Sequence record: NC_102605.1
DNA: 50,633 nucleotides
Direction: 5' to 3' (one strand)
Source: a phage
Shown: in pieces, positions 1 to 50,633 of the stretch
Position numbering within the stretch: the first letter of the stretch is position 1
Layout: each line of letters starts with the position of its first letter
Program-made: the position numbers and the translations under genes
Notes under the pieces: model-generated
What the model saw: the letters and a program-made list of their open reading frames with translations, nothing else
Database searches by the model: none
What the model was told of the DNA's origin: nothing

Positions 1-77
1 ACGATTTCGGTTTTCTCACCACTGGCGAGCGCCTTTGCTGCCTCGCGTAGTTTTTCGGTAAAGCTCATGTTTTCCAT
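1..77 (-). CDS. Duplicate 5' end of the 50122..50595 gene (first ~26 codons) inside the assembly overlap
   Basis: Same AGGAG RBS and ATG as at 50595, carried in the duplicated 115 bp. Confidence 0.6.
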   Translation of the reverse strand, partial: MENMSFTEKLREAAKALASGEKTEI

Positions 78-115
78 ATGGTTTCTCCTGATTGGTTTTG
101 ATGTGTGCATTATGC
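1..115. repeat. Terminal direct repeat, identical to 50519-50633 (circular assembly overlap or terminal redundancy)
   Basis: First 115 nt of the window recur exactly at its 3' end. Confidence 0.9.
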
Positions 116-140
116 TTATGTGCTGGCGCATAGTCAAAGT
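105..140 (-). promoter_or_regulatory. Sigma70-type promoter TTGACT-17-CATAAT reading leftwards into the gene whose 5' end is at 77 / 50595
   Basis: Plus strand shows agtcaa (about 132-137) and attatg (about 109-114) with a 17-bp spacer; RBS and ATG follow about 30 nt downstream on the minus strand. Confidence 0.6.
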
Positions 141-574
141 TTTTTCTGTTGTTCTTATGTATACAATCAGAATATTGTTCTGTTTAGACGCCTTTTTGTG
201 TTTATTGCCTTTGATTTCAATGTTTTGCAGCGCGTTTTCAAAAACTACGCCGATTTCGGAACATACCCATATATATACATATACCCTGGAGCATACACAT
301 AACCATATAAAGTTAGAAAATATACGTGGGGTATCCCTATATATAGAGAACAAGCTAAACAAATAGAAACTTTTATAGATATATAAATAAAATTATCTTA
401 CTTTTTAGTATGTTATATGGTGATTCATTGTTGTTTTCTGTTTCGCTTTTTTACGGAAGGTAAACCCGTGAACATCGTGGAACGTTTTAGACAACGCGCA
501 AGACAGGGTGTGATGTTTTGCGGAAAAGTTTTCACGAGATCGGCAATGTGCAATCATTTCTACTCTCTCGCTAC

Positions 575-624
575 TCAAATCTAATCAAATCTAATCAAAT
601 CACATCACATCAACTCACACATCA
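575..624. repeat. Five tandem 10-bp units (TCAAATCTAA x2, TCAAATCACA, TCACATCAAC, TCACACATCA)
   Basis: Direct repeats with helical periodicity in a non-coding region. Confidence 0.7.
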
Positions 625-632
625 ATCATCAA

Positions 633-670
633 CGTGATCATATTGTGATCGCATAACGTGATCGTGAATC
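633..670. repeat. Clustered GTGATC / GTGAATC direct repeats (4 copies)
   Basis: cgtgatc, tgtgatc, cgtgatc, gtgaatc spaced 7-13 bp apart. Confidence 0.6.
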
Positions 671-699
671 CGTTCGATACAGGAAACGATGTGTTCATT

Positions 700-727
700 A
701 GACCAAACGGTCTAGACCAATCGGTCT
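700..727. promoter_or_regulatory. Two abutting 14-bp palindromes AGACC-N4-GGTCT; the junction forms a third palindrome GGTCTAGACC
   Basis: agaccaaacggtct followed by agaccaatcggtct, immediately upstream of the first dyad-motif cassette. Confidence 0.65.
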
Positions 728-734
728 ATCGCAT

Positions 735-756
735 GAATAGCACTTTTTGTTAAAAC
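735..756 (+). promoter_or_regulatory. Dyad-motif cassette (aatagcactttttgttaaaa), upstream of gene 812
   Basis: Motif, then tatgat about 22 bp after TTGTTA, then leader tcatcgaaacgaa, RBS and ATG. Confidence 0.6.
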
Positions 757-811
757 CAATCAGTCACGAATTGCTATGATTACTTCATCGAAACGAACTG
801 AGGAATTCACG

Positions 812-1246
812 ATGAAATACACAAACAAATACAACGGACAAACTTACTTCATCGAAAACGGCGTTGTGATGTTTGGTAGCGATGGGCTGTTTATGCAATC
901 ATATTCCAGCATTTCAGACTTCAACCGAATGATCGAGTTAGGCGAATTGGTTCCGGTCAAGCCAACGCGTGAAAACTTCCGAGATCTGGTTAACGAGGCA
1001 AAGAAAGACAATCCAGGCTTGCAAATCCGCTTTGTGGCATTCATCGCACACATTGGATTCAAAGAGGCTTACGCCGGAACGATACCACAACGTAACGCTC
1101 GCTTTATTCGTTGGATTACGGATCGAAAGGCTGATTATGTGCGTTTGCGTGGTCACATGGTTAAAAATGATTATTGCACTGGCTATCACAGCATTTTGGA
1201 TCATGACGATTTCACTGATTTCATTGTTTCCGGCGAATGGCTGTAA
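812..1246 (+). CDS. Hypothetical early protein (144 aa)
   Basis: ORF track 776..1246; internal ATG preceded by GAGGA RBS; no recognisable domain. Confidence 0.6.
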   Translation: MKYTNKYNGQTYFIENGVVMFGSDGLFMQSYSSISDFNRMIELGELVPVKPTRENFRDLVNEAKKDNPGLQIRFVAFIAHIGFKEAYAGTIPQRNARFIRWITDRKADYVRLRGHMVKNDYCTGYHSILDHDDFTDFIVSGEWL

Positions 1247-1265
1247 ATAGCATTTTTTGTTAAAA
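1245..1265 (+). promoter_or_regulatory. Dyad-motif cassette (variant atagcattttttgttaaaa)
   Basis: Overlaps the stop of the previous gene; followed by tatagt and leader cccatcgaaacgaa. Confidence 0.55.
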
Positions 1266-1321
1266 CCGGATCGGGGTAACTTGATATAGTTATCCCATCG
1301 AAACGAAATGAGGATTTAGCA

Positions 1322-1480
1322 ATGACTACTTTGATTACCTGGGAACACGAAAACAGCCAGCCAGTAACCCGCGTGTTTGAAACACTTAGTCAGGCGTATT
1401 TGTTGGCTAATCGTGGAGGATATTACAAGGCGCAAGTAATCGGAGAATTTGGAGAGGTAATTTATGAATTCCACGCTTAA
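1322..1480 (+). CDS. Hypothetical small protein (~52 aa), not in ORF track
   Basis: ATG 7 nt after TGAGGA RBS, directly downstream of a cassette. Confidence 0.4.
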   Translation: MTTLITWEHENSQPVTRVFETLSQAYLLANRGGYYKAQVIGEFGEVIYEFHA

Positions 1481-1748
1481 TTTCCGCAGTTACACGCAAA
1501 CGGTAGACTTTGAAGGGGTTAATATTCCACTTCCTAACATATACCGATATATCACGCGTGATAAATTTGGTTTCATTTGCGCGTGGCGGGAAAAGCCAAA
1601 AAAGGTTGGTGATGAATTCGGTGATGGATCTGAAATGCCGATCACGTTAGGTCATCAGCAAGGCGAAAACTTAACGGTTGTTATTCGCAAGTATCGCCGG
1701 AGTCGTACAAACTCAATAATTTCTATCTTTGGGATCGTGGGAGAATAA
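1464..1748 (+). CDS. Hypothetical protein (94 aa)
   Basis: ORF track; GGAGAGG RBS; overlaps the end of the preceding small ORF. Confidence 0.55.
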   Translation: MNSTLNFRSYTQTVDFEGVNIPLPNIYRYITRDKFGFICAWREKPKKVGDEFGDGSEMPITLGHQQGENLTVVIRKYRRSRTNSIISIFGIVGE

Positions 1749-1749
1749 A

Positions 1750-1899
1750 ATGATTTACGTGCTAATTATTGCGCTTCAAACAATGCAAGGCGAGGCGGTA
1801 ACAACGCAAGAATTTCACAGCAAAGCGCGTTGCCTGGAGGCGCGGCAAATAGTCAAAGATAATACTTTTAGCGCCAGGGCATTTTGTGTTTTGAAATAG
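1750..1899 (+). CDS. Hypothetical small hydrophobic protein (~49 aa), not in ORF track
   Basis: ATG after GGGAGAA; its TAG stop is the TAG of the next dyad motif. Confidence 0.35.
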   Translation: MIYVLIIALQTMQGEAVTTQEFHSKARCLEARQIVKDNTFSARAFCVLK

Positions 1900-1914
1900 C
1901 ACTTTTTGTTAAAC
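1894..1914 (+). promoter_or_regulatory. Dyad-motif cassette
   Basis: aaatagcactttttgttaaac, hairpin gccgga/tccggc, cataat, leader cacacatcaaccaatcaggagaa. Confidence 0.6.
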
Positions 1915-1969
1915 GTGCCGGATCTAATTCCGGCATAATACACACATCAACCAATCAGGAGAATCAACG

Positions 1970-2194
1970 ATGAACTTTGAACAACAAACGCAATTCGAAA
2001 CTGTAGTTACTGAACGTGACGCTACTCATGAGAAAGGTTTATTCAAGAAGGGCGCACAAATCACCGTCGATATTGATGATATGGTTGCATATCACGGCGG
2101 CATTACCTGGAATATCGCAGTGGTTGAGCCAGGCAAGAAATTTAAACTTCTGGCATTCAATACCGTATTTGAAACTGTTGAGGTGGCGCAATGA
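1970..2194 (+). CDS. Hypothetical protein (74 aa)
   Basis: ORF track; CAGGAGAA RBS. Confidence 0.55.
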   Translation: MNFEQQTQFETVVTERDATHEKGLFKKGAQITVDIDDMVAYHGGITWNIAVVEPGKKFKLLAFNTVFETVEVAQ

Positions 2195-2427
2195 GTCGTT
2201 TAAATTTCACCGGAAAGAAAGTAAAAGTTAAATCATCTGGAAAGTGCATGTTAAGCGTTTGGCGCTTTGATGAAGATCGCGAATATGAAATTTTGATGGA
2301 TAGACAAAATGACTTGCATATTTCAGACAATCGCTGCCTTGCCCTTTGTCTTTGCATAACTGAAGACGGAAAGCGGTTGTACGCGCTAGGTGTTGAAAGT
2401 ATTTATTCAATTGAGGTGATAAAATGA
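2191..2427 (+). CDS. Hypothetical protein (78 aa)
   Basis: ORF track; ATGA start/stop overlap with the previous gene. Confidence 0.5.
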   Translation: MSRLNFTGKKVKVKSSGKCMLSVWRFDEDREYEILMDRQNDLHISDNRCLALCLCITEDGKRLYALGVESIYSIEVIK

Positions 2428-2618
2428 TCAATAATACATATCGCGTAGTTGCAATCAGTCGCGCAAATGGTAAACGCGTTGTGTGCTATGAAGGTGATCG
2501 CGCTTGCCTGGCAACTGATACATATGAGGAATTAACAAAACGCCGCCCTACTTTTTACGCCGATTTCAAAGTGGTGCTTGAGCGCCTGGAGCCTGTAATT
2601 GTCATGGAGAGTGATTAA
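2424..2618 (+). CDS. Hypothetical protein (64 aa)
   Basis: ORF track; ATGA overlap. Confidence 0.5.
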   Translation: MINNTYRVVAISRANGKRVVCYEGDRACLATDTYEELTKRRPTFYADFKVVLERLEPVIVMESD

Positions 2619-2803
2619 TGAAACTGTTGCGCCGCTTTACTAATAAAGGCAAGTGCCGCCGACTCATTGAGAGAATAGAAAACGAAAAAGAGTATTTGCT
2701 ATATGCAATGCTTCATTGTAAAGATCAAAAACTGTCAAAAGATAGACAATGGTTTAAACGCTGGCAAAAAATGAGATATTGGCTTGATCAACTCACTAAA
2801 TAG
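2618..2803 (+). CDS. Hypothetical basic protein (61 aa)
   Basis: ORF track; stop TAG lies inside the next dyad motif. Confidence 0.5.
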   Translation: MKLLRRFTNKGKCRRLIERIENEKEYLLYAMLHCKDQKLSKDRQWFKRWQKMRYWLDQLTK

Positions 2804-2818
2804 CACTTTTTGTTAAAA
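2798..2818 (+). promoter_or_regulatory. Dyad-motif cassette
   Basis: aaatagcactttttgttaaaa, then cataat and leader cattcatcgaaacgaa. Confidence 0.6.
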
Positions 2819-2875
2819 GCGATCCGGTTTGTTTTGGCATAATGCATTCATCGAAACGAACCGGAGAATTTAAAA

Positions 2876-3157
2876 ATGATGGTATCAAAAACAACTACTA
2901 ATTTCGCTGGCAAACGTGGCATTGAGTTAAGCATTGAAACGGGTTACAACAAGTTTGAAGAATTTGAAACGCTGTGCATTTGGGAAGCGGATAATGATTG
3001 CGAATGGCTTTGTTCTTACCGCGTAAATGGTGATGGATCATTCACATGGAATGCAAACATTTATCTGAAAAAAGAAGTTATGGAAGAATTGCCAGCATTC
3101 ATTAAAGATGAAAAACATCTTCGCCAGGTTATCCAGTTTATCAGTGAGAACATTTAA
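2876..3157 (+). CDS. Hypothetical protein (93 aa)
   Basis: ORF track; CGGAGAA RBS. Confidence 0.55.
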   Translation: MMVSKTTTNFAGKRGIELSIETGYNKFEEFETLCIWEADNDCEWLCSYRVNGDGSFTWNANIYLKKEVMEELPAFIKDEKHLRQVIQFISENI

Positions 3158-3390
3158 TGAAACGTAAGCGGCATCAAGCAACGTGCCGCTGCCAGGCTTA
3201 CGATTTTCCTCATAGGTTTGGTGGCGGTTTGTGTACCGGAATTCAGATCGCTGAGGAAAACGTAGGCGGCAACCTTTGCCAGAACTGCTATCTGTTTAAT
3301 GGTGGCTGTGAAGTGTTAAAAGGCCAGGAGTCTCCGCGAGAATGCGCATATGTGCAAGAATTTATAGAATATCATGAGGTTAAATTATGA
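3157..3390 (+). CDS. Cys-rich small protein (77 aa), possible zinc-binding
   Basis: ORF track; 8 Cys in C-x2-C-like spacing. Confidence 0.5.
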   Translation: MKRKRHQATCRCQAYDFPHRFGGGLCTGIQIAEENVGGNLCQNCYLFNGGCEVLKGQESPRECAYVQEFIEYHEVKL

Positions 3391-3584
3391 TCCGTTATGC
3401 GTGTTATTTGGTTAGCAGAATTGACGCGAATGATAAAACACTTATTGCAACTGCTAATAATTTAGCAAATGCGTTGCAAGCGTTTGAAGATTACAACAGC
3501 GATCATATTAATAAAAAATATGGCAAAACAATTGAGCGCCAGCGTTGCGAGTGGGTAACAGAAGATAGGATCACGTATCTATGA
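3387..3584 (+). CDS. Hypothetical protein (65 aa)
   Basis: ORF track; ATGA overlap. Confidence 0.5.
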   Translation: MIRYACYLVSRIDANDKTLIATANNLANALQAFEDYNSDHINKKYGKTIERQRCEWVTEDRITYL

Positions 3585-3748
3585 CATATTTCAAAAACAT
3601 AAAAACCGGAAGAATTTACCGCGTAAACCTGCGTCATAAAAACGCTTTAATTATGAGCAAAGGCGGCTGTTGGGTTAGGTCTGCGCGTTATAGAAATGCA
3701 GATTTAACAGGCTATCCGTTTATCGCCGTAAACAGCACGAATTGCTAA
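3581..3748 (+). CDS. Hypothetical small basic protein (~55 aa), not in ORF track
   Basis: ATGA overlap with the upstream gene; open frame ending inside the next motif. Confidence 0.35.
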   Translation: MTYFKNIKTGRIYRVNLRHKNALIMSKGGCWVRSARYRNADLTGYPFIAVNSTNC

Positions 3749-3750
3749 AA
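3732..3750 (+). promoter_or_regulatory. Dyad-motif cassette (palindromic variant agcacgaattgctaaaa)
   Basis: TAGCA-N5-TGCTA-type dyad, followed by tatcat. Confidence 0.5.
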
Positions 3751-3807
3751 ACGATATCGCTCTGATTGGTATCATACTTTCACACAAACAAAATGGAGAA
3801 TCAAAAA

Positions 3808-4029
3808 ATGAAACTGAAAACTGAATCCATCATGAACATTGTCAAAGCTCACGGGAAAGTAGTTTTGAAAATGGATCGCGCTTCTGGATTCCATCAGTTA
3901 ACGATTACCCGCGTAAAAACTGGTTACGCTGTTGGCGAACATCCAGGCGGTAGAATCCGCCGAATAACTGAAAGTGATGCTTACGCGATGATTGACGAAA
4001 TGAGCATGTTTATTGAGAAGTGGGGTTGA
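3808..4029 (+). CDS. Hypothetical protein (73 aa)
   Basis: ORF track 3766..4029; ATG after GGAGAA RBS. Confidence 0.5.
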   Translation: MKLKTESIMNIVKAHGKVVLKMDRASGFHQLTITRVKTGYAVGEHPGGRIRRITESDAYAMIDEMSMFIEKWG

Positions 4030-4030
4030 T

Positions 4031-4255
4031 ATGGTTCAAGATGCTTTCTTTGCTCGCCTACATGAAGCGGAGGCGGCTGGACTTAACAAAGAATGGGCGC
4101 TTAAAGTTGCCTATCTTGAAATAACGCTTGATGACGCATTAGGCGCTATGGATATGGATCAAGAAAGTAGCGTGATGCTTGCTGATCCTAACGCAATAAT
4201 CAATGATTGCGGTTGTAACTTCGATCCATCTTGCAAGCGTTGTTTCCCATTCTAA
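4031..4255 (+). CDS. Hypothetical protein with Cys-rich C-terminus (74 aa)
   Basis: ORF track 4013..4255; internal ATG after GTGGGG. Confidence 0.45.
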   Translation: MVQDAFFARLHEAEAAGLNKEWALKVAYLEITLDDALGAMDMDQESSVMLADPNAIINDCGCNFDPSCKRCFPF

Positions 4256-4267
4256 GGAGTATTTAAA

Positions 4268-4345
4268 ATGACACCTATCGAAAAAATTTGCTGCCCAAAA
4301 CACGGCGGAAGCGGGGATAAAACAACATGCCCATTCTGTAAGTAA
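4268..4345 (+). CDS. Cys-rich micropeptide (25 aa, CC-x7-C-x2-C), not in ORF track
   Basis: Perfect TAAGGAG RBS 8 nt upstream of ATG. Confidence 0.3.
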   Translation: MTPIEKICCPKHGGSGDKTTCPFCK

Positions 4346-4454
4346 AAAAATAGCGGCCTGTTTAGCGTCGTGTCGCGATTTCAGGCCGTAGCCAATACAG
4401 TTGCGACACCTACAAACAAAACGCCTTACAAGGTCATACAGAAAGGATTTAAAC

Positions 4455-5150
4455 ATGCTTATTTTCTCACTATTTGATGGTTCTGGTTATGCTGCGTTGC
4501 CGTGGGCTGAACGTGGTCACAAAGTGCTGTGCTTTAATTTCGACGGTGCTGATCATGGTGATTACCAATCAGTGCGCGTGACTCATCCCAACATCGTTTA
4601 TTTGAATGAGTGGATCGGATTATCATTCCAGCATAACGCAATGATGCGCGTCTTTGGCACTCCAGATTTTATTATTGCATTCCCTCCATGCACTGATTTA
4701 GCTGTTAGCGGATCGCGTCACTTTGCCGCAAAGCGTGAACGTGATCCAGACTTCCAGAAAAAGGCGGTTGAAACGGCAAAGATTGCTGCCAATATTGCGG
4801 ATCGGTTTAACGTTCCATACATGATTGAGAATCCTGTTAGTGTTCTGTCGTCAATGTGGCGGCAACCTGATTTTATCTTTCATCCTTGCGCGTTTGGAGG
4901 TCTGTTGCCGGAAGATGATAAACATCCTCACTTTCCTGAAATCATTCCCGCTCGCGATGCGTACACCAAAAAAACTTGTCTTTGGACGGGTAACGGCTTT
5001 GTAATGCCGGATACAAACGCAGTATTGCCAACAGGGAACAACAATCCAGGCTGGCAAAAGCTCGGCGGCAAGTCTAAGCGAACAAAGCTGATCCGCTCAC
5101 TCACTCCGCGCGGCTTTGCGCTTGCTGTATGCATGGCAAATCAGAAATAG
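4455..5150 (+). CDS. DNA cytosine-5 methyltransferase-like protein, short, no obvious target-recognition domain (231 aa)
   Basis: Motif I-like FDGSG, PC motif FPPCTDLAVSG and ENV-like IENPV in canonical order; ATG after AAAGGA. Confidence 0.4.
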   Translation: MLIFSLFDGSGYAALPWAERGHKVLCFNFDGADHGDYQSVRVTHPNIVYLNEWIGLSFQHNAMMRVFGTPDFIIAFPPCTDLAVSGSRHFAAKRERDPDFQKKAVETAKIAANIADRFNVPYMIENPVSVLSSMWRQPDFIFHPCAFGGLLPEDDKHPHFPEIIPARDAYTKKTCLWTGNGFVMPDTNAVLPTGNNNPGWQKLGGKSKRTKLIRSLTPRGFALAVCMANQK

Positions 5151-5165
5151 CACTTTTTGTTAAAA
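5145..5165 (+). promoter_or_regulatory. Dyad-motif cassette
   Basis: Motif contains the methyltransferase stop; hairpin gccggat/atccggc; cataat. Confidence 0.6.
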
Positions 5166-5222
5166 CGCCGGATCACGTATCCGGCATAATGATTTCAACG
5201 AAAACAAAAGGAGATAAATCAA

Positions 5223-5585
5223 ATGGCTAAATTCAAATCAATCAAACTTATCGGATCTGATAACCGCCTATACAAAGCGCGGGTAGACGAAAATGATGAT
5301 ACTTTCGTTAAGTTAGATGGGAAATGGATTCACGCCAACTTAACCGGATTAACATTCCGAAATGTTAAGACCAAAACCATTAAATGCACATGGGTAAACC
5401 ACTCCATGCAGATCAAGAAAACTTTCAAAGCCGATAAGCGTTATCAGATAGAACAAGGCCGCGTGTTAGGTGCTGTTGCTGGATACGTGTTCGACGAAAA
5501 CGGCGACCGTTTCACGCTGTATCGGGAAGAAGTTGGATTCTCTGCCGCTGGCGGTGCTTATCTGTTTGAGGCCAAATACTCATGA
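5223..5585 (+). CDS. Hypothetical protein (120 aa)
   Basis: ORF track; AAGGAGA RBS. Confidence 0.6.
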   Translation: MAKFKSIKLIGSDNRLYKARVDENDDTFVKLDGKWIHANLTGLTFRNVKTKTIKCTWVNHSMQIKKTFKADKRYQIEQGRVLGAVAGYVFDENGDRFTLYREEVGFSAAGGAYLFEAKYS

Positions 5586-5830
5586 GTTTACCGGAAAAAG
5601 ATTACATTCCTCACCGTTCTGAGGCCATGCAAAAATACCGTTACAAGGTTGTTTTCAGTGCGATATCCTCATTAAAGGAAGGTGAAACGGTCTATCGCAT
5701 CAGGGATAAGCATTCATATTTGCTGATTGGTCACACGTTCCATCGTTCGCTTGAATTCGATACTAAAACTCTTGAATGTCATAGCATTATAGACGGAAAG
5801 TTATTAGCCAGGGTTGAGCCGATCAAATAG
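5582..5830 (+). CDS. Hypothetical protein (82 aa)
   Basis: ORF track; ATGA overlap; stop TAG inside the next motif. Confidence 0.5.
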   Translation: MSLPEKDYIPHRSEAMQKYRYKVVFSAISSLKEGETVYRIRDKHSYLLIGHTFHRSLEFDTKTLECHSIIDGKLLARVEPIK

Positions 5831-5845
5831 CACGAATTGCTAAAA
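5825..5845 (+). promoter_or_regulatory. Dyad-motif cassette (palindromic variant)
   Basis: aaatagcacgaattgctaaaa; hairpin gttgccg/cggcaac with tataat in the loop. Confidence 0.6.
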
Positions 5846-5897
5846 GGCTGTAGAATGTTGCCGTTATAATTAGCGGCAACAAGAAGGAGATTTTTAG

Positions 5898-7478
5898 ATG
5901 TTTGACTTTGACACCAACAAATTGACACCTCAACAAGTTATAGCCATTGCAGAATCGCAGGGAACATCGCCGCTTCGCGTTGCTATTCAGTCGAACGGCT
6001 ACCGCCAATCGTCCAGCTTTTGGGAGCCTGTGAAGGATATCAACGGCGCTAATGACCGTTATCCTGTGATCTCTTTGGGTAATGATGTTGATGTTGTGGG
6101 TAAACTGTCACGTAGCATTGCTCAATCTGTTCAATTTCCTGAATCATCGGCCTATATGCATTTCATTGGTTGCGTTTCCGCCGCTATGGTTGGACGCTTC
6201 CAGGTTGAGTACCACGGCACTGAACAACCAACGGCGCTTTATGTTGTAACCAGTCAGCCGCCATCAACTGGTAAATCAGCAATCAACAGCCTGGCTATTG
6301 CGCCAATGGTCTGTGAAGTTGAGCGCATCAACGAACAACGCAAGAAAGAGCGAAAGAAGATCGCAGCGAAATTAAAAGGCGTTGAAAAGGAATTGAAAGC
6401 TGAACGTTCCGGCACTGAGTTAGCGGCGTTGTTTGAGGAAAAGGAGGAATTAGAGGAAAAGTTAGAAAAAATGTGCGATATCGTTTTTCCGGTATCAGAC
6501 ACCACGCCGGAAGGGTTAGCAAAGATCAACAATCGCCAGGGTAACTTTGCTGTTATTTCCGATGAAGCAACAAGCATCAACAGCTTACTCGGATTGACTT
6601 ACGCTAATAGTGATCGCAAGACTAACAGCGAATTGGTTCTAAAAGCATGGGACGCAGGACACGTTTCAATAGCTCGCGCCAATTCTGAAAACAATATGAG
6701 TTTTGTTGCGTTGGGCTGCATGAGCGTAATTGCCCAGGATGAAACGATAAAAGGGATCATGGATGCAGGGGCGCGGGGTATCGGTGTTAGTGAACGTTTC
6801 TTGCTTGTGCGTGAAAAAACAATGTTAGGCGAGCGTGTATTTATTGATGAAAATGGTGATCTTGATTACACGCCAGTTGATAAAGAATTAAAGGCGCAAT
6901 ATTTCCAGTTGATTCATAACATCATGACTGAACAAAATGTTGTATTGAAGCCGTCACGTTCTGCAATGCGTGTTCTTAATATTGCTCGCCAGCAATTAGA
7001 GCCAGATTTAGCAGACGGCGGAAAATATTCACATACAATGTTGCGTGGTGCTTTGGGTAAAATGGATAAACAAGTGATTCGTATTGCGTCAGTATTGCAC
7101 ACGATCCGCAATTGGTTTAATCCAAACGGTACGCCGCAAAAGTCGCGAGAAATTGAAGTTGAGACAATGCAAGAGGCTTTGGTGATGTTCAGCGAATTAA
7201 GCAAAACATATATTAACGCCGCGAATGCTTCCGGTCACGCTGGCGATGATGCCGAAATGAGCAAGTTAATTGAAATCATCATTAAGATCTCACGTCAAAA
7301 TAAAGGCGTTACCAATGCAAGAGCGATATATGAAAGTGCGCGTAAGGTTAAGCCGTTTACAGGTCAATCAGGCGTTATGAAACGAATTGAGGAACAATTA
7401 TTGCCAATGCTTGAAGAAAAGAATTATGTTTGCAGCGTTGGTAAATTTGTTTATGTCAATCCTGCGTTAATGGGGTAA
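5898..7478 (+). CDS. P-loop NTPase-like protein of unknown function, possibly DUF3987/replication-associated (526 aa)
   Basis: Walker A-like PPSTGKS, Walker B-like VISDE, charged coiled-coil KKERKK...EELEEKLEK; AAGGAGA RBS. Confidence 0.45.
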   Translation: MFDFDTNKLTPQQVIAIAESQGTSPLRVAIQSNGYRQSSSFWEPVKDINGANDRYPVISLGNDVDVVGKLSRSIAQSVQFPESSAYMHFIGCVSAAMVGRFQVEYHGTEQPTALYVVTSQPPSTGKSAINSLAIAPMVCEVERINEQRKKERKKIAAKLKGVEKELKAERSGTELAALFEEKEELEEKLEKMCDIVFPVSDTTPEGLAKINNRQGNFAVISDEATSINSLLGLTYANSDRKTNSELVLKAWDAGHVSIARANSENNMSFVALGCMSVIAQDETIKGIMDAGARGIGVSERFLLVREKTMLGERVFIDENGDLDYTPVDKELKAQYFQLIHNIMTEQNVVLKPSRSAMRVLNIARQQLEPDLADGGKYSHTMLRGALGKMDKQVIRIASVLHTIRNWFNPNGTPQKSREIEVETMQEALVMFSELSKTYINAANASGHAGDDAEMSKLIEIIIKISRQNKGVTNARAIYESARKVKPFTGQSGVMKRIEEQLLPMLEEKNYVCSVGKFVYVNPALMG

Positions 7479-7480
7479 TC

Positions 7481-7873
7481 ATGTTCTTATTAGATCTGTA
7501 TCGCTTTTGTGAGTCTCGCGAGAAATTCAACCGCCAGGAATTAGCAAGATTTATATTCCGCAACCGTGAATGTGAAAGGCTTGCAAAAAATGCGGGGGTA
7601 ACTCCCCGCTATTTCGCATCAAGTGTGAGTAAAGAGTTTATTTCTCGCCTTATGGGTTTTGGATATTTGGACGGCGTACACTGCGAATATTGGTGTAAAA
7701 ACAAGATGAAAAGACCGTTTAATTTCGAACTATATAGCCTGGAAGGTGATAAAAATCGTTATGTTTTGGAAATTATGAATATAGAGAAAATGAGCGATGA
7801 AGAATTATTCAGCAAGCCAGCATTTGATAGATCTTATTTTGAAAGAAAGTTCAGCAATGCAAATTCCGCATGA
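7481..7873 (+). CDS. Hypothetical protein (130 aa)
   Basis: ORF track. Confidence 0.5.
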   Translation: MFLLDLYRFCESREKFNRQELARFIFRNRECERLAKNAGVTPRYFASSVSKEFISRLMGFGYLDGVHCEYWCKNKMKRPFNFELYSLEGDKNRYVLEIMNIEKMSDEELFSKPAFDRSYFERKFSNANSA

Positions 7874-7994
7874 TGATTTTGTCTATGCGTTAATGCTGTT
7901 GCTTTATAGCGATATGCGAGCGTTTGTGGATCAAGAGCATCAACTGACAAATCATGATGGTGAATTGCTAATTCATGTTAGAAAATTTGAGTAA
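7857..7994 (+). CDS. Hypothetical small protein (~45 aa)
   Basis: Internal ATG of ORF 7797..7994; overlaps the end of the previous gene. Confidence 0.3.
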   Translation: MQIPHDDFVYALMLLLYSDMRAFVDQEHQLTNHDGELLIHVRKFE

Positions 7995-8025
7995 AAGAAA
8001 AGGCGGCTTATGCCGCCTTATTACG
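7995..8025. terminator. Bidirectional rho-independent terminator between converging plus and minus blocks
   Basis: aaggcggc-tta-tgccgcctt hairpin with A/T tracts on both sides. Confidence 0.7.
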
Positions 8026-8397
8026 TTTTAGTGTCCAACCTGCCAGCATACCAGCAATAAACATTAATATACCCATTGCGATTGCCTGAACGTTAAGACC
8101 GTCATTGTTGCGAATTTCTATTCTTTCCGCCGTGATGTTATCGGCCTTAATGCTTGAGGTGCTCACCTGCTTTTTATTTGACGTGTCAACTTGACCAACT
8201 GCCGATTCTTTGAATGTTGTTTCCTGCTTGCTTGATGTATCCTGCTTTGCGGTCACACCAACAGTCTGTTTCACATTCTCCGCTCCAGCCTGTGCCGTTA
8301 TATCAGGCTTGCTACCAATCAGACCAGGTAACACGCTTGAAGCTGAACAACCAGAAAGAGCAATGCACATCATAATAGCCAGTAATTTTCTTTTCAT
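8008..8397 (-). CDS. Unimolecular spanin (lipoprotein signal plus C-terminal TMD)
   Basis: Lipobox LSGC at the N-terminus, C-terminal hydrophobic helix, last gene of the lysis cassette. Confidence 0.65.
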   Translation of the reverse strand: MKRKLLAIMMCIALSGCSASSVLPGLIGSKPDITAQAGAENVKQTVGVTAKQDTSSKQETTFKESAVGQVDTSNKKQVSTSSIKADNITAERIEIRNNDGLNVQAIAMGILMFIAGMLAGWTLKRNKAA

Positions 8398-8897
8398 TTA
8401 TTCAGATCCATTACACAATATTTATATTCAACAGAGCGGCGATTCTTCAATCCCTTTGATTTTTCCTTTTTTCCCGTTTTCGGGTTCCGGTAATATGTCC
8501 AGTTCCAAAGCTCGCCACAACCACCATACAGATCACCATTGTTGATCTTCTTCAACATGGTTGATTTCCTGAATGCACCTGTTCCGGCGTTGAATGTGAA
8601 TGAGTACAAAGCCGCTCGCATAGAAATAGGAATATCAACCTTAACCGCTTTATCAACAGCGTCAGCCGCAACTTTCATATGCTTTGCAAGTAGCGCGTCA
8701 CATTCTCGCCTGGTATATTCCTTTCCTAATATCACATCCTTTCCTGTGATTCCGTGGCATACCGTCCAGATTCCTGCAATATCCTTGTAAGGTTTATACC
8801 TCACGCCCTCAATTTCTTCAATCAAGGGCGATGCCATCATTAAAGCCGCGCCCGTTATGGTAGCGGCTATTGTCTTTTTAATAGCCATTAAATTCAC
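8394..8897 (-). CDS. Endolysin, GH24 lysozyme-like with N-terminal SAR domain
   Basis: N-terminal weakly hydrophobic Gly/Ala-rich segment, then EG...Y.D...G..T lysozyme core. Confidence 0.7.
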   Translation of the reverse strand: MNLMAIKKTIAATITGAALMMASPLIEEIEGVRYKPYKDIAGIWTVCHGITGKDVILGKEYTRRECDALLAKHMKVAADAVDKAVKVDIPISMRAALYSFTFNAGTGAFRKSTMLKKINNGDLYGGCGELWNWTYYRNPKTGKKEKSKGLKNRRSVEYKYCVMDLNK

Positions 8898-8900
8898 TCC

Positions 8901-9116
8901 CTATTTTTGGTTAATTTTAAGAGCGGTTTTAAGATCTCCACACTCTAACGCCTCTCGGATCGCCTTGCTGTCACGCCACCTTAGCCACAAGCCAACAGCG
9001 CCGAAAATAACAAAGAATATGAATGTTAGAACCGCCAACATTAATTGACCAGTTGCAGCGCCAGAGAATGAAGCACCACCACTTGAATAAGTTGCAAAGT
9101 TAATAAATTCACGCAT
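8901..9116 (-). CDS. Holin (probable pinholin, 71 aa)
   Basis: Small protein with hydrophobic TMDs and charged C-terminus, directly upstream of the SAR endolysin. Confidence 0.6.
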   Translation of the reverse strand: MREFINFATYSSGGASFSGAATGQLMLAVLTFIFFVIFGAVGLWLRWRDSKAIREALECGDLKTALKINQK

Positions 9117-9228
9117 AACTAGATCCCTTAAAAATTAAAAAGTCAATATCAAAAAACAGTCTGATTATGTTAACGACAAAAACAAAAAAAGGCCAGCATT
9201 TAGCCAGCCTTTTTATGTGATAATTTAA

Positions 9229-10344
9229 TTATGCAATCATTTCAGGGTAGAACATGAAGCGCCCTATCTCGCCATATTCCTTATCATAGATAATTACCGC
9301 CGCTCTACGGCGTGAACGCCAACCGCCACGCGCCGCATAAGCATCTTTAGCCGCCATAGTGCTATGAACCTCAACAATGCCCAGGCTCGTTTCTGTGACT
9401 GTCTGATGATGCCAATGCCCCACATGCGCATACATTGAATTGGAGTTTCCGAAATCTTCCCGCCAATCCGCTGCACACATCATTAAAAGCGTTTCTGGCT
9501 TGCGTACAGTGTGACCATGATGATAAGCAAGGAACGTTTTTCCATATTGCGTGTGATGCACTACACGCGGAGAAACATCAACATTAACGCGTGGTTCATC
9601 TTCATACGCCGCCGCCATTGCAGCACGTAGCCAGATCATTCCTGATTGGTCGTGATTACCCTCAATGATCTGGATCTCAACTTCTTTATGCTTTTCAAGC
9701 ATACGGCTTACTGCTCTACGCGTGGCACGAATGGCAACATAAACCAGTTTTGCATAACGTGAATCCTGATCCAATACGTGACCGCTTGCAGGTGTGACGG
9801 CTTCTAATCCGTCGCTGTGAATCATATCACCACCAATCAGCAATACGGCCTTTTCGCTATTCGGCGCTTTATCAACTGCATAATCGAAAAACTCATTCAT
9901 TACGTTTTCCGCTGTTGCCGTGTCGTAATTCTCACCGCTTTCATGCTTATGAGCCATTGCGCCAATATGGATATCAAAGATCGGATATAACGCCAGCGTT
10001 TGCGAGTAATCAGTAATTTTTTCCGGTTGCGGCTTGATGCGCGGCACTTCTTCCGAAAATGCAGCCATAGCCGCTTGCATGATTGCCTCTAATTGCTCTT
10101 TGTCTTTGTGCGTCTTAATCCAGGTTAGTTTAGTGTTACCATTCTTATCAACTAACTTTGACTCGCCAATTACAGCAAAGCCAGGCGATCCGATTGTTGA
10201 TATTTCCCCACGTTTAGCCAATTTGCTGTGACGGTGCTCAACCTGTCGCAAGCTCATTCCGTACTTTTCCGCAATCTCACGCAGTTTTAAACCTGCTGCC
10301 CTTTCTGCAATAAGTTGTTCGTCCGTAATTTTTGCCGCACTCAT
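9229..10344 (-). CDS. HTH-domain protein fused to calcineurin-like metallophosphoesterase (371 aa)
   Basis: N-terminal HTH-like region; phosphoesterase motifs DIHIG, GGDMIHSD, GNHD, HHGH, GHWHH. Confidence 0.7.
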   Translation of the reverse strand: MSAAKITDEQLIAERAAGLKLREIAEKYGMSLRQVEHRHSKLAKRGEISTIGSPGFAVIGESKLVDKNGNTKLTWIKTHKDKEQLEAIMQAAMAAFSEEVPRIKPQPEKITDYSQTLALYPIFDIHIGAMAHKHESGENYDTATAENVMNEFFDYAVDKAPNSEKAVLLIGGDMIHSDGLEAVTPASGHVLDQDSRYAKLVYVAIRATRRAVSRMLEKHKEVEIQIIEGNHDQSGMIWLRAAMAAAYEDEPRVNVDVSPRVVHHTQYGKTFLAYHHGHTVRKPETLLMMCAADWREDFGNSNSMYAHVGHWHHQTVTETSLGIVEVHSTMAAKDAYAARGGWRSRRRAAVIIYDKEYGEIGRFMFYPEMIA

Positions 10345-10437
10345 TTCACAAATCCTCTTATTTCATAACAATGGCGTACATCATAAACCATGCCAGCATT
10401 GGCGGCAAGACAACAGCAAACATGAATTTAATTGTTT

Positions 10438-10680
10438 TCACTTGTAATATTTCCTTTGCTCTTTGGTTTTGTTGATCACTTCTTTATAGTCGATTGTTGT
10501 CGGAATTGCCGGAACACGATGAACCTTGCGCGGCTTTTCATCCACATATGCCATTTCATCACCGACAATAACGCACACGTCTTTAATATCGAAATATTGC
10601 GCTATTTTGGCGATCCCTTCATCAAGACCGCCTTTTTTCGCTAACTCCCAGGTTTCCTTTTTACCCTTCGTTACTTTCAT
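10438..10680 (-). CDS. Hypothetical protein (~80 aa)
   Basis: ORF track 10438..10758; internal ATG overlapping the stop of the upstream small ORF. Confidence 0.4.
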   Translation of the reverse strand: MKVTKGKKETWELAKKGGLDEGIAKIAQYFDIKDVCVIVGDEMAYVDEKPRKVHRVPAIPTTIDYKEVINKTKEQRKYYK

Positions 10681-10825
10681 GACCGTAAGCCTTTTTAAGT
10701 AATTCCATAGCATCATTCCAAAGAATTTGCGCAATAACTTTTGTGTTTTTACGCTCAAGCATAAACAAAGATTCTCTTGCTAACCATTGAGCATCTTTGA
10801 AATATTCAACATTAACAATTTTCAT
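10661..10825 (-). CDS. Hypothetical small protein (~54 aa), not in ORF track
   Basis: ATG after GAGGA RBS and conserved leader tcaacgaaacgaaacgagga, downstream of a cassette. Confidence 0.4.
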   Translation of the reverse strand: MKIVNVEYFKDAQWLARESLFMLERKNTKVIAQILWNDAMELLKKAYGHESNEG

Positions 10826-10883
10826 TTTACAAATCCTCGTTTCGTTTCGTTGAAATGATTATGCCCCACATAAGCGGGGCCTT

Positions 10884-10904
10884 TTTAACAAAAAGTGCTA
10901 TTTA
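10884..10904 (-). promoter_or_regulatory. Dyad-motif cassette (minus orientation)
   Basis: Reverse complement aaatagcactttttgttaaaa; hairpin gcccc/ggggc; cataat; motif TAG is the stop of the upstream gene. Confidence 0.6.
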
Positions 10905-11164
10905 TTAGGATCTGCTAAAAATTCTTTTAGATCTTGATTTATCTTTTCTTCCCACTTGCTCAATACAAGCTCTTTTGTTTCATCAAAACTCATATCAAGC
11001 GCATCTGTGAACATCCACAAATCAGATCCTACTGTTTCAGTTTCATTCGCCTTTTCTATCGCATCGCACACCATAGCGCGATAAAGCAACCATAAACAAC
11101 GTTCAGTTAATTCAACGCGTCGATATTCAACGCCATTTTCAACAATAGTTTCAATCTTTTCCAT
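10898..11164 (-). CDS. Hypothetical acidic protein (88 aa)
   Basis: ORF track; tightly follows the Dam gene. Confidence 0.55.
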   Translation of the reverse strand: MEKIETIVENGVEYRRVELTERCLWLLYRAMVCDAIEKANETETVGSDLWMFTDALDMSFDETKELVLSKWEEKINQDLKEFLADPNK

Positions 11165-11166
11165 CT

Positions 11167-11904
11167 TTAAATACTCCGCGCTTTTGTGCGTTTGTTCTTA
11201 ACAGAAGGGCAAATTTCACTAATTGGCACATAATGAGTTTGTTGTTGCTCACCTTCTTTCAGTTGGCGCATGATAAAAATCACGCTTCCTTTATTGTTTC
11301 CACTAACTTGCTCACCTGTCATGCCAGAAATAAACGACACTCGACCAGTGCGGGAATATTGTTTTCCTTCTTCTTCCCATGTTTCGCCAGTGATCCAGAT
11401 AATTTCCGCCGCGTGTTTTTGTGCATCGCTAAACCATGCGGTTGAGTTGTCAGCCGGAAGTAAAATATCAATCTGGTTTCCGTGTTCCATCTGCTCAATT
11501 GCTTTTAACACAAACGGATCTGGATTGCTGTATGGCGGATTAAGCCAAACATGCTTATTGCTACCCCACCAACGCTTTAAACAGTTTGTTTCTTTGCTGT
11601 AAAACTTATCGCATTTTTTATTATCTTCCGTTGCGGCTGCATCAAGATCATATTTGCCGTAACGTTCGGCAAGATAATCAACAATTTCATCTGGCGTTTC
11701 CCACAAATCGCGCACAACGTCCGGCGTTTTACTTCCTGCATAACGGTTGCCGCTAACCTTCAAAAACGTGTTTTCTCTAACTGGCTGATAATGACCACCT
11801 GAACGCAGCGCAATATCTGAATATCTTCCGTATTGCAGTTCATGAAAATCCATTTCCGGCTCAAAAGTATCAATGGTTGCTTTGTCCTGAAAATCCTTAG
11901 CCAT
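11167..11904 (-). CDS. dam: DNA N6-adenine methyltransferase (phage Dam family)
   Basis: Catalytic NPPY motif (WLNPPYS); size and context typical of phage Dam. Confidence 0.8.
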   Translation of the reverse strand: MAKDFQDKATIDTFEPEMDFHELQYGRYSDIALRSGGHYQPVRENTFLKVSGNRYAGSKTPDVVRDLWETPDEIVDYLAERYGKYDLDAAATEDNKKCDKFYSKETNCLKRWWGSNKHVWLNPPYSNPDPFVLKAIEQMEHGNQIDILLPADNSTAWFSDAQKHAAEIIWITGETWEEEGKQYSRTGRVSFISGMTGEQVSGNNKGSVIFIMRQLKEGEQQQTHYVPISEICPSVKNKRTKARSI

Positions 11905-11905
11905 T

Positions 11906-12184
11906 TTATTTTACCTCGCAAGTTAGAGTGTGCTGATAAACGCCAACTTTAATATCAATGGTGTTATCGTTAACAGTGTAATAAGCCGTCCCAATTGGCG
12001 TAAACAGCTTATATTGATTTTTGCTGATATTATCCATTACAACGCCTGTGCTCGGACCGCTTACAACTTTCATATAGTCGCTTGCAACCTCAAACGCTTC
12101 ATTTCCGCAAATATATGTTTTTGGTTTATCCATGCAACCGACAAGGGCAAGTGATAAAGCAACTACTGATAACATCTTTTTCAT
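11906..12184 (-). CDS. Small outer-membrane lipoprotein, Cor-like superinfection-exclusion candidate (92 aa)
   Basis: Signal peptide with lipobox LVGC after an RBS-supported internal ATG (track 11906..12328); own cassette upstream. Confidence 0.45.
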   Translation of the reverse strand: MKKMLSVVALSLALVGCMDKPKTYICGNEAFEVASDYMKVVSGPSTGVVMDNISKNQYKLFTPIGTAYYTVNDNTIDIKVGVYQHTLTCEVK

Positions 12185-12240
12185 GGTTAATTCTCCGTTT
12201 CGTTCTGATGGGTGCATTATGGCGCATTCCGTTGCGCCTG

Positions 12241-12261
12241 TTTTAACAAAAAGTGCTATTT
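12241..12261 (-). promoter_or_regulatory. Dyad-motif cassette (minus orientation)
   Basis: Reverse complement of the motif; hairpin ggcgca/tgcgcc; cataat; leader catcagaacgaaacggaga. Confidence 0.6.
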
Positions 12262-12663
12262 TGTAGCGTCTGCGATAGCCAATTTTACTTGCTCTACGCC
12301 ATAGCATACGGCGGCAAATCCTCCGCATTCCCTAACGCGGCGTAAGAATTCCTTTTGCTCCTGGCTTACTTTCGTGCCTTTCTTGTTGGCTCGTTTAAGC
12401 TCAATGGAAATGAATGCATATTTGCAGCCAATAAAACCAGTCAGGATTAGAATGTCGCTTACTCCCTTTTTCACACCTGCTTGCTGATCCTTTACTGCTG
12501 TGCCTATTGTTTTCTTCCCTTCGTTTTTAGTGTGCCAAACAAGCCACATTGGAAACTCATATGTTAACCATGAGTAAGAATCAACCTGGTGCGCTTCCTC
12601 TTTTCTGTCATCTGGATCTGATTTGTCGTAATACTCCAGATAATCGCCTTTATCAGTAACCAT
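12256..12663 (-). CDS. VRR-NUC domain nuclease
   Basis: PD-(D/E)XK-type D...ELK core (GVSDILIL...ISIELKR), about 135 aa. Confidence 0.65.
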   Translation of the reverse strand: MVTDKGDYLEYYDKSDPDDRKEEAHQVDSYSWLTYEFPMWLVWHTKNEGKKTIGTAVKDQQAGVKKGVSDILILTGFIGCKYAFISIELKRANKKGTKVSQEQKEFLRRVRECGGFAAVCYGVEQVKLAIADATK

Positions 12664-12665
12664 CT

Positions 12666-14639
12666 TTAAAACTCCTTCTGCGCAATCAAATCTTCTTTCT
12701 TTGTGTTTTTGCGATGGGTAACACGTTTCGGCGGCAATATTTGCCCCGCATAACTCATGATCTTAATTGCATTGCGGCAAGTGATCATGAAGTTTGCAGC
12801 CTGGCGATCTATAACGTGTGTTCTAACCGCCTTTGTCCAAAGCGTTTTGCATATCTTGTGTTCTGATTCAGGGAAATATTTTTCGTATGCCCTGAATTCT
12901 ACGCCGCCACTATCACGCAACGTGTAGCAGAATATTACGCCAGCCTGGTTTTTTGTCAGTGTTACATTAAAATCTAACACGTCACACCAATCATTTTTAC
13001 GGTACATCTTGCCGGATAAGTTATCATTTGGATCTCGCAACTGAACATTACAGCAACGGCATACACGCGCCGCAACGTCATTTTTTGCGCCGCAACCTTT
13101 TACAATAACTTTCTTTGTGCGGTCATCAATCTGATCCTCACATTCCTGGAACGTCCAGAAATGTTCACAACGATTTCCGTTTTCATCCTCATTAATGCAA
13201 CGGCGAGCATAGAATGAATTTTCTGTGCCGCAAATCGGGCAATATTTCGGATCTTTATCCTGTGATTTACGCAACTGGAATTGCGCTTGCTCTAACATCG
13301 GATCGAAATACAAATTACCCATTTCAAACATCGTGCCGGAAAAATCCAAAACAAGGTGATCCGTTTTGTGCATTCCCAATACTTCTTTATGGTAAGTTTT
13401 TAATTGACGCATACCGCGCCCCAAAAGCTGAGTTAATAGCGTCAGGCTTCCGATCTTACGCAAAATAACAGAAGTATCCCACGGCGGAACGTTCACTCCA
13501 GTTGTTAGCGCTTGAACCTGGAATATGTATTTCACGCGCCCTTCATAGGCATCCTCAAGCCATAAGCGCCGCTGTTTCTCTCCAGTTTTTCCGGTGATAA
13601 TGTGATATTTCGTGCCAGGAGGAAGCGCCGCCGCCGCCTCTTTACAATGCCTTTCGTCAGCGCAAGTAACAAGAGCGCACAAGCGGTTTTTCATCACCTC
13701 ATGAACCATCTGCATTATTTTCTGCGTCATGGTTCCTGATTGGTGAATCTTGTCACTCATGGCCTTTAATTGCTTCTGGTCATAATCAGCAACGCCAAAT
13801 TCATGCACTGGCGTAAATTCTGATAAGTCGTAACCCAAATCACCAACATTGCCAAAATAAGTTGGAACAACTGAGCCAAATTTTACCAGGTAATCAGTAT
13901 CAATGTTTGTGATCTGCTCACGCCAAAATCCAGGAATTCTTTTATCTTCGACAAGTATCGGCTCAATCCCGCGATATTCCGATCCGGTCATTCCAAATAT
14001 GCGCAACTGATGCCCGTAAGTCTCAAGGCAACGGCGGCGCATTTCTGCAATGATAATGGTGTATTGTGCGCGGCCTGAACCAATCAGCAACGGATGCCCT
14101 TCAACTGGTTCACCTTTCGGTGTCATCATTTGCTCTATGCTTTCGCCGTTTTCCTCGGCTTCAACAATATCATTCCAGTTGACTTGATGACATTCGTCTA
14201 TACCTAAAACTTGTGGGACGTAATCACCCAACGCTTTATTCAATCCACCAATTACAGTGCCTTCCGATCCGACAACAATCGGGAAATAAGCGCTTTTGGT
14301 ATTCAGGCCAGCGCAATAAACGGAATTCGGAACACCAAAGGCGCTAATCTCTTTTGAATCCTGATCCACAATTTCAGATTGACGCGCCAGAAATAACGCT
14401 TTCAACCCCATTTTACGGCACTGAGCCGCAACCATAGCAAAGATGATTGTTTTACCTGCCGATACCGCCGCTTTAACGAAAAACGGATCAACATACTTGC
14501 TCAAGCGCTTTGCAATTTCAGCGTAAGCAACGCATTGGTATTCATACGGGACAATCTCACCAACCGTGAAACGCTTCTGTATTGCTCTGATCTTTTCCTC
14601 TCCAAGATCTGCAATCTGCTTTTCAATGTTAGGAATCAT
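12666..14639 (-). CDS. DExH-box superfamily-2 DNA helicase with C-terminal Cys-rich zinc-finger region
   Basis: Walker A VSAGKT, DECH box (GIDECHQV), helicase C motifs, C-terminal CxxC clusters. Confidence 0.75.
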   Translation of the reverse strand: MIPNIEKQIADLGEEKIRAIQKRFTVGEIVPYEYQCVAYAEIAKRLSKYVDPFFVKAAVSAGKTIIFAMVAAQCRKMGLKALFLARQSEIVDQDSKEISAFGVPNSVYCAGLNTKSAYFPIVVGSEGTVIGGLNKALGDYVPQVLGIDECHQVNWNDIVEAEENGESIEQMMTPKGEPVEGHPLLIGSGRAQYTIIIAEMRRRCLETYGHQLRIFGMTGSEYRGIEPILVEDKRIPGFWREQITNIDTDYLVKFGSVVPTYFGNVGDLGYDLSEFTPVHEFGVADYDQKQLKAMSDKIHQSGTMTQKIMQMVHEVMKNRLCALVTCADERHCKEAAAALPPGTKYHIITGKTGEKQRRLWLEDAYEGRVKYIFQVQALTTGVNVPPWDTSVILRKIGSLTLLTQLLGRGMRQLKTYHKEVLGMHKTDHLVLDFSGTMFEMGNLYFDPMLEQAQFQLRKSQDKDPKYCPICGTENSFYARRCINEDENGNRCEHFWTFQECEDQIDDRTKKVIVKGCGAKNDVAARVCRCCNVQLRDPNDNLSGKMYRKNDWCDVLDFNVTLTKNQAGVIFCYTLRDSGGVEFRAYEKYFPESEHKICKTLWTKAVRTHVIDRQAANFMITCRNAIKIMSYAGQILPPKRVTHRKNTKKEDLIAQKEF

Positions 14640-14650
14640 TTTTTATCCTT

Positions 14651-14679
14651 TTGACTAAATGCCATTTGCGGCATATCAT
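14651..14679 (+). promoter_or_regulatory. Sigma70-type promoter TTGACT-17-TATCAT for the plus-strand HTH gene
   Basis: Canonical hexamers with 17-bp spacer; overlaps the divergent helicase cassette and its hairpin. Confidence 0.5.
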
Positions 14680-14700
14680 ACACAAACTTAATCAAGTTTT

Positions 14701-14720
14701 TTAGCAAAAAGTGCTATAGG
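14701..14720 (-). promoter_or_regulatory. Dyad-motif cassette (minus orientation) for the helicase gene
   Basis: Reverse complement tatagcactttttgctaaaa; tatgat about 21 bp downstream. Confidence 0.55.
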
Positions 14721-14727
14721 TGAAAAT

Positions 14728-15336
14728 ATGAGCGAAATCAAAATTGCCGCCTCAACTGGCGAAATAGACAAACGCACAATCAATGGTAACAACGGCGTAA
14801 GACGTGGTAAAGATCGCAAACGTCGCGCACCTGTTAGCGGTTATCTTGTATTAAAGGAAGAAGTAAGAGCCGGATTAAAAGCGCGGCTTGATGAAGTTGT
14901 CAACGCTTACGGCGGTTGCGCTGCCCTGGCGCGTGAAATTGGAGTTAACCTTAAAACAGTATGGGGATGGAAAGAGCGCGGCATGATTTCAACTAAAGGC
15001 GCTGAACTGATCCAGAAAGATTACCGCCGCAAAGGTTTTAACGGTTTCCGCGCTTCATATTGCCGTCCAGATATCAAGTTTGATAATAACGGCAAGCCAT
15101 TAGAGAATCGTTGCAGCAACAGAAAGCTGATGCGATTTGTAACCAAAGAGGAAGCGGAAGCAAGAGGATTTGTGCGGCCTTACGATCCGTTACGGTCTAT
15201 GAGTCCAGAAGAACGCGAGAAAGAGAAAGCGCGGCGCAAGGCTGAACGCGACAAGGCGAAAGAAGAACAGCGCAAAGCAAAGGAGGCCAATCAGAAGAAA
15301 CGCGTTGTGATTTCCGTCGATAGCACTGATTGCTAA
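14728..15336 (+). CDS. Cro/YdaS-like HTH DNA-binding protein with Lys/Arg/Glu-rich C-terminal tail (202 aa)
   Basis: HTH signature GGCAALAREIGVNLKTVWGWKERGMIS; AGGTGA RBS. Confidence 0.55.
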   Translation: MSEIKIAASTGEIDKRTINGNNGVRRGKDRKRRAPVSGYLVLKEEVRAGLKARLDEVVNAYGGCAALAREIGVNLKTVWGWKERGMISTKGAELIQKDYRRKGFNGFRASYCRPDIKFDNNGKPLENRCSNRKLMRFVTKEEAEARGFVRPYDPLRSMSPEEREKEKARRKAERDKAKEEQRKAKEANQKKRVVISVDSTDC

Positions 15337-15394
15337 AAATTCCGGCCTGGCATGGTTTATCATCGTGCCAGGTTTTTTATTTGGAGGTTGAGAA

Positions 15395-16321
15395 ATGCAT
15401 TATCAAAAAGAAGAAGTTATCCCAAAGATGCGCGGCATGTGGCAAGCGGCATTGATGAAACTTTGCGATATTCCTCAATTAACATTTAACGGAAAGCATC
15501 AGCCTTGCCCTTATTGCGGCGGTAAAGATCGCTTTCGTTGGACTGACAAAATCAACGAGAAAGGCGACGGCGGAAACATTTGCAACCAATGTGGTAATGA
15601 TTCAGGGATCGGATTGTTCATGCGCATACGTGGTGAAAATTACAGTGAAGCAATCGACACGCTAGGCGAATGGTTAAACCTGGTTCCGGTTGAGGTTGTC
15701 AACAAGGCTAACAAAGCGGCAAAACGTGATTCCGGTTACAACTTCGGATCGCAAGCGCCTCATGAGAAATGTGTTGAGGTTATGGATAAAACTGAACGCA
15801 TGGAAATAACAAACCTAAGCGTTTTTGAGGCGTTTTATCCATTAGACGGCGAATCGTATCAAGTTGGCGTAAAAACTCATGACAATGGATATTGCGAGCA
15901 TATACACGCTATTCCTTGCCACCTGGTGCATAGTGATGAATTGGATGATGACATGTGCAATATTCTTTTCGTCAATGAGGAAGGTAAAAGCAGTTTTTAC
16001 GCGAAAGATTACACGCGCGGAAGCGTTGCGGTAACTGGCAAGACTGACAAAACAATTTACCTTTGCGTTGATTGGATTGATGCGCAACATATACACCTGG
16101 CGACGGGGCAAGAAGTATGGGCGTGTTTTTCACCTTCAAATCTTGAAATTGTTGCATACAGATACAAAGGAGATCGCAAAATGCGCGTTGTGTGCCATGC
16201 TAATGAACGCGATACTTTGATTGCTGCTGATGATCGAGAATTAGACGTAATGTTACCAGTTAACGGTAAATTCAAAAATGGAATAGAGCGGAGGCTTTAC
16301 AAGGCAAGTGACTTATTATAA
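15395..16321 (+). CDS. DNA primase-like protein (zinc-ribbon plus TOPRIM-like region)
   Basis: CPYCGGKDRFRW...CNQCG zinc ribbon as in primase-helicase Zn-binding domains; GGAGG RBS. Confidence 0.55.
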   Translation: MHYQKEEVIPKMRGMWQAALMKLCDIPQLTFNGKHQPCPYCGGKDRFRWTDKINEKGDGGNICNQCGNDSGIGLFMRIRGENYSEAIDTLGEWLNLVPVEVVNKANKAAKRDSGYNFGSQAPHEKCVEVMDKTERMEITNLSVFEAFYPLDGESYQVGVKTHDNGYCEHIHAIPCHLVHSDELDDDMCNILFVNEEGKSSFYAKDYTRGSVAVTGKTDKTIYLCVDWIDAQHIHLATGQEVWACFSPSNLEIVAYRYKGDRKMRVVCHANERDTLIAADDRELDVMLPVNGKFKNGIERRLYKASDLL

Positions 16322-16384
16322 TATTCATCCTGCTACTAACACTTTTCGATGAATCTGTTTCATTGACTTCTCGTTGTCATTGAC

Positions 16385-16412
16385 GAACCCCGCTAAGGCG
16401 GGGTTTTTTATT
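16385..16412 (+). terminator. Rho-independent terminator after the primase gene
   Basis: aaccccgc-taag-gcggggtt followed by ttttttatt. Confidence 0.75.
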
Positions 16413-16439
16413 GCATGTAACATAGCAATATCGCATAAT
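16411..16439 (+). promoter_or_regulatory. Sigma70-type promoter TTGCAT-17-CATAAT for the tail fibre gene
   Basis: Canonical hexamers with 17-bp spacer, about 40 nt upstream of the fibre ATG. Confidence 0.5.
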
Positions 16440-16476
16440 CACTACACTGTTTCAATGAATAAAATGAGGTGTAATT

Positions 16477-18606
16477 ATGGCTTTATATCGCACTGGTACG
16501 GCTGCAATGGACGCGCAAGGCGTTATCACTGGTACTGGCACAAAATGGCGTGAGCCTCTTTCTCTTATCCGCACTGGCGCAACAATCGTATTTCTCACAT
16601 CGCCTCTTAAATTGGCTGTGATTAGCGATATTGTAAGCGACACGGAAATGAAAGCGATCCAGACTGACGGCGAGCCAGTAGAAAACGGAAATTATGTGAT
16701 CCTGTTGAATGACTCTTTAACGGTAGATGGAATGGCGCAAGATGTTGCGGAAACTCTGCGCTATTACCAAAGTAAAGAAACTGTTATTGAGGAAGCGATT
16801 GAATTTTTCAAAAACTTTGATTTAAAAACATTACAGGATCTTGTTGCTCGCGCTGAGGCTTCCGCTCAAAAAACTGATGCAGACCGAGCCGCGACAGAAC
16901 AATTAAAAAGCGACACGCAAACAATTAAGGATTCCGCCGTTTCTGAAACTCAACAGATTAAAAATGCCGCTGTTTCTGAAACCAATCAGATTAAGGCCGA
17001 CACGGACGCAATAAAAAACCAAACGCAACAGATTAAAGATTCTGCCGTTACTGAGATAACCGGAATTAAAAATGAAGCGTTAGACGCGCGTGATGAAGCG
17101 GAAAAAGCACAATTTGCCGCTGAACAATCAAAAGTTGGTGCTGATAATGCAAAGGCTGGCGCTGAGACTGCGCGTGATGAAGCTCGCCAATGGGCGCAAC
17201 AGGTACAGCCTGAAAATCTGCTGCATAAGGATCAAAACCTTAATGATCTCGCAAACAAAGACCTTGCAAGGGAGGCGCTAAAAGTTGAGGCTGTTAATTC
17301 TGTAAAAGATCAATATGCTGGCGCTTATAATTCTTTTCGTAATCCTGCATGGACTTATGAACTAAGGATCGCGAATAACGGCGAGTGGCGAGTTGCAAGA
17401 AATAGCGATGGATCAACGTCTGTTCTTTCTGTTGGTGCTGGCGGCACTGGTGCGGAAAACGTTACGCAAGCAAAATTAAACTTGCAGATTGATAGATTTG
17501 TGCAAGGTTCAACTTCAACAACGATGAAGATTGGCGACTACACGTTTAGTCTTGGTGATAATGGCGAGTGGGGCGTTGTAAAGAGTGGCGTTAGTGGTTG
17601 GATCGCGCTTGGTGTTGCGCAAGGTGGTACAGGTGCAACAAGCACAGGTCAAGCAAGGCGTAATCTCGGTATTAGTGAATCTGATATACCAATTTTTGGC
17701 GGAGTTGCTCTTGATGCCTTTAATAGCTACACATCTGGAATATTTTACCTAAGAAACAAGAACACTAGCGGCGCTCAAGTTTCGTACTCTCGCGTTTATA
17801 ACGAGATTAAAGGAGGTTTTGCAAAAACAACAATTCATACAACCAGAGAGGGTGGAGGTGCTAACTATTTTCAGATTGATGAAACTGGGCTTGTTAATAA
17901 TGTTAGGGCGATAATATGTTCTCCGTCAAATGTTGGTGGCGATGGATTTACCGTTGGCGTTGTTCCTGGTGGAGGATTTGCAGACTGGAGAGATCGACCT
18001 GCTGGAATGATTGTTGAGCACCCAAGCGATGATGTTGCGGTTAACGTCTTGAAATCTGTCCGTTGGGGCGGAGATTGGGTTATGGGGATTGACGCTGCAA
18101 GGTATGGCGGTGGAGTTTGCGAGGTTCATCTAAATGTAAGGGGAACTACATACACATTTAATGATAATGGTTATGCTTCTGCTGGTCAGTGGGTTAACAC
18201 TTCGGATATTCGACTGAAAGCAAATCTAAAAGAGATTAAAAGCGCTAAAGAAAAAGTGAAATCAATAAAAGGTTACACTTATTTCAAGAGAAATAATCTT
18301 GATGAAGATGAACACTCTTTCTACTCTGAGGAAGCTGGTGTAATAGCTCAAGACGTGCAAAGTGTTTTGCCGGAAGCGGTTTACAATATTTCAGATTCTG
18401 AATATTTAGGTGTTAGCTATGGTGGTGTTACTGCTCTTTTGGTTAACGCAGTAAATGAAATGATCGATGATTCTGATAAGCAAAATGAACTAATTGCAAA
18501 GCAACAGGAGGAAATTAACACATTACGCAACGAGTTAGACGAACTGAAAAACCTTGTAAAATCAATGCTTAGCGGAAATGCTTCAACAATTCCAGAACTA
18601 ACATAA
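16477..18606 (+). CDS. Tail fibre with C-terminal intramolecular chaperone (peptidase S74-like) domain
   Basis: Repeated beta-rich Gly/Thr segments; C-terminal SDIRLK auto-cleavage-type motif followed by coiled coil; GAGGTG RBS. Confidence 0.7.
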   Translation: MALYRTGTAAMDAQGVITGTGTKWREPLSLIRTGATIVFLTSPLKLAVISDIVSDTEMKAIQTDGEPVENGNYVILLNDSLTVDGMAQDVAETLRYYQSKETVIEEAIEFFKNFDLKTLQDLVARAEASAQKTDADRAATEQLKSDTQTIKDSAVSETQQIKNAAVSETNQIKADTDAIKNQTQQIKDSAVTEITGIKNEALDARDEAEKAQFAAEQSKVGADNAKAGAETARDEARQWAQQVQPENLLHKDQNLNDLANKDLAREALKVEAVNSVKDQYAGAYNSFRNPAWTYELRIANNGEWRVARNSDGSTSVLSVGAGGTGAENVTQAKLNLQIDRFVQGSTSTTMKIGDYTFSLGDNGEWGVVKSGVSGWIALGVAQGGTGATSTGQARRNLGISESDIPIFGGVALDAFNSYTSGIFYLRNKNTSGAQVSYSRVYNEIKGGFAKTTIHTTREGGGANYFQIDETGLVNNVRAIICSPSNVGGDGFTVGVVPGGGFADWRDRPAGMIVEHPSDDVAVNVLKSVRWGGDWVMGIDAARYGGGVCEVHLNVRGTTYTFNDNGYASAGQWVNTSDIRLKANLKEIKSAKEKVKSIKGYTYFKRNNLDEDEHSFYSEEAGVIAQDVQSVLPEAVYNISDSEYLGVSYGGVTALLVNAVNEMIDDSDKQNELIAKQQEEINTLRNELDELKNLVKSMLSGNASTIPELT

Positions 18607-18611
18607 TACAA

Positions 18612-18640
18612 CGGGAGGCGCAACGCCTCCCGTTTTTATT
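18612..18640 (+). terminator. Rho-independent terminator after the tail fibre gene
   Basis: gggaggcg-caa-cgcctccc followed by gtttttatt. Confidence 0.8.
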
Positions 18641-18697
18641 TACATATTATTTACAGTTGGCAAATATCTATTACAAAAATAAATCGCACAAGCGATT

Positions 18698-18892
18698 GTG
18701 AATGATGGTCATCAACAAATGGATATTATGAAATCGGCCTTTACTGATTTTAAAGCTCCTGGCTCTATGTCTGGACTGTTGTCTATAATGAATACCGGAA
18801 CGCTTAACGCACAACAGCTTGAACTTGCAAGCCGGATCGCAGTTAAGGTAATTGCTGTTTTGGGTATCAAAGAAAGTGAAAAAGGGGCGTAA
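18698..18892 (+). CDS. Hypothetical small protein (64 aa) bracketed by two terminators
   Basis: ORF track; weak RBS; terminator immediately downstream. Confidence 0.3.
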   Translation: MNDGHQQMDIMKSAFTDFKAPGSMSGLLSIMNTGTLNAQQLELASRIAVKVIAVLGIKESEKGA

Positions 18893-18908
18893 GCCCCTTT
18901 ATTTTTAG
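18878..18908. terminator. Bidirectional rho-independent terminator
   Basis: aaaggggc-gtaa-gcccctttatttt, symmetric A/T flanks. Confidence 0.75.
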
Positions 18909-19351
18909 AATGGAATATCGTCGTCAAAATCCATAGGCGGCTCGTTATTTTGAGGCGCTTGTTGTCGTTGCTGCTGCTGTTGTGTCTGTTGAGGTTGACC
19001 CCATCCGCCTTGCGATTGTTGAGGCGCTTGTTGCTGCCCTCCGCGCTGGCTAAATTGCAGGTTAGAAAATCCAGCACTTGTTAGGGTGTTATAAATCTGC
19101 CCGTTATATTCGCTGCTATCAATGCGCAACTGGTCGCAAGATACAGAAATAATTTTACCCTGCTGGAATGCTTCACGATACCAATTATTCATTCCCTCGC
19201 TTTTTGCATTAAAGAAGAATTTGTAATTGGTGTATTGTCTGTTACCTTCTCGATCCTTATATGATTCTGAAAGCTCAACAATATACAGTGTGCCGTTTTG
19301 CCCTTGCTTAACAAAAGGCTCTTTGCGAATTTCTCCGGTGATAACGTGCAT
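18905..19351 (-). CDS. ssb: Single-stranded DNA-binding protein
   Basis: OB-fold-like N-terminus, Gln/Gly-rich linker and acidic C-terminal tail DFDDDIPF. Confidence 0.85.
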   Translation of the reverse strand: MHVITGEIRKEPFVKQGQNGTLYIVELSESYKDREGNRQYTNYKFFFNAKSEGMNNWYREAFQQGKIISVSCDQLRIDSSEYNGQIYNTLTSAGFSNLQFSQRGGQQQAPQQSQGGWGQPQQTQQQQQRQQAPQNNEPPMDFDDDIPF

Positions 19352-19389
19352 TTTATTTCCTTATCGGGGCGTTATCGCCCCGCGATAAA

Positions 19390-20052
19390 TTATTCAAAGT
19401 CAGTGATAGACTGTGATTTTACTTCCTGTTGCGGTTGGTTTTCAACTTTTTCATTCTTCGCAACATTTGCCGCTGGTTCAGCCGGATTAAAACCGCGAGC
19501 CTTTCCGATCTCCATTTTAGCTTTTAGCTTGTCGTAATGCTCTTTAATGATTCTCCGGTTAGCCGCATCAGATTGCTTGTAAGCCGTTTTAAACGTTTCT
19601 TGCAAGTCTGTAAGGTTATCGCAAGCATCAAGATCTTTTTTCCAATCCTGCGCGTTTTTGGTGGCAAGATTTGCGTCATCGTCAGCCGTTGCCAGGCCAA
19701 GAGCGGTGCAAAGCGCATAACGTCGCGCATAGCTATTTGTTGAGCCGCCGCCTTGTGGATCTAGTTTCTGCATTGGAAGCGTGAAACCATACTCAACCCA
19801 TTCATTTGATTCAACGTGAATGAAGCGAGTTAAAACCGTCATTGATTTCAAATCTTCGCCAACTTTCTGATCTTGCGTAAGGAATAAACCCTTATCAGTA
19901 AGGCCAGGCATAATAGCATCAAGAACACTGTCAAGAGTTGCATACTTGTTTTTCAGGTGCGTGTTTTGCTTATCCTTTTTTACTTTGGTGAATAACTGAC
20001 GCGCCTCAAACAATGCCTTAATTACGTTTGCGTTTTGTTCGGAAAACTTCAT
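19390..20052 (-). CDS. erf: ERF-family single-strand annealing protein
   Basis: ERF-like core (GGGSTNSYARRYAL); sits between the SSB and exonuclease genes. Confidence 0.7.
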   Translation of the reverse strand: MKFSEQNANVIKALFEARQLFTKVKKDKQNTHLKNKYATLDSVLDAIMPGLTDKGLFLTQDQKVGEDLKSMTVLTRFIHVESNEWVEYGFTLPMQKLDPQGGGSTNSYARRYALCTALGLATADDDANLATKNAQDWKKDLDACDNLTDLQETFKTAYKQSDAANRRIIKEHYDKLKAKMEIGKARGFNPAEPAANVAKNEKVENQPQQEVKSQSITDFE

Positions 20053-20098
20053 TTCATTGACTCCGGTTTAATAATGGCGGCTTGCGCCGACGTGTTAA

Positions 20099-20389
20099 TT
20101 AATGCTTTTCTTCGTTCTCGTTGTGATAATCAATCAAATTCTGGATCATGATTTCACTTGCCTGATTAATCATCTTGCGGTGTTCTTCGTTATTTTCCAT
20201 TTGAAGAACCGTTAATACAACGTTATCAATCGAATATGCAACCTTGCGAACATATTCAAGAGTTTCAGGTGATTCGCTTGGATCAATTACGCGCAAGAAC
20301 TGGCGTTGCATAATTCCTAATGCGTTTACAAATCCGCCTACGTGATCGCGCACATCTTGAATGTCTTGCTCATTGAATTGCTGTTCCAT
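20099..20389 (-). CDS. Hypothetical acidic protein (~96 aa)
   Basis: ORF track 20099..20431; internal ATG after GAGAGGA; own cassette upstream. Confidence 0.5.
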   Translation of the reverse strand: MEQQFNEQDIQDVRDHVGGFVNALGIMQRQFLRVIDPSESPETLEYVRKVAYSIDNVVLTVLQMENNEEHRKMINQASEIMIQNLIDYHNENEEKH

Positions 20390-20445
20390 TTTTATTTCCT
20401 CTCTCGTTGGTTGATGCGTGTAGTATAACACGCATCGAATGGCAG

Positions 20446-20466
20446 TTTTAGCAAAAAGTGCTATTT
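20446..20466 (-). promoter_or_regulatory. Dyad-motif cassette (minus orientation)
   Basis: Reverse complement aaatagcactttttgctaaaa; hairpin gatgcgtg/cacgcatc with tatact in the loop. Confidence 0.6.
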
Positions 20467-21520
20467 ATAAAAAACCTTTGTATTGACGACGAACCCAATC
20501 AGGTGTTTGCAGGTCAATTTCCGGCTCTCCGTTTGCGTATGAAGGCCAACTGTCATTTGCCTGGCATTCTGCAAACTGGTTTATCACACTCATGTATTGA
20601 AGTCGTCCGATCTTCAATTGTTCATCCGTCATGCGGTATGCAATCGGTAAATAAGGCTCTTTCTTTTCCTGCGCCAGCAATCTGACTACTACGGGGCGCG
20701 TTTCTTCTGGATACGCTTTCTTGAATAGGTCATGCTGCAATGCCATTTTCAAATAGTAGCCGTGATTGAATGCCAGCCTTGCAAACTCTGACGGGTTAGC
20801 GCTTGACGTTGTTTTATAATCCGTGATCACAATCGCTTCATCAAATCGCGTTGTTTCATATACCGGATTACCATCACCATCATAGCCGGAAATCACTGTT
20901 GCAAGCACATCCTTGCAAATATCAACATGGTCAATCCTTACTTTTACTTTCACGCCTTTGATAGTGCCGAAAATTGATAGCTCGCGTTGTGCTGTTGGGC
21001 TATTCATGCAAGCGTTGTGTTCCGGTATGTTTTCCAGTACACGGCGCATGGTAACGCAAGCGTCGTAATCTTTAGCCGGAACCAATTCAACCTTATCCGC
21101 TCGTGCCTGGCTCTCTGCGATCATTTCAATCAGCCACTGAACATTAAGATCCTCCCCACAATCAACCATCATTTTTATCAGGTCTGGATAAGTTTTCCCG
21201 CTTGTACCAGTCAGGCCAAAAGATTTTAACTTGCTTGCTAATGCCGTTTGGCTTGTGATCAAGTTTTCGTAATCTTCCGGCGCTGGCGCTCGGCGGTACT
21301 CTTTTGCGAACAACTCACTGCTTTGAAAGTTGGTATGTGACTGCGTACCAAAAACAAGCGCTTTGCTTTCCTCGCGTGGTCTGTATTTCCATGCTGCCGG
21401 ACAAGTTGCAAAGATTTCCGCCAGGCTTGAGCCGCTAACGTATTCAGCCGCCCAACCTTTAGGATCGTGATATTCATCATTGGTTAACTGGTCAAAGGTG
21501 TAAACTTTAAAATCGCTCAT
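20465..21520 (-). CDS. PD-(D/E)XK-family exonuclease, recombination partner of Erf
   Basis: D...E.K nuclease core (ITDYKTT region); ATG after GAGAGGA; directly upstream of erf. Confidence 0.6.
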   Translation of the reverse strand: MSDFKVYTFDQLTNDEYHDPKGWAAEYVSGSSLAEIFATCPAAWKYRPREESKALVFGTQSHTNFQSSELFAKEYRRAPAPEDYENLITSQTALASKLKSFGLTGTSGKTYPDLIKMMVDCGEDLNVQWLIEMIAESQARADKVELVPAKDYDACVTMRRVLENIPEHNACMNSPTAQRELSIFGTIKGVKVKVRIDHVDICKDVLATVISGYDGDGNPVYETTRFDEAIVITDYKTTSSANPSEFARLAFNHGYYLKMALQHDLFKKAYPEETRPVVVRLLAQEKKEPYLPIAYRMTDEQLKIGRLQYMSVINQFAECQANDSWPSYANGEPEIDLQTPDWVRRQYKGFL

Positions 21521-21544
21521 TTGGTCATCCTCTCGTTGGTATGT

Positions 21545-21580
21545 CTGCATTATAGGTCTTTGTTGCATGTAGTCAATACC
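21545..21580 (-). promoter_or_regulatory. Sigma70-type promoter TTGACT-16-TATAAT for the recombination operon
   Basis: Plus strand shows agtcaa and attata with a 16-bp spacer; homologous to the promoter at 105-140. Confidence 0.6.
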
Positions 21581-21920
21581 CTTTAAGTGTTCTTTTTGTT
21601 TTACATACGTTTATAGCTAGCACTGACAACAAAATAACATCGTAAGTTTATGATTTTACTGATTGTTGTTTTTGTGTTCCATTGTTAACGCATTTACGCC
21701 GCATACCATATATAAATACATACCATGTGATATATAACCATTAACCAATACAAAACACACAACCACCACAAACCATAGAGAACAACAGAAACAAGAAGAA
21801 TACAAATAGATATATATAATAATAATTAAACTCTAAGTGTATGTATTATATAGATATTTAATTTGTTCTTTTTGTTTTCAAGACGTTTTCAATTTTACGC
21901 CGGATTCAGTTGTGAACATC

Positions 21921-21966
21921 GTGGAACAAAAGAAAACAAAATGCCCCGACCGTTAAGCCAGGGCAT
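21921..21966 (-). terminator. Rho-independent terminator at the end of the late operon (after J)
   Basis: 7-bp stem aatgccc/gggcatt followed on the minus strand by ttgttttcttttgtt. Confidence 0.55.
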
Positions 21967-21981
21967 TGATTTACCTCCTTT

Positions 21982-24900
21982 TTATGCTTTGAATAGCAGA
22001 ACCGTTAAGATCGGCACTGCGTCTGCGTGGTTTAGATCTCCTGAATATGTAAGCGTTGTTGCTTGTCCTGCTGGCAACATAATGTAAGCACTACTACCGC
22101 CATGCATTGCAGTTGCTCTAACAGTTGCCAACCTTCCGCCATATGTTGAATCAACCCAAACAGTACCACCGCCCCATGCGCCGCCTGAGTAGGTGTAACC
22201 ATGCAAACCAACATACGGGATCACAAGGTGTCTGTTGTAGTTGACTGCCGGAATATTTACAGAACCCCAAATTGGCAATACAACAGCCTTTGCAACGTCT
22301 CCCTCAATTTTTTCAGCGTAAACAGTACCCCTAAACCATCCATCTTGCGCGTAAACGCTTCCGGTGAATGAACCATATGATGCGTAAACGCCACCCCTTA
22401 CAGTTACCTGGTTAAATTCAGCATAACCATTCTTATTAATCATCCAGCCAGCCGCGCCGCTACTCCAGTTGTTAGAGTTTATCTGATCTGCAATCTGTGC
22501 ATTACCGATAGAACCATTTTTAACAAGTAAGCTATTGATAAACACCTGATTATTTTCAACAACAAACGGCAATGTAAAGGCTCCGCTTTGAGCATTATTG
22601 ATGATCGCAAATCGTCCAGCATCAAACAGGAATTGTGATTTAACTCCGCTACCATCAGCGACAAGAGAAAGCGCCATACCTGCGCTATATTCCTGCCCGT
22701 TGTACCTGATCCCCAACTTAACGCCGTACATCGCACCAACGCTTGTACCGTTAACCCATGAATCAAGTTTCTGGTTAACCGCTGATTGGGTATCACCAAT
22801 TTGAGTTGATAACGCCCTATCCGCTGACGCTCGCGCTTCCGCTTCATTGGTGATTGCCTGGTTAACATCGGTTATCTGCGCTTTGATATCCTGCTTAACC
22901 CCATCAATTTCGCTCTCAAACGTAGCTGTAAGCTGATCAATCCTCTGGCTAATTGTTTCAGTGCTGTTAGCAATTACCTCTCTCAATTCGCTATTTTGAG
23001 CCGTTAATTTCTCGTCAAATTGCGCACTCATTTGAGTGACCTGCGTTACCCTTGCTTCTGTTTCGTCTGCAATGAGTTTCAGCGATTGCAAGAACTCCGC
23101 TTTACGCTTGCCGTTTTCAACTCGCATACGTCGCACATCTTTATCATTCGCCAATGCGTTTTCAATCACTGATTCCGCTGTGCTGTGGATCTTATCATTG
23201 GCCTTTATTGCGTTTTCCTGTAACCACTTATAGCCATCAGAATTTTCAATATCGACCTTAATATGATCCGTGATAATGCTTGTATCGTCGGAAGCCATGC
23301 CGCGCACAAAATCAGTCCAATCAGAAACGTTACCGATTTTGTCAACTGCCCTTGCCTTGTACCAGACAACATGACCCGCTGGCAGTATTGAATGCCAATA
23401 CTCATATTGCGGGAACGGTATTAGCGTTAAGAGCGTTGCTTCATCAACAATAGGATGACCATCAGAACCGTTCGGCGCTTGATGCAACTCAATATATGCC
23501 GTGTCTCCGCTTCCTTCTGGCATACCCCATTTAACGCGAATTCCGAAAACTTCATTATCAGACGCAGTAAGGTTAATTGGCCTTTCCGGTTCGCCAACCT
23601 TGCCAGTTAATCCGGCGCTTACAATGGCTGACCATCCAGACGCTGAACCATTCGCTGCAACAGATCTAACCCTTACGTGATAGTTTCCGGCGTAAATTCC
23701 TTCAACTTCCGTTTCCTTGTTGGCTGTGCGCGGCGTGTTGTTCCAGTTGCCATTGTCTTTTCTCCACTGCATTTCATAAAGGCTTGCATATTCAACCTTA
23801 TCCCATGAAACGTGCATTGTTTCCACGCTCGAGCCCTGGACAACTCGCGAATAAGATTCGATCTTGACGTTTTGCGGCGCTGGCAAAATGTCAGGCTGCA
23901 CGATTGAAGTCGGACGGTCATCAATGTTTACGCCATAATCAATTTCATCGTATTTGTTAGGATCGTATTCAACAGCCGTTATGTTGTAGGTAAATTCTTC
24001 ATCACCGTCACCCTTAGTGATTCCGGTTACAACATATCGTTGCTGTGCAATATCGGTTCGCTCAATTGCAAAAATGGTATCTGGCTGAACGTCAAAGCCA
24101 AATGTCGTGTTTAGCGTTAGCGTTTTACCGTCATCACTTACACGCGCAATGGTTCGACCAACTGGCTTACCATCCGGCTTATTTACCAGAATGCGATCAC
24201 CTGCTCTTGCGTCAACCTTAAACGGCGTGAACACCTGCAACCCGCTAACCTCCATCACGCGACCTGATAGATTCAGCGTTAGAGCGCTTGACCAAAAGTT
24301 ATCCGATACAACAATCACATCGCCTACGGTTGGGATCATACCTTCCAGACCTGTAGCAAAGTTTACCGTTGTGCTCTTGACGTTGGTTTTTAAAATCCAG
24401 CGTCCACGGCGGTTGGCTTCGCTGCGTCGTGTGCATCCAATCGCAGTAATTGACGTGCTGTTATAGCCAAAACGTAACGCCGCCTCCGTTTCGAAAACTC
24501 CCTCAACATCCTGTTGATACATGTTTTGTTCGTCGTCGAAAGTCACGTTGCATTGCGTGTACATGCTTTTTTCGCTGGCAAACGTGTAAGTGAATTCACC
24601 GTTAACCACGTTGTCATTAGTAAAGATGTATGACGCATCGCGAGGCTTATCGATCACGATTGAAAGGCTCTCACCATTCCAAAAGCTCATGCCACGGAAG
24701 ATTGAACAAATATCACGCACAAGCTGATACGCTTCTACCTGGCTCTGGATCACAACGTCGCAAAGATAGCGCGGCTCTGTTCCGCCTTTACTGTCTGGAA
24801 CCATCTGATCGCAATACTGCGCACATTCGTAAATGCTCCATTTATCAAGCGCGATGCCTAACTCTCTTTGATCGAGTCCGTAACGCTGATTGGTAATCAA

Positions 24901-25758
24901 ATCATACAGAACAAAAGCAGGGTTATTACTCCATGCCTTTTTCCAGGTTCCATCCCATGACCCTGAGTAAGTGCGGGAAATAGGATCATAATTTGACGGA
25001 ACATTAATGATTTTCCATTTTTTCTTAATGCTGATATTCGGCAACGCATTAGGGAATAATTCGCTGTCAAACTCAACATATACTAAACCAGTCAGGGGGT
25101 AACGAAATTTAGCGTCTACAACTTCCGCATAGCTTTGCATTTTAATCAGATCCGTTACCCTTGCTGACGTGCTATCTGTCAGGCGACGGACGCGCAATAA
25201 AACACGATCATTGAAAACAGGTAAATCAATTCGGCGGCTTCTGTCGTAACCGCTCATTGTTTTACCTTCAATTACATCATGCAAAACCTCTTTATATTCA
25301 GCACCATCAACAGCCATATCAACAGCATATTCAACGCGAACACCTGTTAGATCTCCGTTATCTTCCTGAGTAACCCCGCGAGGCATTAAAATTTTAATAC
25401 GGATCGCAGAAAGGTTTTTATTGGTAACAGAAATAATATAAGGCGTTGCGGCTGTCAGATCGCGAGCAACTGTAATTTCGCTGGCTGTATCAGTAAACCC
25501 CTGAATATAATCCTGCGTTTGCGTCCCCGGCCTGAATTCTGCCTTAACATTCTGAAAGTTTAGTGAACCATCCTGATTCATAACCGGAACGTCATCAAAA
25601 TATAAATCTTTCAATGAAAAGTCTGGATCAACTTCACCATCAGAAACGGCTAAAAGAATTCTGATCCTGTTAATTGAAATTAGGTTATCTTCCATTTCAA
25701 CAGGTGTATGAGGCTTTGAAGAACCGCCCTTACTTCCAGTTATCATATTTTTGATCAT
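21982..25758 (-). CDS. Central tail fibre / host-specificity protein (lambda J-like, 1258 aa)
   Basis: Size, position after the I-like gene, conserved J-like N-terminal region and FN3-like repeats. Confidence 0.85.
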   Translation of the reverse strand: MIKNMITGSKGGSSKPHTPVEMEDNLISINRIRILLAVSDGEVDPDFSLKDLYFDDVPVMNQDGSLNFQNVKAEFRPGTQTQDYIQGFTDTASEITVARDLTAATPYIISVTNKNLSAIRIKILMPRGVTQEDNGDLTGVRVEYAVDMAVDGAEYKEVLHDVIEGKTMSGYDRSRRIDLPVFNDRVLLRVRRLTDSTSARVTDLIKMQSYAEVVDAKFRYPLTGLVYVEFDSELFPNALPNISIKKKWKIINVPSNYDPISRTYSGSWDGTWKKAWSNNPAFVLYDLITNQRYGLDQRELGIALDKWSIYECAQYCDQMVPDSKGGTEPRYLCDVVIQSQVEAYQLVRDICSIFRGMSFWNGESLSIVIDKPRDASYIFTNDNVVNGEFTYTFASEKSMYTQCNVTFDDEQNMYQQDVEGVFETEAALRFGYNSTSITAIGCTRRSEANRRGRWILKTNVKSTTVNFATGLEGMIPTVGDVIVVSDNFWSSALTLNLSGRVMEVSGLQVFTPFKVDARAGDRILVNKPDGKPVGRTIARVSDDGKTLTLNTTFGFDVQPDTIFAIERTDIAQQRYVVTGITKGDGDEEFTYNITAVEYDPNKYDEIDYGVNIDDRPTSIVQPDILPAPQNVKIESYSRVVQGSSVETMHVSWDKVEYASLYEMQWRKDNGNWNNTPRTANKETEVEGIYAGNYHVRVRSVAANGSASGWSAIVSAGLTGKVGEPERPINLTASDNEVFGIRVKWGMPEGSGDTAYIELHQAPNGSDGHPIVDEATLLTLIPFPQYEYWHSILPAGHVVWYKARAVDKIGNVSDWTDFVRGMASDDTSIITDHIKVDIENSDGYKWLQENAIKANDKIHSTAESVIENALANDKDVRRMRVENGKRKAEFLQSLKLIADETEARVTQVTQMSAQFDEKLTAQNSELREVIANSTETISQRIDQLTATFESEIDGVKQDIKAQITDVNQAITNEAEARASADRALSTQIGDTQSAVNQKLDSWVNGTSVGAMYGVKLGIRYNGQEYSAGMALSLVADGSGVKSQFLFDAGRFAIINNAQSGAFTLPFVVENNQVFINSLLVKNGSIGNAQIADQINSNNWSSGAAGWMINKNGYAEFNQVTVRGGVYASYGSFTGSVYAQDGWFRGTVYAEKIEGDVAKAVVLPIWGSVNIPAVNYNRHLVIPYVGLHGYTYSGGAWGGGTVWVDSTYGGRLATVRATAMHGGSSAYIMLPAGQATTLTYSGDLNHADAVPILTVLLFKA

Positions 25759-25769
25759 AGCTTTTAACC

Positions 25770-25790
25770 TTTTGTGCTATTTAAACGTGC
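25770..25790 (-). promoter_or_regulatory. Dyad-motif variant (aaatagcac-aaaag-gttaaaa) abutting the J start codon
   Basis: Motif halves present, but no room for a -10 before the ATG. Confidence 0.35.
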
Positions 25791-25805
25791 TGCCATTGTA
25801 CATGT

Positions 25806-25835
25806 AACAAAAAACCCGCGCAACGGCGGGTTTAT
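25806..25835 (-). terminator. Intrinsic terminator/attenuator between the I-like and J-like genes
   Basis: aaacccgc-cgttgc-gcgggttt followed by tttgtta on the minus strand. Confidence 0.55.
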
Positions 25836-25839
25836 ATAA

Positions 25840-26439
25840 TTAAAGTTTATCTTCTGCGTATGAGCCAGCACTGAATACAGCGCCGCCAACCGTTCTATAA
25901 CCATACGGCAAACATACCGGATAACCTGCCGCCGTAGTATTAACAGCACCACCAAACGCATATGATGGTTTATTTGCTGCGCTTTGGCTCTCCATTCTCA
26001 TTCCTCCTTGTTGTGGGCTAATCATTTGCATTACGCCGCCAAGAGCCATTGCTCCACCCATCATAAATGCAGCCGATGAAAAAGCACCCATAGCCGCCAG
26101 CGATGCACCACCAGTGAAAAACGCAGTGACCATAATAACAGCACCCAAAACAACTTGGAATAAACCGCCACTTTTTGAACCTGTTGGAACCGGAACAATT
26201 CGAACCTCGCGAGCGCAACGCCATGCGCTATCATTATTCAGGCCAACATTTTTACCATCAACGAAAATTGCAAATTTCATCTTTGATCCGATTTCACTTT
26301 GCATAAATTCTTTGAATCCTTCAACCTGGCTTGATAATGCCCTTACGCATTCAGGCCAACTATCAACAGCATATTTATGGAAAACACCAAAACGGCGACC
26401 TAATGAGCCTGATAATTTTACGTTGATAACCTTATTCAT
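25840..26439 (-). CDS. Tail assembly protein (lambda I-like)
   Basis: Size, position between K-like and J-like genes, Gly/Ala-rich hydrophobic C-terminus. Confidence 0.7.
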   Translation of the reverse strand: MNKVINVKLSGSLGRRFGVFHKYAVDSWPECVRALSSQVEGFKEFMQSEIGSKMKFAIFVDGKNVGLNNDSAWRCAREVRIVPVPTGSKSGGLFQVVLGAVIMVTAFFTGGASLAAMGAFSSAAFMMGGAMALGGVMQMISPQQGGMRMESQSAANKPSYAFGGAVNTTAAGYPVCLPYGYRTVGGAVFSAGSYAEDKL

Positions 26440-27154
26440 TTTTCAGATCCTTATGTCTGCAAATCATTGTTGTGTGTTCCTGATACCATCCAGAATATAA
26501 ATCAACCCGCGACAACTTGCCGAATGCATGATGCAATAGTTGATTGTTGCCTAAATAAATTCCGGCGTGGTTCCATACTGGCGATTGCAACTGCATTATG
26601 ATCATGTCACCTGGCTTTGGCGGTTCGCCTGTTTCTATAAAACCTTCTTTCAAGTAATTATCTTGATAAAGGTTTTCACCATGTTCCGGCTTCCACCATT
26701 CATACGGCTTGCGGAAATCATTCAGGATCACGCCTTGCTCTTTATGCCAGGCCATAATAAGCCCCCAACAATCATAAGCGCCAAGCGACCAGGGGCGACC
26801 AATCAAAGGCCGTGATTGTGGCTCTATGATTCTCATGTCTCCCTCTGGTATAGAAACGATAACCCAAGAAACACCAGTTTCATCACACATGCACAAATCG
26901 TGTGCGCTAGGAATTGTGGTTGCCCCTTCCCCTGTGTGGCTGTGAACTATCGCTATGATATCCGCGCCGCCGTCCTCAACTTCTGCATATTGTTCCGCGT
27001 CCATTTCAAAATGTTTTTCCGGCTCCTTGCTTACGTTGTCGATCCGGTGATATTTCTGTACGCGTGATTTTTGAGTTACCAGGCCGCAACATTCATTAGG
27101 ATAAACGTCATTGGCATGGCGCATAATTTCAAGTTTAATTTTTGCGTTAATCAT
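26432..27154 (-). CDS. Tail tip protein (lambda K-like) with JAB/MPN and NlpC/P60 domains
   Basis: MPN signature HSHTGEGA...S.HD plus C-terminal NlpC/P60-like region; ATGA overlap with the L-like gene. Confidence 0.8.
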   Translation of the reverse strand: MINAKIKLEIMRHANDVYPNECCGLVTQKSRVQKYHRIDNVSKEPEKHFEMDAEQYAEVEDGGADIIAIVHSHTGEGATTIPSAHDLCMCDETGVSWVIVSIPEGDMRIIEPQSRPLIGRPWSLGAYDCWGLIMAWHKEQGVILNDFRKPYEWWKPEHGENLYQDNYLKEGFIETGEPPKPGDMIIMQLQSPVWNHAGIYLGNNQLLHHAFGKLSRVDLYSGWYQEHTTMICRHKDLKNE

Positions 27155-27909
27155 TGGTTTTTCCTCAATAGTGATGCAACCGCGCAACCGCCGAAATCTA
27201 ATTCATTTTGAGCGCCAAAGCGCAATTTACAGGCTGTAACCGTTCCGGCGCAATAATCCTTGCTCGGATCTGTTACCGGATTATTGTCTTTATCGAACAT
27301 TGCCGATCCGTTATATCCGCAACCTTTCCCGCTTCTATACCATCCCCTTTGCGCCCAATAACAAACGCTTTGCGTGAGTCGTGGCGGGATCATAATTCCA
27401 TCCATATCATAAGGTGATGTTAATTCAAAACGTGCAACTGTCTGATTAACAAAATTCGGACGCTCAATATAATAAACCAGCTTTCTATATGCGCCGTCCT
27501 CCACGTTTCCTTCTTCATCAATTAAATCAGCCGATGTAACCCAAATTGTTACTTTGGCTTGCATCATGCCATTATATGATCTGATTAATGCAGATACGCG
27601 GCTATCTAAATTTGAAAGCGCTAATTGTGGTTTCTCTGCCTTTCCGTTACTTGTAAAGCCAATGCCAGTAATCCCAAAAGGCCGCGCCCCGTAAACCTCG
27701 CCACGGAATTTAATATCTTTCGGCGGCAATATTCCAGTTTCACGCGCTTGCATTAATTCCTCTGGCGTGTACGCGATATTTTCAGCATGAAAGCGGTAAA
27801 CCTGCGCACCAAATTTTGTGCCGTCAACCTCAACAAGCGTAATTATTTCACCAGGGAAAAGCGATTGCAGACAATTTTCAAAAGTCTTTTTGATCTGTTT
27901 TTCAGCCAT
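27151..27909 (-). CDS. Minor tail protein (lambda L-like)
   Basis: Size, order and C-terminal Cys cluster typical of L. Confidence 0.7.
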   Translation of the reverse strand: MAEKQIKKTFENCLQSLFPGEIITLVEVDGTKFGAQVYRFHAENIAYTPEELMQARETGILPPKDIKFRGEVYGARPFGITGIGFTSNGKAEKPQLALSNLDSRVSALIRSYNGMMQAKVTIWVTSADLIDEEGNVEDGAYRKLVYYIERPNFVNQTVARFELTSPYDMDGIMIPPRLTQSVCYWAQRGWYRSGKGCGYNGSAMFDKDNNPVTDPSKDYCAGTVTACKLRFGAQNELDFGGCAVASLLRKNQ

Positions 27910-27976
27910 ATTCTATGCCCTCCAATAAAGCACCATTATAGACACAATAAAAAAGCCGCACAATGGCGGCTTTGAT

Positions 27977-28324
27977 TTATCGCATGGATGTAAATTCTTC
28001 CGTGAAAGTTGCTTTGACTTCCTGAGCGGTTGGGCTTATTGGCGTTAGCCCTACCGTTCCGGCTTTAACCGTAAACAACCCTAAATCACCATCCGGCATC
28101 CTCCACAAGAAAGGCTTTAATCTGTGATCCGTCATGAACGCTTTCACTTTTTTATAATCAGTGCCAGCGTAAACAATAGAAAACTCCCTCCGCTCCGTGT
28201 TAAATCCAGAAGACGCCTTTTGGCGATAACCGTTACCAAAAACAACTTCCCTGTCGTTATTGGTAGTTGTCATTACACCGCCGCCGCTCTGAATCTGCGT
28301 ACACCAGGTAAATTCATCTAACAT
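27977..28324 (-). CDS. Minor tail protein (lambda M-like)
   Basis: 115 aa, immediately downstream of the tape measure gene. Confidence 0.7.
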   Translation of the reverse strand: MLDEFTWCTQIQSGGGVMTTTNNDREVVFGNGYRQKASSGFNTERREFSIVYAGTDYKKVKAFMTDHRLKPFLWRMPDGDLGLFTVKAGTVGLTPISPTAQEVKATFTEEFTSMR

Positions 28325-31233
28325 TAAGCCCTCCCATGAACAAAATTATAAACCTCGCCACCTTGCGAGCATGAACGTTGAATCATTTCGGTGAAAATCA
28401 TCTTAATACCAGTTTCCATACCTTTTGGATCTTGACCGTTGTCAATGTTAACGTTGATATCACCAAATGCAAATTGCGATGCACCGCGATTGATGCCAGC
28501 GCCGCCAGTTGTCACGCTCCCTACTTGACCGCCGTTTGCATAACCTCGCATCATGCGATACAGGTTTTTGGCTCCGATCCTTTGCGTTGCCTCTTTGGTG
28601 AAAACAAACTCACCCTTATGAACCACTCCAGCCGGATCATATTTTCCACCGTCGCCAGTATAACCGCCGCCAGCAAAACCAGCACCGCTTAAAAGGCTCC
28701 CAAGCGTCCAGGTTGAGCCGCCCATCATGCCGGAAATGCTATTGAAGATAACCATCTTTGTGATCATCTGAACAATCAGGCTAATGATCGATTTTGCAAA
28801 GTCTTTGAAGTTTGCTTGTCCAGTAGTCAAAAAATCAGCCATTTGTTGCGATAGGCCGTTTAGCGCCTGGCTCGCAATGTTGCCGATATTATCATACATG
28901 TTCATTGCTTCCTCGCCGTACTCCGCAAAGGCATTTTTAGCGCCAGCTAACCAATCAGCGCGTTTAGCATCTTCCTCTTTATAGCGATTGTCTAATGCAT
29001 CCATCATTGCGGTGAGTTGCGGATCTCCTTCCTTGCCTCCTTTAGCAAGATAATCAGCCTCAACCTTTGCACGTTCCGCCGCTCTTGCTGCTTCACGCTC
29101 GCTTAATCCTCTTGTTTTGGCTAGTGCTTCTGTTGCTGCTTTCTGCTGCTGGATAAACTTGATTGAGCTATCTTGCAACTGATTCAGGCGAGTTTGTGCA
29201 ACAATCTGATCGCCTAAAATAGCTTTTTGTTCAGCCATCGCCAGGATCTTATCTTTGTTGGCTAAAATGCTTTTTTCTTCATCAGTAAGTTGCCGTTTTG
29301 TTGAGGCTTCTTGCAAAATCTGAATTTTAGCTTGTTCAGCCCATAAAGATTTACGTTGCTGGCTTATGGTATCCGTGATCGTCTTGTGCTCTTTCAAAAC
29401 TCTTAATTGAGTTTCTAACGCCAGGATATCACGCTGATATTGTTCTTCCAGCTTATCGCCAGCCGATACATTAACTTTTTCAGCCTTTTGCTTTTTATCG
29501 CGCTTGGCTAATTCCTCGGCTTCCTTCCTGATATTCTCTTTTGTTTTTGTTGCATATTGCTGTTCAACCGCCGCACGATTTTTCATCATGTCAATGTAAC
29601 CCTGCTCGCCTTTTTTGACTCGCTCGTTACGTTCAGCAATTGATTTTAATAGCTCCTTGTTGTTCTCCTTAGCGTTATTGATAATCTTCTGTTGCTGCGA
29701 AATAACAGAATCGCCAACATTATCAAGCCCTGGTATTTTTTGCATCGTTTTTGTTGCCGACACAATAAATTCACCAATGAGAATATCACCCTGATTAAGC
29801 AAATATCGAACTTGCTCAACGGTTCCGGCTACAACGTCAATAATCAGGTTAAGCGCCGCCAGCGTGTGATCCCCAACCCAACCCCATGCATCTGACGCCC
29901 ATTTTTTAATGTTCGTCCACATCTTTTCTAATGGCGTTGCGGAGTCTGCCAGTTTAGCTAATCTCTGATCCATAACATCAGCAAATAATTTTGTCGCCGC
30001 CGTTACTGCTTCCGTTTTGCCTTTCGTTTTCTCCAGGTCTGCAATATAAGTTAACTGCCCTTCACTTAAAAAGTTGAATTGCTCGTTTAGCTCTGCAAGA
30101 CCTTTAACCGGATCGCCAGCAATCTTATTAAAGTAATCGGTTATCTTGTCGCTTGATTCACCCGTTACCGTTGACCACTGAGCGGTAGTCTTTGTGATCG
30201 ATTTAATCTGATCAATCGTGAATTTGCCGGATTTTGCAAGCTCTGTTGCGATGGATCGGATGTTTCCCATCGTCGCATCAGTGCTGTTATTAATGTCCTG
30301 CGCCAGCTTATCGAACTGTGCGCCGCTTGTGCCAGCATATCCACCAGTCAGCACCAACGCCTCTTGCAAGTCACGTTGCGACTTATACGCATCATAACCA
30401 GCCTTAACAAGAGCACCCATTGAAACGGCTAAGGCGGCAAGGCCAACGTTTACCGGATTCAGAAACGACAACAGCGCTTTAAACGTATTACCAACGCCGC
30501 CGAAAGAATCCTTAATCTGTCCACCCTGCTGGATTGCAACCAACCAAACAGGCATACCGGAAGCCAGCGACGTTACAACGTCAGTGATCTGAGCCGGAAG
30601 TTGCGCCATAGCTTGCTTGTATTGCCCCGCGCTAATTCCGGTTAACTTCATCTGTTTTTCTTGCGCTTTAAGCTGTGCAATGAATGGCGCGGCCTGAGCA
30701 CTTACGCCAAGTTGCGCCGCTTTCATTTCCAGCAATTCGGCTTTTGTTTTTCCAAGCGCGGCGGCTTGCGATTCCAGATCCGCAAGGAAAGTTTTTCCGG
30801 CTAACGCTGCTTTCTCTTTGGCTTTTGATTCCTCAAGTGCTGCGCGGCCTTCTTCCGTTAACGCCTTTTTATTACGCTCCAGCTTACTGATCTGAGTTTC
30901 CAGCATACTCCCCAACTGGAAAAACGTTTCATCGGGAACAATGCCCTTTTGCCATAGCTTATCAAGATCACTTGCGGCCTGAGATAGCTTGCGCATTTTC
31001 GCCGCTGTCGGATCAACAGTGTCCTGAATGCGTTTAAATTCACGGCTCTGTTTCGCCAATTCATCAGCTAATTGTTTTGCTCTTTGCTTTGCAATTTCTT
31101 CCTCATTAACAAAGCTCTCAACGCCTTTCTTTGCTTCGTCGTTTGCTTTTTTAAAGTCCTGCAATGACTTTACAGCCCTGTTTAACTGCTCGACGTTAAC
31201 GCCAAGTGTTAAACCTGCAAATTGTTCAGCCAT
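28324..31233 (-). CDS. Tail tape measure protein
   Basis: About 970 aa, extensively alpha-helical/coiled-coil, Gly-rich hydrophobic C-terminal segment; GAGGG RBS. Confidence 0.85.
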   Translation of the reverse strand: MAEQFAGLTLGVNVEQLNRAVKSLQDFKKANDEAKKGVESFVNEEEIAKQRAKQLADELAKQSREFKRIQDTVDPTAAKMRKLSQAASDLDKLWQKGIVPDETFFQLGSMLETQISKLERNKKALTEEGRAALEESKAKEKAALAGKTFLADLESQAAALGKTKAELLEMKAAQLGVSAQAAPFIAQLKAQEKQMKLTGISAGQYKQAMAQLPAQITDVVTSLASGMPVWLVAIQQGGQIKDSFGGVGNTFKALLSFLNPVNVGLAALAVSMGALVKAGYDAYKSQRDLQEALVLTGGYAGTSGAQFDKLAQDINNSTDATMGNIRSIATELAKSGKFTIDQIKSITKTTAQWSTVTGESSDKITDYFNKIAGDPVKGLAELNEQFNFLSEGQLTYIADLEKTKGKTEAVTAATKLFADVMDQRLAKLADSATPLEKMWTNIKKWASDAWGWVGDHTLAALNLIIDVVAGTVEQVRYLLNQGDILIGEFIVSATKTMQKIPGLDNVGDSVISQQQKIINNAKENNKELLKSIAERNERVKKGEQGYIDMMKNRAAVEQQYATKTKENIRKEAEELAKRDKKQKAEKVNVSAGDKLEEQYQRDILALETQLRVLKEHKTITDTISQQRKSLWAEQAKIQILQEASTKRQLTDEEKSILANKDKILAMAEQKAILGDQIVAQTRLNQLQDSSIKFIQQQKAATEALAKTRGLSEREAARAAERAKVEADYLAKGGKEGDPQLTAMMDALDNRYKEEDAKRADWLAGAKNAFAEYGEEAMNMYDNIGNIASQALNGLSQQMADFLTTGQANFKDFAKSIISLIVQMITKMVIFNSISGMMGGSTWTLGSLLSGAGFAGGGYTGDGGKYDPAGVVHKGEFVFTKEATQRIGAKNLYRMMRGYANGGQVGSVTTGGAGINRGASQFAFGDINVNIDNGQDPKGMETGIKMIFTEMIQRSCSQGGEVYNFVHGRA

Positions 31234-31248
31234 ATATTTTACCCTCAT

Positions 31249-31275
31249 AAAAAAAGCGCCCGTAGGCGCTTTATT
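31249..31275 (-). terminator. Intrinsic terminator/attenuator between the GT chaperone and tape measure genes
   Basis: aagcgcc-tacg-ggcgctt followed by seven T on the minus strand. Confidence 0.6.
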
Positions 31276-31902
31276 TGTTATTTGCTTGCATCATTTCCAG
31301 TGCTTTTTGTTCCATGATGCGCAAGTCATTTAAGGCCATTTCTTCATCGTCTATTTTATAGATTCTGAATAACATAGGCAAAACATTATAATCAAAACCG
31401 TAAGCACCAGCGCCAGCACTACGCCACTGTGTACCCATCGCGCAAAATATATCCCATGATTGCATCATACTTTCATCAAATATGACCTCTGGCGGATCTT
31501 CTCCTTCATAGTCTGCGCGGGTTAATCCTACGGCTTGCAATTCTGCATCTGTCGGCGGTTTCTGATAATACAGATAAACCGCCAGTTTTAGTTTTTTACG
31601 CGTTGCCCTGCCAGCGCACTTAAATAAGATCCCATAAGAGCCAGCGCCGCGCCAGGATAATAATCAACTAACAGTTGCGCGTTTTCTTCGTTGAATTCTT
31701 CTTCCAGATCCCAACCAACGGCAACATTCATGATGAATTCAGGATCTTTAATACCTTCTTTCTGGTAAAGCTCTTGAATCTCGCTGGCCTTTTTATGCTT
31801 AACGGTAAACACAATTTTTTGCTCGTTACCATCCGGCAATACAAATTTAACTGGAAGTTTGAAATCTGGAAGCGGGGCAAGAGTCAATTTCATTTTAGCC
31901 AT
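31271..31902 (-). CDS. Tail assembly chaperone GT fusion made by programmed -1 ribosomal frameshift
   Basis: Slippery heptamer A-AAA-AAC at 31591-31597 just before the G stop; -1 frame is open into ORF 31271..31540. Confidence 0.6.
31588..31902 (-). CDS. Tail assembly chaperone (lambda G-like)
   Basis: About 104 aa, between the major tail and tape measure genes; AGGAGA RBS. Confidence 0.65.
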   Translation of the reverse strand: MAKMKLTLAPLPDFKLPVKFVLPDGNEQKIVFTVKHKKASEIQELYQKEGIKDPEFIMNVAVGWDLEEEFNEENAQLLVDYYPGAALALMGSYLSALAGQRVKN

Positions 31903-31947
31903 TGTCATTTCTCCTGAGTGGTTAAATATTGAGGTGATATTACATCA

Positions 31948-31980
31948 AATAAAAAAGGGACGCAATGCGCCCCTTTAAAT
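31948..31980 (-). terminator. Rho-independent terminator immediately after the major tail protein gene
   Basis: 10-bp stem (aaaggggcgc/gcgtcccttt with one G-U pair) followed by ttttttatttg on the minus strand. Confidence 0.7.
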
Positions 31981-32639
31981 TAAGCCTGAGTAGAAGGCAA
32001 GAAAGTAAATCGACCTTTCAGGGATACCGACAAAGAAACGGTTTCCATTTCGTTTACCGCCGTTTGTGGGATCTCGTTGAAAGAAAGCACACCAGCCCAA
32101 AGGCGCATTTCTTTTGCTTTTGGTACATACATGCGCAATGCTTTAACGTCGCCGGATTCGTCAGCCTTACGCAAGAGCGGATAAATCGGATTATCGTACT
32201 CATGCGCAAAGGTGTAAGTCAGTGACACCGCGCTTTTATAGGTTGGTAACTGCTGCTCCTGGTCATCGCTCAAGCACTGGTAATTGTAATACTGCTGCTC
32301 GCCGCCGTCCTGCCCCAAGTCCTGTACGCATGGGATCTCTGTCCATGATTCAATTTTCATAACGCTACCAGTAGCGCCGGACGGAAAAACGTTTTCATCA
32401 GTGGTGTCGATACCTTCAAGCGTGAAACTTGTGTTATCGCTAACCTCTTTAACTCGCAGTACACGATCAAGAAGTTTACCCCACGTTGATACAGTGACAA
32501 TCACATAATCACCTTTTTTCAATCCGCCAGTATCAGACGCGGTAAACACCGGATCTGTTGCGTTGCTGATTGCTGTTGCTTTGATTTCTGAGCCGCGAGT
32601 ATTCTCAATAAAAATCTGTGATCCGTTAGGTAAGTGCAT
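31980..32639 (-). CDS. Major tail (tube) protein
   Basis: Position upstream of the G/GT chaperones, followed by a strong terminator. Confidence 0.6.
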   Translation of the reverse strand: MHLPNGSQIFIENTRGSEIKATAISNATDPVFTASDTGGLKKGDYVIVTVSTWGKLLDRVLRVKEVSDNTSFTLEGIDTTDENVFPSGATGSVMKIESWTEIPCVQDLGQDGGEQQYYNYQCLSDDQEQQLPTYKSAVSLTYTFAHEYDNPIYPLLRKADESGDVKALRMYVPKAKEMRLWAGVLSFNEIPQTAVNEMETVSLSVSLKGRFTFLPSTQA

Positions 32640-32653
32640 AATAGCCCCCTTTA

Positions 32654-33046
32654 TTAACCATCATAACGAACATAAAAACGTACTGGATAAAACCAGCCTG
32701 ATTCTGATTTCTGAACTTGATGCACTTTTGCACCTTCTGAAATATAGCCATTCGAAAGCATTTTACCATCTTCAAAGAAATCAGCAATATTTTTTGCCAG
32801 CTTGCGAGCCTTATCAATTCCTGAGCCTGGCGGGAATTCAATTCCGATCTGAACCATTCCAATATAGCTAATGCATTTCCTTTTCAGATCATGAATTATT
32901 GTATCTGCTTCTTTGTAGTCATATTTCAGCCAAATTCCGCCGCCTTTTGGTGGCGTAAATTCAACGTTTTCATAAGCGATCATATATTCGCTTTCGTATT
33001 CTTGAGCCAGCGCCATTCTTGCAGCAACAGATAATTCATAGTGCAT
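32654..33046 (-). CDS. Tail terminator-like protein
   Basis: 130 aa, directly upstream of the major tail gene; synteny only. Confidence 0.45.
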   Translation of the reverse strand: MHYELSVAARMALAQEYESEYMIAYENVEFTPPKGGGIWLKYDYKEADTIIHDLKRKCISYIGMVQIGIEFPPGSGIDKARKLAKNIADFFEDGKMLSNGYISEGAKVHQVQKSESGWFYPVRFYVRYDG

Positions 33047-33485
33047 TTTTCTTTCTCGCCTCCCTTATCGCTTCCGCCATGTAAGAGCGCAACCGGATCG
33101 CAACGATACCAAATACCCCCGCTGGCGCTTGCTTTGAATGACCATATTCAAGAGCATTAGCGTAAATCAGCATATTGGAAAAGTATATTGATTTAATAGC
33201 GCCGCCTCCATGCAATAAAGCATAAAGCGCCCTGCGACCTTCCGCCTTTGTTTTCTCACCATCAGGATCATATTGATTGAGCGCGTAAAGAGGCGGCTTG
33301 TTTGCTGTGATCTGCATATTGGCTTTGAATCGTCCTGTATCCACTGGCGCAATATCAACTAATGCGCCGTGAACCTTTTCACCAAAAATCTGAATCACGT
33401 CATTCAATCCGCTTTCTACTTGCTCGATCCATTTGTCAACATTGCCATGAAATTCTCGGATCGAATAATCAGCCATGAACCGCAA
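33036..33485 (-). CDS. Tail completion / neck protein (HK97 gp10-like)
   Basis: Size and synteny in the head-tail joining module. Confidence 0.45.
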   Translation of the reverse strand: MRFMADYSIREFHGNVDKWIEQVESGLNDVIQIFGEKVHGALVDIAPVDTGRFKANMQITANKPPLYALNQYDPDGEKTKAEGRRALYALLHGGGAIKSIYFSNMLIYANALEYGHSKQAPAGVFGIVAIRLRSYMAEAIREARKKNAL

Positions 33486-33849
33486 TCCTCCGCATTATTG
33501 GACGGTAAGCAACGGTAATGCTTGTTGGTCTGATTGGTCTTGTTTCAACCATAACATAACGCTCGCCGTCGATATCAATCTGATATCCGTTTTTAAGCTC
33601 TACATCAGCATTAAAAACGCCTAACTTGTCGGTAACTCTAATTGTCTCTCCGTCAACTTCTCGCGTCCGTGGTGCTCTCACAAGACCTTTAATCTTCACC
33701 TTTATTTCAGGTTTTTCAACCTCAATACCGCCAACAATTTCAACGCTTCCAGGTTGAGTAATGCAATCAAATTCACCAGTTCCATCGCTAAAAAAATTAA
33801 TTCCAGCCGATGCCATAGATCTGATTTGTTCATAATTCATCGTGAGCAC
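33469..33849 (-). CDS. Head closure / head-tail adaptor protein
   Basis: Size and synteny. Confidence 0.45.
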
Positions 33850-34256
33850 CTCCGATGAAAGGCAGTTGTAAGGCCAAATCCGCCGCCTTTTTTCTTGTTG
33901 AGAACTTCATACATTTTACCCCACGGCGTTTGGCGCAACGTGTTACCGCTTGTGTCGTCGCTAACTTTGCTGAACGTCTGCGAAAACTCACCAGTCAGGG
34001 AAAATGACGCTATACGATGCGAGTAGCTTTCTACGCTCTCACTTTCCTGTTTCATAGCTCCGTCAAGAGTCATCAGGTGCAAAGTGTAAAGAGCAACAGC
34101 GCGGAAATATTTGTCTTTGAAATGCTTTTCGCAAACGAAATCTTTAGCCAGTTCAATCCATGCCTGAATCAATTCAGGATCAACTTTCTTGAATGCTGGC
34201 GCGATTTTATAAATTTGCTCTAGGATCTCAATATCGCCATAAATTTCATCAACCAT
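33837..34256 (-). CDS. Head-tail connector protein
   Basis: Track 33837..34268; ATG after GGGGGT RBS; synteny. Confidence 0.45.
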
Positions 34257-34262
34257 AATAAC

Positions 34263-34300
34263 CCCCATAATAAAAAAGGCGCTACATGAGCGCCCTTTCT
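34263..34300 (-). terminator. Intrinsic terminator module (hairpin, T-tract, TATTATGGGGGTTATT-ATG)
   Basis: ggcgct-catgta-gcgcc plus six T; near-identical to the module at 39758-39790. Confidence 0.6.
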
Positions 34301-34302
34301 AA

Positions 34303-34575
34303 TTAATACTCGCCGCCGTCCTCAAGCTGTGCTTTGCTTTTGCCTTCGGTTGGGTTTGGCTTGCGTTTTTCGTTGAACGCTTCAATGATCTTATCGTTTA
34401 GCTCGCTGTTATCTTTTACGGTTAGCTTGCCTTGTGCAACCAGTGATTTTGTACCCTGCCGCTCTAACACGCTTTCCGCAACGGTAATTTCCTTACCTGG
34501 CATAACGTCAACGCGATCAATAATAATCAGTGCAACGCCAGTGTTAACCAGTGTAATTTCTTTTTCTTTAGCCAT
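34303..34575 (-). CDS. Hypothetical structural protein (90 aa)
   Basis: ORF track; bracketed by two terminator hairpins inside the late operon. Confidence 0.5.
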   Translation of the reverse strand: MAKEKEITLVNTGVALIIIDRVDVMPGKEITVAESVLERQGTKSLVAQGKLTVKDNSELNDKIIEAFNEKRKPNPTEGKSKAQLEDGGEY

Positions 34576-34589
34576 TTGTTTTTCTCCAG

Positions 34590-34625
34590 ATATAAAAAAA
34601 GGGAACCTTTTAACGGTTCCCTATA
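34590..34625 (-). terminator. Rho-independent terminator immediately after the major capsid gene
   Basis: agggaacc-gttaaaa-ggttccct followed by seven T on the minus strand. Confidence 0.7.
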
Positions 34626-34637
34626 TTAATTGAATTA

Positions 34638-35612
34638 TCAGCCTACTACAAGACCTTTAATCAGAACCAGCGTTAACGGACGGTAAATCGTCAGGCCAGT
34701 ACATTTAGAGGTGCAAGGCACTTTGAAATGCAGGTCTTTAGGTTGCGCGGTCAGCATGTTAAACGCTTCTGGAATCTCAATGCTCATGTTCATTGGATCT
34801 TTTTCGTAAACCAGCGCCGCTTTAGTACCTGCGCCGTCGATATCTTCAAGCTCGGAAATGGATTCGATAGTGATACCGCCATTCTGCTGCTTGAAATAAT
34901 CAAGATAGCTCATGGTTGTTTCCGGCATGCGAACCATCAGAACTTTACGCATTGACGGCGGAATCAGGATCATATTAGCGCGGTGCTGCCCGTTGGTCAG
35001 CGTTTCGATTTTTTCAATCGCTTGCTCTAATTCATCCTGTGCGGTTTCCGGCTTTTTACCAGTACCTGCGGCGTTGTTCCAACCTGCGGAGTTGATAGTT
35101 GTCAGGTTTGGATGATCAAACACGCTGATAATTTTATGCGGTTTAGAGCCTTTGAAAACCAGGTGGTTTACAAGCTGATCATGCGCATTCTGTGCGGCGT
35201 TGGCCTTGCGAGTGGAAAGGCTCTTGCCAGTGCGTTGACCTGCTTTGATTTCGTCAATGGAAATCAGGAACGCATTACCCAGGCGGAACACTTTACCAAA
35301 TTCAGAAGTCATCAGCGCGTCAACAGTTGGCAGATCATCAGTATAATCAGCGATGATTTTTGCGTGCCCTACTTTGTCGAAAGTCTGATATTCAAAGGTT
35401 TTATCTGTATCGGAAAGCTCGGACGTTACAGGGAATACACGCAGTGCAGAACCTGCCGGATATTCTTTTTCATAGGCTTGAGCCTTAATTTTATGAAGCT
35501 CTTGAGCCGTCCAAATACCCATATCAGATGCGTCGTTTTTAGCGCCGCGTAACTGCATATGGTTGGCGATCACGTTTGCTTCAAATTCATCATATTTAAT
35601 TTCTTTAGACAT
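34638..35612 (-). CDS. Major capsid protein
   Basis: About 324 aa after an RBS-supported ATG (track 34638..35627); position after scaffold/decoration genes. Confidence 0.7.
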   Translation of the reverse strand: MSKEIKYDEFEANVIANHMQLRGAKNDASDMGIWTAQELHKIKAQAYEKEYPAGSALRVFPVTSELSDTDKTFEYQTFDKVGHAKIIADYTDDLPTVDALMTSEFGKVFRLGNAFLISIDEIKAGQRTGKSLSTRKANAAQNAHDQLVNHLVFKGSKPHKIISVFDHPNLTTINSAGWNNAAGTGKKPETAQDELEQAIEKIETLTNGQHRANMILIPPSMRKVLMVRMPETTMSYLDYFKQQNGGITIESISELEDIDGAGTKAALVYEKDPMNMSIEIPEAFNMLTAQPKDLHFKVPCTSKCTGLTIYRPLTLVLIKGLVVG

Positions 35613-35655
35613 AATATTTCCCCTCATAGAAAAGCCGTCATAATAACGGCTTTAA

Positions 35656-35675
35656 TATAGCATTTTTTGTTAAAC
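35656..35675 (+). promoter_or_regulatory. Orphan dyad motif in plus orientation inside the minus-strand late operon
   Basis: atagcattttttgttaaa with no plus-strand gene downstream; a hairpin with tattatg loop lies between it and the capsid RBS. Confidence 0.4.
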
Positions 35676-35701
35676 GTTCAAGTGTTTTTTGTGTTAGCAC
35701 G

Positions 35702-36142
35702 CTACAACTGAACTGATAGTAAAATATATCCGTGTGAATATCTTACGTATTCGCCAGTAAAAAACCAACTGGTAGGAAATCCACTTGTTGATATAGAGCC
35801 ATTGTCTTTAACAAAAACAGGATCTTTATACGATGGAATATCCTGTTCATCCTGAGTGATTACCCAAATTCGACCATGAGTTATTACGTTAACCGGATCT
35901 CCGGCGTCGTAATATTCTTTGCAAAAATCCATATAATCACGCGTAACGATTCCGTAATGCTTTGAGTTTTCATTAAAATTGTGGCTGATTATTTTGTAAC
36001 CGCAAGATATGTGATCAACACATACGGCCTTACCTATCACGGCTGAAACATCCATAACTGGCGAGCCATCTATATTATAAAGGCTTGAATCTACCAAGCA
36101 CCCATTTTCAACTATACCTATTATAGAACCGTAATCAGACAT
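35702..36142 (-). CDS. Capsid-associated protein, paralogue of 36186..36665 (decoration-like)
   Basis: Shares YNIDG...GR.WV...TSG...TG pattern with the upstream gene; ATG after GGTGG. Confidence 0.5.
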   Translation of the reverse strand: MSDYGSIIGIVENGCLVDSSLYNIDGSPVMDVSAVIGKAVCVDHISCGYKIISHNFNENSKHYGIVTRDYMDFCKEYYDAGDPVNVITHGRIWVITQDEQDIPSYKDPVFVKDNGSISTSGFPTSWFFTGEYVRYSHGYILLSVQL

Positions 36143-36149
36143 AAAACCA

Positions 36150-36182
36150 CCATATATAAAAGGCCGGAATAATCCGGCCTTA
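36150..36182 (-). terminator. Hairpin module between the two decoration-like paralogues
   Basis: aaggccgg-attatt-ccggcctt followed by ttttatatat. Confidence 0.5.
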
Positions 36183-36185
36183 TTA

Positions 36186-36665
36186 TTATACCAGTTGAAC
36201 CTCAACGAGTTTTAGACCTTGTAATTCCGTAAAGTCTCCAGTTGCGATCCAAGTGGTTTCAATTAATCCAGACGTTAAATCAACCTGTCCTGAATTATCA
36301 AGTTTGATAGGTGTTTTGAATGCTGGCGCTTCTGATTCTACAGATAGCATCCAAACGCGCCCTTTAGTCATTACGTTAATTCCGCTACCAGCCTCATAAA
36401 CCATGCGACCATCTTTTGAAGTAGTCTGGAAGTTGGATCGAATAGCAACACCATAAGCATTTCCAGACGCTGCCATAGCCTTAATTAATTTCTCACCGTT
36501 TGCGCTAACTCCTCCATGTTGAACACCAACGCCAACATAAATTGTTGATCCTGCATCACCATCAAGAACACAAGCGCCGTCGATGTTATACGCGGAAGTG
36601 TCAGAAACTTGACCAGGCAAGGCGCGAGCCATTGCAACATGATAACTTGCTGAAATCTGAGCCAT
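36186..36665 (-). CDS. Capsid decoration-like protein (159 aa)
   Basis: AAGGAGA RBS; paralogous to 35702..36142. Confidence 0.5.
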   Translation of the reverse strand: MAQISASYHVAMARALPGQVSDTSAYNIDGACVLDGDAGSTIYVGVGVQHGGVSANGEKLIKAMAASGNAYGVAIRSNFQTTSKDGRMVYEAGSGINVMTKGRVWMLSVESEAPAFKTPIKLDNSGQVDLTSGLIETTWIATGDFTELQGLKLVEVQLV

Positions 36666-36677
36666 AATATTTTCTCC

Positions 36678-37787
36678 TTACTTAGCTTTATTCAGACGTG
36701 CGGAAGGATCAAGAACTGTTTCCGCTGCATCCTGTTTGTTTTTTGCTGCATCGCCTTTTAATGCGATACGTTGAGCCGCCATTTTATCAGATTCTTTAGC
36801 GATATCAAAAGCGGTATCAATATATGCATCAGCCTTTGCGCTAATGTCATTACCCATGACCTCTTTTACATATGCGATCTTAATTTCTTTGGCGGTTAGG
36901 CCGTCGCATTTTACGCCAACTTCGGAAGCGGTAGCGACCAGCGCGGCATGTTCATCAGCGTCAGCTTTTGCTTTTTTTACGGCTTCTTCAATCTGCGCCG
37001 GAATGCCGTCAACTTTCGCCTGTAGAGCATCGCGCTCTGCTTCCAGGCTATCGGCTTTAGTTTTTGCCGCTGTAGCGTCTGCTTTCACGGTTTCGATAAA
37101 AGTAGCAACTTCTTTTGGTACGTCAAATTCAACAGCACCATCAAGTTTAATTTTAACGGTCATAACTTCGTCCTCTTTATTTAATTTAACGTCGATATCA
37201 TACGGGAATTCTTGCTCGCTATCAAGATTCAATTTTGCAATGCCAGCGCGACCCTTAAACACTAACGCAATATGGTTAACACTAATGCTTGTTTGCAGCG
37301 CATCAAATTTTACCCATCCTTCCGGCGGCTGTTCATCTTCTTTTAGATCTTCTTCAAAGATGTATTCACCAGTTTCATTAGATCCATAACCAGGCTTATC
37401 AATATCAATCGACGTATAACCAACGCTAATTTCAGCCGTTTGCTTTTTCTTTGCGCTTTCGATTGCTCGTTTTGCGTAAATATTTAACGGCGCTTCAACA
37501 CCCACACCATTTGGAATGCCAGCACCGGAACACGATCCAACAACAACCTTTTCGGCGTTTTCAGGCGTTACGGTGACGTGACCTACTGTGATTGGTTTCC
37601 CTGCGTAAGTCGCCAGGCTATCAGCTTTAAACACTTCACTTGCTGGCCTGAATTCTCTACGCTCGCCGTATGGCGTTTGATAAATCTGCAAACCAATTCG
37701 CGCCACAATAGGCCGATCCACTAAAAAACCGTGTTCATCAAAATGCGCCTTTACTCTGACACTATCAAAACGTTGCACCTTCTTCAT
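36678..37787 (-). CDS. Head scaffolding / prohead-processing-like protein (DUF2213-like N-terminus, Ala/Lys-rich coiled-coil C-terminus)
   Basis: Position between the head-morphogenesis and capsid genes; ATGA overlap with the upstream gene. Confidence 0.5.
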   Translation of the reverse strand: MKKVQRFDSVRVKAHFDEHGFLVDRPIVARIGLQIYQTPYGERREFRPASEVFKADSLATYAGKPITVGHVTVTPENAEKVVVGSCSGAGIPNGVGVEAPLNIYAKRAIESAKKKQTAEISVGYTSIDIDKPGYGSNETGEYIFEEDLKEDEQPPEGWVKFDALQTSISVNHIALVFKGRAGIAKLNLDSEQEFPYDIDVKLNKEDEVMTVKIKLDGAVEFDVPKEVATFIETVKADATAAKTKADSLEAERDALQAKVDGIPAQIEEAVKKAKADADEHAALVATASEVGVKCDGLTAKEIKIAYVKEVMGNDISAKADAYIDTAFDIAKESDKMAAQRIALKGDAAKNKQDAAETVLDPSARLNKAK

Positions 37788-38455
37788 AAATATACCTCTT
37801 GCTCTGTTTCCCAATCCGGTTGCGCCCAACAGCGACAATTATATTCCTGCCCTGGGAATATGTGCTTTATTGCCAATGAGATCCGCTTCATGTTCAATTT
37901 CGCGTGTTCAGGTCTAACCCGATTATCTTCCTGAGTGCGCCAAATATAATGGGTAACTCCTGCATCAACTACGCGTTGATACATTAACACGGAATACCAC
38001 GAACCAACAAAACCAGACGCCCTATTTTTAGCCCACGCCTTATATTTTCTTAGACGCTTTCGGATCTGTGCTCTTGTTTCTGCTTGCTCGCGTAACTCAT
38101 TTAAACGCTGTTGCACTTCCCAATCATCAAGCACATTATACGCAAATTTCCTTACGGATGCCTCAATAAGTGATCGCCAGGTTATGTATTTTGAATTGAA
38201 CCAACGTTCATTCATATTTCCGTAAACGCCACCAATCAGAAGGATAACGGATCGATTATTTGCTCCGCCTGTTTGCTTTGCCATTCTGATAAATTGGCGA
38301 GTGTGGTATTTGTATGCACTAACGGCGAACCCGTAAACCAGCAACATAAAGGCGGCAATTGCCGCCTCTACATCAGCATTGTTTTCAGTGATATCAACCG
38401 CCAGATCATTAAGCGCCTTTTCAACGTCGCTCTCTGTCATATCGGGAAACATCAT
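37784..38455 (-). CDS. Head morphogenesis protein (Mu F / SPP1 gp7 family)
   Basis: Conserved VRPEH...CRCW C-terminal signature; follows portal with ATGA overlap. Confidence 0.7.
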   Translation of the reverse strand: MMFPDMTESDVEKALNDLAVDITENNADVEAAIAAFMLLVYGFAVSAYKYHTRQFIRMAKQTGGANNRSVILLIGGVYGNMNERWFNSKYITWRSLIEASVRKFAYNVLDDWEVQQRLNELREQAETRAQIRKRLRKYKAWAKNRASGFVGSWYSVLMYQRVVDAGVTHYIWRTQEDNRVRPEHAKLNMKRISLAIKHIFPGQEYNCRCWAQPDWETEQEVYL

Positions 38456-39747
38456 TTATTTAATCCTCCCTCTTGCCCTGGCTCTGGTTCTAAATCTTCC
38501 GGCTCTGGCAATTCAATGTTGTCATTGTCCCTGATTTTAAGATCTGGACAAATGGATCGCAAAGTGTCTCTTGTTTCTTTGAGATCAATCGCCTGTTCAG
38601 CTTTCAATTTTACAACAGATTCAACGTTCTTAGCCATAATTTCAGCTTTGTCCTTATCGCTCGGAACGCTTAACGGTTCGAATTCAATAGACCATTCCGT
38701 TTCTGCGATCATGAACGGCAAAAGGAATTCAAGAATCGGCTTGTAATCCTCTCCGCGCTTGCGATCAATCAACTTATAGAAAGTCTCTAGCGCCGTGTTT
38801 TGACTCGCTGAAACGCCGCCAGTGTTCTTATTTTTGAGGATGATTTCATGAATTCCAGTAAGAGCAACAATTCGATCAATCTTTTCCTGTAAGAACTCTG
38901 GAACGCCGGAAACGTCAGAATTGAGAACCTCATATTCTTCATCGGTGGCATCAATACCAATTGCCTTACCAACTCCGCTTTCGTCATCAACCTGAGCCAA
39001 ACGCAAACGCGCCGCATAGCGCCCTTCTTCATCGTCGCACATCAAAGCCAGATCACGCGCTTTCCATACTGCTTGTTGTTTTCGGCGTAGCAATTGCGTT
39101 GCTAATTCCTGGCAATAGTTATAATCAACAATAGCCTCAATCAAGCGCTTATTTAAAATGCTTGCACCCCAACCATCATTTTGACGGCGTTTTTCATTCG
39201 ATACGCGCTCACCATCAATGATGCAAATACGCGAGTAATGAACAAAGAATTCCGGTATATCTCCGCCAGGTGAGATCTTATAAAGTTTTGGCTCACCGTA
39301 ACGAACACTCCGCGCATTAGTTTCACGTTCCTGAATGGTGATCTGATAGCGATCATATACGCGAATATCTTCAAGTTGTGCCCCAGGCTTTACAGGTGAT
39401 TTCAGCATTCTGTTATCAGCAACAACAGCAAGAATTGCAGAACCGCCAAATAAACGCGACCATGAAAGCGCATCAATAATTTTAGCGTTTAATCGCAATT
39501 CATCCCAACGCGATTTAAAAGACTTTTCATTTTTCACGCCGTCAACTTTAAAACCAGGCGTTACCATTTCTTCTGGAATAACATCGACAATGCGCCTCGC
39601 CATTCCATCTTCTTCATAAAATTGCGATAACGTTTTAAATGCAGCACTTTGCATGTAAAAAGCATTTGGCCTAAACGTTCCATCTTTAGATCCGAAAATT
39701 TCGTTGTAACCATCTTCTTTAGTAATGGCCTTTACCTTGTCGCTCAT
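38452..39747 (-). CDS. Portal protein
   Basis: About 431 aa directly downstream of the large terminase; ATG after GGGGGT. Confidence 0.7.
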   Translation of the reverse strand: MSDKVKAITKEDGYNEIFGSKDGTFRPNAFYMQSAAFKTLSQFYEEDGMARRIVDVIPEEMVTPGFKVDGVKNEKSFKSRWDELRLNAKIIDALSWSRLFGGSAILAVVADNRMLKSPVKPGAQLEDIRVYDRYQITIQERETNARSVRYGEPKLYKISPGGDIPEFFVHYSRICIIDGERVSNEKRRQNDGWGASILNKRLIEAIVDYNYCQELATQLLRRKQQAVWKARDLALMCDDEEGRYAARLRLAQVDDESGVGKAIGIDATDEEYEVLNSDVSGVPEFLQEKIDRIVALTGIHEIILKNKNTGGVSASQNTALETFYKLIDRKRGEDYKPILEFLLPFMIAETEWSIEFEPLSVPSDKDKAEIMAKNVESVVKLKAEQAIDLKETRDTLRSICPDLKIRDNDNIELPEPEDLEPEPGQEGGLNK

Positions 39748-39757
39748 AAATACCCCC

Positions 39758-39790
39758 ATAATAAAAAAGGCCGGAATATTCCAGCCTTTG
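39758..39790 (-). terminator. Intrinsic terminator module between terminase and portal (hairpin, T-tract, TATTATGGGGGTATTT-ATG)
   Basis: aaggctgg-aatatt-ccggcctt plus T-tract; paralogous to the modules at 34263 and 36150. Confidence 0.55.
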
Positions 39791-39800
39791 ATTTTACACA

Positions 39801-41381
39801 TTAACGCTTCGCTAATCCAGCTAAACGCTTCATTCTATCAACAGCATTATCAGCAAGGTTAAGCTCAATATTAACCGCATCAAAAAGGTTATCCATAATA
39901 TCATCATGAGGATGGCTATCATCATAAGTGAATGCAGCCGCCTCTGCCAGAAATTCAGCAAGCATGTGATGCGATTCAGGCAATACAACATAACCATTCT
40001 TGATCACTGGTTGTGCGTCCATGCATCGCGTTACTTTGTCTTTATCGCGTTGCACTGGCGTAATTTCTATCGGAAATGCTTTGCGGCAATTCTGGATCAA
40101 ACCTGTGCCGCTCGCTTTATCTTCCACGTAAATTTTACGCAAGTTTCCGCATTCTTTGTTACGTTTCCAGCACTGTTTAACAAACGCTTTAAACTGCGTT
40201 TCTAACATTGGCGCTTCCCATTTGCCGCGCACACCGTCAATAAAATAGATGCGGCCTTTGAACATGCCCCAATAACATAAAACGCTGTAGTCGTTTAGCT
40301 CACCTTCTTTCTGAGCGGTATCAGCCGTAATAAACGTATAATCAAAGCGATCCGGTTTTGGCATCGTTGATTTTTCTCCTGTTCCGTAATACTGGAACCA
40401 TCCAACGTTAATTGCGTTGCCGCCAAGAGCAATTGGCTCTTGCTGGTACTGAGAAAGGAACGTGTATAAATCCGCATCGCGTAGCGCTTTCAGGTCATGA
40501 ATGCTTTCCTTGCTAGGCCAAAAAGAATAATACTTAACGCCATCAATAACGATGTATTCAGACGAAAGAACATCCTTTTCAAAGTGCGGTTGCAACCAAT
40601 CAGGAAGCGATTTCCCGTATTCCTCCGTAACCATCGCCGGAATTGATATCTGATCAAATTCAATACCCATTCCGCCATTCATCAGAAACCAGGTCATATC
40701 CTGCGCGTGTAGACGCTGCTGAATAACGATAATCGGCGTTTCTGAATGTGCGCGACGTGATCGAATGGTGTTCTTTGCGATCATTTGACCGCGCTCACGC
40801 TTCACCTTCGAAAACATATCATCTGGCTTTTCTGGATCGTCAAGCGTTACGCAACCGGAATAAACACCAGGCGTGATGTAACCGCCACGGCTACCAGTAA
40901 TCTGACCGCCCATTGATTTACTAATCATTTCCAGGCGAACTTTGCCAGCGTCATTAAGGATCTGAAATTCATCATCCTTGCTTGTACCAGTTTTTGCGGG
41001 GTAAAGCTCTTGCCATTCTCGCGAGTTAACCAGATCGCGCACACGCTTGCTGTTACGTTTAACCAGCGTATCAGCAAACGAAATATTAAGATTTCGCACC
41101 TTGTTCAATTTCAAATATGAATAAGGCGGAAAGTGGATCGAAAGCAATTCTGTTTTACCTGAACCTGGCGTTACGTTAAAAATGGTATCTTTGCGCACAC
41201 CTTCAATAATTTCATCAATTGCCCTTGCAATATAAAGGTGATGCCAGTTAGGAATCCATTTTTCGCCCTGCTGGATCGGAAACCAGATTTTAACGAAAGT
41301 ATCAAAATCGTGTGTACTTAATTCCTTAATAGCCAGCTTTTCAAGTTTTGTTAAATCTTCCCAAATCAACATAGCATTCAC
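39801..41381 (-). CDS. terL: Terminase large subunit
   Basis: Walker A TPGSGKT, ATPase plus RNaseH-like nuclease architecture, 526 aa. Confidence 0.85.
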   Translation of the reverse strand: MNAMLIWEDLTKLEKLAIKELSTHDFDTFVKIWFPIQQGEKWIPNWHHLYIARAIDEIIEGVRKDTIFNVTPGSGKTELLSIHFPPYSYLKLNKVRNLNISFADTLVKRNSKRVRDLVNSREWQELYPAKTGTSKDDEFQILNDAGKVRLEMISKSMGGQITGSRGGYITPGVYSGCVTLDDPEKPDDMFSKVKRERGQMIAKNTIRSRRAHSETPIIVIQQRLHAQDMTWFLMNGGMGIEFDQISIPAMVTEEYGKSLPDWLQPHFEKDVLSSEYIVIDGVKYYSFWPSKESIHDLKALRDADLYTFLSQYQQEPIALGGNAINVGWFQYYGTGEKSTMPKPDRFDYTFITADTAQKEGELNDYSVLCYWGMFKGRIYFIDGVRGKWEAPMLETQFKAFVKQCWKRNKECGNLRKIYVEDKASGTGLIQNCRKAFPIEITPVQRDKDKVTRCMDAQPVIKNGYVVLPESHHMLAEFLAEAAAFTYDDSHPHDDIMDNLFDAVNIELNLADNAVDRMKRLAGLAKR

Positions 41382-41383
41382 CT

Positions 41384-41908
41384 TTAAATCTTGCTTAGGA
41401 CGCTTGCGACTGCGTTTTTCATCGCTTCTTCTGTATTGTCTTGCTCTTTGGCGTTAGCGCTAATATTGAACGTGTCGCCTTTATCAATACCAAGCTCTTT
41501 TGCGATCATGGTGCTGTTAATCATTCCGTTTGCCGCTAACTGGTATTTTTGTTCTTTGATCACCGATTCTGCAAACTCAATAACAACATCATAGCCTGGT
41601 TTAAGTTTCCACTTTGCTAGTGCTGTGCCGGAAAAACCGCAAAACAGCTTTAACCCTTCCCATGTAAAAATACGCGGCTTGTGAATTGTGTCCTGATACA
41701 CTCGCCCCTGAAATGATGCCGTTTCACCTGCTTTAATAGCGTTTAGCTCCGCCCATTCAAAATACTGAACAATCAGATTCATGACCTGTTCCGGCGTTAG
41801 CGTTGCGCGTTTATCAATCTCACTACCTACCAGATCGGAATATCGCTTATTCCATAACTTTTTAAAGTTTAGACTTTCCGCCGCTGGCGCTTCTGTTTTT
41901 TTAGCCAT
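41384..41908 (-). CDS. terS: Terminase small subunit (putative)
   Basis: About 174 aa immediately upstream of terL; AGGAGG RBS. Confidence 0.55.
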   Translation of the reverse strand: MAKKTEAPAAESLNFKKLWNKRYSDLVGSEIDKRATLTPEQVMNLIVQYFEWAELNAIKAGETASFQGRVYQDTIHKPRIFTWEGLKLFCGFSGTALAKWKLKPGYDVVIEFAESVIKEQKYQLAANGMINSTMIAKELGIDKGDTFNISANAKEQDNTEEAMKNAVASVLSKI

Positions 41909-41995
41909 AATAAAATCCTCCTGTTGATGCGTGATTATAGCTAAATTGTATGCACAAAAAAACCCGCGCAAGGCGGGTTATGTTTCGGCTTTGGA

Positions 41996-42226
41996 TTAGT
42001 CAATATACTTGATGCTTCCAGGCTTGCCAAACTTGCGGCGGTTTTCAATAATGCTTGCGATTTTCTCAAAGTTTCGTGAAACCTTCCAAACGTCATCTTT
42101 GTTTTTATAAATTGCAACAGCTAACTCATTATCTTTTGTGCATTCGCGAACACCCCACGAAATACAAAGATAAATCATAAACACCAGAAAAGCACAAAAA
42201 CCAAAACCTGCAATAAACATCAGCAT
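41996..42226 (-). CDS. Small membrane protein (76 aa)
   Basis: ORF track; N-terminal TMD. Confidence 0.5.
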   Translation of the reverse strand: MLMFIAGFGFCAFLVFMIYLCISWGVRECTKDNELAVAIYKNKDDVWKVSRNFEKIASIIENRRKFGKPGSIKYID

Positions 42227-42405
42227 GATATTTCCCTCACGTAATTAATTGAAAATTGGTGTGTATCAGGGTTAGCGCCCGAAAGCTCTTTAGCTCTTGC
42301 TGCCGCCTCAAGAGCTCCTCTTGCGTCAACCTCGCATTCAAAATCTTGCTTGCATGATCCGCAATTGCGACCCATGCGCCTGATAGTAAGTTTAACTTTC
42401 CACTT
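42220..42405 (-). CDS. Cys-containing small basic protein
   Basis: Track 42220..42447 (alternative start codon); internal ATG; CGSCKQDFEC cluster. Confidence 0.4.
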   Translation of the reverse strand, partial: KWKVKLTIRRMGRNCGSCKQDFECEVDARGALEAAARAKELSGANPDTHQFSINYVREISC

Positions 42406-42601
42406 CATCAGGCTTGTCCTCTTGTAACTTAACCATAAAATCACCAATGCGACCTAACACCGCCTCGCCTTTCTTGAATCGCTTTTTATATCGCGTTTTC
42501 TTTCCTTCGCGCTCAACGATGATTGTTACCTTTGCGATTTCTTTGTTTTGCATTGTGAATTCTCCTGAACGGTTGCGGGTTACGGCTCCCGCGATTGTCA
42601 T
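42392..42601 (-). CDS. Hypothetical basic protein (69 aa)
   Basis: ORF track. Confidence 0.45.
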   Translation of the reverse strand: MTIAGAVTRNRSGEFTMQNKEIAKVTIIVEREGKKTRYKKRFKKGEAVLGRIGDFMVKLQEDKPDEVES

Positions 42602-42684
42602 TCGCCTTGCGATCCAATCCGATTAAGTTTTACGGCTAACGCGCCGCGCTTTGCTCTATTGAGCCTCTTATGTTCACGGCGTTT

Positions 42685-42713
42685 AATCTACCAATCAGAC
42701 AACACTCCGTCAA
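42685..42713 (-). promoter_or_regulatory. Possible sigma70-type promoter TTGACG-17-TAGATT
   Basis: Hexamers read on the minus strand upstream of the 42601 gene; no dyad motif here. Confidence 0.35.
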
Positions 42714-42735
42714 CCTTCATTGATTCAAGTGCTTA

Positions 42736-43002
42736 TTATTCATACTCGCCAGGCTTACCCCATCGACCAGCAATATAGCCAGCAAGCCATACAAACTTTG
42801 TTCGAGTGATTAGGGTAGAAATTGGCGCGTGATGTTTGGTGATAATTCCAGCCGCAATATGATCGTATTTGTTGCCACTTGTCACTTCAACTTTCAGATC
42901 CTTCATGCACTCTTTTGCAGCACGTTTAACAATGTTATATTCAGCCTCATTAAGTCCAAACATTTTACAGTCCTCTTGATTTCCAAAGTTGAAACATTTC
43001 AA
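42736..43002 (-). CDS. Hypothetical protein (88 aa)
   Basis: ORF track. Confidence 0.45.
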   Translation of the reverse strand: MKCFNFGNQEDCKMFGLNEAEYNIVKRAAKECMKDLKVEVTSGNKYDHIAAGIITKHHAPISTLITRTKFVWLAGYIAGRWGKPGEYE

Positions 43003-43156
43003 AGTAGTGCAACGCCGTGTCAGTGTCGCCGCGCTCTAACGCTTCCTCTTGCTTCTGTGCGCACCACTGCGACGGTTTTATGTATTCAGGCATAGAATCA
43101 CCTTTCCAAAAAATGCGCCTCTTAGAATGCGATTGAGGCGCTTTAAAAGCTATCAA
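42965..43156 (-). CDS. Hypothetical protein (63 aa)
   Basis: ORF track. Confidence 0.45.
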   Translation of the reverse strand: MIAFKAPQSHSKRRIFWKGDSMPEYIKPSQWCAQKQEEALERGDTDTALHYFEMFQLWKSRGL

Positions 43157-43491
43157 TTTTCGTTAAATTTTCCGTCAAGAATATCACGGATATTGCCTAG
43201 CGTTTTGACCTTCCAGCAATCCCATTGCGTTGATCCTGGCTCATAGTTTCGCGGCGACCCTGGCGCGTCAGTTGTGAGATCGTCAATCAAGCATGACACC
43301 TCATCAACAATCAGATCCTTTATATGCTCGCGATCAATCCATTCGCTTTCTAAGTTTTCCACTGACTCAAACGCCTGAACCACTCCACCTAAAACGCGTT
43401 GCTGTGCTTGCGCTTCTTCTAACGTGTCGTGAATGTTTCTGATCTGCTTGCTGCCAAACTTGCCAACGCCGTAAGAGTGAATGTAAATCAT
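43153..43491 (-). CDS. Hypothetical protein (112 aa)
   Basis: ORF track; overlap with neighbours. Confidence 0.5.
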   Translation of the reverse strand: MIYIHSYGVGKFGSKQIRNIHDTLEEAQAQQRVLGGVVQAFESVENLESEWIDREHIKDLIVDEVSCLIDDLTTDAPGSPRNYEPGSTQWDCWKVKTLGNIRDILDGKFNEN

Positions 43492-43739
43492 GCTAACACC
43501 TCGTTTTTACGCTTCCACTTCTCAACATCCATTTCATTAAGGCCGTTTTCATGCCTCCACACAGCCAACTCCGCCGCGCTTGTTGAGGCTGGCATCAGTT
43601 TATGCTCAAGCTGTGCAAAAAGCTCTCTTGCTACTTCCTCTTTGATGTTTACAACCGCCTCGATACCGCTACCCATTCGCCAGCCAAGTCCGCGCAACAA
43701 TGATTTCGCTTGTTCTTCTGATAGGTTAATTGTGATCAT
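43488..43739 (-). CDS. Hypothetical protein (83 aa)
   Basis: ORF track. Confidence 0.5.
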   Translation of the reverse strand: MITINLSEEQAKSLLRGLGWRMGSGIEAVVNIKEEVARELFAQLEHKLMPASTSAAELAVWRHENGLNEMDVEKWKRKNEVLA

Positions 43740-43945
43740 TCTTCTTCCTCCACTGCATAAAACTTGATTCGGCTATTATCAACAAGAAACATAACGTCGT
43801 TATCCCATTTATCGGCTTCTACTTCGTAATATTCCTGGTTATCGTCATCAGCCAGAATTACGCGATCTTCATCAATGATTAGCTCATAAGTGCCGCAGTA
43901 AATCGGGTTTTCGCTTTCAAACATCTTGCCAGTGTATACAGCCAT
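43736..43945 (-). CDS. Hypothetical acidic protein (69 aa)
   Basis: ORF track; GGAGA RBS; cassette upstream. Confidence 0.5.
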   Translation of the reverse strand: MAVYTGKMFESENPIYCGTYELIIDEDRVILADDDNQEYYEVEADKWDNDVMFLVDNSRIKFYAVEEEE

Positions 43946-44004
43946 TTTCTAAATCTCCGTGTTTCGCTTCAATGAGGACACTTTAACAAATGCCCTCGCG
44001 GAAG

Positions 44005-44025
44005 TTTTAACAAAAAGTGCTATTT
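44005..44025 (-). promoter_or_regulatory. Dyad-motif cassette (minus orientation)
   Basis: Reverse complement aaatagcactttttgttaaaa; motif TAG is the stop of the upstream gene. Confidence 0.55.
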
Positions 44026-44517
44026 TTGCAGGCCAATCAGCGCATCAGCCAACGCTCTTACAACCTTTGCATGAGTCACTATATTTTCACCTTCCGGCAC
44101 TCGCAGCACTTCACGCAGTTGCTCTAACGCTTTGACGTATTCGTTAGGCTCTGAGTTAATCAACGCATTGAATCGCGCATTCTCAATTACAGAATCAACT
44201 GATTTTGCAATTACGCGATCTTGAATTCCAACCGTCATTTCACCGCGCATTGATTTGAAGATATCGCCACCAGGCGAACATGAATTTCTAACCTGCTCCG
44301 CTACTATATCGCGAATTCGTTCACGCTCTGCTAATGCGCTTGCTTCATCTGCGATCCGCTTTGCGTTGCTTAGGTGCTCGCTTTCGAAAAGAGTTTTATC
44401 AAGCCAAACTCTAACGCCATTATCAGCAACAACCAGGTAAAGAGTATCTATGCTATTCAAAACGGTATAGTCACGGCCTTTTGTCAGGTAGTTATAAAAA
44501 TCATTTTTAGCTTTCAT
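44020..44517 (-). CDS. Hypothetical protein (165 aa)
   Basis: ORF track. Confidence 0.55.
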   Translation of the reverse strand: MKAKNDFYNYLTKGRDYTVLNSIDTLYLVVADNGVRVWLDKTLFESEHLSNAKRIADEASALAERERIRDIVAEQVRNSCSPGGDIFKSMRGEMTVGIQDRVIAKSVDSVIENARFNALINSEPNEYVKALEQLREVLRVPEGENIVTHAKVVRALADALIGLQK

Positions 44518-44529
44518 ATTTTATTCTCC

Positions 44530-44775
44530 TTACCAACAAGAAATTTCTTCTTCTGCGAAATAGTCATAGTCAAATTGACACCAATCCTTCAAAGGCGTAT
44601 CAATCCACTTTGCGAAATCTTCCAGAATTTCGGAGTTGTAGTTATCCGCAATGCAGCGACCCCAGGCGCGAGCATTCTTGTAACCGTACATACTAAACGT
44701 GTAAGGCGTTTTAGCTGAATCACCCCATCTTTTAGCAATCTTTGCGAATGCGCGTACCAGCATTTTTCTATTCAT
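44530..44775 (-). CDS. Hypothetical protein (~81 aa)
   Basis: Track 44530..44847 starts at TTG; first in-frame ATG (MNRKMLV) taken. Confidence 0.4.
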   Translation of the reverse strand: MNRKMLVRAFAKIAKRWGDSAKTPYTFSMYGYKNARAWGRCIADNYNSEILEDFAKWIDTPLKDWCQFDYDYFAEEEISCW

Positions 44776-44902
44776 TTGATTTGTACCCCACGTAATAACC
44801 AGCCATACCCAAAACAGTGCCACCAAAAGGAACACAATCAGCGACAATCAAAATATTGCCAATTATGACAAGTAGGATAAATATTAACCACATCTTAATC
44901 AT
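44768..44902 (-). CDS. Membrane micropeptide (~44 aa), not in ORF track
   Basis: Hydrophobic ORF whose ATG overlaps the stop of the upstream ORF. Confidence 0.3.
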   Translation of the reverse strand: MIKMWLIFILLVIIGNILIVADCVPFGGTVLGMAGYYVGYKSNE

Positions 44903-45059
44903 CTTTTTCAACCTTAACGGGAGTGTTAAAAACATACGTTTTGAGCGTATGGCCTTTTGAATCCTTCGTTATGATGTTCACCGTGTCGCCGTCGCGCCGT
45001 TCTTCTAGTTCAACGCCAGGCACATAAAGCAACCCTTGCGGCGAATGAATCCAGAACAT
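44895..45059 (-). CDS. Hypothetical small protein (~54 aa), not in ORF track
   Basis: ATG after GGAGG RBS overlapping the stop of 45062..45259. Confidence 0.35.
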   Translation of the reverse strand: MFWIHSPQGLLYVPGVELEERRDGDTVNIITKDSKGHTLKTYVFNTPVKVEKDD

Positions 45060-45061
45060 TT

Positions 45062-45259
45062 TTATTCCTCCACGATCTCAAACTCTGCAAGTACGAAAGA
45101 GCCAACGTTTACAGATAATCCGCCTTTACCGTTTAAGAAGAATTGACCGCCGTACTCATGCGTTACAGTTGGGCTAAACCCGTTTACACCTTCTTCCATG
45201 TGGTAAATCGCGCCAACTGTCAGATTCAGGGTGTTTGATTTTGTGCATTTAATTTTCAT
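45062..45259 (-). CDS. Hypothetical protein (65 aa)
   Basis: ORF track; GAGGAA RBS; cassette upstream. Confidence 0.5.
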   Translation of the reverse strand: MKIKCTKSNTLNLTVGAIYHMEEGVNGFSPTVTHEYGGQFFLNGKGGLSVNVGSFVLAEFEIVEE

Positions 45260-45326
45260 CGATTATTCCTCTGATTGGCCTTGCTTCTCTTGAATAAGGC
45301 CACTATAACAAATGGCCTTGCGCAAG

Positions 45327-45347
45327 TTTTAGCAATTCGTGCTATTT
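45327..45347 (-). promoter_or_regulatory. Dyad-motif cassette (palindromic variant, minus orientation)
   Basis: Reverse complement aaatagcacgaattgctaaaa; hairpin ggcc/ggcc with tatagt-like loop. Confidence 0.55.
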
Positions 45348-45917
45348 AAGGTGATCGCTAATGATTTCGCTAACTGTAATCATCGGCTTTTCATTGGTTA
45401 GTAAGTAATCGTGCTCGCTATATCCGTTTTTCTGGTAATAGGGATTGATTCGAATGTAGTTGCGGCTATCACCTGCAAACGTGAACCCGTCGCGATGCAA
45501 GCGGCATAGCTTCACTTCATTACCAGCATTGATTAGAGCGATAATTTCATCTGGAAAACCACCATCAGTGCAAACAACAGGAGCATCACACTCTTTTACT
45601 TTCTGGTTAAACCTTACGCCGAAATAATCCTTGCCGAATTTAGGTTTGATTACATCCTCGCTAATCCATATCATGAACTCACGCGGTGACATACCCATCA
45701 GGAATGTTTGCGGCCTTTCTTTCTGCTCTCTGTCATCATAAGCCAACATGAAGCGCTGATAGTTCTCTTTACCCAGGATAGCCAATGCAATGTCAAACAT
45801 TGGCTCTTTAAAGCTAATAATGCGGCATTGCTCACCAGGCGAATAGAAAGAAATCATCTTGCCGATTGTGTCTTTACCAGCGCCAGGCGGCGCATTGAGG
45901 ATTATAATTTTAGCCAT
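45342..45917 (-). CDS. Deoxynucleoside monophosphate kinase-like P-loop kinase
   Basis: N-terminal P-loop NAPPGAGKDT, resembling phage dNMP kinases (GxxxSGKDT). Confidence 0.55.
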   Translation of the reverse strand: MAKIIILNAPPGAGKDTIGKMISFYSPGEQCRIISFKEPMFDIALAILGKENYQRFMLAYDDREQKERPQTFLMGMSPREFMIWISEDVIKPKFGKDYFGVRFNQKVKECDAPVVCTDGGFPDEIIALINAGNEVKLCRLHRDGFTFAGDSRNYIRINPYYQKNGYSEHDYLLTNEKPMITVSEIISDHLK

Positions 45918-46089
45918 CTTTATTCACCTTAAAATATTGAACGGTTAATGTTTCTTCGATCTGAGTCCATCCGTGATTTCTTGACTCAATACTAACATCA
46001 TTTAATGCTGCCTCGCCGGACTCAAGAGCATCAGCAAGCGCTCGCAGATAGTTGATCGTCTTTGTCGTTTCGATCTTGTTGTCAAGCAT
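45910..46089 (-). CDS. Hypothetical small protein (~59 aa)
   Basis: Internal ATG of track ORF 45910..46152, chosen to abut the upstream gene. Confidence 0.35.
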   Translation of the reverse strand: MLDNKIETTKTINYLRALADALESGEAALNDVSIESRNHGWTQIEETLTVQYFKVNKDG

Positions 46090-46370
46090 CATAAGAAAAT
46101 AAACCCCACTGCAAAAATTAACATGATTGTGATTAATGCCACATTTGCGCAAAAATCACCGCGTTTATAAAAAGGCTTTTCGTTCTTTTTTTCTACAAGA
46201 ATATACTTCCCATTTTCCATGCCATGATAAAAACATTCATTTGTTAATGATGTTGGTATTGCATCAGAAACAAAACTTGAATCATTGACAAGGATTCTGC
46301 CATCATCCATTACAAAATAATAAACCTGCTTACCATTAACAAACATATCAACAGCTCTATAAACTTTCAT
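46089..46370 (-). CDS. Hypothetical protein with C-terminal TMD (93 aa)
   Basis: ORF track; AAGGAG RBS; cassette upstream. Confidence 0.5.
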   Translation of the reverse strand: MKVYRAVDMFVNGKQVYYFVMDDGRILVNDSSFVSDAIPTSLTNECFYHGMENGKYILVEKKNEKPFYKRGDFCANVALITIMLIFAVGFIFL

Positions 46371-46427
46371 TCGTCATTCTCCTTGCTTGTCTCGACAAGG
46401 CACACTTTATCAAATGTGCCTTAGCAA

Positions 46428-46448
46428 GTTTTAGCAAAAAGTGCTATT
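46428..46448 (-). promoter_or_regulatory. Dyad-motif cassette (minus orientation)
   Basis: Reverse complement of the motif; hairpin aaggcaca/tgtgcctt. Confidence 0.55.
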
Positions 46449-46636
46449 TAATAAGGCAATTCATCAGCAAGCCGCTTTATATGATCCGCTAATTCTCTTG
46501 CGCTTTTCTTGTCTAATATGGCGCGAAACTGCAATTTGGTGTCGTCGTCATATTTACAATCAATCCAGACTGATTCACCGCGACTGTAAACAAGAATATT
46601 GTCACCATGCCGATCCTGAATATTCTTTGAATGCAT
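46448..46636 (-). CDS. Hypothetical protein (62 aa)
   Basis: ORF track; CAGGAGGGA RBS. Confidence 0.5.
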   Translation of the reverse strand: MHSKNIQDRHGDNILVYSRGESVWIDCKYDDDTKLQFRAILDKKSARELADHIKRLADELPY

Positions 46637-46728
46637 TATCTATCCCTCCTGTTGATATCCAATAGACAAATCACAACCGCCACGATAAAAGCACCAATTC
46701 CCCAGGCAAGCGCCATTGGATCATAGTT

Positions 46729-46905
46729 TTCAATCACAGATAGCGATCCTCTACAAAATCCTCTGTTTCGAAATCAATGCTACGTAAATCACCATCATCA
46801 TCAATGACAACATAGCATTCATAACCAAATGTGTGATCCATTCCGATTGTTGCATTGTACATGTTGCCAACCGTAAAACCTGGATATTCACCTATGCATT
46901 TTAGT
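46729..46905 (-). CDS. Hypothetical small acidic protein (~58 aa), not in ORF track
   Basis: ATG directly after the stop of the HAD phosphatase gene. Confidence 0.3.
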
Positions 46906-46906
46906 T

Positions 46907-47449
46907 TCATAACTTTTCAACTCCGTGAGACTTTAAGTGATCGTGTAACTGCTCTCCGTAGTCAATGACCTGGTAAACCGTCAAGCCCAGGCCGCGCAGG
47001 TGTGCAATAACGTTTGGTGAGTCATCCCAACATGCGACAATGCGATCAAGTCCTATAGTCCGTAAAACTTCCTCTTTGATTACGGTATCTTTCCGGTTAT
47101 CGCTGGCGCGGCGCATAATCAACCAATCGAAAGAAACGCCGTTTTCAGCTAACCATGCGCGTGTTTCCGCCTCTACTTCGTCGCTACGGCCTGTTAGGAT
47201 GATAACCAGGTATCCGGCATCAAACATGGCGTTGCACACGGCAATGTTATTGCTGAATGGTAAATCATCCTTAGCCGCGCGGTTAAACTCACTCCAGCTT
47301 TCAGTAAGGTGCAAGTCAACAGTTGGCAACAGGTGCAAGCGGTGCTCACCATTTGACAATGTGCCGTCTAGGTCGAAAATAACGAAACGCTGTTTTGTTG
47401 CAATGTAGTGATTAGCGTATTCCTTCCCCCACAATTCGATCTTAAACAT
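46907..47449 (-). CDS. HAD-superfamily phosphatase, possible 5'-deoxynucleotidase
   Basis: N-terminal DxDGT motif (FDLDGTL) and HAD-like downstream motifs. Confidence 0.6.
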   Translation of the reverse strand: MFKIELWGKEYANHYIATKQRFVIFDLDGTLSNGEHRLHLLPTVDLHLTESWSEFNRAAKDDLPFSNNIAVCNAMFDAGYLVIILTGRSDEVEAETRAWLAENGVSFDWLIMRRASDNRKDTVIKEEVLRTIGLDRIVACWDDSPNVIAHLRGLGLTVYQVIDYGEQLHDHLKSHGVEKL

Positions 47450-47450
47450 C

Positions 47451-47558
47451 CATTACCCCACAAATTCGATGACAATGTAAGCGATGCCAGCCAGCACAAC
47501 GGTAGCGAGCACAATCATAGAGCCGTATTTAAGAAACTGCTTAATTGATTCTTTTGAC
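47451..47558 (-). CDS. Membrane micropeptide (~35 aa), not in ORF track
   Basis: ATG after AGAGAGGA RBS; single predicted TMD. Confidence 0.3.
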
Positions 47559-47618
47559 ATTTTTCTATCCTCTCTTGTTGGTTGATGCGGTCATTGTACC
47601 AATCAGCACACATGACCG

Positions 47619-47638
47619 CTTAACATTTTGTGCTATTA
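47619..47638 (-). promoter_or_regulatory. Dyad-motif variant (aatagcac-aaaat-gttaa), minus orientation
   Basis: Same arms with an A-rich spacer; upstream of the micropeptide ORF. Confidence 0.4.
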
Positions 47639-47938
47639 CTTGCGCTTAACTTTCTGTGCAAACTTCATGCAGCGCTTGAAATCAACATCACTGGCTTTTG
47701 TAACGTGGCTTTGAATCATTGTAACCTTTGTTCCGCTTCCGATATCTCGCCAGTGCTCATGGCCTCCGGTATCACCAAATTCACTGCAAAGCTCACCATG
47801 CAAACTAAATCCATTTACACCACATTTGTAAATCCAAAACGGATTAATAAGATCATCTTTGTTGACGTGCAAGAATGCGTAAGTGTCACGAATTGATGTG
47901 TGAGTGAGTGCATAAACCGCGTTACGTGCTAATTTCAT
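47636..47938 (-). CDS. Hypothetical protein (~100 aa)
   Basis: Track 47636..47980; internal ATG after AGAGGA. Confidence 0.5.
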   Translation of the reverse strand: MKLARNAVYALTHTSIRDTYAFLHVNKDDLINPFWIYKCGVNGFSLHGELCSEFGDTGGHEHWRDIGSGTKVTMIQSHVTKASDVDFKRCMKFAQKVKRK

Positions 47939-47994
47939 TATCCGATCCTCTTTGTTTTGTGTGGGGTCACTATACCGCAACCCCGAAATTTTGT

Positions 47995-48014
47995 TTTAGC
48001 AAAAAGTGCTATTA
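47995..48014 (-). promoter_or_regulatory. Dyad-motif cassette (minus orientation)
   Basis: Reverse complement aatagcactttttgctaaaa; hairpin ggggt/acccc with tatagt in the loop. Confidence 0.55.
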
Positions 48015-48015
48015 C

Positions 48016-48192
48016 ATGAACCAGCCCATTAATGCGCCAGCAGGTGCAACGAATATCCCTATTGCGCGAATGATTAATTCGTTGGTTGTGATATCGCCAA
48101 ACATTTCAACGATATTCATGATCCAGCCAGCGATTGCAGCAATCCACAAAGAAAAGAAAGCGATTCCAGCGACACCATATAATTTCATGTTA
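48016..48192 (-). CDS. Small two-TMD membrane protein (~58 aa), not in ORF track
   Basis: ATG after CAGGAGAAG RBS; two hydrophobic segments. Confidence 0.35.
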
Positions 48193-48245
48193 ACTTCTCC
48201 TGTTTGTTTTGTATTGGCTTACTATACCGCAAGCCCAAAATTCTG

Positions 48246-48266
48246 TTTTAGCAATTCGTGCTGTTT
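48246..48266 (-). promoter_or_regulatory. Dyad-motif cassette (palindromic variant, minus orientation)
   Basis: Reverse complement aaacagcacgaattgctaaaa. Confidence 0.5.
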
Positions 48267-48814
48267 TTGATTTTTACGTTAGTGCCGCGCTTAATGTTGA
48301 TTTCAGCGCCGTAATTATTGCCGTTCTTGTAACCTCCAGAATAACCGGAAAGCAAGCAAATAACATCGTCGTGTACTTCAATGCGGCGCGGTTTAAATTT
48401 CAACTCGTCCCATTCGCCATTTTCACGCTGAACACCTAACAGCGTTGCGCCAACTGGCATATTTTCAACCTTGCAAATGTAATCGTAATCTTTAGCACCT
48501 ACTGACGCAGTAAACACAGCACCGTTTAAATTGACATGGCCAGGACTGATATTTAAATATTTCATCGCATCTAACAGATCGTTATCCTCGCGTTTTTCTT
48601 CTTTGCCACAAGTAGCCATTTCATAATACCCATCTTTGCCAGGGATATTATCTGGATTTTTATTGTTGTGCTTGTTAACGAAATACTCAAGTTTAAATCC
48701 GGTTATTCCACCACCTTCCCACTCTCCGCGCGTTTTACTGGTGAAAGTAACTTGCATGTCAGGCTGATAGAATTTAAAGGTGATCGGGAAGTTGATTTTT
48801 TCGATGATTAACAT
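48248..48814 (-). CDS. Hypothetical protein (~188 aa)
   Basis: Track 48248..48850; internal ATG after AAGGAG. Confidence 0.55.
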   Translation of the reverse strand: MLIIEKINFPITFKFYQPDMQVTFTSKTRGEWEGGGITGFKLEYFVNKHNNKNPDNIPGKDGYYEMATCGKEEKREDNDLLDAMKYLNISPGHVNLNGAVFTASVGAKDYDYICKVENMPVGATLLGVQRENGEWDELKFKPRRIEVHDDVICLLSGYSGGYKNGNNYGAEINIKRGTNVKIKNSTNC

Positions 48815-48864
48815 TGTTGATTCTCCTTTGCTTAACTCAACGAGGGACACTATAACAAATGCCC

Positions 48865-48885
48865 CTGATTTAGTTTTAGCAATTC
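48865..48885 (-). promoter_or_regulatory. Dyad-motif cassette (palindromic variant, minus orientation)
   Basis: Reverse complement aatagcacgaattgctaaaa. Confidence 0.5.
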
Positions 48886-48966
48886 GTGCTATTGATCATT
48901 TTCTTTATTCTGTGGCGGTAGAATTGCATTACGTGCTCATTGTGCCAACTGCTCATTTGTTGCTCC

Positions 48967-49227
48967 TTACTTAACAATGCGGCATTCACCATAGCTGAAC
49001 GGTAAAAACGTGTCACTATCCATGCAATCAGGAATTGCACACATGCGGCCTTTTACCTTGTCATATCCAGCCGCAACCAGGGCATCAAGAGGAACGTCAA
49101 CCATTCCGACTTCCACGCCATAATCAAGGCAATTATCAATTCGGATTGGGAATGTTAAATGTTTCATTCCGTCATAGGTTCCGTCATTCAGAATTTCAAC
49201 AGTTACGCGGGTTAGTTCGAATTGCAT
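48967..49227 (-). CDS. Hypothetical Cys-containing protein (86 aa)
   Basis: ORF track; cassette upstream. Confidence 0.5.
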   Translation of the reverse strand: MQFELTRVTVEILNDGTYDGMKHLTFPIRIDNCLDYGVEVGMVDVPLDALVAAGYDKVKGRMCAIPDCMDSDTFLPFSYGECRIVK

Positions 49228-49283
49228 TTTATTTTCTCCGTTGTGTTTCGATGGGGTAATTATGCCAAACTACCCAGATTCAG

Positions 49284-49304
49284 TTTTAACAAAAAGTGCT
49301 ATTT
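49284..49304 (-). promoter_or_regulatory. Dyad-motif cassette (minus orientation)
   Basis: Reverse complement aaatagcactttttgttaaaa. Confidence 0.55.
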
Positions 49305-49471
49305 ACTACACCAAATCACCATTGCCACGGTGAAAGCACCCATCAGGACAATCAGCCACTCAATCATCAAACGCCCCCAACAATATCAAGCCAAGAACAA
49401 TAAGCGCCACGCCAGGATGACCGATTGCAACGCACCACATTGCAGCGATAAATGCGAATGTTTTCATTACA
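49300..49471 (-). CDS. Two overlapping hydrophobic micropeptide ORFs (~35 aa and ~22 aa), not in ORF track
   Basis: First ATG after AGAGGTGA RBS; both predicted single-TMD peptides. Confidence 0.25.
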
Positions 49472-49694
49472 TCACCTCTCTGAACCTGGCTACACTCTCA
49501 ATGTCAAAGAATCGCGAGCCATCACCAAAGCGAATGCCCTCAAATGCGATCCATGCATCATTTATGCTTAGTTCGCTAACCAATTCATCTTGCATAATTA
49601 ACACCTCGCCAGTATTACCGCGCTCGGCATCATAGCAAGATCCGACAATAAAGCATGACGTATCAAGTGAGAAAGTGCATTGTAGTTTCATCAC
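49467..49694 (-). CDS. Hypothetical protein (75 aa)
   Basis: ORF track. Confidence 0.5.
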   Translation of the reverse strand: MMKLQCTFSLDTSCFIVGSCYDAERGNTGEVLIMQDELVSELSINDAWIAFEGIRFGDGSRFFDIESVARFREVM

Positions 49695-49876
49695 ATCACC
49701 TTAAAATCTTTAGGCGTTGCAGGTTGAACGCGAATATGCCTTTTATCCGCATAGTCAGCGCCATATTTTTCAATTGCATACTCAACAGCCATTGATCGAG
49801 TAATGAATATTGCAACAGGGCAATAGCTCGGCAATATCACAACGTGCGGTTTGTATTCGTCTGGATGCTTGTTCAT
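49691..49876 (-). CDS. Hypothetical protein (61 aa)
   Basis: ORF track; ATGA overlap. Confidence 0.5.
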   Translation of the reverse strand: MNKHPDEYKPHVVILPSYCPVAIFITRSMAVEYAIEKYGADYADKRHIRVQPATPKDFKVM

Positions 49877-50121
49877 GCATTACCCTCATTCACAAAGGCG
49901 TAAAGGAATGTGTTTTCATCCTCACGCGGCTTCACGCAGATAACGGTGATTTCGTGATCTTCTTCTGATTCATAAATGCTCTTGGCCTGGCTTAACATTT
50001 CTTTGAACTGATCAAGCGTTATTTCTGCTGCATCCAGGTTGATAAGGCGCACAACGTTAAACTGCGTTGCGCTTGTCGTGTCGATTGTTGCCATTAATGC
50101 TTCTAAATCAAAGTTTTCCAT
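49873..50121 (-). CDS. Hypothetical acidic protein (82 aa)
   Basis: ORF track. Confidence 0.5.
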   Translation of the reverse strand: MENFDLEALMATIDTTSATQFNVVRLINLDAAEITLDQFKEMLSQAKSIYESEEDHEITVICVKPREDENTFLYAFVNEGNA

Positions 50122-50595
50122 TTATTCATCCTCATTGTTGACAAAGTTGATTTTCACAAGTGCATGAAGCTCTTGCATTACTTTTGCTACGGTTGCGTAT
50201 TCTTCCGGCGCATAGTTTGCCAGGTTTGGCGATAGCGTCATAAAGCGCTCTGCTGCCTTGTTCACTGCCTGGCGCTTGTGCCGTTCAACGTCAGCCTTGC
50301 TATAAACCGTTTTACGTTTCTCATGAGTGAGTGTGATCTTGAATACTTCCATGCCGAAAAGGTTACTTTCGTCATCGTCGCACATTGTCTTTTTGATCTT
50401 GATAGTGCCAACCATTTTTACTTCCGGCACTCGTGACATAGTGGTGCGCACGTATGAAGCCGGATTATCAGATGATTTCTTTCCGGCTAATTCAGTAGCC
50501 AGGTAGCCAGTCGGGATCACGATTTCGGTTTTCTCACCACTGGCGAGCGCCTTTGCTGCCTCGCGTAGTTTTTCGGTAAAGCTCATGTTTTCCAT
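50122..50595 (-). CDS. Hypothetical protein (~157 aa), first gene of the leftward array driven by the 105-140 promoter
   Basis: Track 50122..50628; ATG after AGGAGA RBS (MENMSF...); 5' end duplicated at 1-77. Confidence 0.55.
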   Translation of the reverse strand: MENMSFTEKLREAAKALASGEKTEIVIPTGYLATELAGKKSSDNPASYVRTTMSRVPEVKMVGTIKIKKTMCDDDESNLFGMEVFKITLTHEKRKTVYSKADVERHKRQAVNKAAERFMTLSPNLANYAPEEYATVAKVMQELHALVKINFVNNEDE

Positions 50596-50633
50596 ATGGT
50601 TTCTCCTGATTGGTTTTGATGTGTGCATTATGC
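50519..50633. repeat. Second copy of the terminal direct repeat (identical to 1-115)
   Basis: Exact identity with 1-115. Confidence 0.9.

Follow-up and report, generated by a model that had tools for sequence, protein, structure and literature searches.

The lipoprotein gene that lies between the VRR-NUC nuclease and dam genes of NC_102605.1, a Tlsvirus genome (T1-like, Drexlerviridae) with ~98% identity to phages Henu4_2, GJL01 and YSP2, is the sole non-backbone gene of the three. Its product is very probably not a Cor protein and may instead bind a conserved component of the host envelope from the periplasm, independently of the receptor that the phage uses. We give this explanation as a whole, including the receptor-independent periplasmic-binder mechanism and leaving aside the narrower version in which the target is a peptidoglycan hydrolase, a probability of roughly 45%. 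The DNA analyzed, here called the window, is 50,633 nucleotides long, and the locus is part of a conserved early/middle replication-and-modification block.

Gene order and the identities of the nuclease and methylase

The VRR-NUC, lipoprotein and Dam genes are all on the minus strand, where the sequence-only reading had placed them. The upstream unit, also on the minus strand, opens with a superfamily-2 DNA helicase gene (12666–14639; Pfam ResIII and Helicase_C; 63% identity to T1 ST22), and the gene for the 135-residue VRR-NUC (PD-(D/E)XK) nuclease (12256–12663) follows closely, starting 2 nt past the helicase stop. Next comes a promoter-like unit. Its upstream half is a copy of the TLS/T1 repeat, ATAGCACTTTTTGTTAAAA (12241–12259, minus strand); a GC-rich dyad, GGCGCAACGGAATGCGCC (12221–12238), follows and runs into the -10-like hexamer CATAAT (12216–12221; dyad and hexamer together 12216–12238, minus strand). 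The gene for the 92-residue prolipoprotein (phrog_7420) occupies 11906–12184, and the dam start codon lies 1 nt past its stop; dam (11167–11904) encodes a 245-residue phage-type N6-adenine methyltransferase. The lipoprotein–Dam unit is closed by the gene for an 88-residue counterpart of T1 ST19 (10898–11164, minus strand; 44% identity; phrog_2676, E = 1e-24).

The order in T1 is helicase–ST21 (VRR-NUC)–Dam–ST19, and the lipoprotein is absent. The helicase–VRR-NUC order recurs in Rtp, KP36, Bas10 and metagenomic relatives as well as in T1; Rtp retains VRR-NUC and lacks Dam in its GenBank annotation. The helicase–VRR-NUC and Dam–ST19 pairs are conserved backbone, present in T1 itself. The three genes had been taken for an accessory cluster; this grouping dissolves, with VRR-NUC belonging to the helicase unit, VRR-NUC and Dam both backbone in T1, and the lipoprotein alone added.

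The identities of the three genes are secure. The nuclease, correctly recognized by the sequence-only reading, scores above cutoff against PF08774 (E = 6.7e-8; 33 bits, cutoff 23.8) and, by inspection, has an intact D70...E88-L-K90 motif with the catalytic residues D70, E88 and K90, conserved in T1 ST21 (59% identity overall) and Bas10. Within the replication/recombination set it would be the structure-specific nuclease coupled to the helicase. Dam, called from its NPPY motif, is likewise confirmed: it exceeds the cutoffs of PF05869 (E = 6.8e-63; 211.8 bits, cutoff 28.1) and TIGR01712 (192.4 bits, cutoff 97.05), matches the PADLOC orphan methyltransferase model (E = 2.7e-108), carries WLNPPYSNP in its translation and is 67% identical to T1 Dam. 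As the phage's own adenine methylase it is predicted to be of the GATC type; the window holds 289 GATC sites, against 159 expected. An anti-restriction function is possible. In the BASEL study, Drexlerviridae methyltransferase genes were not simply linked to restriction resistance (PMC8594841). T1-like phages were already known to have Dam, VRR-NUC and the repeat unit.

A promoter-like repeat unit precedes the lipoprotein gene

The repeat ATAGCACnnnTTGnTAAAA is present in 21 copies in the window (0.29 expected by chance), 17 of which share a 19-nt gap between repeat and -10-like hexamer. A 21-nt intergenic direct repeat of TLS and T1, with its consensus, has been described (PMC11447400). The consensus aaATAGCACnnnTTGnTAAAA is matched perfectly at 12241–12259 on the minus strand, along the direction of transcription and ~76 nt ahead of the lipoprotein start codon, with the same geometry as the other copies. 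The VRR-NUC gene reaches into this copy with its final codons and stop, and a repeat is likewise found at the end of that gene in T1, Rtp, KP36 and Bas10; in T1 a repeat-plus-(-10) unit stands directly ahead of dam. Among the other copies, one is upstream of the helicase gene (14699–14717) and one opens the next unit (10883–10901). An HTH protein is encoded at 14728–15336.

The dyad found by a stem scan (12221–12238) has a GC-rich stem of 6 bp with no T-run after it on the coding strand, so that, read in this direction, it does not qualify as a canonical terminator. The lipoprotein had been credited with a dyad cassette of its own: the dyad exists, but it is not private to this gene, being part of one of 21 TLS/T1 repeat units. 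The lipoprotein gene is placed between a conserved promoter-like unit and dam, and the protein would therefore be co-produced with Dam. Judged only by the kind of promoter-like unit and by where it lies, expression would be early.

The lipoprotein, its start and its export signals

The mechanical open reading frame spans 11906–12328 (140 residues). Re-calling the start to the internal ATG at 12184, as the sequence-only reading had done, is upheld by a GGAG ribosome-binding site upstream (12193–12196) and by the homologues, every one of which begins at the same MKK; the N-terminus is then MKKMLSVVALSLALVG followed by C. The signal peptide (residues 1–16) consists of MKK, a hydrophobic core and the lipobox LVGC, with a predicted lipid-modified Cys17 and a mature protein of 76 residues. 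All members of the family have G16-C17 of the lipobox, 36 of 37 satisfy the PROSITE-type lipobox rule, and Pfam LPAM_1 matches 5 of 14. The earlier call of a 92-residue exported lipoprotein agrees with these features, from which we consider export very likely. A lipobox signal peptide is a feature of all bacterial lipoproteins, and so is common to Cor and this protein.

The invariant residues of the family include Y24, C26, G27, Y58 and C89. Pairwise dN/dS values are 0.19–0.38, except for one pair with dN = 0, and the lipoprotein is maintained under purifying selection in >200 sequenced phages. The residue at +2 is Met, and Asp in two distant family members, so outer-membrane sorting would not be universal.

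The paper that re-annotated TLS leaves the lipoprotein gene undiscussed, and a profile search of PDB sequences with the family returned nothing below E = 0.7. Three candidate relatives were rejected. The match to a giant LapA-type adhesin, P0035 (E = 6e-12), adds up from 13 near-identical repeats that each contribute ~5 bits; P0041 was matched through nine short stretches only, the best of 19 residues, and was discounted as likewise repeat-driven; and the alignment that would make the lipoprotein a paralogue of the u-spanin periplasmic domain (an 'anti-spanin') is confined to the signal peptide.

Predicted fold

The AF2 model of the lipoprotein has eight strands, with pLDDT 93–97 over residues 21–92, and the family is predicted to be a conserved, small, eight-stranded β-barrel. 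The best compact Foldseek match of the model in the PDB is PhiA (7dpy; TM ~0.5), and avidins and lipocalins score equally with the MliC/PliC-type matches. Homology to MliC was considered and dropped: Pfam MliC (PF09864) did not match any of the 14 family members tested at E ≤ 10, and hhalign of the family against the MliC profile gave a probability of 0.5%, leaving a likeness at the level of the predicted fold only. In MliC, the loop motifs SxSGAxY and (S/T)KG enter the lysozyme active site; E. coli MliC shows the corresponding stretches SASGARY and WSKGDEA. Neither Ser-x-Ser-Gly-Ala nor (S/T)KG is found among the conserved residues of the lipoprotein family.

No Cor homology in the mature lipoprotein

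The sequence-only reading had proposed a Cor-like protein from position and size. The PHROG Cor family (phrog_1119) does match the lipoprotein (E = 6e-4), but over residues 1–37 only, and once the signal peptide is removed the match is lost, whereas mature T1 Cor as a control in the same scan scored 3e-19. The NCBIfam Cor model (NF047972) gave no match to the lipoprotein at E ≤ 1 (T1 Cor control, 3.5e-15), hhalign of mature-only profiles gave a probability of 0.1–0.5%, and by BLASTP the mature part did not match T1 Cor, Rtp45 or the secreted protein of the Bas10 receptor-binding locus. Neither Cor nor Llp appears among the structural neighbors listed. Position does not fit either: cor (T1) and rtp45 (Rtp) adjoin gpJ, and the lipoprotein gene lies in the replication module. 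With homology to the Cor family absent from every mature-protein comparison, we conclude with high confidence that the lipoprotein is not a family member.

Distribution and receptor use

The lipoprotein occurs in 218 phage records, of which Klebsiella phages account for 169. Carriers belong to Tlsvirus, Henuseptimavirus and Webervirus and infect E. coli, Salmonella, Citrobacter and Klebsiella. The ~170 Klebsiella weberviruses carry it at 62–77% identity and have a different gpJ C-terminus; the TolC-type C-terminus is present in just 54 records. The Bas10 protein shares 84% identity with the window copy and 88% with that of Bas08, the receptors being YncD for Bas10 and TolC for Bas08 (PMC8594841), and Bas10 has a receptor-binding locus of its own after gpJ. 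In KP36 the lipoprotein is 64% identical, compared with 61% for the helicase, 56% for VRR-NUC and 64% for Dam. By these identities the lipoprotein diverges at the rate of the backbone replication enzymes, not as a receptor-matched allele, and its target is probably independent of the receptor.

Among eight distant members (27–48% identity), whose genes were traced by exact-protein look-ups with both flanks visible in four, seven have the gene directly after VRR-NUC and/or directly before dam. Vertical inheritance of the syntenic backbone accounts for the conserved VRR-NUC–lipoprotein–Dam order.

In TolC-type Tlsviruses, gpJ is not followed by the usual receptor-binding/exclusion locus (PMC8594841). 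In the window, the 413-bp gap that follows gpJ is conserved and holds no accepted CDS, only a 49-residue hydrophobic open reading frame with a TTG start.

Discussion

The following account of how the lipoprotein is exported, of its early production, of the kind of target it has and of what it does is inferred. Sec would export the protein, Cys17 would be lipidated and signal peptidase II would process it; with Met and not Asp at +2, the lipoprotein should then be carried by the Lol system to the outer membrane and placed in its inner leaflet. A 76-residue eight-stranded β-barrel, probably stapled by a C26–C89 disulfide, would then be displayed from the outer membrane in the periplasm. Identity of 84–88% across different terminal receptors, together with divergence at the rate of replication enzymes, points to a conserved envelope target and not to the phage's own receptor; a conserved envelope component of enterobacteria is the most likely candidate. 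The lipoprotein may act on it as a periplasmic protein-binding inhibitor, protecting or conditioning the envelope of the infected cell.

Among solved proteins, the peptidoglycan-hydrolase inhibitors MliC, PliC, ACP and PhiA match the lipoprotein in size, in compartment and in having a lipid anchor. That it inhibits a peptidoglycan hydrolase specifically seems to us rather unlikely; no wall-degrading domain is recognizable in the phage's tape-measure protein. We are also doubtful that it represents a new class of phage envelope effector, in which an MliC-fold, lipid-anchored inhibitor of a conserved wall-acting protein, enterobacterial or phage, would provide receptor-independent exclusion or envelope protection.

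The lipoprotein could alternatively exclude phages at DNA entry. It would then interfere, once a T1-like siphovirus has adsorbed, with a conserved event in the periplasm or membrane, for instance the opening of a channel by tail proteins that have been ejected, so that relatives would be shut out whatever porin they had bound. T4 Imm and Spackle are precedents for action after adsorption, and both a distribution that spans receptor types and host genera and the placement of the gene in a repeat-driven, non-structural unit suit such a role. PADLOC and PHROG scans nevertheless found no homology to known exclusion proteins, and we rate this alternative as having a limited chance of being correct.

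An unlikely explanation is that the lipoprotein adjusts when lysis occurs or how complete it is, for instance through restraint of the SAR endolysin or the spanin, or else alters host envelope stress or capsule signaling to the advantage of the infection. The gene lies ~3 kb upstream of the holin/GH24 SAR endolysin/u-spanin cassette (endolysin at 8394–8897) and on its strand, its product would be anchored where lysis proteins act, and the predicted fold class includes lysozyme inhibitors. Yet the gene is outside the lysis cassette, its similarity to the u-spanin is that of the signal peptide only, and T1, which has the same type of lysis cassette (holin/SAR-endolysin/u-spanin; PMC11447400), manages without the lipoprotein.

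We consider it very unlikely that the lipoprotein acts as Cor and Llp do, binding the phage's own terminal receptor (probably TolC) from the periplasm and closing it both to incoming phages and to progeny. It falls in the size class of Cor (75 residues) and Rtp45 (76 residues), and, with no exclusion locus after gpJ in TolC-type Tlsviruses and no accepted gene in the 413-bp gap, an exclusion gene elsewhere in the genome is conceivable. Besides the loss of all sequence relation to Cor with the signal peptide, the absence of Cor and Llp among the structural neighbors listed and the location away from gpJ, this idea has to contend with the 84–88% identical protein in YncD-dependent Bas10, which has its own post-gpJ locus, with carriage by Klebsiella weberviruses whose gpJ C-terminus differs, and with a divergence that follows the backbone and not the receptor.

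That nuclease, methylase and lipoprotein form one functional anti-defense or accessory system is scarcely credible: the VRR-NUC and/or Dam flank retained in seven of eight distant relatives speaks for it, but T1 has VRR-NUC and Dam adjacent without the lipoprotein, Rtp has VRR-NUC without Dam, VRR-NUC belongs to the helicase unit with a promoter-like unit between it and the next gene, a periplasmic lipoprotein could not contact cytoplasmic enzymes, and the PADLOC scan reported an orphan methyltransferase only.

The lipoprotein, which we favor as a receptor-independent periplasmic binder, is conserved in >200 phages, many of them under development for therapy, and is unrelated to known exclusion lipoproteins. 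It is annotated almost everywhere as 'hypothetical', and its start is often over-extended, so that the signal peptide is hidden. If the lipoprotein excludes phages or alters the envelope, the behavior of carrier phages in cocktails would be affected, and a receptor-independent mechanism would join the receptor blockers that dominate the field. If the effector-class reading were true, it would be the siphovirus convergent counterpart of T4 Spackle, in phages that include many Klebsiella therapy candidates; if the lipoprotein has no measurable effect, its gene joins the other small phage genes that are conserved.

Comparison with known systems

Ahead of the lipoprotein gene, the cassette reproduces the 21-nt TLS/T1 repeat without a mismatch, and it agrees with the other copies in orientation and in distance to the start codon. 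We found no difference from them, and the element is genome-wide (21 copies), not lipoprotein-specific.

The lipoprotein resembles Cor (T1, phi80, N15 and HK022), Llp (T5) and Rtp45 in that all are small outer-membrane lipoproteins (for the lipoprotein, a prediction) with precursors of ~75–92 residues and a lipobox signal peptide, are encoded by siphoviruses of enterobacteria, virulent or temperate, and are plausibly made before lysis. It differs from them in that the mature parts share no homology and its distribution does not track receptor type.

The MliC/PliC set comprises E. coli MliC/YdhA (2f09), Salmonella PliC (3oe3) and Brucella PliC (4mir), together with PhiA (7dpy) and Neisseria ACP (6gq4). 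These proteins and the predicted model of the lipoprotein are compact eight-stranded antiparallel β-barrels of ~75–90 residues, with a Tyr-x-Cys ending strand 1 and a Cys past the last strand. Periplasmic location, predicted for the lipoprotein, is also shared, and E. coli MliC too has a lipoprotein signal peptide (...LLSGC). The two differ in that sequence or profile similarity is undetectable and in that SASGARY and WSKGDEA of MliC have no counterpart among the invariant residues of the lipoprotein.

T4 Spackle is soluble, without a lipid anchor, and has a different, helical fold; it is absent from the structural neighbors listed for the lipoprotein. Spackle inhibits the tail lysozyme gp5 in the periplasm (PMC7677548). 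The likeness is a functional analogy only, between small, early, exported phage proteins that would act in the periplasm independently of the receptor, and on that analogy our guess is that the lipoprotein stands nearest in function to Spackle, and not to Cor or Llp.

Gene content of the region

Megablast with positions 10800–12700 of the window matched 131 phage records, with top full-query matches to Escherichia phage Henu4_2 (98.3%) and Salmonella phages GJL01 and YSP2 (98.0–98.1%). The best matches all belong to the genus Tlsvirus (Drexlerviridae, Tempevirinae), T1-like siphoviruses of ~50 kb, and the window is therefore essentially a whole Tlsvirus genome. The VRR-NUC, lipoprotein and Dam genes all lie on the minus strand. 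The nuclease and methylase proposed by the sequence-only reading are both borne out. The VRR-NUC protein (12256–12663, 135 aa) matches PF08774 above the gathering score, and its D70...E88-x-K90 nuclease motif is intact by inspection. Dam (11167–11904, 245 aa) contains WLNPPY and matches PF05869 (E = 6.8e-63), TIGR01712 (above cutoff) and the PADLOC orphan methyltransferase model; by these features it is a normal phage Dam. GATC is enriched 1.8-fold across the whole window rather than avoided (289 sites vs 159 ± 12.5 in dinucleotide-preserving shuffles), and for Drexlerviridae the BASEL study reports no straightforward link of methyltransferase genes to resistance against restriction (PMC8594841). 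Anti-restriction is thus a possible role for Dam, with other readings remaining.

The lipoprotein lies between these genes in a mechanical ORF of 11906–12328. Re-calling its start to the ATG at 12184 was right: GGAG precedes it at 12193–12196, every homologue begins at the same MKK, and the added upstream stretch runs into both the VRR-NUC gene and a regulatory repeat. In GenBank and UniProt, many entries give 103–140 aa instead of 92 (TLS 140 aa, Stevie 133 aa, KP36 109 aa, Reinasaurus 103 aa "putative adhesin"); annotation of the start too far upstream hides the signal peptide. Homologues entered from an upstream codon in this way include L003 1747–2148, L004 2098–2409 and L013 2950–3279. 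The N-terminus, MKKMLSVVALSLALVG|C..., is a textbook lipoprotein signal, in agreement with the proposed secreted lipoprotein, and satisfies a PROSITE-type lipobox rule; 36 of 37 family members do so, and Pfam LPAM_1 matches 5 of 14.

A conserved lipoprotein family

Among 5.8 billion proteins, a word-indexed search found 30 clusters, nearly all of 92 aa, and the long contigs bearing them are mostly of phage-genome length, ~50 kb. Across 1.84 billion cluster representatives, an exhaustive profile search gave just 12 matches at E ≤ 1e-3, one of which, a 3231-aa LapA adhesin, was rejected as a relative, its score being an artefact of 13 near-identical repeats at ~5 bits each. By tblastn the lipoprotein occurs in 218 phage records, 169 of them Klebsiella phages, with others from Escherichia, Salmonella and Citrobacter. 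One 92%-identical copy lies in the 49-kb Tlsvirus-like genome of "Streptococcus phage MBBL140" (OR786094.1; host given as S. agalactiae), for which a mislabelled host or a contaminated sample is the probable reason.

The lipobox G16-C17, Y24-x-C26-G27, Y58 and C89 are invariant down to 27% identity, and pairwise dN/dS of 0.19–0.38 (dN = 0 for one pair) indicates purifying selection. PHROGs assigns the protein to phrog_7420, a group of unknown function. Of eight distant members, seven directly follow a VRR-NUC gene and/or directly precede a Dam gene, with both flanks visible in four. One member, P0034 (46% identical; L009 6001–6273), is encoded in another type of phage and surrounded by small early-looking genes, so the gene moves between phage lineages. 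Its neighbourhood includes Nmad5, PhoH and PNKP-like genes, and it adjoins neither VRR-NUC nor Dam.

Gene order and the promoter-like unit

The three genes had been read as an accessory cluster; the gene order of relatives argues otherwise. T1 has the identical order, helicase (ST22), ST21, Dam, ST19, with the lipoprotein absent (identities 59% for VRR-NUC/ST21, 67% for Dam and 44% for the 88-aa protein/ST19), and Rtp, which lacks Dam, has other small genes after helicase–VRR-NUC. The VRR-NUC gene belongs to the helicase unit (repeat copy at 14699–14717), starting 2 nt after the helicase stop, and the TLS paper places it among replication and recombination genes (PMC11447400). On these comparisons VRR-NUC and Dam are backbone genes, and the lipoprotein is the sole add-on relative to T1.

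The lipoprotein had also been given a dyad cassette of its own. The GC-rich stem exists (12221–12238, minus strand), directly downstream of a repeat copy, ATAGCACTTTTTGTTAAAA (12241–12259, minus strand), but the cassette is part of a genome-wide repeat unit. The window holds 21 copies of the 19-mer pattern (0.29 expected; for example 737–755 on the plus strand and 49284–49302 on the minus strand). This pattern is the 21-nt direct repeat reported earlier from TLS, T1 and Rtp, and its function is listed there as an open question (PMC11447400). A −10-like hexamer (CATAAT, TATAAT or TATAGT) follows exactly 19 nt after the repeat in 17 of 21 copies, a start codon lies 55–59 nt past the repeat, and good copies are confined to the non-structural regions (1–20.5 kb and 44–49.3 kb). 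In T1, Rtp, KP36 (a Webervirus) and Bas10 the repeat stands at the very end of the VRR-NUC gene, and in T1 the repeat and hexamer immediately precede dam. The cassette is therefore the conserved promoter-like unit of the Dam transcription unit, not brought by the lipoprotein, whose gene lies between this unit and dam with its stop codon 1 nt from the Dam start.

The TLS/T1 repeat is an imperfect palindrome, TAGCA-N5-TG(C/T)TA, and the window copies have no −35 consensus. Taking the hexamer as a genuine −10 would place the palindrome's centre near −42, as in class II activator sites. The palindrome, the hexamer spacing and the restriction to non-structural regions suggest operator-plus-promoter units for a dimeric phage regulator, a reading that touches the question raised in PMC11447400. 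We infer a candidate binder in the HTH-type protein encoded at 14728–15336 (plus strand; weak Pfam YdaS match). Its gene diverges from the helicase repeat unit and has the best sigma-70 consensus promoter of the region (TTGACT-17-TATCAT, 14651–14679); the corresponding T1, Rtp and KP36 genes are labelled transcriptional regulators.

Relation to Cor

The lipoprotein had been likened to Cor in kind and position; every sequence, profile and position test was negative. The sole hint, a PHROG match to phrog_1119 (Cor; E = 6e-4, residues 1–37), disappeared without the signal peptide even at E ≤ 10 (mature T1 Cor control, 3e-19). The NCBIfam Cor model NF047972 did not match (T1 Cor control, 3.5e-15), BLASTP against T1 Cor aligned only residues 1–22, and the mature part had no BLASTP match to T1 Cor, Rtp45 or the secreted protein of the Bas10 receptor-binding locus. 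Mature-only profiles gave 0.1–0.5% hhalign probability against a Cor profile whose shallowness limits the comparison.

T1 cor and rtp45 sit just after gpJ, unlike the lipoprotein gene between VRR-NUC and dam. The BASEL study (PMC8594841) and a 2026 cor-cassette analysis (PMC13164509) describe this post-gpJ locus of other T1-like phages as the site of the receptor-binding and exclusion genes, matched to the receptor in use. Here gpJ (21982–25758, 1258 aa) is followed by a 413-bp gap (21569–21981) with no accepted gene, which fits a TolC-type Tlsvirus, in which a gpJ C-terminal extension replaces the separate locus (PMC8594841). The gap separates gpJ from a recE-like gene, is 90–97% conserved in 47 Tlsvirus records, mostly without an annotated gene, and contains a 49-aa, very hydrophobic TTG-start ORF (21656–21805).

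Proposed role

The sequence-only reading was accurate in its observations; neither its Cor-like nor its accessory-cluster interpretation is supported. This leaves a conserved, uncharacterised family of phage lipoproteins, predicted to form a calycin-type barrel and encoded ahead of dam, which is moderately interesting and simple to test. Gene identities, family membership, synteny, the predicted fold and the lack of a relationship to Cor are shown by the analysis, and the mode of action set out next is inferred. Expression would be joint with dam, driven by the repeat unit as part of the non-structural (early/middle) programme. The product would be exported, lipid-modified at C17 and, because residue +2 is Met, probably sorted to the outer membrane, where its barrel, stapled by a disulfide, would face the periplasm. 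With two exceptions, family members carry M, G, S, N or A at +2. Asp at +2 is an inner-membrane retention signal in E. coli, and the two distant exceptions, P0036 and P0040 (L006 882–1148), have it, so outer-membrane sorting may not hold family-wide.

We favour a receptor-independent periplasmic binder, with a probability of roughly two in three. That the protein is conserved whatever the receptor type or host genus points to an equally conserved envelope component as the putative target. Our committed guess, held tentatively and at low probability, is that the protein, like inhibitors of the MliC/PliC kind, binds and inhibits a wall-degrading enzyme and would thereby protect the infected cell's envelope. 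Receptor-independent exclusion at DNA entry is an unlikely alternative that would share the indifference to receptor type, and an accessory to lysis or envelope conditioning is rather improbable. Cor-type blocking of TolC is very improbable. A receptor-matched blocker is expected to switch alleles with the receptor. DanielBernoulli (Bas08) depends on TolC and IsaakIselin (Bas10) on YncD (PMC8594841), yet their lipoproteins are 88% identical to each other (96% and 84%, respectively, to that of the window), and Bas10 additionally has its own three-gene locus after gpJ. That 84% exceeds the identities to Bas10 of Dam (80%), helicase (70%) and VRR-NUC (62%); the corresponding values for KP36 are 64% (lipoprotein), 64%, 61% and 56%. 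The last 250 aa of the window's gpJ are covered to at least 80% in just 54 records, vs 218 for the lipoprotein, and Klebsiella phages match only the first 120–166 residues. By these comparisons the lipoprotein does not follow the receptor and behaves like a backbone gene, which speaks against a receptor-matched blocker. One joint system of the three adjacent genes is barely credible given that T1 keeps two of them without the lipoprotein.

Comparison with known periplasmic inhibitors

AF2 with the family alignment predicts eight consecutive β-strands (pLDDT 93–97 over residues 21–92). Small eight-stranded barrels among the structural neighbours include five periplasmic lysozyme inhibitors, Brucella PliC (4mir, 6.2), Salmonella PliC (3oe3, 5.9), E. 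coli MliC (2f09, 5.9), Brucella PhiA (7dpy, 5.7) and Neisseria ACP (6gq4, 5.1); avidins and lipocalins score similarly. Foldseek against the PDB found nothing significant (best compact match PhiA, TM ~0.5), and against viral models gave no match beyond the family's own members other than a "lipoprotein" from phage ESCO41, at 29% identity. A few GenBank records call the protein an "adhesin", possibly from resemblance to ACP. E. coli MliC shares the lipoprotein signal peptide, a Tyr-x-Cys ending strand 1 and a Cys following the final strand, but it has no sequence or profile similarity to the lipoprotein, and its loop motifs are not conserved in the family. Functionally, the closest known system to the proposed envelope protection is T4 Spackle (PMC7677548).

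Follow-up and report, generated by a model that had tools for sequence, protein, structure and literature searches.

We consider it very likely that the 709-residue protein described here is the lateral fibre of a Tls-like siphophage and that it follows a six-step course involving an S74 chaperone, cleavage, glycan binding and intragenic recombination. Judged from the alignments, the unit exchanged between relatives is an internal segment of the gene, about residues 331-563 or 341-699. Both the domain family and the layout of the locus are already known, and only the presumed receptor-binding middle part is unusual in sequence.

The fibre gene, its locus and its N-terminal half

The window, i.e., the whole stretch of 50,633 nucleotides that was analysed, is the deposited genome of Escherichia phage vB_EcoS_011D2 (Tlsvirus, Drexlerviridae), a T1/Tls-like coliphage for which a literature search gave just one incidental mention. 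The features discussed in this section are the following.

16477..18606, + strand: lateral (side) tail fibre gene, a 709-aa ORF encoding a 76.6-kDa precursor
16477..16821, + strand: N-terminal virion-attachment domain, aa 1-115, conserved across Drexlerviridae
16822..17202, + strand: alpha-helical shaft, aa 116-242, a single predicted helix with pLDDT about 66-83
16920..16994, + strand: 33-bp tandem repeat, 2.3 copies (Tandem Repeats Finder score 97), encoding an 11-residue shaft repeat
21982..25758, − strand: J-like tail tip gene, the tail gene nearest to the fibre

The protein is 100% identical to the NCBI entry 'tail fiber protein [Escherichia phage vB_EcoS_011D2]', so named in the public record with PF13884 assigned, and this annotation is correct. 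Among PHROG families the match to tail fiber phrog_5481 reaches E = 1.6e-235, and every significant match is to a tail-fibre family.

The first-pass annotation, made from the sequence alone, had described a 709-aa fibre ORF running opposite to the tail genes, and both the ORF and, from the gene order, its orientation are as described. The distance to the tail genes that it gave, about 10 kb, is wrong, as the J-like tip gene starts 3376 bp downstream. Nor does the fibre stand alone on its strand: the genes for regulator, primase and fibre follow one another in the same orientation, the fibre last, and a terminator stands after each of them. The gene order in the window is helicase (−), regulator (+), primase (+), fibre (+), ssb (−), Erf (−), recE (−) and J-like tip (−). 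The order primase/helicase, fibre, ssb/recombination recurs in YSP2, Bas08, Tls, Shfl1, Bas03 and EC167, and the fibre gene keeps its position both in the examined Tlsviruses and in phages that represent three Drexlerviridae subfamilies. This layout between replication and recombination genes has been published as family-wide, and the hypervariable lateral-fibre locus of Drexlerviridae has likewise been described (BASEL paper, Maffei et al. 2021, PMC8594841).

Compared with the lateral tail fibres of this family (Tls Stf, DanielBernoulli/Bas08 LTF, YSP2 gp32 and U136B; Maffei et al. 2021, PMC8594841), the fibre occupies the same slot, after regulator and primase and converging on ssb/recT/recE, and shares the N-terminal ~330 residues, the promoter region, the terminator and an S74 C-terminus, the last found in 3/3 relatives tested. 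It differs in residues 331-563, a different allele, to which no protein of a deposited phage is more than 67% identical. The T5 ltf gene likewise adjoins replication/recombination genes across a terminator; unlike the fibre gene it shares its strand with the T5 tail genes, and its product pb1 is twice as long (1396 aa).

Column identity within residues 1-115 is 83-95% among 67 homologues, and the far N-terminus has been reported as the only fibre part common to the family (BASEL paper, PMC8594841). Median identity to the best database homologues over residues 1-330 is 86%. The shaft is probably a coiled coil with 11-residue repeats, as the predicted helix suggests; an 11-mer periodicity is readable in its sequence, and P0002, a 94% relative, carries one 11-residue unit more at residue 149. 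In the fourth step of the proposed course, residues 1-115 would dock the fibre on the tail and the helical shaft would extend it. The full-length AlphaFold2 model of the monomer reached pLDDT 66 and pTM 0.24, and its Foldseek matches in the PDB (WD40/nucleoporin) were discarded as meaningless noise.

The S74 domain and its predicted cleavage

The C-terminal part of the protein carries the following features.

18202..18603, + strand: Peptidase_S74 intramolecular chaperone (ICA) domain, aa 576-709, predicted 15.0-kDa fragment
18199..18204, + strand: predicted scissile bond Thr575-Ser576, aligned with T5 pb1 Thr1263-Ser1264 and K1F 'TS'
18217..18219, + strand: Lys581, predicted general base of a Ser-Lys dyad, invariant in 67 homologues
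18418..18570, + strand: C-terminal helix, aa 648-698, predicted with pLDDT 81-93, with a/d heptads

The S74 domain that had been read from the sequence at the C-terminus is supported by profile match, Ser/Lys dyad, alignment to reference domains and fold similarity. The profile search that had been suggested as a check gave a match of PF13884 well above its curated cutoff (E = 8.1e-14, 52.1 bits versus 22), aligning profile positions 1-58 of 58 to residues 576-636. The SDIRLK motif starts at residue 576 (nt 18202), 134 residues run from Ser576 to the C-terminus, and a long terminal helix is predicted after the motif, where the first reading had placed a coiled coil; the domain has the characteristic S74/ICA fold. 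S576, D577, R579 and K581 are invariant among 67 fibres diverged down to about 50% identity, and S-D-[IV]-R-[LMI]-K, placed 118-135 residues before the C-terminus, is found in 113/120 of the best homologues. The terminal helix, presumed from the model to be a trimerising coiled coil, shows an a/d heptad pattern (I680, L683, L687, L690, V694, M697), and across the 67 homologues E679 is invariant and I680, L683 and E686 nearly so. G+C drops to about 0.36 in the stretch that encodes S74.

Among proteins of solved structure, Salmonella phage S16 gp37 (PDB 6F45; profile E = 5.6e-26) is nearest in sequence to the C-terminal module, and its SSDRRIK aligns to the TSDIRLK of the fibre. Unlike the fibre, S16 gp37 is the long tail fibre of a myovirus, and it works with a separate adhesin, gp38. 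HMMER alignments to S16 gp37 and to MyRF place both Ser and Lys in register. Neither T5 pb1 nor K1F endoNF was reached when the PDB was searched by sequence and by profile, and their genes were therefore taken from the phage records and aligned directly to the fibre. S576 and K581, with Lys at +5, align with T5 S1264/K1269, MyRF S587/K592 and the K1F dyad (Lys916), and the nearly invariant Y600-x-Y602 aligns to MyRF Y615/Y617. Identity of the fibre to the K1F endosialidase chaperone (PDB 3GW6) and the MyRF ICA domain (PDB 7DC3) is only 11-21%, and the cargoes differ, being a sialidase tailspike in K1F, a eukaryotic transcription factor in MyRF and a phage fibre here. The Tls and Bas08 fibres carry a different, more divergent S74 variant scoring about 24 bits.

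A parallel is T5 pb1 (2015, PMC4690869), also a siphophage side fibre with a C-terminal intramolecular chaperone of ~133 residues, in which the Thr-Ser scissile bond, Lys at +5 and the upstream Asp (Asp1239, aligned to D563) all have counterparts in the fibre. The folding sensor T5 Arg1250 has no aligned counterpart, falling within a 13-residue stretch absent from the fibre, and therefore the cleavage trigger may differ from that of T5/K1F. The ICA domain of MyRF has no stalk sensor and its dyad suffices, so the upstream Asp/Arg sensor is not universal.

By homology to K1F endosialidase, T5 pb1 and MyRF, we propose as the second step that the 76.6-kDa precursor would trimerise via the C-terminal helix of the S74 domain, which would template the beta-structured distal fibre. 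As the third step, Ser576, activated by Lys581 in the formed trimer, would cut Thr575-Ser576 and free the 134-residue, 15-kDa chaperone; the mature fibre that remains, of 575 residues and 61.6 kDa, would have an exposed distal tip. The fibre thus very probably cleaves off its own chaperone domain after assembly.

Could the S74-like module instead fail to cleave and remain part of the mature fibre, as a trimerisation cap? The deleted position of the T5/K1F Arg sensor would fit such a cap, and the literature searched holds no processing data for Tlsvirus fibres; against it, retention without catalysis leaves unexplained a Ser-Lys dyad invariant in 67 homologues, the MyRF dyad works without the sensor, and in T5 the uncleaved domain stops a fibre fragment from inhibiting adsorption by competition. 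We find the retained cap very unlikely. The alternative of an enzymatic tailspike or depolymerase in place of a binding fibre is very unlikely and was rejected. The first S74 domains to be described belonged to endosialidase tailspikes, and the best solved-structure matches of the N-terminus are Klebsiella phage capsule depolymerases (residues 1-195 match the N-terminus of 7VYV and 7LZJ with E = 3e-51), but this similarity stops at residue ~195 and covers no more than the attachment domain and the first part of the shaft. In addition, the Pfam search of the fibre gave no match to any enzymatic family, glycosidases and lyases included, the significant PHROG matches are all to tail-fibre families, and the nearest relatives of the distal region are lateral fibres of T5-like phages.

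Transcription of the fibre gene

The elements relevant to transcription and translation are the following.

14651-14679, + strand: promoter upstream of the regulator, TTGACT-17-TATCAT, matching 10/12 consensus positions
16385..16410, + strand: primase-transcript intrinsic terminator, stem-loop plus T-run, directly upstream of the fibre promoter
16411..16439, + strand: sigma-70-type promoter-like element TTGCAT-17-CATAAT, with a weak −35 and a good −10
16464..16471, + strand: Shine-Dalgarno region ATGAGGTG, invariant in 7/7 aligned relatives
18610..18640, + strand: fibre-transcript intrinsic terminator, hairpin 18610-18634 followed by the T-run TTTTTAT

The promoter that the first-pass annotation called canonical is present (TTGCAT at 16411, CATAAT at 16434), and as it matches only 8/12 consensus positions, with 3/6 in the −35 hexamer, it is not canonical. 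It is not among the sites listed by a promoter consensus scan, and the window contains 558 sites that score at least as high (about 5.5 per kb per strand). Conservation nevertheless favours it: in seven Tempevirinae the −35 and −10 are 83% and 88% identical versus 53% in the spacer and 50% in the 5'UTR, and the spacer is 17 nt long in 7/7 phages aligned. In distant relatives and other subfamilies the end of an extended −10 (TGnTAnnAT) is separated from the ATG by 36-45 nt, and in the fibre gene described here 37 nt lie between the −10 and the ATG. This comparative footprint supports a local fibre promoter and suggests that transcription starts there. In the literature searched no transcript map of a T1-like phage was found, only that of a T5-like phage.

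The primase terminator has a 9-bp stem with 6 G-C pairs (dG −19.6 kcal/mol, z = −4.5), and a hairpin with a T-run stands at its position in every relative aligned. The terminator after the fibre gene is strong, as had been claimed, with an 11-bp stem containing 8 G-C pairs (dG −20.4 kcal/mol, z = −7.6), and no shuffled sequence folds as stably. In Bas08 and Tls it is 90-95% conserved, with unrelated coding sequence just upstream. As the first step of the proposed course, the footprint points to transcription that would run from the local sigma-70 promoter at 16411-16439 to the hairpin at 18610-18634.

An exchanged segment within the gene

The segment presumed to bind the receptor, the module actually exchanged by our reading of the alignments, is:

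17467..18165, + strand: variable distal segment, aa 331-563

Against YSP2 there is no alignable DNA from 17463 to 18165, and the flanks are about 96% identical. The left break in similarity lies at residue ~329-340; the right one lies at residue ~564 in the comparison with YSP2 and at ~700 in those with Tls and Bas08. In YSP2, Tls, Bas08 and P0002, collinearity with the flanking genes extends through the promoter and the first ~330 codons and holds for the terminator too, and these parts are as similar as the flanking genes are (92-97%). As identity breaks only within the gene, the mosaicism is real but intragenic. The composition profile of the gene shows no clear break at the mosaic boundaries.

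The homologue search covered a database of 5.8 billion sequences, of which the best 120 matches were compared. Residues 331-563 could be aligned in 26 of these ~120 homologues with a median identity of 39%, the closest deposited phage protein is 67% identical, and P0002 alone among the 120 best matches reaches at least 90%. The distal part of the fibre shows up to 63-68% identity with T5-like phages.

The first-pass annotation saw in the locus an exchangeable host-range cassette and suggested comparing relatives for mosaicism. The comparison did reveal mosaicism, and so that part of the claim stands; the promoter-to-terminator unit does not. In favour of a mobile cassette comprising promoter, gene and terminator one may cite the terminators on both sides, the promoter-like element and the homologue in a Klebsiella Webervirus, which is oriented differently relative to ssb, erf and recE. 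These are outweighed by the internal position of the breaks, by the promoter, first ~330 codons and terminator that remain collinear with the flanks, and by a gene position fixed across three subfamilies; the whole-unit cassette was rejected as quite unlikely. A more serious alternative, which we regard as possible though doubtful, is that the promoter upstream of the regulator, and not the local one, accounts for most fibre expression by way of read-through or antitermination, in which case regulator, primase and fibre would form one attenuated operon. The three genes are contiguous and co-oriented, the upstream promoter matches 10/12 consensus positions versus 8/12 for the local element, and the local element is equalled by those 558 sites. 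However, two strong intrinsic terminators intervene (15344-15374 and 16385-16406), the local hexamers and the 17-nt spacing are kept while the spacer and the UTR diverge, an extended −10 lies at the equivalent distance from the ATG in other subfamilies, and a structural gene is expected to differ from primase in timing.

The remaining steps concern adsorption and host range. As the fifth step, residues ~331-575 would bind a surface glycan (for example O-antigen or LPS) in a reversible primary adsorption, and irreversible binding would follow via the J-like tip, as the literature on relatives suggests; the J-like tip is 96-97% identical to the tips of the TolC-dependent phages Tls and Bas08. 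By analogy with these relatives, the fibre would be a virion component that mediates primary adsorption to a surface glycan. In gp28 of CRES7/CRES9, Drexlerviridae infecting another genus, Cronobacter, residues in the region preceding the ICA domain set O-serotype specificity (Cho et al. 2025, PMC12090712); the likeness to the fibre (coiled coil, beta-helical distal region, ICA domain) is by published description only. As the sixth step, host range would vary by recombination within the gene, the breakpoints being observed and the homologous flanks presumably supplied by the N-terminal/shaft part on one side and the S74 module, or the gene end and terminator, on the other.

As the gene is already annotated, and domain family and locus layout are published, the discovery value is low. 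The mapped breakpoints (about residues 330-340, and 564 or 700) with their conserved flanks offer swap sites for the receptor-binding module in the engineering of Tls-like phages, a modest practical value, and the rare allele of residues 331-563 may have a glycan specificity of its own. It is a rather unlikely joint conjecture that this allele recognises a surface glycan new as a phage receptor and that the fibre gene is an insulated, separately timed unit within the replication module, whose promoter, with a conserved but weak −35 (TTGCAT) right behind a terminator, needs a phage factor for late firing; such a factor may be the 202-aa 'transcriptional regulator' encoded two genes upstream. 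In a minority of relatives Phage_tail_C_2 (PF25670) takes the place of S74.

Position and anatomy of the fibre gene

The core of the first-pass annotation, a 709-aa tail fibre with an S74 C-terminus, is correct, but it is an ordinary finding that the public annotation already contains: along its entire length the protein shares 100% identity with "tail fiber protein [Escherichia phage vB_EcoS_011D2]", in which PF13884 is already recorded. The only mildly unusual point of the locus is the rarity of the allele at fibre residues 331-563. The elements of the locus and the parts of the protein are as follows.

14651-14679, +, TTGACT-17-TATCAT ahead of the regulator gene, the highest-scoring promoter match in this region
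15344-15374, +, intrinsic terminator behind the regulator gene
16385-16406, +, intrinsic terminator behind the primase gene
16411 (TTGCAT) and 16434 (CATAAT), +, promoter-like element by sequence, 17-nt spacer
16477..18606, +, fibre ORF, 709 aa
16920-16994, +, 33-bp tandem repeat encoding part of the 11-residue shaft repeat
18610-18634, +, intrinsic terminator behind the fibre gene
21982..25758, -, J-like central fibre, 1258 aa (phrog_31, E = 0)
aa 1-115, +, beta-rich, highly conserved domain (83-95% column identity)
aa 116-242, +, single predicted helix with visible 11-residue periodicity (model and sequence)
aa ~280-400, +, short beta segments; the motif GGTGA...NL occurs twice, at 322 and at 383
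aa 331-570, +, variable region (19-55% column identity)
aa 576-709, +, S74 module, the predicted released fragment

The flanking DNA shares ~97% identity with Salmonella phage YSP2 and 92-96% with Tls and DanielBernoulli (Bas08), all members of Tlsvirus (Drexlerviridae, Tempevirinae). The gene order of the window, helicase (-), regulator, primase and fibre (+), ssb, Erf and recE (-) and the J-like tip (-), recurs in these three phages and also in Shfl1 (Tunavirinae), JulesPiccard/Bas03 (Braunvirinae) and EC167 (Warwickvirus), whereas in the Klebsiella Webervirus NPat the homologous depolymerase gene is co-oriented with recE, erf and ssb. Maffei et al. 2021 (PMC8594841) described this lateral-tail-fibre locus, its flanking primase/helicase and recombination genes being conserved and syntenic, and reported that the 5' end of the gene alone is common to Drexlerviridae members while the remainder is highly diverse. 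The distance of about 10 kb from the other tail genes that had been put forward does not hold, as 3376 bp separate the nearest of them, the J-like gene, from the stop codon of the fibre ORF.

Residues 1-195, which comprise the conserved domain and the first part of the shaft, match the N-terminus of two depolymerases of Klebsiella phages, 7VYV and 7LZJ (E = 3e-51), and we read aa 1-115 as a probable virion-attachment module common to the relatives. The closest relative, P0002 (94%), carries exactly one additional 11-residue shaft unit, suggesting that shaft length is polymorphic through repeat slippage.

The chaperone module and a model of fibre maturation

SDIRLK starts at residue 576 (nt 18202). 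In the profile search suggested by the first-pass annotation, Pfam Peptidase_S74 is matched over positions 1-58 of 58 by aa 576-636 (E = 8.1e-14; 52.1 bits, gathering score 22), a threshold also passed by the fibres of YSP2 (43.2 bits), Bas08 (24.6) and Tls (24.1). The motif S-D-[IV]-R-[LMI]-K is found 118-135 residues from the C-terminus in 113 of the 120 best homologues; among the seven others, Phage_tail_C_2 (PF25670) was detected in the three that were scanned and is recorded in databases for three more. An alignment of 67 fibres down to ~50% identity leaves S576, D577, R579, K581, G621, A624, Q625, L655 and E679 invariant. Column identity of the module among homologues is 73-80% up to aa 660 and lower beyond. 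The DNA for the module (18100-18700) has a G+C content of 0.36-0.37, compared with 0.40-0.48 elsewhere in the gene.

When T5 pb1 and K1F gp17, taken from their genome records, were aligned directly with the fibre, T575-S576 and K581 fell on T5 Thr1263-Ser1264 and Lys1269 and on the TS...K motif of K1F, and D563 fell on T5 Asp1239; the functions of these T5 residues are described in the T5 pb1 paper (PMC4690869). In HMMER alignments the Ser and Lys are in register with S16 gp37 (6F45) and the intramolecular chaperone (ICA) domain of MyRF (7DC3), and the nearly invariant Y600-x-Y602 aligns with MyRF Y615/Y617, shown to be important for cleavage. Unlike T5, the window fibre lacks a 13-residue stretch that holds Arg1250, the sensor of the neighbouring subunit. 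As MyRF uses no stalk sensor and yet its Ser-Lys dyad is indispensable, such a sensor is not universal in the ICA family.

Structure prediction lends the S74 fold specific but moderate support. The model of aa 505-709 (pLDDT 79) is of low confidence, besides its first four residues, solely around the predicted scissile site, and Foldseek returned no significant match for it. The full-length monomer model is poor (pLDDT 66, pTM 0.24), with Foldseek matches that were discarded as noise.

By analogy, maturation is best explained by the mechanism that is standard for the class. The C-terminal chaperone would trimerise and template folding of the distal fibre, after which the putative Ser576/Lys581 dyad would cut Thr575|Ser576, so that the chaperone removes itself and the distal tip is unmasked, as shown for T5 pb1 (PMC4690869); a precursor of 76.6 kDa is predicted to give a mature fibre of 61.6 kDa and a fragment of 15.0 kDa. 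The mature fibre may then bind a surface glycan reversibly, as proposed generally for Drexlerviridae lateral fibres (Maffei et al. 2021, PMC8594841); for Cronobacter phages CRES7 and CRES9 such binding has been demonstrated by experiment, two residues ahead of the ICA domain switching O-serotype specificity (Cho et al. 2025, PMC12090712). Irreversible binding would fall to the J-like tip; it shares 96-97% identity with its counterparts in Tls and Bas08, both reported TolC users (Maffei et al. 2021, PMC8594841). Downstream of J the window has no separate locus for a receptor-binding protein, in keeping with the TolC-type layout reported for these two phages. The 413-bp gap between recE and the J-like stop (21569-21981) is devoid of ORFs of at least 80 aa.

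Mosaicism within the gene

Compared with YSP2, DNA identity is 96.2% over 14600-17462 (to fibre aa 329), no DNA is alignable over 17463-18165, and identity returns at 96.7% from 18166 (aa 564) on. With Tls and Bas08 it extends to 17496 (aa 340) and returns only at 18574 (aa 700), that is, for the last ten codons and the terminator. Across 119 homologues the median identity is 86% for the N-terminal 330 aa and 77% for the S74 module, while aa 331-563 are alignable in just 26, with a median of 39%. P0002, whose backbone is of the same Tlsvirus type, is the only one of the 119 to reach at least 90% over this segment; its best matches among deposited phages are W011D (67%) and the T5-like SpoonbillGilly (63%), with more among T5-like and Nonagvirus phages. 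Based on these segment-wise identities and cross-family matches, we propose that the variation reflects intragenic exchange of modules from a pool common to several families. The composition profile has no clear break at the mosaic boundaries.

The conserved flanks of the exchanged segment are the end of the shaft on one side and, on the other, the S74 module or the last codons with the terminator; promoter, 5' third and terminator belong to the conserved backbone. The exchangeable host-range cassette suggested earlier thus stands as exchange of an internal segment and not of the whole transcription unit.

Transcription signals and neighbouring loci

The interval first assigned to the fibre, 16411-18640, is bounded exactly by the -35 hexamer and the tail of the terminator, as follows from the coordinates of promoter, ORF and hairpin. 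The strong terminator is indeed there (18610-18640): its 11-bp stem includes 8 G-C pairs, a T-run follows, and no shuffle folds as well (dG -20.4 kcal/mol, z = -7.6). TTGCAT-17-CATAAT is likewise present, but it is not canonical: it matches 8/12 consensus positions (3/6 in the -35 hexamer), is unlisted by a consensus scan and is equalled or bettered by 558 sites in the window.

Comparison nevertheless supports this element, unremarkable by consensus, as a putative local promoter. In an alignment of seven Tempevirinae (the window phage, Tls, CF1, U136B, GS71, Motto and STSR3) the spacer is 17 nt throughout and the Shine-Dalgarno sequence ATGAGGTG is invariant, and the four divergent members retain 83% and 88% identity to the window in the -35 and -10 hexamers, as against 53% in the spacer and 50% in the 5'UTR. 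Other subfamilies and Webervirus carry an extended -10 (TGnTAnnAT) ending 36-45 nt ahead of the fibre ATG, compared with 37 nt for the window CATAAT, and in every lineage the element lies directly behind a terminator hairpin (dG -19.6 kcal/mol, z = -4.5 in the window). Set against this conservation, expression by read-through from the promoter at 14651, the better match at 10/12 positions, seems to us rather improbable. A limited literature search gave transcript data for no T1-like phage, so initiation at the local promoter is what we infer. The fibre is the last of three + strand genes, after a 202-aa transcriptional regulator and a DNA primase, each followed by a terminator, a layout resembling a stepwise or attenuated transcription unit.

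Of note between the fibre and the J-like gene are two small ORFs:

18698-18892, +, 64-aa ORF of unknown function (phrog_7239, E = 1.1e-33)
20099-20431, -, 109-aa ORF flanked by the Erf-like and exonuclease VIII genes (phrog_11265, 'tail length tape measure protein')

The 64-aa ORF, which has no Pfam match, ends at a bidirectional terminator (18881-18900) and occupies a variable position between the terminator of the fibre gene and ssb, where YSP2 carries a hypothetical gene of 195 nt, Tls none that is annotated, and Bas08 four, among them a 'putative sugar-binding protein'.

Sequence of Tlsvirus or other Drexlerviridae, at 79-90% identity, is also deposited under unrelated host names (Streptococcus phage MBBL140, Pseudomonas phage Motto, Campylobacter phages A136 and A113). 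As T1-like phages are known laboratory contaminants according to PMC13164509, these host labels call for caution.

RefSeq labels the YSP2 and Tls homologues of the 109-aa ORF tape measure too. Judging by size and position, this label is very probably a propagated mis-annotation, and the obvious tape-measure candidate would be the 974-aa ORF at 28324..31248, inside the tail module.

Follow-up and report, generated by a model that had tools for sequence, protein, structure and literature searches.

The minus strand of NC_102605.1, a Tlsvirus (Drexlerviridae), carries at positions 18905-21520 the recombination set of T1-like phages: an exonuclease gene (exo), a small ORF, a gene for an ERF-family annealase (erf) and an SSB gene (ssb), with a promoter in front and a bidirectional terminator behind. 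We consider this identification, together with the whole explanation proposed for it below, highly probable. The module is already known, its genes, promoter, repeat and terminators having been published for phage TLS in 2024. In that re-annotation, gp51 is an exodeoxyribonuclease, gp53 a recombinase and gp54 an SSB (German et al., 2024, PMC11447400; NC_009540), and promoter P51, repeat DR9 and terminator T52 are named as well (PMC11447400, Table S1). The present phage is 98.6% identical to Salmonella phages GJL01 and YSP2 and 95.3% identical to TLS, and the TLS and YSP2 records carry recE/exoVIII, recombinase and ssb annotations. Throughout, the window denotes the whole stretch of 50,633 nucleotides that was analysed.

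Results

An earlier note on this DNA had described a recombination module at 18905-21520, and every feature that it described was located there. The module comprises the following elements:

21549-21576, minus strand: promoter P1, TTGACT (21576-21571), 16 nt, TATAAT (21554-21549), 11/12 match
20465-21520, minus strand: exo, RecE/ExoVIII-type PD-(D/E)XK exonuclease of 351 aa, assigned by profile matches; TLS gp51 also has 351 aa
20446-20466, minus strand: the 21-nt direct repeat of Tlsvirus in an exact copy, aaATAGCACTTTTTGCTAAAa (TLS DR9), overlapping the exo stop codon
20413-20436, minus strand: 9-bp hairpin with an extended -10 box in the loop, GATGCGTGT-tatact-ACACGCATC, z = -3.7 in 91-nt context
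20099-20389, minus strand: small ORF (counterpart of TLS gp52) for a 96-aa acidic three-helix protein, an orphan in a mosaic cassette
20076-20091, minus strand: GNRA-loop hairpin between small gene and erf, counterpart of TLS 'T52', no U-tract
19390-20052, minus strand: erf, ERF-family single-strand annealing protein of 220 aa, assigned by PF04404, phrog_155 and Gp77 homology
19365-19382, minus strand: hairpin CGGGGCG-AUAA-CGCCCCG in the erf-ssb intercistronic gap, immediately before AAGGA, the Shine-Dalgarno sequence of ssb
18905-19351, minus strand: ssb, phage SSB of 148 aa, assigned by phrog_44, OB-fold model and C-terminal tip
18881-18900, both strands: bidirectional intrinsic terminator closing the module, 8-bp stem plus T-run on both strands (TLS T54/T55A)

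The gene order is conserved across the family, in Motto, atuna, W011D, K50 and NBSal001 as well as in T1, where it reads ST29-ST28-ST27. Compared to the window, TLS shows the same order for gp51-gp54, with 95.3% nucleotide identity over 18700-21800, and the same promoter, 21-nt repeat copy, hairpins and closing bidirectional terminator. The two differ in ssb, which has only 86% protein identity, in the hairpin after the small gene, which is weakened by a substitution in the window, and in the loop of the erf-ssb hairpin, which is AUAA in the window and GUAAU in TLS; in addition, Erf carries the label 'recT' in the TLS RefSeq record, where recE and gp52 are annotated with longer starts. T1, although placed in a different subfamily (Tunavirinae), has the same three-gene core, formed by ST29 (exonuclease VIII), ST28 (Erf-like) and ST27 (annotated as hypothetical, equivalent to SSB). 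As in the window, its module is flanked by the tail J/cor region and the tail-fibre gene, and an erf-ssb hairpin is also present, with the stem GGGCGGC/GUCGCCC. A search of the available literature for early T1 recombination genetics found none. The terminator at 18881-18900 is shared with a convergent small ORF (18698-18892). An Rfam scan of 18500-22100 gave no match inside the module; weak sroE/sraA matches at 18601-18683 did not reach the gathering cutoff and fall on a terminator hairpin.

The promoter TTGACT-16-TATAAT, which the note had placed at 21545-21580, is present at 21549-21576 and is the counterpart of TLS P51 (PMC11447400, Table S1). It lies in intergenic sequence in the right orientation, 29 nt upstream of the exo ATG, with a predicted transcription start near A21542. 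By pattern alone P1 is unexceptional, given that 11/12 matches occur three times in the whole window versus 1.6 expected. When judged by -35 and -10 hexamers, a spacing of 16-18 nt and positional conservation, it qualifies as a sigma-70 promoter: hexamers and spacing are kept in all 17 of the 17 related loci, and T1 has the identical TTGACT-16-TATAAT despite divergent flanks. The sigma-70 consensus is also the sole ground on which the module may be called early, and a literature search for Drexlerviridae transcription-start data found none. In the 400-nt spacer upstream of P1, tblastn detected no match to a remnant of cor (superinfection exclusion).

HMM searches gave profile support to both the exonuclease and the ERF assignment. 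For the PD-(D/E)XK exonuclease, matches were obtained to PF12684 (PDDEXK-like DUF3799; 56.1 bits, above the gathering cutoff of 26, E = 5.9e-15) and to phrog_412 'exonuclease VIII' (1.9e-103), and NCBIfam PRK09709 (exoVIII) matched locally with 31 bits, far under its full-length equivalog cutoff. The YqaJ/Cas4-like type that had been suggested was not borne out: the YqaJ profile (PF09588) had no match at E up to 0.1 and PDDEXK_1 (PF12705) stayed sub-threshold (17.4 bits, cutoff 22), so that exo is of the RecE/DUF3799 type. In a weak alignment (E = 0.25), the segment ITD234-Y-K236-TT of exo pairs with IMDVKTT of RecE chain 3H4R_A, which we take to be the catalytic D-x-K motif of RecE. On sequence grounds, the true start of exo is the ATG at 21520, because the alternative ATG at 21568, which would yield a 367-aa ORF, lies within P1, between its -35 and -10 boxes, and because the resulting N-terminal extension is not conserved in two related loci (L017 and L018). 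With Rac RecE/RecT and lambda Red (Exo/Beta/Gam), the module shares the logic of combining a 5'-3' dsDNA exonuclease with a single-strand annealing protein. Exo belongs to the family of the RecE C-terminal PD-(D/E)XK domain, DUF3799, and has 351 aa compared to the 866 aa of RecE, whereas the annealase is of the ERF family rather than RecT/Red-beta; the module further includes an SSB gene and lacks a Gam homologue.

The annealase matched PF04404 well above the gathering score (94.8 bits, cutoff 25, E = 6.7e-27, residues 12-137) and phrog_155 (2.9e-46), in agreement with the proposed ERF-family membership. To P22 Erf, the founding member, BLASTP found 27% identity over 118 columns (E = 2e-6). 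A close, characterised homologue is Gp77 of SECphi27 (PDB 9Y6U/9Y9C), with full-length homology to 9Y6U at E = 1.8e-69. Gp77 is an Erf-like protein that forms a 24-fold ring and, like the Erf of the window, is encoded beside an SSB (Zhang et al., 2026, PMC13017515). For this close homologue, both the 24-mer ring and essentiality have been demonstrated, as SECphi27 lacking gene 77 grows only with plasmid-supplied Gp77 (PMC13017515). Gp77 is also the trigger of the defence RNase RAZR (PMC13017515), and its RAZR-escape positions S19, S31 and D41 align with Q19, T31 and D41 of the window protein. P22 itself arranges its genes as erf-arf-abc1-abc2, thus combining an ERF annealase with small accessory proteins similar in size (~95 aa) to the small protein seen here; in contrast to the present phage, it lacks a phage-encoded exonuclease and uses Abc2 to redirect host RecBCD.

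In the SSB, residues 1-100 form a divergent OB fold; a disordered linker rich in Q, G and P follows, and the C-terminal tip reads PPMDFDDDIPF, confirming the acidic DFDDDIPF tail reported before. The PHROG collection is the sole source of sequence-profile support (phrog_44, 3e-24): Pfam PF00436 had no match at E up to 0.1, and TIGR00621 reached 17.5 bits against a threshold of 53.95, so that no curated sequence family was reached. Besides phrog_44 and the tip, the identity is backed by an AF2 model, in which pLDDT is ~84-93 for residues 1-100 and below 50 for residues 105-143. In a Foldseek search of the PDB, the best 50 matches to this model were all SSB or OB-fold proteins, nearly all of them bacterial or organellar SSBs, at probabilities of 0.99-1.00; the top match was 4DAM (E = 1e-4), and E. 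coli 1EYG scored 8e-4. The phage protein and the E. coli/Klebsiella SSB chains 1EQQ and 7F2N end in exactly the same sequence, NEPPMDFDDDIPF.

The small gene between exo and erf is a lineage-restricted mosaic orphan. Its product, which is mislabelled 'tail length tape measure protein' in databases, has a pI of 4.62, with 18 D/E versus 8 K/R residues. A profile search of 1.84 billion representative proteins returned 25 matches, ~21 of them true relatives and four long repetitive proteins with weak local similarity. The gene might be an inserted accessory rather than a component of the recombination system, for example encoding a host-nuclease inhibitor or anti-defence protein in a borrowed slot, a reading that we hold tentatively and rate just short of evenly balanced. 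The scarcity of relatives and the acidity of the protein point in this direction, as does the fact that T1, Motto, atuna and W011D do without the small gene yet keep exo-erf-ssb. Compared to the related locus L015, moreover, the flanking genes have 95-100% nucleotide identity and the small gene 56-81%, with breakpoints at both ends. However, wherever the gene is present, its place is the exo-erf interval, including at identities of 36-49%, and the protein is unrelated to P22 Abc1/Abc2, with an hhalign probability below 1% (0.1-0.2%); homology to these anti-RecBCD proteins was therefore rejected. Of the small acidic gene on its own dyad cassette, as the note had put it, gene and dyads are present; the 'cassette' turned out to be a genome-wide repeat unit plus a downstream hairpin.

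This repeat, aaATAGCACnnnTTGnTAAAA in Tlsvirus and T1, occurs as an exact, intergenic copy at 20446-20466 that is oriented with transcription. The window holds 22 copies with at most one mismatch in the 17-nt core, and save for a partly palindromic pair at 14700-14718 they never oppose the local genes. A -10-like hexamer follows exactly 20 nt past the repeat at 16 of the 22 window copies and at 11 of 23 T1 copies, with other offsets reached at most twice. Among the repeat units, G is found at -14 in 18 of 20 and A at hexamer+7 in 16 of 20, and hairpins of unrelated sequence accompany the extended -10 boxes at nearly all repeat copies. The DR9-equivalent copy deviates in that its box lies at offset 19 and reads TATACT. 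The candidate promoter at this site, P2, has TG at 20430-20429, TATACT at 20427-20422 and a predicted start near A20415. In phages lacking the small gene, the repeat and -10 unit directly precedes erf, and in T1 the exo-erf gap retains only a shortened remnant of the repeat, ATAGCTAAA-19-TATAAT. Because the fixed 20-nt spacing of repeat and -10 box and the hairpin recur at repeat copies, these features suggest an internal promoter between exo and the small gene. The earlier description as one leftward operon with one promoter holds for P1 and the leftward order but, given the repeat and extended -10 box after exo, is probably too simple.

The 21-nt repeat was among the questions left open for TLS (PMC11447400). 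One possible answer, which we find neither more nor less probable than its opposite, is that the repeat serves as upstream element of ~20 extended -10 promoters with sense-strand RNA hairpins, DR9 included. In such a unit, the repeat may occupy -49 to -33, with its palindromic core TAGCA-N5-TGCTA centred near -42. An activator site centred near -42 corresponds to class-II geometry. A phage HTH protein is encoded at 14728-15336. TGnTAtaaT may then follow 20 nt on, and a conserved cA start 7 nt past the hexamer. The accompanying hairpins, though unrelated in sequence, may adopt one of two fixed registers; selected on the sense strand, they would work at the RNA level when transcription reads through, for example by capping 3' ends or by insulating. 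Two other readings of the repeat were discarded. Compared to the sigma-54 consensus TGGCAC-N5-TTGC, the repeat reads TAGCAC-N3-TTGC, which lacks 2 nt and shows AG where GG is obligatory, and TTGnTA of the repeat, read as a -35 box, would stand 22 nt from the -10 box.

The hairpin between erf and ssb, which had been reported without a T-tract at 19355-19385, was found at 19365-19382; its MFE in 61-nt context is -14.9 kcal/mol (z = -1.8), and it is not followed by a U-tract. It does not qualify as an intrinsic terminator, the stem being followed by AUAAGGAAAU, and a terminator scan did not call the site. The hairpin is conserved, mostly as sequence: 94% of cells are paired, and T1 is the source of all three double changes. 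It could act as a leaky terminator, an attenuator that lowers ssb relative to erf, and not as a stabilising or processing structure; we regard this as doubtful. Its stem is indeed GC-rich and stable, and atuna and K50, alone among the relatives, have a U-tract behind the hairpin (T-runs in CCCCTTTTG and CCCCATTTTT). However, AUAAGGA rather than U's follows here and in most relatives, SSB is usually required in large amounts, the loops are mostly of the GNRA type typical of stable RNA caps, and covariation is weak. Most likely, the intercistronic hairpins would serve as mRNA 3'-end or processing structures rather than as terminators.

The same question arises for the hairpin at 20076-20091, since its TLS counterpart T52 (ggcggcgcaagccgccattatt, dG -17.1) is listed as a terminator (PMC11447400, Table S1). 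P51-gp51-DR9-gp52-T52 was called the only clear TLS transcripton, closed before erf (PMC11447400), and a unit ending at T52 leaves erf-ssb without a described promoter. Accordingly, P1 could drive exo, with or without the small gene, up to a terminating T52 hairpin, and erf-ssb could be read from another, unrecognised promoter. We consider such separate units improbable. A weak TTAACA-16-CATTAT match does span the T52-type hairpin, but this candidate was rejected for lack of conservation of its -10 box, which reads CATTAC in NBSal001 and is missing from L015. A genuine U-tract is lacking after the hairpin, which reads GGCGGC-GCAA-GCCGCC in relatives and here keeps only 4 bp and one mismatch (position 20090 has A where relatives form a G-C pair; z = +1.0). 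In addition, only ~30 nt separate it from the erf ATG, and in phages without the small gene no T52 precedes erf.

Discussion

We propose that host sigma-70 RNA polymerase would start at P1 and transcribe all four genes leftward, from exo to ssb, as far as the terminator at 18881-18900, while the repeat-associated extended -10 promoter just past exo probably adds transcripts of the small gene, erf and ssb. As inferred from the gene identities, the RecE-type PD-(D/E)XK exonuclease would resect 5' strands at double-strand ends, and Erf, as a ring-forming annealase, would pair complementary single strands once they are exposed. Single-stranded DNA would be coated by the phage SSB, whose host-identical tip could engage host proteins that dock there. 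Together, exo, Erf and SSB would turn the genome, which is terminally redundant and packaged by the headful mechanism, into circles or concatemers and would sustain replication that depends on recombination; pac/headful packaging has been demonstrated for TLS (PMC11447400). That exo instead mainly degrades host DNA for nucleotide scavenging, with recombination being secondary, is unlikely: although the enzymes degrading the host genome in T1/TLS were not identified as of PMC11447400, leaving a known activity without an assigned enzyme to which a processive RecE-type exonuclease could contribute given existing ends, exo would need DNA ends produced by another nuclease, its Erf partner is essential in SECphi27, and its fixed place in the family-wide invariant order exo-erf-ssb is the signature of a two-component recombinase.

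For the recombination module itself, our data amount to a confirmed routine annotation in a phage that is 98.6% identical to sequenced isolates. They also reveal wrong public labels that keep spreading: an ERF protein is called 'recT', and a 96-aa orphan is called 'tail length tape measure protein'. Avs21 senses ERF-type annealases, among other proteins. Given also the closeness of the window Erf to the RAZR trigger Gp77, the module is relevant to defence sensing of T1-like phages. The architecture of repeat and extended -10 box provides a concrete, testable answer to the question left by the TLS authors. If it holds true, the DR9 copy would free the small gene, erf and ssb partly from P1, and the mosaic small gene driven by the DR9 unit could be a host-interaction or anti-defence factor.

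The recombination module and its published counterparts

ORF calling places four closely packed genes on the minus strand within 18905-21520. Every element described in the earlier note, that is, the genes, the promoter, the erf-ssb hairpin and the SSB tail, was found at the locus; the observation is confirmed and its interpretation supported, with refinements set out below.

Features of the recombination module
21576-21549, minus strand: promoter P1, TTGACT-16-TATAAT, 11/12 match, upstream of exo
20465-21520, minus strand: exo, 351 aa
20099-20389, minus strand: small ORF, 96 aa
19390-20052, minus strand: erf, 220 aa
19365-19382, minus strand: erf-ssb hairpin, CGGGGCG-AUAA-CGCCCCG
18905-19351, minus strand: ssb, 148 aa, C-terminus PPMDFDDDIPF
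18881-18900, both strands: closing hairpin downstream of ssb, 8-bp GC-rich stem, T-runs on both strands

Salmonella phages GJL01 and YSP2 match the region at 98.6% and 98.5% identity, and Escherichia phage TLS at 95.3%; all three are Tlsvirus members (Drexlerviridae, Tempevirinae), and their records annotate an exonuclease VIII, a recombinase or Erf-like protein and an SSB. The 2024 re-annotation of TLS lists gp51 as exodeoxyribonuclease (351 aa), gp52 as hypothetical, gp53 as recombinase and gp54 as SSB, and its Table S1 contains promoter P51 (ttgact...), direct repeat DR9, terminator T52 and the bidirectional T54/T55A (PMC11447400). Phage T1 carries ST29 (exonuclease VIII), ST28 (Erf-like) and ST27 at the equivalent position, preceded by an identical TTGACT-16-TATAAT, and the exo-erf-ssb order is kept in Motto, atuna, W011D, K50-type Klebsiella phages and NBSal001. 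Because module, promoter, repeat and terminators are published for TLS, and the same genes occur in T1 and relatives, the recombination module is already known.

Two neighbouring regions deserve mention. P1 is separated from the tail-gene terminator (21967-21940) by a 400-nt AT-rich non-coding spacer (21580-21985). Conservation of this spacer stands at 93-97% in Tlsvirus and at 69-75% in W011D and atuna. Within it are the two copies of a 25-nt direct repeat (21588-21612 / 21864-21888, 88% identical) and an inverted repeat rich in TATATA (21810-21855). Relatives have a cor gene near there, but no cor remnant was found in the spacer, which may serve regulation or replication. At the other end, a 64-aa ORF (18698-18892, plus strand; hypothetical in YSP2) converges on ssb and shares its bidirectional terminator, and a second strong bidirectional hairpin after the tail-fibre gene (18610-18634) accounts for sub-threshold Rfam sroE/sraA matches.

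Identity of the recombination proteins

The proposed PD-(D/E)XK exonuclease is borne out by profile matches to Pfam PF12684 (PDDEXK-like DUF3799; 56.1 bits, cutoff 26) and phrog_412 'exonuclease VIII' (1.9e-103), and its ITD-Y-K-TT aligns with IMDVKTT of RecE (3H4R). The YqaJ profile gave no match and PDDEXK_1 scored under threshold, so the enzyme is of the RecE type, not the YqaJ/Cas4-like type suggested earlier. The start assigned at 21520 is right, since the alternative ATG at 21568, used by RefSeq TLS, falls between the -35 and -10 boxes of P1 and is not conserved.

Assignment of the annealase to the ERF family likewise held, with 94.8 bits against Pfam ERF (cutoff 25), 2.9e-46 against phrog_155 and 27% identity to P22 Erf (E = 2e-6). 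The protein also matches over its full length the solved chain 9Y6U, 'Gp77' (E = 1.8e-69). SECphi27 Gp77 forms a 24-fold ring, its gene adjoins an SSB gene, it triggers the defence RNase RAZR, and it is needed for growth, as SECphi27 lacking gene 77 grows only with Gp77 in trans (Zhang et al. 2026, PMC13017515). The erf frame is intact in the window, unlike in two near-identical relatives, where it is broken near codon 202 (YSP2) or at several points (Salmonella phage 36), probably through sequencing errors in these records. The TLS RefSeq record calls this ERF-family gene 'recT'.

By sequence, the SSB is the weakest of the protein identities: the Pfam search returned no match, and TIGR00621 scored 17.5 bits against the 53.95 needed. 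The assignment stands on phrog_44 (3e-24), on an AF2 model (27 homologues) with a confident beta-barrel over residues 1-100 followed by a disordered linker, for which the best 50 PDB matches in Foldseek were all SSB/OB-fold proteins, nearly all bacterial or organellar SSBs, and on the acidic tail, whose final 13 residues are identical to those of E. coli SSB. In T1, ST27 (32211-32633), annotated 'hypothetical protein', comes after Erf, where ssb lies in the window, and is preceded by a GGGCGGC-UUAG-GUCGCCC hairpin; by this position it is very likely the T1 SSB.

A small acidic protein encoded between exo and erf

The 96-aa protein is real: its family comprises 26 clusters, all about 96 aa long and with an invariant DPSES motif. 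It has a pI of 4.62 and is predicted to form a three-helix bundle (pLDDT 91.7); fold and family searches gave no informative match, comparison with P22 Abc1/Abc2 showed no similarity, and about 21 true relatives were found among 1.84 billion representative proteins. Phages that have the gene carry it between exo and erf without exception; T1, Motto, atuna and W011D lack it. Against the related locus L015 (IMG/VR 2711768829), protein identity is 98% for exo and erf and 59% for the small protein, the corresponding nucleotide values being 95-100% and 56-81%, with breakpoints at the repeat/leader and at the start of erf. By these comparisons, the small gene is a mosaic cassette (20080-20400). PHROGs (phrog_11265), TLS, YSP2, NBSal001 and many GenBank records label its product 'tail length tape measure protein'; given 96 aa and a place inside the recombination module, this label is implausible and is a propagated error. 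Our best guess is an accessory host-interaction role.

Intercistronic hairpins

The hairpin after the small gene (T52 in TLS) reads GGCGGC-GNRA-GCCGCC in relatives, with GCAA, GAAA, GUAA or GCGA loops, and GGGAGGC/GCCUCCC in the K50 version. In the window, an A on the plus strand at 20090 replaces what is a G-C pair in relatives and breaks the second pair of the stem, the hairpin then folding at -6.8 kcal/mol (z = +1.0). It has no U-tract and lies about 30 nt from erf; for erf and ssb to be expressed, any termination here must be inefficient.

All 14 distinct sequences compared keep the erf-ssb hairpin (94% of cells paired), mostly with GNRA loops. Its covariation support is thin, because the stem hardly varies and T1 alone supplies the three double changes. 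It had been described as a possible processing or attenuation site without a T-tract, which is fair wording and true of the window; atuna and K50 alone have a U-run after it. We would favour an mRNA-stabilising or insulating structure beside the ssb ribosome-binding site.

Proposed function of the module

TLS packages DNA by a pac/headful mechanism (PMC11447400), so its genome is terminally redundant. Most likely, the module works by classical single-strand annealing, with enzymatic activities that we infer: the RecE-type exonuclease would resect DNA ends, Erf would anneal terminal repeats or replicated copies, and SSB would handle ssDNA and recruit host partners via its mimicked C-terminal tip. 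Early T1 genetics, in which DNA-arrest mutants were reportedly tied to the formation of concatemers, a function the host RecE pathway could provide, fits this reading.

Transcription and the 21-nt repeat

P1 is unexceptional as a bare pattern (three 11/12 matches in the window versus 1.6 expected); the promoter claim gains from its conservation in 17/17 related loci and in T1 amid diverging flanks. That P1 drives the whole operon needs qualifying, as does the small gene's 'own dyad cassette': the dyad is present, but the unit opens with aaATAGCACTTTTTGCTAAAa at 20466-20446 (minus strand), a copy of a published genome-wide 21-nt repeat whose function the TLS authors list as an open question (PMC11447400). 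The window holds 22 copies, oriented with the local genes except for a partly palindromic site near 14700-14718 that matches both strands.

Starts of the 17-mer repeat core
Plus strand: 738, 1248, 1897, 2801, 3733, 5148, 5828, 15321, 35658
Minus strand: 10900, 12258, 14716, 20463, 25779, 44022, 45344
Minus strand, further copies: 46446, 47635, 48011, 48263, 48891, 49301

Scanning offsets 8 to 33 for CATAAT, TATAGT or TATAAT revealed such a -10-like hexamer exactly 20 nt past the core in 16 of the 22 window copies and 11 of the 23 in T1, and in at most two copies at any other offset; a good -10 box is missing from the canonical offset of the copies at 25779 and 35658. A G at -14 is present in 18/20 window and 16/18 T1 units, the full TG in 11/20 and 10/18, and an A 7 nt past the hexamer in 16/20 and 15/18; the predicted start is a conserved cA. 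Together these elements form the predicted signature of extended -10 sigma-70 promoters, which searches demanding a -35 box at 15-19 nt would miss.

Relative to the predicted start, the repeat spans -49 to -33, its palindromic core centred near -42. Between repeat and start, 15/20 window and 16/18 T1 units contain a hairpin with z < -2, unrelated in sequence between units and in one of two registers, within the spacer or straddling the -10 box. Mean fold energy is lower for the sense than the antisense strand (window, -12.65 vs -9.13 kcal/mol, Wilcoxon p = 3.5e-4; T1, -12.9 vs -9.8, p = 2.7e-5), owing to G.U pairs, a bias that points to a role at the level of RNA (read-through transcript) or sense ssDNA.

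At the module, DR9 is followed by the 20413-20436 hairpin, whose loop holds TGtTATACT; here the hexamer is at offset 19. The arms of this hairpin differ wholly in relatives and are still paired (GCCAATT/AATTGGC, CGTGGTG/CACCACG, TTGGCTG/CAGTCAA, CGGGAT/ATCTCG), and where the small gene is missing, the unit stands immediately before erf. Accordingly, exo would be made from P1, and the small gene, erf and ssb from P1 plus an internal repeat-associated promoter.

A 202-aa protein (14728-15336, plus strand), whose gene has divergent repeat copies on either side, 14716 (minus) and 15321 (plus), is a candidate binder of the palindromic core TAGCA-N5-TGCTA. Its YdaS/Cro-type helix-turn-helix (PF15943) scores 24.6 bits, under the cutoff of 30. 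Its position corresponds to that of T1 ST23 (annotated 'transcriptional regulator'), next to the primase gene.

Judged by these sequence features, the window repeats look like a family of about 20 promoters without -35 boxes and with embedded RNA hairpins. This repeat-promoter architecture, which is genome-wide and not specific to the module, may be the only addition to what is known.

Follow-up and report, generated by a model that had tools for sequence, protein, structure and literature searches.

The 461 bp of non-coding DNA between the stop codon of a J-like tail-tip gene and the ATG of a recE-like exonuclease gene raise the question of what this gap does in the genome of a T1/TLS-like phage. 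The T1-like phages are among the classic coliphages; they contaminate laboratories and industrial plants and are common isolates in therapy or in collections. The window, that is, the whole stretch of DNA analysed (NC_102605.1, 50,633 nucleotides), is the complete genome of a Tlsvirus (Drexlerviridae). An original prediction, made from the sequence, had described the gap as the second copy of a duplicated promoter region, and all features that it named were found at the positions given, on the minus strand. With high confidence, we conclude that the gap consists of a terminator, a promoter and a real, conserved and duplicated module.

A boundary between two operons

The J-like tail-tip/host-specificity gene, taken from the list of open reading frames, occupies positions 21982-25758 on the minus strand, ends with a TAA stop codon (21984-21982) and is labelled tail fiber or host specificity protein J in the annotation of relatives. 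On the other side of the gap, the recE-like gene (20465-21520, minus strand) encodes a PD-(D/E)XK exonuclease with the Pfam domains DUF3799/PDDEXK_1 and is preceded by the Shine-Dalgarno sequence GAGAGGA (21534-21528). Homologue annotation and alignment, including Stevie and 45 loci, agree on position 21520 as the recE start, and the same evidence ruled out the in-frame ATG at 21568. As had been proposed, the gap separates two transcription units, the late (J) operon and the recE/Erf/SSB operon, and the Pfam searches identified both a PD-(D/E)XK/DUF3799 exonuclease and an ERF protein in the recombination operon.

The putative intrinsic terminator of the late operon (21923-21967, minus strand) begins 15 nt past the J stop and comprises a hairpin (21967-21940) and a U-rich tract (21939-21923). 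The hairpin and T-tract of the original prediction were recovered by the terminator scan, as a stem of 12 pairs, 6 of them G-C, that closes a loop of 4 nt and is followed by the tail TTGTTTTCTT (UUUUGUUUUCUUUUGUU); the fold has -18.3 kcal/mol (z = -5.1 versus shuffles). The terminator is present in all 10 Tlsviruses compared, and two variants in relatives fold too, at -13.5 and -15.6 kcal/mol. No double compensatory change was found in the stem among these 10 phages, and a substitution in the hairpin of Sazh was rejected as compensatory, one pair being broken by it. With its G+C-rich hairpin followed by a U-tract, its location where a transcription unit ends and its conservation among relatives, this is a convincing candidate for the element that ends the late operon. 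It is the same element as T50 of TLS and is also an annotated terminator in Stevie; T50, gccctggcttaacggtcggggcattttgttt, is an in-silico prediction (German et al. 2024, PMC11447400, Suppl. Table S1).

At the other end of the gap, a sigma-70 promoter for the recE-erf-ssb operon was identified at 21549-21576 on the minus strand, with the -35 hexamer TTGACT (21576-21571), a 16-bp spacer and the -10 hexamer TATAAT (21554-21549). These hexamers and this spacing are those of a sigma-70 promoter; the site matches the consensus at 11 of 12 positions, is the sole 11/12 site found by the promoter scan between 20300 and 22300, and predicts a transcription start near 21542. The canonical promoter claimed for the exonuclease/Erf/SSB module is supported by the scan. 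All 29 non-redundant upstream sequences, among them the T1-like ones, share the conserved motifs TATTGACTA and TA.AATGCA. Upstream of the -35 hexamer lies the A-rich 15-mer AAAACAAAAAGAACA (21588-21602, minus strand; about -62 to -48), a tract resembling an UP element that is conserved as AACA(A/G)AAAA.AACA in 19 sequences; it is A-rich, yet differs from the canonical UP consensus. This near-consensus promoter with its UP-like tract would restart transcription for recE-erf-ssb. It is P51 of TLS, where ttgact...ataat upstream of the exonuclease gene was predicted in silico only, as one of just three intergenic sigma-70 promoters (German et al. 2024, PMC11447400). The terminator and the promoter are not new, both having been predicted in TLS.

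An AT-rich module present in two copies

Between the terminator and the promoter lies a module of about 350 bp, the parts of which, all on the minus strand, are given here in the direction of transcription. The 5' box set (21931-21912) consists of TTTTGTT followed by the 16-mer GTTCCACGATGTTCAC (21927-21912), and contains two TGTTC units 10 bp apart; TTTTGTT is at least 75% conserved in 19 sequences. The T-rich tract had been regarded as a mere terminator tail, yet this tract with the 5' box set is conserved also in genera without the hairpin. Next come the upstream copy of the box GGCGTAAA (21901-21894), the place of which is taken in relatives by variants such as TTACGCC repeats (T1, Rtp) or CCGCGGAAA (Rtp), and an upstream copy of the A-rich 15-mer (21878-21864), which is an exact internal repeat of the tract at 21602-21588. 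The (TA)n-rich core (21863-21804) has a G+C content of 12%, is the least stable 60-bp duplex of the genome, carries the conserved motif TATATAT.TATTTGT (21818-21802) and lies about 255 bp upstream of the recE -35 hexamer. A G/T-rich, nearly C-free spacer (21803-21701) follows, variable in sequence and length, with 30-nt indels in two relatives (L023 and L033). The 3' box set (21700-21674), visible as a footprint across relatives, consists of GGCGTAAA (21700-21693) and GTTAACAATGGAACAC (21689-21674); the latter reads GTGAACA...GGAACA in relatives, and its GAACA-type units are oriented opposite to those of the 5' set. An IHF-consensus-like site, AATCATAAACTTA, lies at 21655-21643. The best DnaA-box-like 9-mers, sought by eye and without a formal scan, match at just 7 of 9 positions.

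The other copy, copy 1 (109-483, minus strand), contains the 16-mer at 483-468, a TA core at 417-358 and a promoter with the hexamers TTGACT (137-132) and CATAAT (114-109), and precedes a DUF7174 gene starting at 77 (= 50595), which belongs to another leftward early operon. A local alignment of the two copies scored 59, compared with 22.6 +/- 2.6 for dinucleotide shuffles (z = 14), and z was still 8.8 against shuffles of 30-nt blocks. An nhmmer profile, for which copy-2 orthologues from other phages were the sole input, matched copy 1 at 483-245 (E = 1.2e-13). The AT-rich homology block that had been noticed upstream of the promoters is borne out by these scores, and the 16-mer reported as conserved is indeed identical at all 16 positions, whereas identity over the rest of the two copies is about 55-60%. 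The distance from the 16-mer to the ATG is nearly the same in both copies (410 and 409 nt), and the two promoters are alike beyond their hexamers. Module orthologues are found at both genome positions in Tempevirinae, Tunavirinae, Braunvirinae and Hicfunavirus. Within the Tempevirinae, all copy-1 sequences group together, and so do the copy-2 sequences, without concerted evolution; concerted evolution of the two copies is seen in Rtp. To speak of a duplicated promoter region, as the original prediction did, is right in that the second copy is genuine, but undersells it: the most conserved and unusual part is the (TA)n core with its boxes rather than the promoter.

The two cores have the unusually low duplex stability expected of an unwinding element. 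They are the two least stable windows of the genome at 60, 100 and 200 bp (z = 4.3-5.1, versus about 3.0-3.2 for the next site), with a dG of -56.4 and z = 5.1 for the core of copy 2. With windows of 60 and 100 bp, the cores rank as the top two in instability in TLS, T1 and Rtp, too. Of 45 recE loci, 44 have their least stable 60-mer centred at a point 290-349 nt before the recE ATG.

Sequence constraint on the module is clear only in close relatives and in patches. Identity with the close relative L016 is 90-94% for the module and 67% for four-fold degenerate sites of recE, which corresponds to about 5-fold fewer substitutions in the module. The patchiness follows from the distant genera, in which overall module identity is no better than that of four-fold degenerate sites. 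A comparison in which the module appeared as conserved as the recE coding sequence was discarded as inflated by lenient gap scoring, and the stricter one was used. The boxes gave uneven statistics: GAACA/TGTTC occurs 6 times in one module and 5 times in the other, the genome mean being 1.15 per 460 nt and the maximum 6; TGTTCAC is not enriched genome-wide (8 found versus 6.9 expected); and the enrichment of TTACGC/GGCGTAA-type boxes in the modules is marginal (p = 0.005-0.5). T1 and Rtp carry related boxes at equivalent positions, as tandem TTACGCC, CGATTAACA or GTGTAACA units.

Possible functions of the module

The reading that we prefer, with a probability of roughly 40%, is that the module is a promoter-coupled DNA-unwinding element and one of two replication origins of the phage. 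The module would act as DNA rather than through a product, as an unwinding element flanked by protein-binding sites, and the phage would possess two such origins, or one origin and a helper copy. Opening of the core could be aided by IHF bending and also by the negative supercoiling behind RNA polymerase leaving the adjacent strong promoter. The candidate trans-acting factors are the phage's own MCM-like helicase, its primase and an HTH protein of 202 aa. We propose somewhat more tentatively that, in a two-site arrangement, the boxes are lineage-specific and recognised either by the MCM-like DUF3987 helicase, possibly through its C-terminal winged-helix-like domain, or by the HTH protein. An AF2 model of this helicase (pLDDT 89) best matches MCM subunits, with Foldseek TM-scores of just 0.33-0.37, and its C-terminus (the domain at residues ~450-526) has a winged-helix-like order of secondary structure; when compared with the PDB by sequence, neither the helicase nor the primase gave matches.

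Copy 1 coincides with the point from which transcription diverges and with the minimum of the cumulative GC skew. GC skew was rejected as an origin signal: it tracks only the direction of transcription, and nothing independent is seen at copy 2. In the TLS paper no origin could be found, and the block of about 350 bp, its paralogue upstream of gp01, and their stability and conservation properties are omitted (German et al. 2024, PMC11447400). The searchable literature held no transcriptome, start-site, replication or origin data for T1-like phages, and no link between DUF3987 and an origin was found in it. The evidence for an origin that comes from the boxes ("iterons") is weak. Against an origin specifically, each copy invariably points the same way as a sigma-70 promoter, with about 250-290 bp between core and promoter in most genomes, an orientation and spacing that fit a promoter-upstream element equally well.

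Such an element would be an upstream activating region, a long IHF-dependent enhancer that serves two promoters from the small set of canonical (immediate-early) ones used by host RNAP, and we regard this, the main rival of the origin reading, as possible but rather doubtful. IHF bound at about -107 would bend the DNA, and the TA core and the A-tracts, as extended UP, curved or supercoil-sensitive DNA, would raise open-complex formation at both promoters. In keeping with this, a strong sigma-70 promoter in the same orientation closes each copy, and in the window the distance of the 16-mer from the ATG is nearly constant; the likeness of the two promoters extends past the hexamers; an A-rich, UP-like tract adjoins the -35 hexamer; and of the three intergenic sigma-70 promoters of TLS, two (P01 and P51) sit downstream of a module. 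The third, P57, has no module, its intergenic gap being just about 90 bp. The IHF-like site lies 73-79 nt upstream of the -35 hexamer in 10 of 15 copy-2 sequences, a fixed position as expected of an IHF-dependent activating region, although this holds at the level of the pattern WATCAWNNNNTTR alone, the ATCA/CTTA flanks of which are conserved while its NNNN centre varies. The position is conserved in Tempevirinae, but the site is missing from the T1-like copies and the pattern occurs genome-wide at chance frequency (9 found versus 8.4 expected), so that its fixed position alone argues for function. Moreover, some 290 bp separate the core from the start site, much more than is usual for UP or Fis regions, and a simple enhancer needs no conserved box sets on both sides of a core. 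The geometry of core and promoter is not universal, since only about 85 bp lie between the core and the best candidate promoter (chosen by eye) in Rtp copy 2, and about 205 bp in T1 copy 1.

Much less probable is a plain duplicated promoter cassette, the AT-rich DNA of which would be kept by descent and mutational bias, with no further function. The rough agreement of module identity with four-fold-site identity in distant genera, the variable G/T-rich spacer and the weak enrichment of the boxes would all suit it. However, both copies have been kept at both positions in four lineages despite changing neighbours (cor, lipoprotein genes, J), and extreme low stability has been retained despite sequence divergence, for example, between T1 and TLS. 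The substitution deficit in the close relative and the wholly identical box within otherwise diverged copies also speak against a cassette, and about 350 bp of DNA that encodes nothing is a high price for a genome of 50 kb with a headful limit.

We consider it very unlikely that the modules are packaging-related, as recognition sites for the terminase (TerS) or sites associated with pac. Copy 1 adjoins the deduced pac region and a tract of ATCA repeats phased at 10 bp (window 565-640), but copy 2 is 21 kb away and without phased repeats, and restriction data for TLS and T1 describe one pac fragment. The records of T1, TLS and Rtp, which open at or near pac, all have a TA core at 214-279; this coincidence would be trivial if the starts of the records were chosen by homology to T1, which is possible.

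Two further readings concern products of the gap. The Shine-Dalgarno-like sequence AAGGAGG (21980-21974), read directly on the minus strand, lies just past the J stop, 7 nt before the ATG at 21966 of a 23-codon mini-ORF (21895-21966, minus strand; MPWLNGRGILFSFVPRCSQLNPA) that appears in the list of open reading frames and runs through the terminator. Its presence was described correctly in the original prediction, but it is not conserved as a coding sequence. AAGGAGG and its ATG are kept in 9 of the 10 Tlsviruses compared (L016 has AATGAGG), and the ATG is located in the 5' arm of the hairpin. This arrangement would suit a functional peptide, or a ribosome-dependent switch that melts the hairpin and allows read-through into recE, a proposal to which we give scant credence. 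The mini-ORF has 23 codons in seven of the 10 Tlsviruses, the window included, but a stop at codon 16 shortens it to 15 codons in Stevie and phage 36 (L010, L012), and a stop at codon 3 leaves two codons in Sazh (L011). Frame, length and sequence are not kept in relatives, conservation of the ATG is explained by its pairing in the terminator stem, and the element is missing altogether in other genera that retain the module. Because close relatives shorten it in this way, we judge the mini-ORF to be a probable by-product of the hairpin sequence and not a gene. Taken alone, the terminator, the promoter and the mini-ORF are ordinary.

Transcription of the block into a non-coding RNA or a long structured leader is extremely improbable: single-sequence folding gave z = -2.1 (sense) and -2.95 (antisense) and the core holds TATAAT-like hexamers, but the low folding energy is owed largely to the terminator hairpin, the promoter scan found no promoter of at least 9/12 inside the block, Rfam at gathering thresholds gave no matches in the whole window, and RNAalifold of 15 sequences yielded -0.23 and 0.00 kcal/mol on the two strands, essentially no consensus structure, with a sole helix of 6 bp (UUUGUU/AACAAA) that has one compensatory case, so that neither a covarying structure nor a described family was found. 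The block contains no conserved open reading frame either, strand, frame and position differing among 15 phages, and the "hypothetical proteins" annotated here in YSP2, LL5, PHB17 and Sephi301i are for this reason probably spurious.

Comparison with known systems

The analysis of the gap yields two concrete candidate cis-elements that are family-wide; each is about 350 bp long, and its core and boxes are delimited. If an origin is confirmed, minimal replicons and phage engineering would become possible; if the modules are IHF- or supercoil-dependent enhancers, they would explain how infection is launched with only three canonical sigma-70 promoters. The nearest counterparts, T50 and P51 of TLS, are orthologous sequences, in a region 94-95% identical to the window.

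Among host and phage promoters, ilvPG and lambda pL have IHF-dependent upstream activating regions, that of ilvPG passing supercoil-induced duplex destabilisation on to the -10 region, and rrnB P1 has an UP/Fis region. The module resembles these in its upstream IHF-consensus site, its AT-rich, easily melted DNA and the A-rich tract at the -35 hexamer, but here the TA core lies at a much greater distance upstream (about -290), the block extends over about 350 bp, and there are extra conserved boxes. In the T7 primary origin and in oriF and oriG of T4, an AT-rich element lies downstream of a promoter, the transcript of which primes synthesis. The module shares with these origins the physical link between a strong promoter and an AT-rich element, here a candidate for unwinding; in the phage studied here, however, this element is located about 250 bp upstream of the promoter instead, so that any coupling would be via supercoiling or bending.

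Short repeated boxes flanking an AT-rich, easily melted centre, in a phage that encodes its own primase and a helicase-type initiator, recall origins of the iteron/DUE type. Here, in contrast, the boxes are few, heterogeneous and weakly enriched, and the module occurs in two copies, away from the helicase and primase genes. A two-module arrangement is known from ori and crr of P4 and from oriL and oriR of SPP1, in which two homologous cis regions lie kilobases apart, each with initiator-binding repeats next to AT-rich DNA, and the P4 repeat, probably TGTTCACC, would resemble the TGTTCAC of the 16-mer. The phage studied here has two such homologous regions, with boxes as candidate initiator-binding repeats beside AT-rich DNA, and differs from the P4 and SPP1 systems in that its primase and DUF3987 helicase match no solved structure by sequence, whereas the predicted fold of the helicase matches MCM.

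The gap between J and recE

The genome is complete at 50,633 bases, and its first 115 bases are repeated exactly at its end (window 1-115 and 50519-50633), most likely as an assembly overlap of a circularly permuted genome and not as a biological terminal repeat. The region studied shares 92-97% identity with some 50 genomes of Tlsvirus (Drexlerviridae, Tempevirinae), among them TLS, Stevie, YSP2, and DanielBernoulli. Near-identical Tlsvirus/Drexlerviridae deposits also carry the names 'Streptococcus phage MBBL140', 'Campylobacter phage A14a/A119/A136', and 'Vibrio phage Vc1', which are probably host mislabels or contaminants. Since the window runs opposite to the TLS map, as its reverse complement, all features of the finding lie on the minus strand. 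A J-like gene (tail-tip/host-specificity) of 1258 codons ends with TAA at 21984-21982, and downstream of the promoter come the genes for a PD-(D/E)XK/DUF3799 exonuclease (recE), for an annealing protein of the ERF family, and then the one that TLS annotates as ssb. The 461-bp gap between J and recE (21521-21981) contains no GATC; the genome mean is 2.6 sites per 460 nt (289 in total).

All features listed in the original prediction, namely a hairpin, a promoter, a 16-mer, an AAGGAGG, and a mini-ORF, were found at minus-strand coordinates. A consensus scan located a predicted intrinsic terminator, a 12-pair hairpin (21967-21940) followed by a U-rich tract, that folds at -18.3 kcal/mol (z = -5.1) and equals T50, the terminator predicted in TLS, in agreement with the proposed late-operon terminator with T-tract. 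Both hairpin variants among relatives still fold (-13.5 and -15.6 kcal/mol), and no double compensatory change was found in them. The same scan identified the promoter TTGACT-16-TATAAT (21576-21549; 11/12 positions), the core of which, TATTGACTA ... TA.AATGCA, is kept in all 29 non-redundant upstream sequences, including T1-like ones. The TLS archetype paper (2024) predicts both elements in silico, T50 as gccctggcttaacggtcggggcattttgttt with -15.8 kcal/mol and the promoter P51 as ttgact...ataat (PMC11447400, Suppl. Table S1), and this terminator is annotated in the Stevie record too, indicating that both elements are real and not new, being already known for TLS. As originally stated, the finding is an ordinary one.

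Homologues place the recE start codon at 21520. An in-frame ATG at 21568 was rejected, as it would overlap the promoter spacer and as homologues, Stevie, and the alignment favour 21520. RefSeq annotates a long recE form in TLS (29118-30221 of the TLS record); given the support of Stevie and the alignment for 21520, that start is probably wrong. Two unrelated genes on the minus strand share, where their translation starts, a 52-nt stretch with 77% identity (20367-20418 and 47538-47589) that carries the leader motif CAACCAACGAGAGAGG, whose version upstream of recE is ACCAACGAGAGG (21528-21541). The shared motif appears to be a conserved 5'-UTR/RBS context of several genes.

The mini-ORF is present as described, with AAGGAGG (21980-21974) 7 nt before an ATG at 21966 and 23 codons running to 21895. 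In a comparison of ten Tlsviruses, one of them the window, the SD-ATG pair is retained in nine but the reading frame is not kept: the ORF has 23 codons in 7/10, 15 in Stevie and phage 36 (CGA to TGA), and 2 in Sazh (TGG to TAG). The ATG is conserved because it belongs to the 5' arm of the hairpin, and we conclude from this pattern that the mini-ORF is not a gene and encodes no conserved peptide. A ribosome acting on the hairpin through the mini-ORF is conceivable but unlikely.

An old duplicated module with an unstable core

The 16-mer GTTCCACGATGTTCAC (21927-21912) is identical to 483-468. The two copies of the surrounding AT-rich block (copy 1, about 109-483; copy 2, about 21549-21927) are collinear; the 16-mer precedes the start codon by 409 nt in copy 1 and by 410 nt in copy 2. 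Their alignment gives z = 14 over dinucleotide shuffles, and a profile for which only copy-2 orthologues from other phages were used recovers copy 1 at E = 1.2e-13. The claim of a second copy upstream of the recombination genes was thus borne out, as were the exonuclease and ERF assignments. The copy-1 promoter, TTGACT-17-CATAAT (10/12), drives a DUF7174 gene, the first of a long leftward unit.

The same large divergent intergenic region, module included, was also found in TLS, Stevie, DanielBernoulli, F115, atuna, damhaus, T1, and Rtp. The duplication is real. When 160-nt core regions were compared, each copy clustered with its counterpart in other genera (copy 1 with copy 1, copy 2 with copy 2), so that the duplication predates the Tempevirinae genera. 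In Rtp, the two copies resemble each other far more closely than they do the copies of other phages. On the side of copy 2 away from recE, Changchunvirus, Warwickvirus, Hicfunavirus, and T1 do not have J but a divergent cor-like or lipoprotein gene driven by a promoter with a 21-nt repeat, and a block of about 430 bp upstream of recE is nevertheless kept. Judging from these neighbourhoods, copy 2 goes with recE, not with J. In the same four taxa, the T-rich TTTGTTTTCTTTTGTTCC, which is the terminator U-tract in Tlsvirus, occurs without any hairpin, suggesting that the hairpin was placed beside an already existing conserved box. No published description of this duplicated, family-wide module was found in the literature searched.

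In the sense direction of recE, the module begins with TTTTGTT and two TGTTC units 10 bp apart, together forming the 16-mer, followed by first copies of GGCGTAAA and AAAACAAAAAGAACA, a (TA)n-rich core of about 60 bp (21863-21804; 12% G+C), and a G/T-rich spacer of variable length, almost without C. Then come a second GGCGTAAA, directly followed by GTGAACA/GGAACA-type units oriented opposite to the 5' set, a match to the IHF core consensus (AATCATAAACTTA), a second TTTTGTT, and a second AAAACAAAAAGAACA adjoining the -35 of the promoter. GAACA/TGTTC pentamers number 6 and 5 in the two modules (genome mean 1.15 per 460 nt, maximum 6). In 10/15 copy-2 sequences, 73-79 nt separate the IHF-like site from the -35 downstream of it, with conserved ATCA and CTTA flanks and four variable central bases; since the pattern occurs at chance frequency across the genome, only its fixed position counts as evidence. 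At equivalent places, T1 and Rtp carry different, analogous short repeats (tandem TTACGCC, three CGATTAACA, GTGTAACA, and CCGCGGAAA). The sense strand at 21700-21800 is nearly without C, making the antisense C-rich and G-poor (rut-like).

Duplex stability was scanned with a nearest-neighbour model. At 60, 100, and 200 bp, the two cores were the two least stable windows genome-wide (z = 4.3-5.1; next site, about 3.0-3.2), and these positions also take the top two ranks in TLS, T1, and Rtp, members of three subfamilies. Via RecE (62-100% amino-acid identity), 45 IMG/VR loci of 4 kb were retrieved; in 44 of them, the 60-mer of lowest stability was centred 290-349 nt upstream of the recE ATG. Low stability is retained even where the sequence is near background (T1 versus window, identity 0.43; null 0.33). 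Constraint was compared with gaps penalised. Between the window and L016, a close relative, identity is 90-94% in the module and 67% at recE four-fold degenerate sites, corresponding to about five-fold fewer changes. In other genera, overall module identity (0.49-0.62) about equals that of four-fold sites (0.42-0.62), which argues for selection on patches and composition and not on the whole 350 bp. The original interpretation is partly supported: the anatomy of the 'duplicated promoter region' stands, but the label falls short, because the block is more than a promoter duplicate, being a conserved module with an unstable core.

Repeats outside the module

The stretch that separates copy 1 from the first early promoter directed rightward, window 540-735, holds three repeat types: ATCA repeats phased at about 10 bp (ctcaaatctaatcaaatctaatcaaatcacatcacatcaactcacacatcaatcatcaac), three GTGATC (Dam-site) repeats (633-665), and two tagaccaaNcggtcta palindromes (about 700-730). 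In TLS, the record begins at the deduced pac (AGATTT) within the homologous tract, and 540-735 is probably a pac/TerS-binding region. The 21-nt repeat aaATAGCACnnnTTGnTAAAA, described in the TLS archetype paper (PMC11447400), has about 20 window sites (e.g., 736-756, 1246-1266, 2799-2819, 10883-10902, 12241-12260, and 44005-44024). It contains the palindrome TAGCA-N5-TGCTA and lies about 20 nt upstream of a TATGAT/TATAGT-like -10, its TTGnTA being too distant for a normal -35. The repeat resembles an operator or activator box to which a dimeric regulator of the phage could bind.

Candidate functions of the module

No Rfam family matched the module, RNAalifold gave no consensus RNA structure on either strand, and across 15 phages no ORF kept its position, frame, or strand. 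The module is therefore most likely active as DNA, and two readings of its mechanism agree with the evidence. Our main reading, to which we assign a probability of about 0.4, is a replication origin or origin pair, in which an unwinding element would be flanked by protein-binding boxes. We counted in its favour the extreme and conserved duplex instability, the box sets on both sides of the core, their lineage-specific sequences, the differing core-promoter distance in Rtp copy 2 and T1 copy 1, a third sigma-70 promoter without the module, the position of copy 1 at the transcription divergence point and cumulative GC-skew minimum, and the failure of the TLS paper to recognise a replication origin (PMC11447400). 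Against it, we counted the weak repeat statistics, a GC skew silent at copy 2, and the still putative role of the boxes in protein binding.

The phage encodes a primase, an SF2 helicase, an HTH protein, and a DUF3987 'DNA helicase' (window 5898-7478, plus strand). The AlphaFold model of the latter (pLDDT 89, pTM 0.87) best matches eukaryotic and archaeal MCM subunits in the PDB (Foldseek E 1e-5 to 1e-3, TM 0.33-0.37) and, more weakly, Orc1/Cdc6; no sequence-level PDB match was found. Its predicted C-terminus (about residues 450-520) has the helix-strand-helix-helix-strand-strand order typical of winged helices.

An upstream activating region for two of the very few canonical host-polymerase promoters is the second reading, which we hold to be somewhat less likely. 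Consistent with it, both copies have a fixed orientation to the promoter, core and -35 are about 250-290 bp apart in most genomes, and an IHF-like site at a fixed position accompanies an UP-like tract adjoining the -35. This reading and the origin reading are compatible: under the twin-domain model, polymerase that leaves a strong promoter and moves away from an unwinding element would trail negative supercoiling, which would help the element to open.

The module can be described as an origin-like or enhancer-like cis-element, and it is moderately interesting in offering two precise candidates for origin or early-control elements of T1-like phages. Among known systems, it presumably resembles P4 ori/crr, SPP1 oriL/oriR, and the promoter-coupled origins of T7 and T4, and, on the enhancer side, what we take to be a similar arrangement in the IHF/UAS of ilvPG; we regard these likenesses as leads.

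Follow-up and report, generated by a model that had tools for sequence, protein, structure and literature searches.

A copy of a marbox-like phage promoter repeat in the leader of the tail tip gene J of a Tlsvirus

The motif that stands directly before the J-like tail tip gene of a Tlsvirus phage is a genuine member of a family of 21-nt repeats and no chance match. Judging from the layout of the other copies this family is better read as an asymmetric, marbox-like promoter element than as the dyad described in an earlier sequence-only reading of the same DNA. At J the motif has no -10 hexamer of its own and lies downstream of a promoter that we infer for J, and we propose, with somewhat less than even confidence, that it may be an operator-like site at which the activator of the early promoters damps or times J transcription. 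The DNA analysed (sequence record NC_102605.1, 50,633 nt), referred to as the window, is a complete Drexlerviridae (T1-like) genome of the genus Tlsvirus.

The I-J gap and the predicted promoter of J

The structural genes of the window lie on the minus strand, and its I-J region is 99% identical to that of Citrobacter phage CF1 and 96-98% identical to those of phages Sazh, Stevie, LL5 and DanielBernoulli. From the open reading frame list and the annotations of relatives the J-like tail tip / host specificity gene (1258 aa) was placed at 21982..25758 and its upstream neighbour, the gene for tail assembly protein I, at 25840..26439, both on the minus strand and separated by a gap of 81 nt. Read on the minus strand this gap begins with the TAA stop codon of gene I followed by a hairpin and a T run, and continues with gttacatg, the hexamer TACAAT, ggcagcacgttt, the repeat copy AAATAGCAC-aaaag-GTTAAAA, the trinucleotide gct and the J ATG. 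The sequence-only reading had the motif string right but placed it at 25770-25790, a shift of 8 nt. The copy occupies 25762..25782 on the minus strand, with AAATAGCAC at 25782..25774, aaaag at 25773..25769 and GTTAAAA at 25768..25762, and a 20-bp marbox-like core ATAGCACAAAAGGTTAAAAG covers 25780..25761. It is intergenic, lies on the same strand as J and ends 3 nt from the ATG, which bears out the earlier statement that the motif adjoins the start codon. A weak Shine-Dalgarno sequence, AAGG (25768..25771, minus strand), lies inside the motif 9 nt before the ATG and the equivalent AGGT is annotated as the ribosome-binding site in phage Sazh.

The repeat has been described in the re-annotation of phage TLS (German, Kropinski et al. 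2024, PMC11447400) as a 21-nt direct repeat with the consensus aaATAGCACnnnTTGnTAAAA, present in 21 copies of which 18 are intergenic and found ~76 nt from the start codon downstream. No function was assigned, a stoperator, an enhancer site and an UP element being suggested, and the supplement places the copy DR8 immediately after terminator T49 and before gp50/J. Against this consensus the J copy has ATAGCAC and TAAAA, its best conserved parts at the 5' and 3' side, exactly and carries AGG in place of TTG. When a free 5-nt spacer is allowed the pattern AAATAGCACNNNNNGTTAAAA has seven exact matches against 0.00 expected, the J site among them, and the arms of the J copy match at all 16 of 16 positions. 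A weight matrix made from the 21 other copies, which themselves score 16.5-35 bits, gives the J copy 18.8 bits, placing it at rank 21 of ~101,000 positions and above one promoter-type copy, and at this score level shuffled genomes hold 0.02 matches each.

Counted from the first A of the motif the J ATG stands at offset 24, and offset 40, where other copies have their -10, reads TAACTG within J codons 6-7, in line with the earlier remark that there is no room here for a -10, and the copy cannot serve as a promoter of the common type. The J copies of the relatives likewise have no -10 at offset 40. A promoter inside J driven by the copy was rejected on this ground, the hexamer being TAAGCG in T1. 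An antisense promoter using the J copy as spacer or as class I box was also rejected, usable hexamers being absent, as was a plus-strand TATAAT at 25835 as an antisense -10, which is not conserved.

What the earlier reading had missed is that J appears to have a sigma70-type promoter of its own, P_J, set inside the upstream terminator. Its -10 hexamer TACAAT lies at 25795..25800 on the minus strand with a predicted start at ~25788, and 17 bp from it a -35-like TTGCGC (25818..25823, minus strand) occupies the hairpin loop of the intrinsic terminator that follows gene I (25805..25833, minus strand; stem-loop 25833..25812 and T run), which is an annotated terminator in Sazh and T49 in TLS. In all genera examined the stop codon is followed by a hairpin with TTGCGC/TTGTGG or similar in its loop, a T run and a -10, with a 17-bp spacer leading to TAYAAT, TAGAAT or TATACT. 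The mean pairwise identity of the -10 is 0.95 in 31 distinct relatives, mostly Tempevirinae and T1-like phages. P_J was not called in a strict sigma70 consensus scan because its -35 matches at only 3/6 positions, and it is predicted from conservation. With the start predicted from the -10 the 20-bp box would span ~+9..+28 and the ATG would stand at +31, which would make the J copy a downstream, operator-like site.

Terminator-embedded sigma70-type promoters also occur at 27910..27976 and 31909..31979 (minus strand), before the genes starting at 27909 and 31908, each with TTG in the hairpin loop, 17 bp and TATAAT or TAATAT. Neither of these two cassettes has a repeat copy in its leader, the J cassette being the only one that does. 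In the IMG/VR contig L045 the I-J gap has lost its terminator stem (acccgctccgcattca) but retains an undamaged T run, -10 and leader block. In Warwickvirus mar001J1 the I-J gap has taken up an HNH endonuclease gene (355..990 of that sequence) along with a canonical repeat-type promoter for it, which shares bases with the gene I stop codon; downstream of the insert the J-leader copy, the -10 and the terminator all persist. At the other end of J a 413-bp AT-rich non-coding gap (21569..21981) separates its stop codon from the exonuclease gene and contains a 25-nt direct repeat (21588 and 21864) and, at its end, a near-consensus sigma70 promoter (TTGACT 21576, minus strand). A search of the literature found no transcriptome or start-site map of any Drexlerviridae phage.

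The repeat family and its likeness to the marbox

This Tlsvirus genome holds ~22 copies of the 21-nt repeat. In ~20 of them a TATAAT-like hexamer, often TGn-extended, stands at offset 39-40 (counting from the initial A of the motif), 18 bp beyond the box, and is followed by a CATCGAAAC-like start region, a Shine-Dalgarno sequence and an ATG ~75 nt downstream. These promoter-type copies are found at 735, 1245, 1894, 2798, 3730, 5145, 5825 and 15318 on the plus strand and at 49304, 48894, 48266, 48014, 47638, 46449, 45347, 44025, 20466, 14719, 12261 and 10903 on the minus strand. All of them are co-oriented with the downstream gene. The genes that follow them, on both arms, are those of the early, replication and recombination sets, never a structural gene. 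Going by this layout, what was published as 'direct repeats' makes up the upstream half of stereotyped promoters. The same genome-wide layout is present in Hanrivervirus, Veterinaerplatzvirus, Webervirus, Nouzillyvirus and Jhansiroadvirus, and since the motif is identical across these genera and Tlsvirus, covariation of the J copy with the motif genus by genus is uninformative.

Two further features of these promoters were observed. Often the upstream gene terminates at the TAG in AAATAGCAC or the TAA in GCTAAAA (e.g. the ORF ends 5150, 5830, 3748, 44020, 45342, 12256 and 10898), so that gene ends overlap the next promoter. Strong inverted repeats whose sequences are not conserved were seen at offsets +20..+62 in 16-17 of the 20 repeat-type promoters, placed either so that they directly precede the -10 or so that their loop contains it (e.g. 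46429..46388, 15338..15379 and 5845..5886), with a mean folding energy of -12.8 kcal/mol against -5.3 kcal/mol in shuffles; ends of upstream transcripts and supercoil-driven exposure of the -10 are possibilities.

The marbox recognised by MarA, SoxS, Rob and RamA is an asymmetric 20-bp sequence, AYnGCACnnWnnRYYAAAYn, the classical consensus AYnGCACnnWnnRYYAAA reportedly going back to Martin and colleagues in 1999. The pattern AYNGCACNNWNNRYYAAA has 19 matches against 0.08 expected, every one of them a repeat copy and the J copy included. With the consensus of the Grainger laboratory, GCAnnWWnTGnnAAA, there are 21 exact matches in the window against 1.86 expected. The J copy differs from this 15-mer at one position: it reads GG, whereas TG stands in the ChIP-derived consensus and in nearly all promoter-type copies. 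In class II promoters a forward box overlaps the -35, and the micF box, read from E. coli MG1655 as ACAGCACTGAATGTCAAAAC, lies 18 bp from its -10 TAGAAT. The G of GCAC is 35 nt from the -10 in micF and in the phage repeat promoters alike, and the marbox of the mar operon agrees with the repeat at 16/20 bases. The class II spacing of 18-19 bp to the -10 is present in ~20 copies and absent from the J copy. In the cryo-EM complex of Rob the protein contacts -47G and -45A and sigma region 4 is displaced from the -35, and the register of the phage repeats, as read from the sequence, agrees with these contacts. Marbox-like sequences number ~10,000 in E. coli and are mostly non-functional. Our literature search found no link between the marbox and phage promoters.

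The marbox-like reading is thus based on ~20 copies standing 18 bp before a -10, on the match to the marbox consensus and on the class II register of micF, and the description as a dyad gives way to it. The only palindromic part of the family is the core TAGCA/TGCTA of some copies, which in the J copy becomes TAGCA/GGTTA with 3/5 positions complementary, and the flanks that are invariant across the family are asymmetric. These flanks together with C9 break the dyad symmetry, which would fit a monomer with two HTH motifs. Two other readings of the element were tried and rejected: TTGYTA as a -35, which lies 21-22 bp from the -10 in the copies counted, and a sigma54 -24/-12 element, which on inspection fails because the G of AGCAC and the GC are spaced by 9 and not 11 and because the GC is not conserved.

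Besides the J copy there is a second orphan (DR7 of TLS, 35655..35675, plus strand), which lies in a good sigma70-like promoter for the major capsid gene. Reversed, it makes up the entire 16-bp spacer between TTGAAC (35681..35676) and TATATT (35659..35654) on the minus strand, and the same construction is found in T1 (TTGACG-16-TATTAT), Vc1, Hanrivervirus and Nouzillyvirus. The capsid promoter is followed at once by a terminator-like hairpin (35650..35634) and a T run, and the major capsid gene probably starts at its second ATG, 35612, with GAGGGGA as Shine-Dalgarno sequence. A third placement concerns the copy of the helicase promoter (14699..14719, minus strand), which, counted from the consensus sigma70 promoter that drives a Cro-like regulator gene (plus strand; TTGACT 14651, 17 bp, TATCAT 14674), also covers ~+13..+33 and ends 8 nt before the ATG of that gene at 14728. 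The region 14640..14727 is bidirectional, nearly the same -10 bases driving the helicase gene on the minus strand (TATGAT), with the upstream element of each promoter in the leader of the other, an arrangement conserved in five genera. The repeat therefore lies in or just after the core of three sigma70-type promoters, those of J, the capsid gene and the Cro-like gene, two of which drive late genes.

A host protein is favoured by the asymmetric sequence, by its agreement with the consensus and by the exact class II register, and the binder is most likely, as far as the sequence can tell, a two-HTH monomer of the MarA/SoxS/Rob type. An AraC-type HTH was sought in 11 mid-sized phage ORFs and none was found. 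When the Keio collection was screened with Tlsvirus LL5 (97% identical), the genes recovered were confined to those of the LPS core, tolC, secB and ppiB; rob, marA and soxS were not among the genes this phage required. This would argue against an essential role for any single host factor, although redundancy of MarA, SoxS and Rob or basal activity of the promoters could mask an effect. The same marbox-like promoters are present in Vibrio phage Vc1 (Jhansiroadvirus), recorded on Vibrio cholerae; if its host has no MarA/SoxS/Rob homologues this would argue for a phage-encoded binder.

The candidate among phage proteins, and the closest to the 'dyad-binding protein' of the sequence-only reading, is the Cro-like single-HTH regulator (14728..15336, plus strand). 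Bound as a dimer to TAGCA-N5-TGYTA it would activate the early promoters from ~-42, repress its own promoter and weakly repress P_J. It is the sole predicted DNA-binding protein annotated in this Tlsvirus, is found in ~822 phage records and essentially the whole family, and has an all-alpha, Cro / C-protein-like predicted fold (pLDDT 83; best matches Xfaso1 Cro and N15 Cro). In 5/5 genera checked a repeat copy stands between the -10 of its own promoter and its ATG, the dyad centre at ~-42 resembles the position of the site of lambda cI at PRM, and single knock-outs of rob, marA or soxS do not block LL5. We nevertheless consider this regulator an unlikely binder. The invariant positions, AAA..GCAC against TAAAA, are asymmetric and C9 has no symmetric partner, half of the copies have GTTAAAA with 4/5 dyad matches and the J copy only 3/5, and the marbox match together with the exact micF spacing would have to be a coincidence. 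The copy in the leader of the regulator gene, moreover, already has an explanation, since it serves the divergent helicase promoter as upstream element.

Possible roles of the J copy

A protein bound at the J copy could plausibly restrain J, to judge by the position of the site. The way proposed for this in the sequence-only reading, occlusion of the J ribosome-binding site, is unlikely, since a protein bound to DNA does not cover the ribosome-binding site on the mRNA, and for the same reason any brake acting through the J copy would be transcriptional. In the operator-like mechanism that we put forward tentatively, the factor that switches on the early and middle promoters would also occupy the J copy, where it would overlap the downstream DNA held by RNA polymerase, roughly to +20, and by this overlap transcription from P_J would be damped or delayed and read-through from upstream hindered. 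The copy in the capsid spacer would follow the same logic, one factor turning on early promoters and holding back two late ones, and this restraint would last until the factor had decayed or been titrated. Within the J copy the 3' half would double as Shine-Dalgarno sequence and A-rich spacer and so have two jobs. A monomeric activator, however, would be a weak roadblock, which counts against the operator reading.

In an alignment of 31 distinct I-J gaps of relatives the block A-[T/C]-A-GCAC-AAAAGG-T(T)AAA is kept across Tempevirinae, T1 and some other genera, and specifically in Tlsvirus, Hanrivervirus, Changchunvirus, Vilniusvirus, Warwickvirus, Nouzillyvirus and T1. Pairwise identity averages 0.83 within the block and 0.52 and 0.35 in its two leader flanks, and by this measure selection acts on the block. 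Its conservation is in part, as the pattern indicates, translational and answers to the needs of the Shine-Dalgarno sequence and its spacer, which also make up about half of the J copy. The GG of the Shine-Dalgarno sequence is invariant in the 31 relatives, and GCAC stands 15 nt from the ATG in all of them except the indel-shifted, unverified genome L002 (14 nt) while its distance from the -10 ranges from 15 to 17 nt, so that the block is tied to the start codon and not to the promoter. Variation is free in the 12-14 nt that separate the block from the -10 and in the final 2-3 nt ahead of the ATG.

These constraints suit an explanation in which the block is only a translation-initiation leader that is not bound as DNA and owes its likeness to the repeat to descent or to A-rich convergence. 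It would also agree with the leader being predicted unstructured, and the groups that lack the block or have it in degraded form (Braunvirinae, Webervirus, Kyungwonvirus and Jhansiroadvirus) retain P_J and simply have other leaders bearing a Shine-Dalgarno sequence, which shows the J-leader copy to be dispensable. We judge this explanation improbable since several features are left over once translation has been accounted for. The near-invariant A-[T/C]-A-G-C-A-C lies 5-11 nt upstream of the Shine-Dalgarno sequence, and the left arm alone matches at 9/9 positions in Tlsvirus, T1 and Hanrivervirus. Nearly all lineages have 0-1 mismatch to the 20-bp marbox consensus. The substitutions in the block fall at degenerate marbox positions (Y2 as T or C, n8, n12 and Y19), G4, C5, A6, A16 and A17 being invariant except in phage CS01 and L002. 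In T1 the AAA is still in the marbox register although the Shine-Dalgarno sequence has moved by 1 nt. An RNA leader element or translational operator was rejected, as no conserved structure and no Rfam family could be assigned: the fold z-score of the J leader is 0.58 and not significant, its 5-bp AUAGC/GCUAU stem is not conserved in T1, and a comparison with Rfam gave no match.

That the J copy is the relic of a repeat-type promoter, or a recombination linker for tail-fibre modules, with no present regulatory role is an explanation to which we give little credence. Repeat promoters do travel with inserted genes, as with the HNH gene between I and J in Warwickvirus, J is prone to mosaicism, and the block is missing from several genera with no obvious consequence. 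A relic would, however, be expected to decay, and the block is far better conserved than its flanks even though J N-termini share only 68% identity, while gene conversion from other copies would import a TTTTT/GAATT spacer and TG. Least probable of all is a positive role, in which a bound factor would help J by distorting DNA near the start, recruiting polymerase or keeping the leader open, as MarA within the flgBP2 core promoter activates and some AraC-family activators such as Rns use sites downstream of the start: the J copy begins 14 nt past the -10 and beyond the region of the flgB mechanism, the near-consensus -10 of P_J needs no aid in melting, and both documented spacer marboxes of sigma70 promoters, those of pbpG and rob, repress.

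Beyond J, it is conceivable though rather doubtful that the Drexlerviridae programme as a whole is wired to MarA, SoxS and Rob, with ~20 class II marbox promoters and with orphan boxes that make late genes respond in the opposite sense. To our knowledge T1-like phages have no RNA polymerase or sigma factor of their own. If such wiring exists, decay or titration of the host factor would act as an early-to-late timer, and the antibiotic, oxidative or bile stress state of the host would tune phage development. Common enteric phages would, if the repeat is a marbox, depend on and be tunable by host drug-resistance regulators, the two orphan copies at late promoters would form a simple early-to-late switch, and the matter would bear on phage therapy given with antibiotics or under bile exposure. 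MarA, SoxS and Rob also raise TolC, the receptor of TLS. Drexlerviridae promoters as class II marbox promoters would be a more interesting result than the J copy itself, which if it were only leader sequence would be an ordinary finding.

Comparison with known systems

The J copy is already catalogued as DR8 of TLS, with the same sequence, place, consensus and A/T/G spacer types, while its position and likely nature are new to the literature searched. It shares with the published repeats the consensus and an intergenic, co-oriented placement and departs from them in its distance to the start codon, given there as ~76 nt. The TLS paper (PMC11447400) is silent on the fixed -10, the marbox match, the lack of a -10 at DR8 3 nt from the ATG and the promoter in T49.

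The arrangement of terminator and promoter before J has a counterpart in T1, where Roberts et al. 2004, as quoted in the TLS paper, describe late 'transcriptons', modules that have RpoD promoters and are flanked by terminators. That description fits P_J and the cassettes before 27909 and 31908, each a terminator and a promoter before a late gene.

In micF-type class II promoters an asymmetric 20-bp box is composed of GCAC (A site) and YYAAA (B site), as in the repeat. The J copy, unlike these boxes, sits downstream of its promoter and is neither class I nor class II, and the phage genome differs in holding >20 near-identical copies to which binding of MarA, SoxS and Rob is putative.

The stoperators of mycobacteriophage L5, an analogy proposed by the TLS authors (PMC11447400), resemble the J copy in being asymmetric, in lying co-oriented in transcribed regions and in being proposed to impede polymerase. 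They are, however, many, independent of promoters and bound by the phage repressor, whereas here all but two copies are in promoters and the phage is virulent. Identity with stoperators was rejected, there being only two orphan copies, one of them antisense, and the other copies having a -10 at a fixed distance. An UP element, the A/T-rich alpha-CTD site at -40 to -60, was likewise rejected for the J copy, which is downstream of the only nearby promoter, and for the family, whose invariant GCAC is atypical.

At the pbpG promoter a marbox overlaps the core promoter and MarA, SoxS and Rob repress. The layout there, with the marbox in the spacer, is that of the orphan copy in the capsid promoter. 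Further repressive marboxes overlapping core promoters are those of rob, purA and hdeA, in rob again in the spacer of a sigma70 promoter. MarA inside the sigma28 core promoter flgBP2 activates by distorting base pairing, and since MarA inside a promoter can thus also activate, the sign of any marbox effect is uncertain from sequence. Unlike the pbpG marbox the J copy, at ~+9..+28, would be outside the -35 and -10. With the conserved -35/-10 upstream placing the site at this predicted position, its position is closer to that of an operator of the lac O1 type, which is centred at +11.
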